Virus record (IMG/VR): IMGVR_UViG_2563366883_000010
Location: 1-12,178 of that record
Strand: one strand, 5' to 3'
Source: a virus
Lineage: Duplodnaviria > Heunggongvirae > Uroviricota > Caudoviricetes
Length of the DNA: 12,178 nucleotides
Shown: positions 1 to 12,178 of the stretch, piece after piece
How the letters are laid out: each line of letters opens with the position of its first letter
Position numbering within the stretch: position 1 is the first letter of the stretch
Made by a program: the position numbers and the translations under genes
Notes under the pieces: model-generated
Told to the model about the DNA's origin: nothing
The model's database searches: none
What the model saw: the letters and a program-made list of their open reading frames with translations, nothing else

Positions 1-60
1 GGTGCCCGGCGGGGTCGGGTTTGTCCTGAAAACGCCCCCCACCCCGTCATACAGCCTCAT
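1..60 (-). CDS. Hypothetical protein, 5' fragment (ATG at 58-60, continues past window start); sits where a terminase subunit would be expected
   Basis: Minus-strand ATG at 60-58 overlaps the upstream stop (TGATG) and is followed by 19 sense codons (MRLYDGVGGVFRTNPTPPGT) to the window edge. Function is a guess from position after HNH. Confidence 0.3.
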   Translation of the reverse strand, partial: MRLYDGVGGVFRTNPTPPGT

Positions 61-242
61 CAGCGATTGCGGAAACATTCCATAACCTCGCGGTCACGGT
101 CGTTTAATCGCGTCGCTGTGATACGTTCTGCGCGTCCTGACGCTTTATCTTTATGCCCTGTTTCCTGTGTCTTCCATGCGTCACGCTGCCTTATAAGTCC
201 ACGGATAAGGCGGTTTTGTTCCCGCTCATTCATCAGCGTCAT
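60..242 (-). CDS. Hypothetical small protein (60 aa)
   Basis: ATG at 242-240 overlaps the HNH 3' end by 17 nt; charged, protein-like composition (MTLMNEREQNRLIRGLIRQRDAWK...); its stop overlaps the next ATG. The SD is weak. The antisense plus-strand ORF 67-480 is S/R/C-rich and looks spurious. Confidence 0.35.
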   Translation of the reverse strand: MTLMNEREQNRLIRGLIRQRDAWKTQETGHKDKASGRAERITATRLNDRDREVMECFRNR

Positions 243-666
243 ACATCCAGTTATTGCGGTTAGCGGCCCGTTCTTCCTCTTCACGAAATCCACCTGCGGC
301 ACGCTTGCTTTTTGTTGCCGGATCAAGCCATTTCGTTTTCTGGTTATGACACGCCTGGCACAATGGCTGATGGTTCCATTCGGGCCAGAAGAGAACATCA
401 TCACCGCCATTAATCGGGATAATGTGATCCACCACCACGGCGGGCGTATATATCCCCGTCTCAAGGCATCGCACGCATAACGGGTTTTTACTCAGATACA
501 TGGCGCGGTATTTGTCCCACTGTCTGGAGTACCCACGCGCGCGGCGGTGTCCTCGTCTGGCATCCTCTGCACGCCATGCCGCCCGCCTGTGCTCCTGACA
601 CTTGCCGGACTTCACGCGCCTGTTACAGCCTGGTTCTGTGCATCGTCTTAATGGTTGCCACGGCAT
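226..666 (-). CDS. Phage-associated HNH endonuclease
   Basis: N-terminal Cys cluster (CTEPGCNRRVKSGKCQEH) and HNH core (VVVDHIIPINGGDD...NHQPLCQACHNQK). ATG at 666 overlaps the connector stop. Confidence 0.85.
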   Translation of the reverse strand: MPWQPLRRCTEPGCNRRVKSGKCQEHRRAAWRAEDARRGHRRARGYSRQWDKYRAMYLSKNPLCVRCLETGIYTPAVVVDHIIPINGGDDVLFWPEWNHQPLCQACHNQKTKWLDPATKSKRAAGGFREEEERAANRNNWMYDADE

Positions 667-962
667 CAGTACACCCCCACATCACGGTAAGCCGTCCAGA
701 GTGCACCAATCGTCATGGGTACGCGTGTTTTTGCGTTATCCGCGACAATCTGGCGATTTTCATACAGGTGAGCGATAAACATCATGCAGCCAATCTTTAT
801 GGCTGGCGTGAACTCCAGCCCGTCATCAAAGCGCCTGCCTATGTGTATCTGGCACGCCTCAAGCGATGCGGCAATGTATCCGCTGATTAACTGGTCTTCC
901 TCGTCGCCATCGATGCGGCAATGGAGTTTCACTTCTTCCAGGGTGATAAGTTCTTCTGTCAT
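666..962 (-). CDS. Head-tail connector protein (gp6-like)
   Basis: 98 aa; N-terminus MTEELITLEEVKLHCRIDGDEEDQLISGYIAASLEACQ is typical of gp6-like connector/DNA-packaging proteins. ATGA overlap with the adaptor gene. Confidence 0.7.
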   Translation of the reverse strand: MTEELITLEEVKLHCRIDGDEEDQLISGYIAASLEACQIHIGRRFDDGLEFTPAIKIGCMMFIAHLYENRQIVADNAKTRVPMTIGALWTAYRDVGVY

Positions 963-1297
963 TTTTCCGCGCCCTCACGACAAAGAATTTCAAGGCGTGT
1001 CCTGGCGGCATCCGGCAGCGGCTGCCCGATGATATTCAGTACACGCCCCGCCAGCGGCCCCGTATTGACCTTTATCCGGCTGGTGGCGTTGATGTCCTTC
1101 CTGTAGCGTATCCATACCCTTACCGTTCCAGTCGCCAGTTCTGCACCCGATGAAATGGCCTCCTTGCTGCTGATCATGTTCACGCTTGCCCAGAGTGTGT
1201 GACCGTCCACCCACGTTTCGAGTATTTCGCCCGTCATGGCTCTGGTCTGTTTCAGGGTCTGAATCGTTACCCTGTCACGCAGTCGCCCTATGTTCAT
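959..1297 (-). CDS. Head-tail adaptor / head closure protein (head-tail joining family)
   Basis: 112 aa from ATG at 1297 (MNIGRLRDRVTIQTLKQ...), which overlaps the portal stop as ATGA. An alternative in-frame ATG at 1339 would overlap the portal by 45 nt and has a poorer SD. Confidence 0.7.
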   Translation of the reverse strand: MNIGRLRDRVTIQTLKQTRAMTGEILETWVDGHTLWASVNMISSKEAISSGAELATGTVRVWIRYRKDINATSRIKVNTGPLAGRVLNIIGQPLPDAARTRLEILCREGAEK

Positions 1298-2505
1298 TCC
1301 GGTTTTTCTCCCTCGCTGATTTTTACTTCCTGTTTCCATGCCTGGCTGAACTCATCACCACCATCACGCGGGGACAGCCCTTCACGTTCGCGGGCTTCGT
1401 TCGGGCACATAACGCCGGATTTGATGCCGCGTTCATAGGTGGCAAAGCGTTCGCCAGGTGTGGCCCGTAACAGGTCCGCGCTGTCAAACTCCACCTGATA
1501 CCGGATACCAGGTACAGGCGAGGCCACCAGCAGGGCGTTTTTTATCTGCTGCTCAAAGTTCGCCAGCCACGGGCGCATCGTCATGGTGAGAAATGCGCGG
1601 CTTGCCTCGCTGAAATTGCTGTAGGTGCTGTTGCTGTATTCCTGCAAAAAAATCGGCGAGACGTTGAACATTCGGGCGATGTCTTCAATGGTGAAGCGAC
1701 GGGAGGCCAGCCATTCAGCATCCTGATTACTCATGCCCAGCTGCTGATAGCTCATACCCCCTTCAAGGATGGGCGTTTTTCCGGCGTTTCTGGCCCCTTT
1801 GTAGCGTTCCAGTGCGGCTAATGCCTGTTTGCCCTTCACGCCGTCCAGCCATTCGCCTGACGTGATAACCCCTGCCGCCATCATGCCATCACGCATCACG
1901 CTCGCGCCGTGGCGTTGTTGGGCCAGCCCAAGCCCCAGCGATTCGCGGCAGATGGTTACAGGTGAGCGCCCCATAAAGCCGTCATCCGTGGAGTAACGAA
2001 GGTGAAGTACTTCCCACGGTAAATAGTTGCGGGTGTTTCCGGTGTAGGCGTCAGTGATGCAATAGCGCCAGTTGTGTTCTCCTGTCTGCTCCACGTTCAC
2101 CGACTGCGGCGGGTAAGGATGCAAAGCCGTCGGAAAACCATCACGCCCCCACTGAATCACCGCATAAGCATTACCGTTTAACAGGCAGTGGCGGATCATC
2201 ATTCGCTTAAACTGGTAGGGGGTTTGCCATGCGTTCGGGCGCTCGTTGAGGATATGATCGACCGGATGAGAATCAAGCCACTCGCGGGCCTCCTTCCCCT
2301 TCTCATTGCGTACCAGGTACAGGTAGCACGGCATGGTAGCCACCGCCTCAGAAATGACCGTGACGGCGTTCATGACGGCGGGGAGTGATTCCGCTGTCCC
2401 CGATGATACGTACTCACCCGCCCCCGTGTTCGATGTGCCAGCCAGCGCCATAAATTCATCAAGCGTCATGCTGCGCTGCTCTTTTTTTCTTCTGAAAGGC
2501 CACAT
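1294..2505 (-). CDS. Phage portal protein, HK97 family
   Basis: 403 aa with portal-like composition and conserved stretches (e.g. FTIEDIARMFNVSPIFLQ). ATG at 2505 sits one base after the protease stop and is preceded by a GGGGGTG SD-like motif. Confidence 0.9.
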   Translation of the reverse strand: MWPFRRKKEQRSMTLDEFMALAGTSNTGAGEYVSSGTAESLPAVMNAVTVISEAVATMPCYLYLVRNEKGKEAREWLDSHPVDHILNERPNAWQTPYQFKRMMIRHCLLNGNAYAVIQWGRDGFPTALHPYPPQSVNVEQTGEHNWRYCITDAYTGNTRNYLPWEVLHLRYSTDDGFMGRSPVTICRESLGLGLAQQRHGASVMRDGMMAAGVITSGEWLDGVKGKQALAALERYKGARNAGKTPILEGGMSYQQLGMSNQDAEWLASRRFTIEDIARMFNVSPIFLQEYSNSTYSNFSEASRAFLTMTMRPWLANFEQQIKNALLVASPVPGIRYQVEFDSADLLRATPGERFATYERGIKSGVMCPNEAREREGLSPRDGGDEFSQAWKQEVKISEGEKPE

Positions 2506-2506
2506 A

Positions 2507-3064
2507 TCACACCCCCGCTAAATCCGCCCACCAGCGGCGATTATCCGCACGCGGCATTTTTTCGGGGTGCTGCTCATACAGGGAGCGGCGGGCCAGCTCC
2601 ACGCCGGAATCGGGGTAAGCCGGTACGGATGTAACGGTAATTTCGTACAGTTCCGCCACCAGCACGGTGCGCACGCATGGATCTGTTGTGGTATCCCATA
2701 CATCCTTACGGGAACGAAAGCCAAAGCTCATGCCGGATATATCACCACGTTTAACCAGTTCGATAACGTCACGCCCTGTGCTGGTATCCGGTGGGGTCAG
2801 TTCAAAGCGTAACCCTGTGTCGTCCTCTTCCAGTTTCAGCGTTCCGGAACGGGTGCGCCCCAGTAACATGCTGTGGTCATGCTCATACAGGCCGCGAACG
2901 TCATTACCCGCCGCAAGCCACTCAGTAAACGCCCCCCGCTGGAATTTTTCGTAAAACTCCCCCCATAACAGTTCCGAAAGGTTATCCCAGCGAACAACGT
3001 AGCCTGTAAGCGTGTTGCTGGCGCTGGTGGTGATTTCCGATGACCGGATTTCCATACTCTTCAT
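2507..3064 (-). CDS. Prohead serine protease, HK97 family (S78/U35)
   Basis: Family-typical motifs GAFTEW, HDHSMLLGRTRSGTLKLEEDDTGLRF, RGDISGMSFGF. Start taken at ATG 3064 (MKSMEI); the longer ORF to 3178 starts with GTG inside the capsid gene and is rejected. Confidence 0.85.
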   Translation of the reverse strand: MKSMEIRSSEITTSASNTLTGYVVRWDNLSELLWGEFYEKFQRGAFTEWLAAGNDVRGLYEHDHSMLLGRTRSGTLKLEEDDTGLRFELTPPDTSTGRDVIELVKRGDISGMSFGFRSRKDVWDTTTDPCVRTVLVAELYEITVTSVPAYPDSGVELARRSLYEQHPEKMPRADNRRWWADLAGV

Positions 3065-3089
3065 AATTTTTTTCACCCATAAAACACTA

Positions 3090-3109
3090 AAGGGGCTTTT
3101 TAGCCCCTT
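3090..3109 (-). terminator. GC-rich hairpin just 3' of the capsid gene (possible partial terminator or transcript stabiliser)
   Basis: AAGGGGCT-tttt-AGCCCCTT, 8-bp stem; on the minus strand it is followed by UAGUGUUUUAU. Lies 10 nt after the capsid stop and before the protease start. Confidence 0.4.
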
Positions 3110-3119
3110 CTGTATGCTG

Positions 3120-4277
3120 TTAATCGTCGTCCTGTGGCAGTTCCAGAATCTTGATCGCGTTCGAATCCACCACGCCACCGCCTAAATATTTTTGCGTGAA
3201 AATTTTGATGAATCCTGGTTCTGTCAGGTTGTCCGGTCTGGTGCGAACACCTGTTTCGTGATCAACGATGTAGTAACCGCGTTTGAAGTCACCCAGGGCA
3301 ATAACGTTATCAGGCATAAACTCCAGATATTCGACCGGAAGGCCCAGCAACGTATCAGGATCACCCGCCTGTAAACGGTCGCGCCAGATGTAATCACCGT
3401 TCGCGTTCTTCACCTTCTGGAGTTTTGCGGCCGTCGTGGAGTTAACCACCCAGACCGCGTTCTTGCGGTATTTTTTACGTAATGCAAATTTCAGATCGAT
3501 CAGCGGGTCCGCAGATGTCCAGGCAAGAGATTCGGAAGGCTTAATAACCTGCAACGTACCAAAATCACGTTCTTTGTCGTTCTTCTCTGCACGGGGTACG
3601 GATAAAAAGCCTTTTGCTTTTTTGTCACCGTCGCCCACAACCAGATCGCTTTCTTCGGTTTCCGTGAAGGTGTCGCCAATCTCACCCGTCAGCCATGAAA
3701 GGATGTCCACATCGGAAAAATCCACGATTTCCTGTGTGGTGCGCGGGTACGCATAGACCGGATACAGCTTAATGCTCACCTCGTTAATCTGCGGGGTGCT
3801 GGTCTGTTCGCGTGCCTTACCCTCTTCACCGTGGTTAACGGTCGCACCGCCAGCGGAAACAAGCTGCTTAAACTCGTTGCTGCTGATTTTCTTCACGGTA
3901 CAGATGCGGCGCATGGTGGACTCATCCGCCAGCATTCGCATGATTTCGGTGTTCAGTTCGGGGATAACGGTATAACCACCATCAGCGGGAACGCCTGTAC
4001 TCAATGCGCGGGTTTCACCTGTCAGAATGTAGTGACGTAGTTCGGCGGGGTCAGTGGTCTGGCTGTTTTTGCCTGGTTTACTGCGCTCTTCGTCAGCAAC
4101 GGCCTCAAGGCGGGAGATGTCTTTATCGAGGGATTCAGCTTTAGCGCGTAATTCGTCAAATTTTGCGCCCTCAGCATCGTTAAGGCTGCGGTTTTCTTTT
4201 TCCGCGTTCTCCAGTATGTCGCGCATCTGATTTTTAATGGCGGTTTTCTGCTGGCGTAATTCGATTATTCTCGGCAT
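3120..4277 (-). CDS. Major capsid protein, HK97 fold, with N-terminal coiled-coil scaffold-like domain
   Basis: 385 aa from ATG 4277 (MPRIIELRQQ...). The first ~90 aa are charged and helical (ELRAKAESLDKDISRLEAVADEE), like a delta domain. The rest has the usual HK97-type capsid composition. Confidence 0.9.
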   Translation of the reverse strand: MPRIIELRQQKTAIKNQMRDILENAEKENRSLNDAEGAKFDELRAKAESLDKDISRLEAVADEERSKPGKNSQTTDPAELRHYILTGETRALSTGVPADGGYTVIPELNTEIMRMLADESTMRRICTVKKISSNEFKQLVSAGGATVNHGEEGKAREQTSTPQINEVSIKLYPVYAYPRTTQEIVDFSDVDILSWLTGEIGDTFTETEESDLVVGDGDKKAKGFLSVPRAEKNDKERDFGTLQVIKPSESLAWTSADPLIDLKFALRKKYRKNAVWVVNSTTAAKLQKVKNANGDYIWRDRLQAGDPDTLLGLPVEYLEFMPDNVIALGDFKRGYYIVDHETGVRTRPDNLTEPGFIKIFTQKYLGGGVVDSNAIKILELPQDDD

Positions 4278-4367
4278 AAAAAAAGTCCTGAAGTTAAGTA
4301 AGGAACTCCAGGACGCGGCAAACACTCAACCGTTTTTCATAAGGAAATCAGCAATCGCACCGATCGT

Positions 4368-4415
4368 TTTCCCGCCTGGTAATGAATATTGGCGAGCACA
4401 TTAACAGGCGGGAAA
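4368..4415. repeat. Perfect 11-bp inverted repeat with a 26-bp spacer, in the leader of the head operon
   Basis: TTTCCCGCCTG (4368-4378) and CAGGCGGGAAA (4405-4415). The spacer holds a second nested pair TAATG/CATTA (4380-4384 / 4399-4403). Confidence 0.5.
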
Positions 4416-4491
4416 GTGGCCCCAGCGTCCTGGCACCACGGGCGAGAATACTCATGATTCAGTTCGGGTAAAATATGCCGATCCTGTCAGT

Positions 4492-4518
4492 GAACAACGT
4501 GGAACAACCACGAACAAA
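4492..4518 (-). promoter_or_regulatory. Phased direct repeats, 3 x GAACAA at exact 10-bp spacing (TTGTTC on the coding strand); candidate regulator-binding array
   Basis: GAACAA at 4492, 4502 and 4512. The reverse complement matches 22 of 25 positions with the array at 10869-10893. Confidence 0.4.
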
Positions 4519-4536
4519 TAATTTACAAAAAATGAC

Positions 4537-4560
4537 AAAAAGCCGGATTGCTCCGGCTGT
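4537..4560 (-). terminator. Rho-independent terminator (minus strand)
   Basis: Minus strand reads ACAGCCGGAGCAATCCGGCTTTTT: 7-bp stem AGCCGGA/TCCGGCT, 4-nt loop, then a T-run. Sits 9 nt after the stop of the 74-aa gene. 23 of 24 identical to the element at 4891-4914. Confidence 0.6.
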
Positions 4561-4568
4561 ATGCGTGC

Positions 4569-4793
4569 TCAGTCCCTGATCCCTTTCAGAAATTCTATCA
4601 ATGCATCTATCTGTTCAGGATTTACCGCCAGCATTTCACCGGACAGAGCACATCTCACAAAACCATGCTGATCCTTTTCAATCAGTGCGCCCGTCTCCAG
4701 GAATGCGCGGTAATCATTGATGCTCATCGTCTCCATGTTGTCAGCATGGTATTTATCACGCTGTTTTAATATCTCATCAAATTTCATCGGCAT
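4569..4793 (-). CDS. Hypothetical protein (74 aa), cargo gene
   Basis: ATG at 4793 with SD GAGGA 7 nt upstream; the ORF is bracketed by two near-identical terminators. No family recognised. Confidence 0.6.
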   Translation of the reverse strand: MPMKFDEILKQRDKYHADNMETMSINDYRAFLETGALIEKDQHGFVRCALSGEMLAVNPEQIDALIEFLKGIRD

Positions 4794-4890
4794 TGTTTTT
4801 TCCTCTGTTGTGTCTGTTTGTTTCAGATAGTAACTATGCCTGACCGTGACGAAAACCCGGTAATGCGCCATACCGTTTCAACTGGTGCAA

Positions 4891-4914
4891 AAAAAGCCGG
4901 ATTTCTCCGGCTGT
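4891..4914 (-). terminator. Rho-independent terminator (minus strand), twin of 4537-4560
   Basis: AAAAAGCCGGATTTCTCCGGCTGT; same stem with one loop substitution and a T-run on the minus strand. Sits 4 nt after the stop of the PerC-like gene. Confidence 0.6.
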
Positions 4915-4917
4915 TGA

Positions 4918-5190
4918 TTAGCTGTCTGGGTAATTACGCCATATTTCATCGCTTACACCATCTATACCCATTTCAGCATAAGTGCGATCTACTGCCTTTC
5001 TCAGGTCTCCGTAATTATCCGGCGGCTCCGGTGGCCTCTGTGCCTTTCTGGAACATTCCAGCCGTCGCATCGTAACCTGATGCCGTTCCTTGTCTGTCTC
5101 CACCAGCAGCATGACTTCACCCCATCGCGCCGCCGCCCTCCGGTAAAAGCCTTTCGCCTCGAGTTCTTCCGCTATGCGGTCATGTACCAT
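4918..5190 (-). CDS. PerC-family transcriptional regulator-like protein (90 aa)
   Basis: Start at ATG 5190 (MVHDRIAEELEAKGFYRRAAARWGEVM...) with a GGGGGTG SD directly after the SSB stop. The LE-KG-(F/W)-RRAA-RW signature is what I recall for PerC/Pch activators. The longer ORF to 5310 overlaps the SSB gene and is rejected. Confidence 0.55.
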   Translation of the reverse strand: MVHDRIAEELEAKGFYRRAAARWGEVMLLVETDKERHQVTMRRLECSRKAQRPPEPPDNYGDLRKAVDRTYAEMGIDGVSDEIWRNYPDS

Positions 5191-5200
5191 CGCCACCCCC

Positions 5201-5611
5201 TCAGAACGGAATACCGTCACCGTAAGGGTCATCGCCTCCCGCTGGTGGCTGATTACCCTGTGTGCCTGTGGTTTTGCGTCTGTTCCCGCCAGGACGTGCC
5301 GCACGGGCACTGATTACGCTGTCTGCAATAACCTGATAACCCTGCCGCGTTTCCCCGTTCTGTCCGGTCCACTGGCTGACCTGCATCGTGCCGGATACGC
5401 TGGCAACGTCGCCTTTTTGATGTTTAGCCAGGAAGTCGGCCTGCTTACCAAATGCGATGACCGATAGCCATAACGTCGCCTGTCCGTCCTGTGCCTGACT
5501 GCATGGCAGTGATACCGCCATACGCGCCAGCGTCATCGGTGTGCCCTTGCTGGTCTGTTTTACCTGCGGGTCGTCCACCAGCCGACCGTAAGCCGCTATC
5601 TGTGCTGTCAT
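5201..5611 (-). CDS. Single-stranded DNA-binding protein (SSB family)
   Basis: 136 aa; the OB-fold core (WLSVIAFGKQADFLAKHQKGDVASVSGTMQVSQWTGQNGETRQGYQV) is co-linear with E. coli SSB; Gly/Pro/Gln-rich linker and acidic tail ending DGIPF (compare SSB DDDIPF). ATGA overlap with the upstream ORF. Confidence 0.8.
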   Translation of the reverse strand: MTAQIAAYGRLVDDPQVKQTSKGTPMTLARMAVSLPCSQAQDGQATLWLSVIAFGKQADFLAKHQKGDVASVSGTMQVSQWTGQNGETRQGYQVIADSVISARAARPGGNRRKTTGTQGNQPPAGGDDPYGDGIPF

Positions 5612-5853
5612 GATTCCACCTCTCCGGTTTTAACGTTGATGGTTGTTACCTGTTCCGCTTCGGCAATCTCCCGTTCTGTCAGCGTGGCAAAGTTTGCCGC
5701 CGTCGTGGTCATGAATGCGCTTATCAGTTCGGGATGTGCTTTCGCGTATCCTTCCCCGGCGTTGCGGTCGATGATTTTTATCGCCACCCTCAGCCAGTGT
5801 TCTGTCAAATCAAGGGCGTGAGATTGTGGTTTTTTGGCGTGCTTCGTTGTCAC
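5608..5853 (-). CDS. Hypothetical protein (81 aa), first gene of the SSB / PerC-like operon
   Basis: GTG start at 5853 with GAGG 9 nt upstream; its stop overlaps the SSB ATG (ATGA). No family recognised. Confidence 0.5.
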   Translation of the reverse strand: MTTKHAKKPQSHALDLTEHWLRVAIKIIDRNAGEGYAKAHPELISAFMTTTAANFATLTEREIAEAEQVTTINVKTGEVES

Positions 5854-5904
5854 AGGCTTTACCTCACAGCAATAAAATAAAATTTTTGCATTTCAACCCT
5901 TCAC

Positions 5905-6127
5905 CTGTTCACCTTTTGCAATTTTCCCTTTTTATTCATGATGTTAAGGGGTGAACAGTTTCACAAAAACTATTCACCAACTGTTCACCACTGTTCACCC
6001 TTAAAGCTCAATAAAGAATCAAAAAGGTGAACAGTGAATAGTTTGGTGAACAGTTCATAAATAACTGTTCACCCTATAATATACTGATATAAAAGACATT
6101 TATTGCAGGGTGAACAGTGGTGAACAG
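5905..6127. repeat. Iteron-type replication origin: nine copies of GGTGAACAG (both orientations) plus an AT-rich segment
   Basis: Full 9-mers at 5905, 5950, 5981, 5991, 6026, 6045, 6065, 6109 and 6119 (start positions), with partial copies at about 5972 and 6035; AT-rich stretch 6074-6104. Begins 14 nt after the replication-protein stop. Confidence 0.75.
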
Positions 6128-6140
6128 TTATTCCATAAGT

Positions 6141-7958
6141 TTAATTTTTTCCATCGTCATTTGTGACCGATGCACATGATGGCATCCAGTATTCTGAATC
6201 CTCTGTCAGGGTCACATTTGAACGCAAACCGTGCTTCGTTTTCCGTTTCATATACTCCCTGCCATATTCCGCCATTGCCCCCGGCATATCTTTACCGAAG
6301 CGCGTCAGTGTTACAGGTTTACCGAATCCGTGTGCCCTCATATATGCCAGATAGGCGTGATAAAGATACCTGCGCGGACTGAACGGAATAATTTCGGCAT
6401 TACCCACTAACAGACCATCACACATTACCGACGACATGAGATAGCCGCAGAAGTCCACCAGCGAATCGCCCTCGCGTTTTATCACCAGAGCTTCTTCTGA
6501 TTTCTGCTGCTCATACAGCAGGCGTTTAGCTTCGTCCTGGTCAGAAAAACGAGTAAGCAGGTGGCGAATCACAACCGCCAGCTCTCCTTCTATTTTTTCT
6601 GCCAGCATGGGGTCGCGTTCGTTTTCCGGTACAACCTCCGAAAAATTGAATATCACCCGACGACGTGAAATCCCCCCGCTGCGGTCACTGAATGACATGG
6701 CGTTATTGTTCACCGCCAACACTACCGCCTGAATGCGTGTTGAGTAGGGGGCTTTATGCTTCGGGTCGATTGCCACCTTGTCACCGCCTGTAATGGCCTT
6801 AATTCCTGCGCCATCACCAGCGTAACGGGTCATATCCGGCATGATAATCAGCGAAAAGCCAACCACTAACGCGCGTTCCCTGGCATCTTCCAGCGCCTTC
6901 ATGCTTGCCGATACCGTGTTGGCCTTACCCGCCAGCATGGTGCAAATCTCCGCCATCACGCTTTTACCACTTCCCCCTGGACCTGTTACCTCAATGAATA
7001 ACTGCCAGTCGTACCGGTTCGCCAGCACCATGAATAATGCAGCCAGTACGCGATCCGCCTTGCGGTCATTCTCAGCCACCGAACGGCGTAACCACTTCCA
7101 GAAATTCGGCGCATGTGTTGCCAGCGTTTCCCCCTCTGCTGGTGGGCTGAAAGGTAATTCACTGGCAATTAACAACCAGTCGTTTTTGTTATGCTCCCGA
7201 AAATTACCTGTTCTGGTATCAAATACCCCGTTACTGAATCCAATCAGGTTACGGGCTGTATTCCCCATTACAGGCAAACTTAACTTCATGGTATCGACCG
7301 CCGATTTAATGGCGTTCTGCGAATAGCTGATCTCCGCATCAATGAAAATCTGTGCCATAGCTCGCTGTAATTCTTTATCCTGTACTGGCTCCCATACAAC
7401 GCCGTTGTAATGGTGAACAGTGTCAGAGTCAGCATGAATCGCCAGTTCACCGCCATAATGTGCCAGGAGAACTTCGCCGCGTTGACTTGCTCCCATCTGG
7501 TTAAGCGCCAGTGATGAAGCGTTATCGTCTTTTACCCGCTCTTTTTTCTTTACAGGCAGTTCAACTACCTTTTTCTTTTCCGCCTGCTCTGCCCGTTCAC
7601 GTTCCAGATATTCGCGCCAGTTCTCCCGTTTCTGGCTGTGCATTCCTTCAGGGTAATAATCAGCATCCCTGACACCTGCCGCTGCCAGTTTCTGCCCGAT
7701 GGTATTAACAAGCCCCGAACGCAATAACCCCGCCTGATAGAGACGCACGCGATAGCGTCCGTCCGGTACGATTTGCAGGTTGTCCAGTTCGGCAAGTTGT
7801 TGCTCTCCAAGCCAGACAGGTGGCACGTTATCGCCAGCCAGTCGCCCGTCCTGTTCCTGCCACTGCTTCGCATGTGCCCACGCATCACTACCCGCAAAAA
7901 TGATGACTTCCGTCATTTTGTCACGTGGCTGGTGTTTTAAATTTGGCGCTTTTTTCAT
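6141..7958 (-). CDS. Replication initiation protein, P4-alpha / D5-family primase-helicase (SF3 NTPase)
   Basis: 605 aa from ATG 7958 (MKKAPNLK...). Walker A VTGPGGSGKSV, Walker-B-like LIIMPDMT, VVLAVNNN; D5_N-like segment NGVFDTRTGNFREH. The track start at 7973 is GTG; the ATG at 7958 overlaps the upstream stop as ATGA. Confidence 0.9.
   Translation of the reverse strand: MKKAPNLKHQPRDKMTEVIIFAGSDAWAHAKQWQEQDGRLAGDNVPPVWLGEQQLAELDNLQIVPDGRYRVRLYQAGLLRSGLVNTIGQKLAAAGVRDADYYPEGMHSQKRENWREYLERERAEQAEKKKVVELPVKKKERVKDDNASSLALNQMGASQRGEVLLAHYGGELAIHADSDTVHHYNGVVWEPVQDKELQRAMAQIFIDAEISYSQNAIKSAVDTMKLSLPVMGNTARNLIGFSNGVFDTRTGNFREHNKNDWLLIASELPFSPPAEGETLATHAPNFWKWLRRSVAENDRKADRVLAALFMVLANRYDWQLFIEVTGPGGSGKSVMAEICTMLAGKANTVSASMKALEDARERALVVGFSLIIMPDMTRYAGDGAGIKAITGGDKVAIDPKHKAPYSTRIQAVVLAVNNNAMSFSDRSGGISRRRVIFNFSEVVPENERDPMLAEKIEGELAVVIRHLLTRFSDQDEAKRLLYEQQKSEEALVIKREGDSLVDFCGYLMSSVMCDGLLVGNAEIIPFSPRRYLYHAYLAYMRAHGFGKPVTLTRFGKDMPGAMAEYGREYMKRKTKHGLRSNVTLTEDSEYWMPSCASVTNDDGKN

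Positions 7959-12178: not shown

Follow-up and report, generated by a model that had tools for sequence, protein, structure and literature searches.

The satellite and its capsid operon

The window, by which we mean the whole 12,178-nucleotide stretch of viral DNA analysed here, carries the capsid-forming satellite (cf-PICI) EcCIEDL933. The island was earlier designated OI-51/CP-933C/Sp7 in strain EDL933 (PMC3378721) and a later study characterised it, as EcCIEDL933, as the prototype of the capsid-forming PICIs (bioRxiv 10.1101/2022.09.08.507074). Such elements build their own capsids and take only tails from helper phages. The intergenic region upstream of the capsid gene is 99% identical to that of E. 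coli O157:H7 EDL933 and is present in 444 of 5426 complete E. coli genomes. The EDL933 copy of the island sits between roxA and phoQ and continues into terS and terL.

All long open reading frames of the window lie on the minus strand, in the order int, alpA, primase, SSB, PerC, capsid, protease, portal, HNH and terminase, the last (terS/terL) being taken from the EDL933 copy. Because every window gene is on the minus strand, this was taken as the relevant strand for the repeats described below. The genes that bear on the present analysis are the following.

12178-10961, minus strand: tyrosine integrase gene (int)
10398..10586, minus strand: alpA, encoding a 62-aa protein of the PF05930 excisionase/regulator family, the candidate binder of the repeat arrays
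7973-6141, minus strand: D5/primase-helicase gene
Between the primase and capsid genes, minus strand: genes for SSB, then a PerC-family protein, then a 74-aa protein (phrog_1957)
3120..4277, minus strand, ATG at 4277-4275: HK97-type major capsid gene (PF05065, E = 1.5e-61; EDL933 RefSeq annotation)

The capsid gene is the first of a capsid-protease-portal-connector-HNH operon, with a head completion protein also encoded after the portal. The study that characterised the island mentions a packaging operon and gives no description of its promoter or leader (bioRxiv 10.1101/2022.09.08.507074). For comparison, relatives were collected with the capsid protein as query, yielding five loci from other Enterobacterales and Gilliamella genomes, and several hundred further loci were taken from IMG/VR contigs of 13-18 kb. 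A further capsid-based scan for covariation mostly returned the same clade.

A probable weak promoter and phased repeats lie upstream of the capsid gene

An intrinsic terminator closes the early genes upstream of the capsid operon and insulates the operon from them. In some relatives, the gene neighbouring the capsid operon is divergent. The upstream terminator and these divergent neighbours together mean that the operon needs a promoter of its own. The upstream signals, together with a second repeat array near alpA, are listed here.

4541..4558, minus strand: intrinsic terminator AGCCGGAGCAATCCGGCT plus a T run, closing the upstream early genes (terminator scan; hairpin -12.6 kcal/mol)
4518..4529, minus strand: TTTGTAAATTAT box, the most conserved upstream stretch, found in almost all relatives and in a single copy in the window
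4492..4517, minus strand: three direct repeats of TTGTTC, phased at 10 bp and lying at about -53 to -78 relative to the predicted start; candidate activator (AlpA) array
4445..4472, minus strand: probable weak sigma70-type promoter, with -35 TTTACC (4472-4467), a 16-nt spacer and -10 TATTCT (4450-4445)
10869..10913, plus strand: five phased TTGTT(C/G) units between the int stop codon and alpA, upstream of alpA

Most relatives share one plan before the capsid ATG, in which the TTTGTAAATTAT box, three direct repeats of 10-bp period and a promoter-like stretch are followed by two hairpins (H1 and H2), a C-rich linker and a third hairpin (H3). In a minority of lineages, the same promoter-like stretch is followed by a short unstructured leader.

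The position of the promoter is strongly conserved. Every one of the 94 unique upstream sequences has a TAnnnT hexamer at a distance of exactly 5 nt from the first G of H1, on its upstream side, and in 87 of them the hexamer that most resembles a -35 element (mostly TTTAC[A/T/C] or TTTTCT) is found 16 nt above it. The earlier note on this DNA had seen no convincing sigma70 promoter; none indeed reaches the threshold of a consensus scan, but a weak and conserved candidate lies upstream of the range which that note covered. Its two hexamers match the consensus at 4/6 positions each, and the resulting 8/12 matches fall below the scan threshold of 9, which accounts for its having been overlooked and also fits dependence on an activator. 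Transcription, for which the literature searched yielded no start-site data, is predicted to start at about 4439, and H1 would therefore be the 5′-terminal structure of the mRNA.

Two other readings of these sequences were discarded. An ATG shortly before H1 could start a leader peptide, with an ORF of 10 codons in the main lineage and of 35 codons in the window; many lineages lack this ATG, which also lies upstream of the conserved -10. The TGGCAC of the main-lineage H1 recalls a sigma54 promoter; it has no correctly spaced -12 GC, and the window lineage does not retain it.

Phased TTGTT arrays occur at only two places in the whole window, namely the capsid promoter and the region upstream of alpA, against a chance expectation of 0.00-0.01, and the complete EDL933 island has further ones beside attL and attR. 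One relative, with an AlpA of only 49% identity, has TTAC repeats at the capsid promoter instead; phased TTAC arrays again occupy exactly two places in that relative, upstream of alpA and at the capsid promoter (expected 0.04). Given these locations and the fact that the repeat sequence and the alpA allele vary together, AlpA most likely binds the TTGTTC arrays and switches on the capsid promoter. Activation of the alpA promoter by AlpA itself is documented in the sister island EcCICFT073 (PMC6092414), and induction of EcCIEDL933 needs alpA (bioRxiv 10.1101/2022.09.08.507074). The activator-dependent control proposed earlier thus holds in so far as a weak promoter is accompanied by a likely activator site; that site, however, consists of direct repeats upstream of the coordinates then considered, not of the hairpins. 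PerC/PchE was also weighed as the activator and rejected: its gene is adjacent in the window, but most relatives that have the repeats, the promoter and the leader lack it.

The layout of the arrays, at the att arms, in the promoter region of the regulator itself and at the late promoter, is as expected of a bifunctional excisionase/regulator of the Xis/Cox/Vis type. P2 Cox, P4 Vis and lambda Xis are directionality factors that bind phased direct-repeat arrays and also regulate promoters, and Cox activates the P4 PLL promoter. The island resembles these systems in the 10-bp phasing of its repeats, in the placing of its TTGTT arrays at the att arms and at candidate regulated promoters, and in the small PF05930 protein as the candidate binder. 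In the literature searched, we found no description of the TTGTTC repeat or of its use at a satellite capsid promoter.

Three hairpins precede the capsid gene

Downstream of the predicted start, the leader contains inverted repeats. The earlier note had described an 11-bp inverted repeat with a nested 5-bp pair at 4368-4415, and this repeat is present: its 17-nt arms (4368-4384 and 4399-4415) are 94% complementary, comprising the 11-bp perfect core, one mismatch and a 5-bp extension, and enclose a 14-nt loop. When the intergenic region was dinucleotide-shuffled 500 times, a perfect inverted repeat of 11 nt with a loop of at most 40 nt appeared in 2 of the shuffles. A second hairpin, previously placed at 4287-4316, likewise exists, but its arms are at 4285-4295 and 4304-4314; it has 11 pairs, including one G-U pair when read on the minus strand, and precedes T7 (4284-4278) and the capsid ATG, which is at 4277. 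The earlier note did not list a third hairpin, H1 (4439-4416), which is highly conserved, adjoins H2 and is found immediately 5′ of the range given there. Read in the sense of transcription, the leader is thus made up as follows.

4416..4439, minus strand: H1, GUGG-UG-CCAG-GACG-CUGG-GG-CCAC (fold, covariation, covariance model and RNAalifold)
4368..4415, minus strand: H2, the long repeat, whose stem of 17 bp has a single mismatch and encloses a loop of 14 nt (-22.6 kcal/mol)
4317..4367, minus strand: linker of ~50 nt, specific to the window lineage, an insertion relative to all other lineages
4278..4314, minus strand: H3, an 11-bp stem with an 8-nt loop (4314-4285), then U7 (4284-4278) (terminator scan and fold)

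The sense RNA from 4441 to 4260 folds with -70 kcal/mol (z = -5.3), a value matched by none of 200 shuffles, and the antisense RNA with -55 kcal/mol (z = -3.1). In all lineages, H1, H2 and H3 together form the minimum-free-energy fold of the full-length leader. The linker of the window lineage holds a mini-hairpin (4365-4346) and an A-run able to pair with the U-tract and the AUG. The idea that the head operon has a long structured 5′ leader is therefore borne out, with three hairpins before the capsid ATG, and the proximal hairpin does overlap the ribosome-binding region of the capsid gene, as had been noticed, its 3′ arm holding the sequence AGGA.

Covariation points to conserved RNA helices

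We assessed the three helices in an alignment of 35 representatives, none of which is more than 93% similar to another. Across H1, H2 and H3, 92% of the cells are paired, and 21 of 35 pairs show changes on both sides; the observed values were reached by none of 500 shuffles, and pairing fell to 36-45% in controls with slid partners. RNAalifold recovered the same three helices from 33 sequences that excluded the window lineage. G-U pairs outnumber A-C mismatches by 48 to 23, which favours the sense strand as the one that folds.

The stem sequence of H2 differs in almost every lineage, with variants that include GGCCGUUUAA, GUCCACCCGG, GGCCGUCAG, GCCCGCCCC and UUUCCCGCCUG, and of the 12 H2 pairs compared, 11 have compensatory changes. 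This helix gives the clearest signal. The sequence of H1 is conserved, yet 6 of its 10 pairs are compensatory, as in the change from GUGGC/GCCAC to GUGAC/GUCAC and the series CUCA/UGAG, CUCC/GGAG and CCAG/CUGG. H3 is mostly invariant among the relatives, and its pairing is therefore backed by few compensatory changes. Additional H3 variants were sought in viral contigs with the pattern GGTTTCKCGTC..GAAACC, which returned chance matches only.

This behaviour of H2 bears directly on the suggestion, also made earlier, that the repeat is a DNA operator or palindrome for a dimeric regulator. Such a reading would account for a perfect 11-bp inverted repeat with regulator genes (PerC/PchE and the 74-aa phrog_1957 protein) just upstream. 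The arms of H2, however, keep their pairing while their sequence changes, which is the behaviour of an RNA helix and not of a protein operator; they also contain G-U pairs and asymmetric bulges, their loops range from 14 to 60 nt in length, and most relatives with the leader lack PerC. We regard an operator as scarcely credible.

A covariance model built without the window lineage found its top match in the window at 4439-4338(-), with 27.6 bits and E = 6e-6. Applied to 80 related loci, the model gave one match each in 54, all on the sense strand and all ending at the capsid ATG, so that the leader occurs once per element in most of the retrieved Enterobacterales satellites. A search of Rfam 15 at the gathering score returned no family for the window leader or for the leaders of 11 related loci, which also speaks against a ribozyme or another described RNA family. 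No ordinary phage genome matched the leader in blastn; the only matches were a 16.5-kb satellite-sized record, a 3.8-kb fragment (partial) and a 106-kb Klebsiella phage record (partial). We consider it very probable that the region is a conserved cis-acting structured leader of the capsid operon.

Other functions for the region were examined and set aside. Iterons as expected of a replication origin (GGTGAACAGT, ~9 copies) are found at 5900-6135, downstream of the primase, and not in the leader. A cos or packaging site is expected at the HNH-terS region, and the leader has no repeated or phage-shared sequence of that kind. None of the published EHEC small RNAs considered, Esr41 and EcOnc, maps to the leader.

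H3 resembles a terminator and overlaps the ribosome-binding region

H3 has the sequence features of an intrinsic terminator, namely 11 pairs (5 of them G-C), an 8-nt loop and U7, and passes the terminator scan. At -14.6 to -16 kcal/mol, its stability exceeds that of two genuine terminators upstream, for which the value is -12.6 kcal/mol. At the same time, its 3′ arm holds the only Shine-Dalgarno-like sequence of the leader, AGGA (4289-4286), 8 nt before the AUG; no canonical Shine-Dalgarno sequence was seen in the capsid genes of the window or of the relatives compared. Every member of the window lineage has the U-tract, with 7 or 8 U; the other lineages lack it, and their H3 (GGUUUC-A-CGU ... 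ACG-GAAACC) ends 6-8 nt before the AUG. In those lineages, therefore, H3 can act only on translation. In the window lineage, transcription may terminate at H3-U7, as its sequence predicts.

The earlier note had also raised antitermination-type late control. Control at the level of termination is plausible given H3 and U7, but nothing here indicates processive antitermination, in which RNA polymerase, modified by a put-like H1-H2 RNA or by an island or helper protein, would read through H3-U7 and later terminators. The arrangement of two stem-loops right after the start followed by a terminator-like hairpin would suit such a process, as would the six terminator-like sites counted in the surrounding 1.1 kb against 1.2 expected. 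Yet H3 is the sole leader terminator downstream of H1-H2 and occurs as such in one lineage only, H2 has no conserved sequence although it would form half of the supposed put-like element, and the conserved complementarity between H1 and H3, described below, would be left unexplained. Pseudomonas AlpA has a 21Q-like fold and makes its contacts through residues as far along as position 142; its site, GGGACG, lies inside the promoter. The AlpA of the island is an unrelated 62-aa PF05930 protein, so that the Pseudomonas antiterminator shares only its name and was rejected as a model (PMC9371919). A Q-like protein with its element between -35 and -10, as in control of the Q type or the Pseudomonas AlpA type, was not found here. 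Taken together, we judge processive antitermination to be very unlikely.

A strong terminator-like hairpin that lies 160 nt after the promoter and ends right at the AUG could close a stand-alone, trans-acting small RNA of ~160 nt (promoter, H1-H2-H3 and U7), present in the window lineage only, with the capsid gene expressed by read-through. This is a highly improbable reading of the locus: relatives have the same H1/H2/H3 plan and no U-tract, the element ends at the capsid ATG in all 54 loci in which it was detected, and it has no known complementary target.

An alternative pairing could join H1 to the 5′ arm of H3

The complementarity between H1 and H3 involves two short segments, which we call regions 2 and 3.

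4433-4425, minus strand: region 2, CCAGGACGC, the H1 loop and 5′ inner arm, one side of the alternative pairing
4308..4316, minus strand: region 3, GCGUCCUGG, perfectly complementary to 4433-4425 over 9 bp and overlapping the H3 5′ arm

Region 3 covers 7 nt of the H3 5′ arm, and in the window the 2:3 pairing also uses nucleotides of the H1 inner stem. Since these nucleotides are shared, the 2:3 pairing and H3 are mutually exclusive.

This pairing is conserved well beyond the window. Of 112 unique leaders, 111 have the 2:3 pairing, of 8-9 nt, as the longest complementary stretch between H1 and the sequence before the ATG; the remaining one reflects an artefact of parsing. The GACG loop and the CGUC that faces it hardly vary, the sole changes being two A-to-G substitutions in the loop that keep a G-U pair. 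The flanks vary and stay complementary (AGACGUGAG/UUCACGUCU, GACGGGAG/UUCCCGUC and CCAGGACGC/GCGUCCUGG), such that each of the three types of H1 inner stem (CUCA/UGAG, CUCC/GGAG and CCAG/CUGG) comes with a matching region 3. In the alignment, the 2:3 helix is 95.7% paired, with compensatory changes in 3 of 8 pairs; independent cases are few (three lineage types and two G-U cases), and an inverted repeat maintained at the DNA level would look alike. Position 21 of H1 covaries with two nucleotides, the one that it pairs with inside H1 and the one that it pairs with in H3, and the two pairings therefore compete.

The transcript was also folded as a series of growing prefixes, with the 2:3 pairing as the equilibrium structure of the nascent RNA. 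From the point at which region 3 has been made until the H3 3′ arm is made, the probability of the 2:3 pairing is at least 0.9 in the window and ~0.7 in the main lineage; once the H3 3′ arm is complete, the fold flips to H1+H3. In the full-length leader, the 2:3 state is less stable by 6 kcal/mol in two other lineages. In the window, H1+H3 is favoured over it by 12-14 kcal/mol and H1 is made first, so that a switch there may rarely flip without a factor. The 9-bp pairing, its covariation and the prefix minimum-free-energy folds thus define an alternative helix that excludes the terminator or sequestering helix, as in leaders of the attenuator type.

These observations have to be weighed against a static leader, whose hairpins would stabilise the mRNA (H1 against RNase E/RppH), offer RNase III sites (stacked H1 and H2) and dampen translation, and in which H1 and H3 would form a constitutive kissing contact with no regulated switching. 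H1 lies exactly at the predicted 5′ end and adjoins the long, near-perfect helix of H2, as such roles would lead one to expect. The reading also retains some weight because the minimum-free-energy state in all lineages is the one with H1 and H3 formed, and because no sensor was found. A simple kissing contact is nevertheless excluded in the window lineage, where the 2:3 pairing needs inner-stem nucleotides of H1 and 7 of the 11 H3 pairs; the double covariation of H1 position 21 and the preference of the nascent transcript for 2:3 also count against it. All in all, we hold a static leader to be rather unlikely.

A candidate attenuator-like switch

We favour an explanation in which a promoter probably switched on by AlpA is combined with a three-hairpin leader built as an attenuator-like switch, and regard this explanation as a whole as reasonably probable; for the attenuator mechanism taken by itself, we see about an even chance. 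The weak promoter, likely activated by AlpA, would start a minus-strand leader of ~160 nt at about 4439. Within it, 1:2 (H1) would serve as anti-antiterminator and 2:3 (H1 loop and arm with the H3 5′ arm) as antiterminator, a state that would also free the ribosome-binding site; 3:4 (H3) would be the terminator and would hide the ribosome-binding site. The nascent transcript would favour 2:3 until the H3 3′ arm appears, and access of RNA polymerase and ribosomes to the capsid gene would depend on which fold forms. That the leader actually switches between these folds is predicted from its sequence and its conservation.

A sensing element was sought in the leader. No leader peptide was found, the upstream ATG not being conserved, and H2 is too variable for an aptamer. 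H1, by contrast, is conserved in sequence beyond what its pairing needs, which suggests a trans-acting partner; our best guess is that the trigger is a protein or RNA that recognises H1. Among candidate partners, the C4/IsrK antisense RNAs of the island were rejected, with duplex energies that fall within the distributions of shuffled sequences, as was the 74-aa phrog_1957 protein, for which comparison with Pfam and PDB gave no informative match.

More speculatively, the leader could be a new riboregulator specific to cf-PICIs, in which H1, with its GACG loop, is read by a protein or RNA of the helper or the satellite that flips the H1/H3 pairing, so that the satellite makes its own capsids only once the helper has reached the stage at which tails are due. 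We put this forward tentatively, as a possibility that we think more likely wrong than right. If true, it would add a post-initiation checkpoint on top of AlpA-dependent transcription. The timing of capsid production by cf-PICIs is not addressed in the literature that we found.

Comparison with known control systems

The satellite and its genes were already known; the control region, comprising the weak promoter, the repeats and the three-hairpin leader, was not found in the searched literature or in Rfam. As proposed here, the leader works like known attenuators but fits no described family. It shares with classical attenuators and riboswitch platforms (trp/pyrBI, T-box, PyrR and BglG-type) the mutually exclusive 1:2, 2:3 and 3:4 helices and a last helix that terminates transcription or hides the ribosome-binding site, with a transcriptional (U-tract) or a translational version depending on the lineage. 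Unlike them, it has no leader peptide, recognisable aptamer or known binding protein; its 1:2 helix stands at the extreme 5′ end, a long variable hairpin separates regions 2 and 3, and it has no match in Rfam.

Late control in lambdoid phages (PR'-qut-6S RNA-tR' with Q) and the put sites of HK022 resemble the locus in placing promoter-proximal structured RNA and a terminator before a late or structural operon. They differ from it in that the island has no Q-like protein, that the terminator is absent in most lineages and that the pairing in cis is conserved; the comparison with put was made by description only.

The region offers a concrete control element that can be mutated, consisting of a candidate AlpA-dependent promoter and a conserved leader with a switch-like design. 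Should the switch be real, it would represent a new family of cis-regulatory RNA and provide a handle for engineering satellite-based delivery particles. A packaging operon under its own control is also found among the staphylococcal PICIs, where SaPI operon I is the packaging operon, with a LexA-repressed promoter (cited in PMC6092414). The two are alike as satellite packaging or morphogenesis operons with a control region of their own, and they differ in that the promoter of operon I is LexA-repressed, whereas the capsid operon described here has a weak, activator-type promoter and a structured leader.

Capsid promoter, leader and start region

In the main lineage of relatives, a hairpin resembling an intrinsic terminator, CCCCUGUCUCUGACGGGGG, is followed by UUUUCUUU (for example at 2790-2830 in the related locus L004 and at ~7935-7965 in L140). 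This hairpin and the third direct repeat overlap, and the capsid promoter takes its -35 region from the hairpin's U-run. The leader of the window lineage carries an insertion:

4317-4367 (-): ~50-nt insertion between leader hairpins H2 (4415-4368) and H3 (4314-4285)

The insertion includes a mini-hairpin and a four-codon ORF, AUG AAA AAC GGU UGA (4340-4326), and the minimum-free-energy fold predicts that its A-run can pair with the U7 tract directly after H3 (4284-4278) and with the capsid AUG. Across the start regions of all related loci, no canonical Shine-Dalgarno sequence precedes the major capsid gene in this family of satellites, examples being GGAAACCACUCC-AUG and, in short-leader lineages, ACCACAAAACACC-AUG; such an absence is unusual for a gene requiring high expression.

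Conserved box and phased repeats

Comparison across distant lineages placed the highest conservation of the whole intergenic region at TTTGTAAATTAT (4518-4529, minus strand), a box that matched no promoter element. Phased TTGTT repeats were located at several positions:

10869-10913 (+): phased TTGTT repeats between int and alpA
1409-1433, 2785-2819 and 16637-16661 of locus L001: phased TTGTT repeats

Both attachment-site ends of the complete EDL933 island are adjoined by such repeats. This distribution suggests a binding code for the excisionase/regulator of the island, for which AlpA is the candidate.

Regulator genes and twin terminators

7955-8254 (-): DUF4222 protein, 99 aa
4918-5190 (-): PerC-family protein, PchE
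4895-4912 and 4541-4558 (-): pair of intrinsic terminators with almost the same sequence, AGCCGGAG[A/C]AATCCGGCT and then a T run

The DUF4222 protein is probably RgdR; both RgdR and PchE have been reported to regulate virulence or motility genes of the host in EHEC. Most relatives lack the PerC gene. The two terminators flank the 74-aa phrog_1957 gene, one on each side. In close relatives without this gene, the distance from PerC to the capsid gene is 350 nt shorter, a pattern that looks as if the gene had been gained or lost via recombination between the two terminators.

Probable replication origin and RNA immunity module

5900-6135: iteron GGTGAACAGT, ~9 copies in both orientations, in an A+T-rich gap downstream of the primase gene
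9383-9459 (-): isrK-like RNA
9274-9361 and 8796-8883 (-): two C4 antisense RNA genes
8951-9000 (-): c4-a1b1 target element

The iteron-bearing gap is probably the replication origin of the island. All of the RNA elements reached their Rfam gathering scores, and the region 8796-9459 (minus strand) is a P1/P4-type RNA immunity module within a cf-PICI. The cluster adjoins duplicated Icd-like small ORFs.

Follow-up and report, generated by a model that had tools for sequence, protein, structure and literature searches.

The 12,178-nucleotide stretch of viral DNA analyzed here, referred to as the window, includes a 74-amino acids gene, named orf74, that probably represents an optional single-gene, moron-like unit, which homologous recombination would shuffle at a terminator joint common to the island family. 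We give this reading a probability of about 0.6. The evidence comes from the twin hairpins that flank the gene, from the presence or absence of the gene in related islands, and from the combinations of modules that are found on both sides of the hairpins.

The window is a capsid-forming PICI satellite and a mosaic relative of the EDL933 island. Read from right to left in plus-strand coordinates, it includes an integrase, an Ash-like/C4-RNA immunity region, a DUF4222 gene, a primase-helicase, iterons, an 81-amino acids gene, SSB, PerC, the cassette with orf74, a leader, and the capsid side, which consists of the HK97-type capsid, protease, portal, connector, and HNH genes downstream of the leader of approximately 260 nt (Table 1). 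Thus the gene content that characterizes capsid-forming PICIs, namely integrase, replication, capsid, protease, portal, connector, and HNH functions, was found, tail and lysis genes being absent, with the terminase being seen in the relatives L004 and L217, two complete tail-less islands that include terS and terL and are located between roxA and phoQ. Islands of E. coli O157:H7 and its relatives share 99% identity with the region, and the tail-less island that EDL933 harbors between roxA and phoQ includes an identical cassette. The mosaic nature of the window can be seen in the replication module, which has a D5-type primase of 610 amino acids as opposed to a DUF927 protein in EDL933, and in the 5' segment of the capsid gene (3900-4277), which is only 95% identical to the O157:H7 relatives L004 and L061.

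Table 1. Location of the cassette, its joints, and the neighboring features in the window.
Feature	Coordinates	Strand	Characteristics
Integrase gene	10961-12178		
D5-type primase-helicase gene, 610 amino acids	6141-7973		
perC, PerC-family regulator gene, 90 amino acids	4918-5190	minus	PF06069, E 6.5e-45; last gene of the early/replication operon (81-amino acids gene, SSB, perC)
Upstream joint terminator copy	4891-4914	minus	Hairpin 4895-4912, 7-bp stem, GAAA loop 4902-4905, U-run 4889-4894
Second, weaker terminator-like hairpin	4858-4875	minus	CGGUAUGGCGCAUUACCG + GGUUUUCG, 5 pairs; just downstream of the upstream joint
Cassette 5' region	4794-4857	minus	SD AGAGGA and candidate weak promoter; near-invariant in the alignment of 23 unique cassettes
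orf74, 74 amino acids (MPMKFDEILKQ...KGIRD)	4569-4793	minus	Open reading frame; phrog_1957 match; pN/pS 0.155; intact in 53 of 54 loci
Downstream joint terminator copy	4537-4560	minus	Hairpin 4541-4558, GCAA loop 4548-4551, plus UUUUGUCAUUU; point at which the homology breaks with respect to other packaging modules
Leader of the capsid/packaging operon (La flank)	4278-4536	minus	Begins right after the downstream joint; context, outside the cassette

Other regions of the island have characteristics of their own. Just downstream of the D5-type primase gene, GGTGAACAG iterons are clustered in both direct and inverted orientation (5928-6142) and presumably constitute the replication origin of the island; iterons of a similar kind are located ahead of the homologous small gene in islands of Klebsiella, Citrobacter, and Serratia. 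On the minus strand, an Rfam search identified two C4 antisense RNAs (8796-8883 and 9274-9361, 73-75 bits), an isrK-like RNA (9383-9459), and a c4-a1b1 target (8951-9000); this segment (8796-9459) has the look of an RNA immunity region of the P1/P7/P4 type duplicated in tandem, and it overlaps the Ash-like ORFs as well as the direct repeats D5/D13. The leader, as RNA, is strongly structured, with a minimum free energy of -93.1 kcal/mol (z -5.4), and its 25 unique variants are 93-100% identical. It includes a 17-bp hairpin formed by the inverted repeat 4368-4384/4399-4415 as well as a terminator-like hairpin (4285-4314) followed by U7. The latter element directly adjoins the capsid start codon, and the sole SD-like AGGA is located in the 3' arm of its hairpin. 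The leader may act as an attenuator or as a translational control of the packaging operon. A RefSeq pseudogene annotated as "trigger factor, frameshifted" spans the upstream terminator and the 3' end of perC (8555-8670 in L004 and 9274-9389 in L217, equivalent to approximately 4834-4949 in the window), and in other records a 42- or 100-amino acids ORF is called at the equivalent location; these calls look like annotation artefacts.

The preliminary description of this DNA had pointed out twin 24-bp repeats with a hairpin and a T-run flanking the 74-amino acids gene, and the repeats were found as described. A repeat finder located the two copies, AAAAAGCCGGATTGCTCCGGCTGT at 4537-4560 and AAAAAGCCGGATTTCTCCGGCTGT at 4891-4914, which are 24 nt each, 354 nt apart, and identical at 23 of 24 positions (96%), and a pattern search showed that no other site in the window matches them with up to three mismatches and that matches occur in none of 200 dinucleotide-preserving shuffles. 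The orientation has to be specified, as the gene and both terminators are on the minus strand and the T-run is an A-run on the plus strand. The terminator scan of the minus strand identified AGCCGGAGAAATCCGGCT+TTTTTTTG at 4912-4895 and AGCCGGAGCAATCCGGCT+TTTTGTCATT at 4558-4541, with RNA folding energies of -13.2 (z -3.7) and -14.4 kcal/mol (z -2.9), respectively, and none of 200 shuffles folded as well. In the minus-strand RNA the upstream copy reads AGCCGGA-GAAA-UCCGGCU followed by U7 (U-run UUUUUUUG) and the downstream copy AGCCGGA-GCAA-UCCGGCU followed by UUUUGUCAUU. Both hairpins have a 7-bp stem with five G-C pairs, a GNRA loop, and a U-run directly 3' of the stem, which is the sequence organization of intrinsic (Rho-independent) terminators, and both are co-oriented with the gene, the upstream one being located 6 nt past the perC stop codon and the downstream one 10 nt past that of orf74. 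Both are therefore predicted terminators, and from their sequence we infer that they terminate transcription in vivo. The perC stop codon and the short spacer that follows it are part of the conserved joint. No RNA family was found in an Rfam search of nucleotides 4278 to 4914. The downstream hairpin (4541-4558) supports the proposal that the gene belongs to a discrete, self-terminated unit.

The 100 nt that separate the upstream joint from the ATG of orf74 hold the second weak hairpin, the pairing of which is kept through G-U pairs in the divergent alleles L005, L208, and L209 (C-G to U-G and G-C to G-U). The Shine-Dalgarno sequence attributed to the gene is present (AGAGGA, 4801-4806), 8 nt ahead of the ATG. 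As for the plausible weak promoter suggested earlier, the TACTAT -10 motif is indeed found at 4827-4832 on the minus strand, but even when paired with its best -35 (TTTTCG at a spacing of 17 nt) the motif reaches no more than 7/12, and the promoter scan gave no sigma-70 match of at least 9/12 upstream of orf74. The 60 nt before the ATG are near-invariant even in alleles with a coding part that differs by 7-9%, and it is plausible that they hold a weak or activator-dependent promoter.

The preliminary description had suggested comparing related islands at this exact junction, and the comparison bore out that the unit is present in some and absent from others: relatives with the same flanks (L001, L135, and others) miss one repeat and the gene and keep a single hairpin. 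A megablast search with nucleotides 4280-5320 against 5426 complete E. coli genomes matched 819 genomes, and the matches belong to four classes: full-length, with homology from exactly 4537 (such as hits H12-H26), with homology from 4890, and in two pieces that span approximately 688 nt rather than 1041. The cassette is present in 539 of the 5426 genomes at 592 places; counts here and below are inflated by the many near-identical O157 isolates included in the IMG/VR and RefSeq samples. In L001 the capsid-side flank of the window is joined to perC via a single hairpin, and the missing 354 nt amount to precisely one repeat and the gene; the same joining of perC to the capsid leader through one hairpin was found in L135, L150, L153-155, and others. 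L002 has the cassette with both hairpins and an unrelated packaging module downstream, and in L003 perC and the hairpin are followed by unrelated DNA. L134, with the cassette, and L135, without it, share the same perC allele, which is 98.5% identical to that of the window. The G+C content of the cassette is 0.43-0.45, that of perC and SSB is 0.57-0.61, and that of the capsid gene is 0.52-0.55. No clonal pair differing by the cassette alone was found, the flanks of the closest pair differing by 2-7%, and the loop-base pattern (GAAA upstream, GCAA downstream) does not separate insertion from deletion.

The hairpin is not confined to loci with the cassette. A scan of IMG/VR for the hairpin 21-mer with one free loop base yielded 119 loci. 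Among those of the island family, which are selected by the pattern, the gene upstream of the hairpin junction is that of PerC in 43, SSB in 27, the 74-amino acids protein in 17, and the 81-amino acids protein in 8. Across this family, at least four kinds of gene are found on the upstream side of the hairpin and at least six kinds of flank on its downstream side, and the hairpin joins at least three unrelated downstream modules. The early operon ends at the hairpin (T) as a nested series: 81-amino acids gene|T, 81-amino acids gene-SSB|T, 81-amino acids gene-SSB-PerC|T, and the latter extended as PerC|T|orf74|T. Roughly one in three of the loci selected by the pattern is an AT-rich phage contig unrelated to the islands (L025, L030, L052, L062, and others) in which the identical 21-nt hairpin AAAAGCCGGATT(N)CTCCGGCT is an apparent bidirectional terminator. 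The hairpin can therefore arise independently, and its identity alone is no proof of common descent.

Selection on the hairpin was avoided by sampling 80 loci through PerC protein similarity. In all 79 of them that have sequence after perC the hairpin is located 6-7 nt past the perC stop codon, the stem being intact in 73 and having a single mismatch in the other 6. The loop is GAAA in 42 of these loci, GCAA in 25, GUAA in 11, and GGAA in 1, so that only the N of GNRA varies; no covariation was seen in the stem, the variation being confined to the loop. The homologues of orf74 in other genera are accompanied by quite different terminators, and therefore function alone does not impose the identity of the hairpin seen within the E. 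coli family. In L005, from Shigella flexneri, and in L208-L210, all of which have a GCAA loop in both hairpins, the gene upstream of the cassette codes for a 53-amino acids fusion of an SSB N-terminus to a PerC-like C-terminus, which suggests an internal deletion in the early operon.

Of the PerC-anchored loci 73 are informative; 35 of these have the cassette (23 before the lambda-like flank Lb, 11 before the HK97 leader La, and 1 before another flank) and 38 do not (19 Lb, 16 La, and 3 Lc). All 38 loci without the cassette have one hairpin and 34 of the 35 with it have two. On the perC tree the state of the cassette changes at least six times, compared with approximately 24 for random labels, a Fitch count that is rough on a recombining gene, and identical perC alleles occur with and without the cassette. 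The identities of SSB, perC, cassette, leader, and capsid to those of the window vary independently of each other; for example, L205 has a perC that is 85.6% identical and a leader that is 100% identical, and in L184 the values are 92.7% for perC, 99.1% for the cassette, and 98.9% for the capsid. The correlation between the pairwise distances of orf74 and perC is 0.32.

As judged from its pattern of variation, orf74 is a real protein-coding gene under selection. The full-length protein is encoded in 53 of 54 loci, the C-terminus being altered in the remaining one, and the pooled pN/pS is 0.155 for 15 nucleotide alleles of orf74 and 0.255 for perC. Pooled synonymous diversity reaches 0.137 in orf74 and 0.121 in perC, a comparable depth, and therefore orf74 is not a recent arrival. 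Its product is acidic (pI 4.9) and matches phrog_1957, a PHROGs family of "unknown function", over its full length (residues 1-74, E 7e-42). Copies of the gene with more than 90% identity are confined to Escherichia and Shigella, and a peptide-pattern scan of genome contigs gave one Shigella locus only. An exhaustive HMMER search and a profile search showed that the family, which is found in satellites of Enterobacterales, consists of proteins of 76-106 amino acids with 35-49% identity from Klebsiella, Citrobacter, Serratia, Raoultella, Enterobacter, Hafnia, Pectobacterium, and others, and the profile of the family alignment A1 retrieved 161 homologue clusters. The conserved motifs in the alignment are Y, DHHGF, SGE, and EQxDxLIExL, and the family is consistently acidic, with a median pI of 4.95 and a net charge of -7. 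The AlphaFold model based on the alignment is confident (pLDDT 86.6) and consists of three helices, a three-stranded sheet, and a C-terminal helix; it was used in place of the single-sequence model, which was poor (pLDDT 57). The model had no significant match in PDB or BFVD, the family has no Pfam or NCBIfam model, PADLOC gave no match for the protein at E values up to 1, and tblastn against GenBank phages gave none. Nothing in these searches of PADLOC, Pfam, NCBIfam, and folds thus favors the anti-phage role that had been contemplated. A 100-amino acids reading of the ORF from the ATG at 4871 was ruled out, as the homologues align from the MPxx start and the Shine-Dalgarno sequence precedes the ATG at 4793. 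An origin of the cassette as a tandem duplicate of perC or of the 81-amino acids gene was also ruled out, there being no sequence similarity and a hhalign probability of 0.1%.

Members of the family in other islands occupy an equivalent place. The gene that comes next after the primase and the iterons is the homologue in islands of Klebsiella, Serratia, Citrobacter, Pectobacterium, and Hafnia and in a metagenomic island; it is located upstream of the capsid operon or of variable genes on the opposite strand, and there are no twin terminators. In four islands a member with 43% identity comes right behind SSB within the operon, with a 17-nt gap that has a Shine-Dalgarno sequence and with a different terminator following; in two of these cases, L274 and L294, what comes after that terminator is the same capsid leader as in the window. 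The preliminary description had named the finding of the gene between conserved flanks without a duplicated terminator as evidence against inserted cargo, and such loci were found in part, with a homologue in the same slot, either next to the same leader (L274 and L294) or directly after the origin (Klebsiella, Serratia, Citrobacter, Pectobacterium, and Hafnia). The family keeps the slot of last gene before the packaging leader, and the bracketing by two joints is peculiar to the E. coli allele behind perC. Of 79 islands sampled through their primase, 26 have a member of the family and 53 have none, and the family is thus recurrent but optional among related satellites. The view of the gene as accessory cargo agrees with this optional presence and with a G+C content lower than that of the flanks, but less well with the homologues that occupy the same slot elsewhere. 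The variable opposite-strand genes between the small gene and the capsid gene in the Klebsiella, Citrobacter, and Serratia islands (5299-6072 in L006, 5296-6607 in L011, and 5302-5529 in L009) had no PADLOC match and no significant Pfam match, and the stretch looks like an accessory hotspot of these satellites.

These observations can be accommodated as follows. The cassette is located where the early/replication operon meets the capsid/packaging operon in a capsid-forming PICI of the EcCIEDL933 type. Both repeats are taken as copies of one GNRA-capped intrinsic terminator that acts as a conserved joint of this E. coli island family, is found at the same boundary throughout the family, and consists of a stop codon, a short spacer, AGCCGGA-GNAA-UCCGGCU, and a U-run, about 26-35 nt in all. 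The upstream copy would end the perC operon, and the downstream copy would end orf74 and insulate the capsid leader. Recombination between copies of the joint, present in one island or in co-resident or co-packaged islands, would add, remove, and re-assort the unit with precision, and recombination at the joints would also swap the modules on either side. Most likely, the twin arrangement would be a tandem of two alternative units of last gene plus joint, perC-T and orf74-T. The exact 354-nt indel, the breakpoints at the edges of the hairpin, and the free combination of flanks make recombination between joints a simpler account than duplication, and it is from these sequence comparisons that we infer homologous recombination as the mechanism. 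A length of 24-35 nt is little for RecA-dependent recombination, and this account has to assume either a recombinase from a phage or satellite or selection acting on rare events.

The route proposed in the preliminary description was that the unit was inserted by duplication of a pre-existing terminator. Stated in full, a moron, perhaps with an anti-phage role, would have been inserted once by illegitimate recombination that duplicated the perC terminator, and the islands without the cassette would correspond to the site in its ancestral, empty state. Sites without the cassette and with one hairpin do exist, the G+C content of the cassette is below that of its flanks, the orf74 allele, defined by copies with more than 90% identity, is confined to Escherichia and Shigella, and the gene family is optional among satellites, all of which fit this account. 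The duplication step, however, is contradicted by the hairpin being a family-wide joint that predates any cassette: it follows perC in 79 of 79 loci, it is also found after SSB and after the 81-amino acids gene, that is, after three different genes, and it precedes several unrelated modules. Furthermore, loci with and without the cassette are dispersed among the perC alleles and occur with either packaging module, at least six changes being needed, the depth of the synonymous diversity speaks against a recent acquisition, homologues without twin terminators occupy the same slot in other genera and in L274 and L294, and a defence role finds no defence-family match. We consider a single insertion unlikely. 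An ancestral gene that was repeatedly lost by deletion between the direct repeats, through slippage or intramolecular recombination and with no horizontal gain, would explain that the family has the same position in six genera (last before the packaging leader or first after the origin), that the deletions promoted by direct repeats are precise, and that the La-type loci without the cassette have a single hairpin mostly with the GCAA loop of the downstream copy. Loss as the only process is nevertheless rather unlikely, as cassettes that are 98.5-100% identical are found behind perC alleles that differ by 5-8% and before unrelated packaging modules, which requires transfer, and as the absence of the family from 53 of 79 primase-anchored islands indicates that it is not core.

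Two further explanations give the hairpins a different meaning. Precise junctions at a palindromic element in many flank combinations could be expected if the hairpins were the sites of a site-specific recombinase and the unit an integron-like mobile gene cassette. Integron cassettes have an attC of 57-141 nt, an imperfect palindrome with conserved boxes, and occur in arrays with an adjacent IntI. The site found here is an 18-nt perfect hairpin with a U-run right after stop codons, which is not attC-like; only one kind of cargo was found between twin hairpins across the 119 pattern-selected and 80 perC-anchored loci, with no arrays; and the sole recombinase in the window is the integrase of the island itself, located at the far end, with no integron integrase. 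This explanation is very improbable. Equally hard to sustain is that the likeness of the hairpins reflects convergence on a generic strong terminator, a GNRA-capped GC stem with A/U runs, that has no special relation to the unit. The identical 21-mer in unrelated AT-rich phage contigs agrees with convergence, but within the island family the identity reaches into the spacer and the U-run, the hairpin is found at 79 of 79 perC loci while the homologues in other genera have quite different terminators, and the indel removes exactly one copy.

The role of the 74-amino acids product is a matter of guesswork. Its acidic nature disfavors DNA binding, and its constant place beside the packaging leader leads us to guess a role at the early-to-late boundary or directed at the helper; as a tentative suggestion, it could be a small acidic protein-binding modulator of the early-to-late transition of the satellite or of its interaction with the helper, rather than a DNA binder. 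A more far-reaching view, in which the terminator joint is a selected exchange site that organizes the shuffling of modules among E. coli satellites and the acidic protein is a new factor for the early-to-late switch or the hold on the helper, seems quite unlikely at this point.

The window and the EDL933 island agree with what 10.1101/2022.09.08.507074 describes for capsid-forming PICIs, of which EcCIEDL933 is the prototype; helper-phage-dependent induction and transfer are reported there for EcCIEDL933. The window has the same layout of integrase, primase, origin, capsid, protease, portal, connector, and HNH, and the EDL933 island has an identical cassette; the two differ in the replication module and in the 5' segment of the capsid gene. 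The passages of that report that a term search retrieves include none on the 74-amino acids gene or the terminators. Regulators of the PerC/Pch type are carried by E. coli prophages and, commonly, by PICIs (PMC11773190, PMC5931665), reports that establish no role of PerC in the cycle of the island itself. The window resembles these elements in having a PerC-family gene just upstream of the cassette, the cassette gene itself being unrelated to PerC.

The morons of lambdoid phages are units of promoter, gene, and terminator located between genes that are adjacent in related phages, and they were reportedly described by Hendrix and colleagues. The cassette is like them in that it consists of a single extra gene with its own terminator, located between operons that are adjacent in relatives, with a distinct G+C content, and optional. 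It is unlike them in that it is found in a phage satellite, its promoter is only a weak candidate, and the two copies of a family-wide joint terminator allow homologous gain and loss; in addition, members of its gene family turn up at the same slot in satellites of other genera, so that it is no random passenger. Susskind and Botstein are said to have proposed, in their modular theory of lambdoid phage evolution, conserved linkers at the junctions between modules, and boundary sequences have reportedly been found in phages of the HK620/P22 type. The joint shares with such linkers its short conserved sequence between interchangeable modules, the breakpoints at its edges, and the occurrence of all flank combinations, but differs in being a functional-looking intrinsic terminator of approximately 26-35 nt with a GNRA loop that comes after whichever gene of the early operon is last. 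The island family thus offers a testable example of the re-assortment of satellite genes, in which a terminator of approximately 30 nt that is common to the family is the seam for modules and for one optional gene. It also offers, as a candidate for genetic dissection, a well-conserved, uncharacterised family of small proteins at the replication/packaging boundary of capsid-forming PICIs, EcCIEDL933 included. Neither a novel kind of system nor a defence gene is revealed by these results; the kind of the unit and its joint is known from the morons and the conserved module linkers of lambdoid phages and is found here in a phage satellite.

Follow-up and report, generated by a model that had tools for sequence, protein, structure and literature searches.

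The post-origin block and its island

The window, a stretch of viral DNA of 12,178 nucleotides, constitutes one mobile element with its genes read on the minus strand. The original prediction had placed in it, just beyond a replication origin, a satellite-borne operon encoding a single-stranded DNA-binding protein (SSB), an unknown 81-aa protein and a PerC-like activator. Three open reading frames were found there on the minus strand, with outer limits of exactly 4918 and 5853. The features of the window are as follows, from the integrase end to the packaging genes:

10961-12178, minus strand: tyrosine integrase (gene calls and domain profiles)
10398-10586, minus strand: AlpA (domain profiles)
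between AlpA and the DUF4222 gene, minus strand: Icd/Ash-like region
7955-8254, minus strand: DUF4222 protein
6141-7973, minus strand: D5-type primase-helicase, the replication initiator, upstream of the origin (Pfam D5_N, DUF5906, Pox_D5)
about 5900-6135: iteron replication origin, AT-rich, with about 12 GGTGAACAG repeats in both orientations
5869-5896, minus strand: weak candidate promoter ahead of orf81, TTGAAA-16 nt-TATTGC, read by eye
5788-5789: mosaic breakpoint inside orf81, at which high identity to Sakai Sp7 ends (blastn)
5608-5853, minus strand: orf81, first gene of the operon, small helical protein of 81 aa (phrog_1231 at 1e-49)
5201-5611, minus strand: ssb, satellite SSB of 136 aa with an OB fold, a linker of ~30 residues and the tail ...DDPYGDGIPF (PF00436, TIGR00621)
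4918-5190, minus strand: pchE orthologue (PerC family, group 3 Pch), 90 aa (PF06069)
about 4889-4912, minus strand: predicted intrinsic terminator ending the operon, stem AGCCGGAGAAATCCGGCT followed by a U-run
4569-4793, minus strand: orf74, a small gene of its own, placed between operon and capsid module (phrog_1957)
about 4536-4563, minus strand: second copy of the terminator hairpin, past orf74 (z = -3.6)
4285-4314, minus strand: third terminator-like hairpin, immediately ahead of the capsid start codon at 4277 (-16 kcal/mol, z = -5.4)
past orf74, minus strand: packaging genes for an HK97-type capsid, prohead protease, portal, head completion protein, connector and HNH endonuclease

Sp7, OI-51, CP-933C and EcCIEDL933 are names of the same element of E. 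coli O157:H7, referred to below in strain Sakai as Sp7. The window carries the gene set of a capsid-forming phage-inducible chromosomal island (cf-PICI), namely an integrase, AlpA, a primase with a downstream iteron origin and its own HK97-type capsid, protease, portal, connector and HNH genes; the terminase genes fall outside it and were found in a 99% identical island of E. coli SHP24. By its gene content the element is assigned to the cf-PICIs of E. coli, of the EcCIEDL933/Sp7/OI-51 type, and the original reading of it as a satellite was right. The cf-PICI literature describes the same layout of integrase, AlpA, primase and iterons followed by the island's own capsid module, and presents EcCIEDL933 as a mobilisable cf-PICI whose induction depends on a helper phage and which uses helper tails.

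Further parts of the island were observed in passing. At 8796-9460, between alpA and the replication genes, gathering-level Rfam matches on the minus strand comprised two C4 antisense RNA genes (9274-9361 and 8796-8883), isrK (9383-9459) and a c4 a1/b1 target (8951-9000), and the region looks like a duplicated P1/P7-type C4/Icd-like immunity cassette. An open reading frame at 9031-9690 bears a Phage_ASH domain, and a small divergent frame of 59 aa on the plus strand (9718-9897), for which Pfam gave no match, lies where a YlcI/YnfO family protein is annotated in the ATCC 25922 island. The DUF4222 protein occupies the place of RgdR (ECs_1581, likewise DUF4222, identity only 29%), which Flockhart et al. 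2012 (PMC3378721) described as the OI-51 gene product that regulates type III secretion.

Among complete genomes, that of E. coli SHP24 is closest, with 99.2% identity over 4500-6200; its island is inserted in tqsA and its terminase genes lie past the window end. When positions 4500-6200 were compared by megablast with 50,697 phage records, no match emerged, which argues that the block is satellite-specific rather than phage DNA. At least 80% of the 936-bp block is carried by 695 of 5426 complete E. coli genomes, and any match to it by 1616 of them, about a third. Sp7/CP-933C was long annotated as a defective prophage (PMC3378721), and the block could on that ground be decaying cargo of a cryptic prophage with no current function. 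We consider this extremely improbable: all open reading frames are intact, the block is carried at that coverage by the 695 genomes, the core and tail of the SSB are conserved, EcCIEDL933 is mobilisable and the phenotypes of PchE are measurable (PMC6265319, PMC7369912).

The junctions within the block are those of an operon. The stop codon of orf81 overlaps the ssb start by 4 nt (ATGA), and the 10 nt separating the ssb stop from the perC ATG include a GGGGGTGG ribosome-binding site. The terminator begins 5 nt past the perC stop (-13.2 kcal/mol, z = -4.0); minus-strand terminators lie only downstream of perC, none being internal to the operon. The sequence thus combines a single strand, tight or overlapping junctions and an end terminator. 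In O157:H7 strain PA20, RNA-seq and 5' RACE revealed a polycistronic ECs1586-ECs1587-pchE RNA (Andreozzi and Uhlich 2020, PMC7369912), the 5' end of which was mapped to a G lying 10 nt ahead of ECs1586. Co-transcription, as originally proposed, has therefore been demonstrated for the orthologous genes and is probable by analogy for those of the window. The mapped O157:H7 promoter region has no homologous counterpart in the window, and a consensus scan detected no minus-strand sigma-70 promoter upstream of orf81, so that we infer the expression of the window copy. The most likely start of its transcription is the intergenic region between origin and orf81, as in the orthologue; read-through from the primase gene possibly adds to it, and it probably ends at the predicted hairpin past pchE. 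In O157:H7, the operon and pchE showed low basal transcription in uninduced cells, falling after SOS induction (PMC6265319, PMC7369912). Such a fall is unexpected for a pure replication function.

The SSB and orf81 beside the origin

The origin lies between the primase-helicase gene and orf81, in a stretch with a GC content of 0.35-0.41 (35-41%). Its iterons adjoin orf81, which places the operon just beyond the origin, as had been predicted.

The SSB passed the cut-offs of both family profiles, with 62.5 bits for PF00436 (cut-off 26) and 57.7 bits for TIGR00621 (cut-off 53.95), and a search of the PDB returned 26 SSB chains at E <= 0.01 (best 6e-11). The protein ends ...GGDDPYGDGIPF, and the description of an SSB with a DGIPF tail was accurate. 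It is 100% identical to ECs_1587, whereas its identity to the SSBs of the phage collection is below 35% in every case. For residue-level comparison, the E. coli SSB sequence was verified against PDB 1EQQ, and W40, W54, F60 and W88 were taken as the aromatic residues that stack on single-stranded DNA. Three of these four are kept: W48, F54 and W81 of the satellite SSB correspond in the alignment to W54, F60 and W88, and 109 family members conserve them. Conversely, W40 aligns with C37, and H55, the site of the ssb-1 mutation in E. coli SSB, with L49. Because W40 and H55 are not conserved, the DNA-binding mode and tetramer formation could differ from those of E. coli SSB.

In bacterial SSBs, it is the acidic C-terminal tip with its final IPF that binds partner proteins. 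Among 120 SSB homologues the tail tip is conserved in about 100, most often as PYGDDIPF (64) or PYGDNIPF (25); the DGIPF of the window is a minority variant (PYGDGIPF in 4). These features fit a working SSB that would use a host-type partner-binding tip.

orf81 matched nothing in Pfam or NCBIfam; its only assignment was to phrog_1231, annotated as of unknown function, in keeping with its first description as an unknown protein. It is 73.5% identical to ECs_1586. The AF2 model is a helical hairpin of moderate confidence (pLDDT 69.5), for which a Foldseek search gave no fold match, and comparison of the sequence with PDB chains gave chance-level matches only. An exhaustive profile search recovered 726 remote cluster representatives sharing the motif IDxxFGEGYAKxHPELIAAFMxTAA; the relatives tested all belonged to phrog_1231, and none had a Pfam domain over the motif region. 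Some remote members directly follow a DUF5906 primase-helicase and others a Zn-ribbon/Toprim/DUF927 primase; one lies after a CI-like repressor. orf81 is thus a member of a large uncharacterised family whose genes often stand directly behind those of primase-helicases.

To describe gene order, we used 80 IMG/VR loci that encode close relatives of orf81 and share the primase type of the window; these are not independent samples and the counts are descriptive. A scan of genome contigs for the SSB had yielded four loci, too few for synteny statistics, and the loci found via orf81 were used in its place. In 75 of the 77 loci with sequence downstream, ssb directly follows orf81. Two loci (L038 and L045) have about 315 bp inserted between the two genes, and in one (L028) ssb is missing. 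Islands without perC that carry a lambda-like capsid, a decoration protein and a small terminase subunit keep primase, origin, orf81 and ssb in place, and in a Klebsiella element the gene that comes directly behind a P4-alpha-type primase encodes an SSB of 59% identity, again without PerC.

These arrangements bear on what the SSB is for. Competition for host or helper partners through the tail, proposed at the outset, is plausible. In a stronger version, the SSB would mainly be a conflict protein, either titrating host or helper SSB partners to interfere with the helper or acting as a decoy or trigger for SSB-sensing defences. This would agree with the conserved host-type tip, with transcription of the orthologous operon in uninduced cells (PMC7369912) and with a separate lineage, which the low identity to host (26%) and phage-collection SSBs suggests. 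We regard it as unlikely, since ssb is tightly linked to primase and origin across islands with differing packaging modules, as well as to the P4-alpha-type primase of the Klebsiella element, and PADLOC models gave no defence-system match for the SSB or for any of the four small proteins.

A literature search of the searchable library found no test of a PICI-encoded SSB or of the orf81-SSB pair, and this pair, rather than PerC, may be the unexplored part of the block. Members of the orf81 family stand immediately behind primase-helicases of three unrelated classes, in satellites as well as phages. A role for orf81 as an accessory factor in replication is conceivable, for instance as an adaptor linking the helicase and SSB of the satellite with the replisome of the host. 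Since transcription of the operon occurs in the uninduced island, its SSB might also alter the traffic of host SSB partners in ordinary growth. We put these ideas forward tentatively and think them rather unlikely.

The PerC-family gene

The third gene belongs to the PerC family, as had been suspected: PF06069 scored 151.8 bits (cut-off 22.6) over positions 1-89 of its 90. A longer frame of 130 aa (4918-5310), which overlaps ssb, was rejected as the PerC gene. The profile begins at its Met41 and the real gene therefore starts at the ATG at 5190, the sole correction to what had been read from the DNA; RefSeq annotates the same 90-aa perC gene in SHP24. Some records call the extended 130-aa frame, and in SHP24 RefSeq places a frameshifted 'trigger factor' pseudogene over the perC 3' end and terminator (L001 9335-9450, about 4834-4949 of the window); both calls look like annotation artefacts.

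The protein is identical to PchE (ECs_1588) of Sakai at 88 of 90 positions (97.8%), the two substitutions being R52K and Y59F relative to Sakai. Synteny also indicates orthology, the flanking genes being identical to ECs_1587 and ECs_1589, and one PerC homologue in a large protein database bears the name PchE. Assignment to the ANR (AraC negative regulator) family, proposed for EcCIMP1_025, was considered and discarded: residues 6-52 showed the weak similarity pointed out by Pick et al. (E = 0.0034), but NF033650 scored 17.2 bits, below its cut-off of 32 and far below the PerC profile. In the AF2 model (pLDDT 87.8), the N-terminal 50 residues resemble a TPR-like three-helix unit and no DNA-binding fold; comparison of the sequence with PDB chains gave chance-level matches only. 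PchE is, as modelled, a small non-HTH regulator of the PerC family.

What PchE does has been studied in O157:H7. When the group that mapped the transcript expressed it from a plasmid, csgD, curli, biofilm and HEp-2 adhesion were strongly repressed, and flagellar gene expression and motility rose (PMC6265319, PMC7369912); the phenotypes are largely those of plasmid over-expression, the effects of deletion being small (PMC6265319). Group 3 Pch proteins, to which it belongs, do not activate LEE1, according to studies (Iyoda and Watanabe 2004, Porter 2005) as they are cited in PMC11773190 and PMC6265319. Among the accessory genes of Gram-negative PICIs, PerC homologues count as typical (Fillol-Salom 2018), and the PerC-like EcCIMP1_025, also from a PICI, represses the LEE (Pick 2025, PMC11773190). 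The original prediction had argued from PerC/Pch activators of virulence regulons that the satellite copy could act on host genes. Action on host genes is supported by the experiments with the O157:H7 orthologue, in the form of reduced csgD, curli and adhesion and increased motility and not of LEE1 activation or a plain activation of virulence.

Across the 80 IMG/VR loci perC occurs in 14, after ssb in 13 and directly behind orf81 in the locus that lacks ssb. It was seen with and without a homologous HK97 capsid module, and seven loci have the module without perC. The pattern is clear: orf81-ssb is a conserved post-origin core that goes with the replication module, and perC is a variable add-on cargo.

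Downstream of perC, the next gene, orf74, matches phrog_1957 at 2e-41 from Met27 of a 100-aa frame and is 100% identical to ECs_1589. A near-identical terminator, AGCCGGAG(A/C)AATCCGGCT with a U-run, follows both perC and orf74, likewise in SHP24 and Sakai, and a PerC-less island (L007) has one copy of it, after ssb. This distribution suggests that recombination at the terminator brought in the small genes as cassettes. The third hairpin is followed by UUUUUUU and then by the capsid AUG, and the sole motif resembling a Shine-Dalgarno sequence, AGGA, is part of the 3' arm of its stem. Standing between pchE and the packaging genes, it may make capsid expression dependent on antitermination or on opening of the hairpin.

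One could see in PchE mainly the satellite's own late activator or anti-silencer of the packaging module, its host phenotypes being side effects of over-expression. The gene is placed exactly between the replication and packaging modules, the three terminator-like hairpins from pchE to the capsid start codon suggest that the packaging genes may need separate activation, and group 1 Pch proteins relieve silencing by displacing H-NS (Fukui 2016, PMC4764244). Such a role nevertheless seems quite improbable to us. Co-occurrence in the 80 loci speaks against it, perC being absent from most related islands, including the seven with a homologous HK97 capsid module, and present in islands with no detectable HK97 capsid homologue; pchE expression goes down, not up, on SOS or prophage induction (PMC6265319, PMC7369912), and the region downstream of pchE is not AT-rich (GC 0.45-0.54).

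Proposed working of the operon and comparison with known systems

We hold it highly probable that the block is the post-origin operon orf81-ssb-pchE of a cf-PICI of the EcCIEDL933/Sp7/OI-51 type, joined to a different primase-origin module, with the SSB and orf81 serving replication and pchE being host-acting cargo. After induction, the island's primase-helicase would open the iteron origin, and the satellite SSB, to judge from its sequence and from what is known of E. coli SSB, would coat the single strands exposed there. The acidic ...D(D/N/G)IPF tip may then recruit host SSB-binding proteins, for example the Pol III chi subunit or PriA, to the satellite replicon, and orf81, which travels with primase genes, would assist replication. 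PchE would modulate host surface and motility genes in trans, possibly via contacts with the H-NS silencing complex, as group 1 Pch proteins do.

The gene content, co-transcription and PchE phenotype are already known from O157:H7, and the operon is in this sense an ordinary, known feature. Its genes are annotated in RefSeq, were listed in the 2012 description of OI-51 and have been shown to be co-transcribed, so it matters little as a discovery. New here are the pattern of core (orf81-ssb) and cargo (perC), the conservation of the SSB tip and of three of its four aromatic residues, and the size and context of the orf81 family. Should the SSB and orf81 set how PICIs recruit the host replisome or hamper helper replication, they would provide a useful handle on satellite biology.

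The nearest known system is Sp7/OI-51 of Sakai, which was located by the coordinates in Flockhart et al. 2012 (PMC3378721) and compared with the window. The OI-51 gene list in that paper includes a putative ssDNA-binding protein, the PerC-like activator PchE and phage structural genes. By blastn, positions 1-5788 of the window are 97.7% identical to Sakai Sp7 (locus L006, 7675-13462); from 5789 to about 9860 only short, weaker matches were found, and the integrase end is again related, at 92.7%. Gene order and near-identical sequence are thus shared from inside orf81 through the packaging genes, whereas codons 1-22 of orf81 differ, as do the origin and the genes for the primase and the DUF4222 protein. 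The Sakai iterons are TAACCCGCA, in the same position as the GGTGAACAG iterons of the window, and the two primases are only 25.6% identical, which points to a different replication module for the window primase. Since the breakpoint at 5788 falls within orf81, the variable basic N-terminus of its product goes with primase and origin and the conserved C-terminal part with ssb. The insertion sites differ as well, the SHP24 island lying in tqsA and Sakai Sp7 between roxA and phoQ. On these comparisons the window is best described as a mosaic relative of EcCIEDL933/Sp7 with a swapped replication module.

With the chromosomal SSB of E. coli (PDB 1EQQ), the satellite protein shares the OB-fold family, the equivalents of W54, F60 and W88, a disordered Gly/Pro/Gln linker and an acidic tip ending in IPF. 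The two are only 26% identical. At 136 aa the satellite SSB is shorter than the 178-aa host protein, its L23 loop is shorter too, and its linker spans about 30 residues; the tip reads DGIPF in the satellite SSB, DDIPF in most of its homologues and DDDIPF in E. coli SSB.

PchE of the window is of the same length as EPEC PerC (EAF plasmid pMAR7) and 42% identical to it; PerC of pMAR7 and PchA/B/C of EHEC belong to the same Pfam family, whose profile the window protein matches over its full length. PerC and PchA/B/C are LEE1/ler activators that counteract H-NS, whereas group 3 proteins do not activate LEE1. The setting differs too: pchE of the window lies in the replication-proximal operon of a satellite, not beside perA/perB or in the effector locus of a lambdoid prophage.
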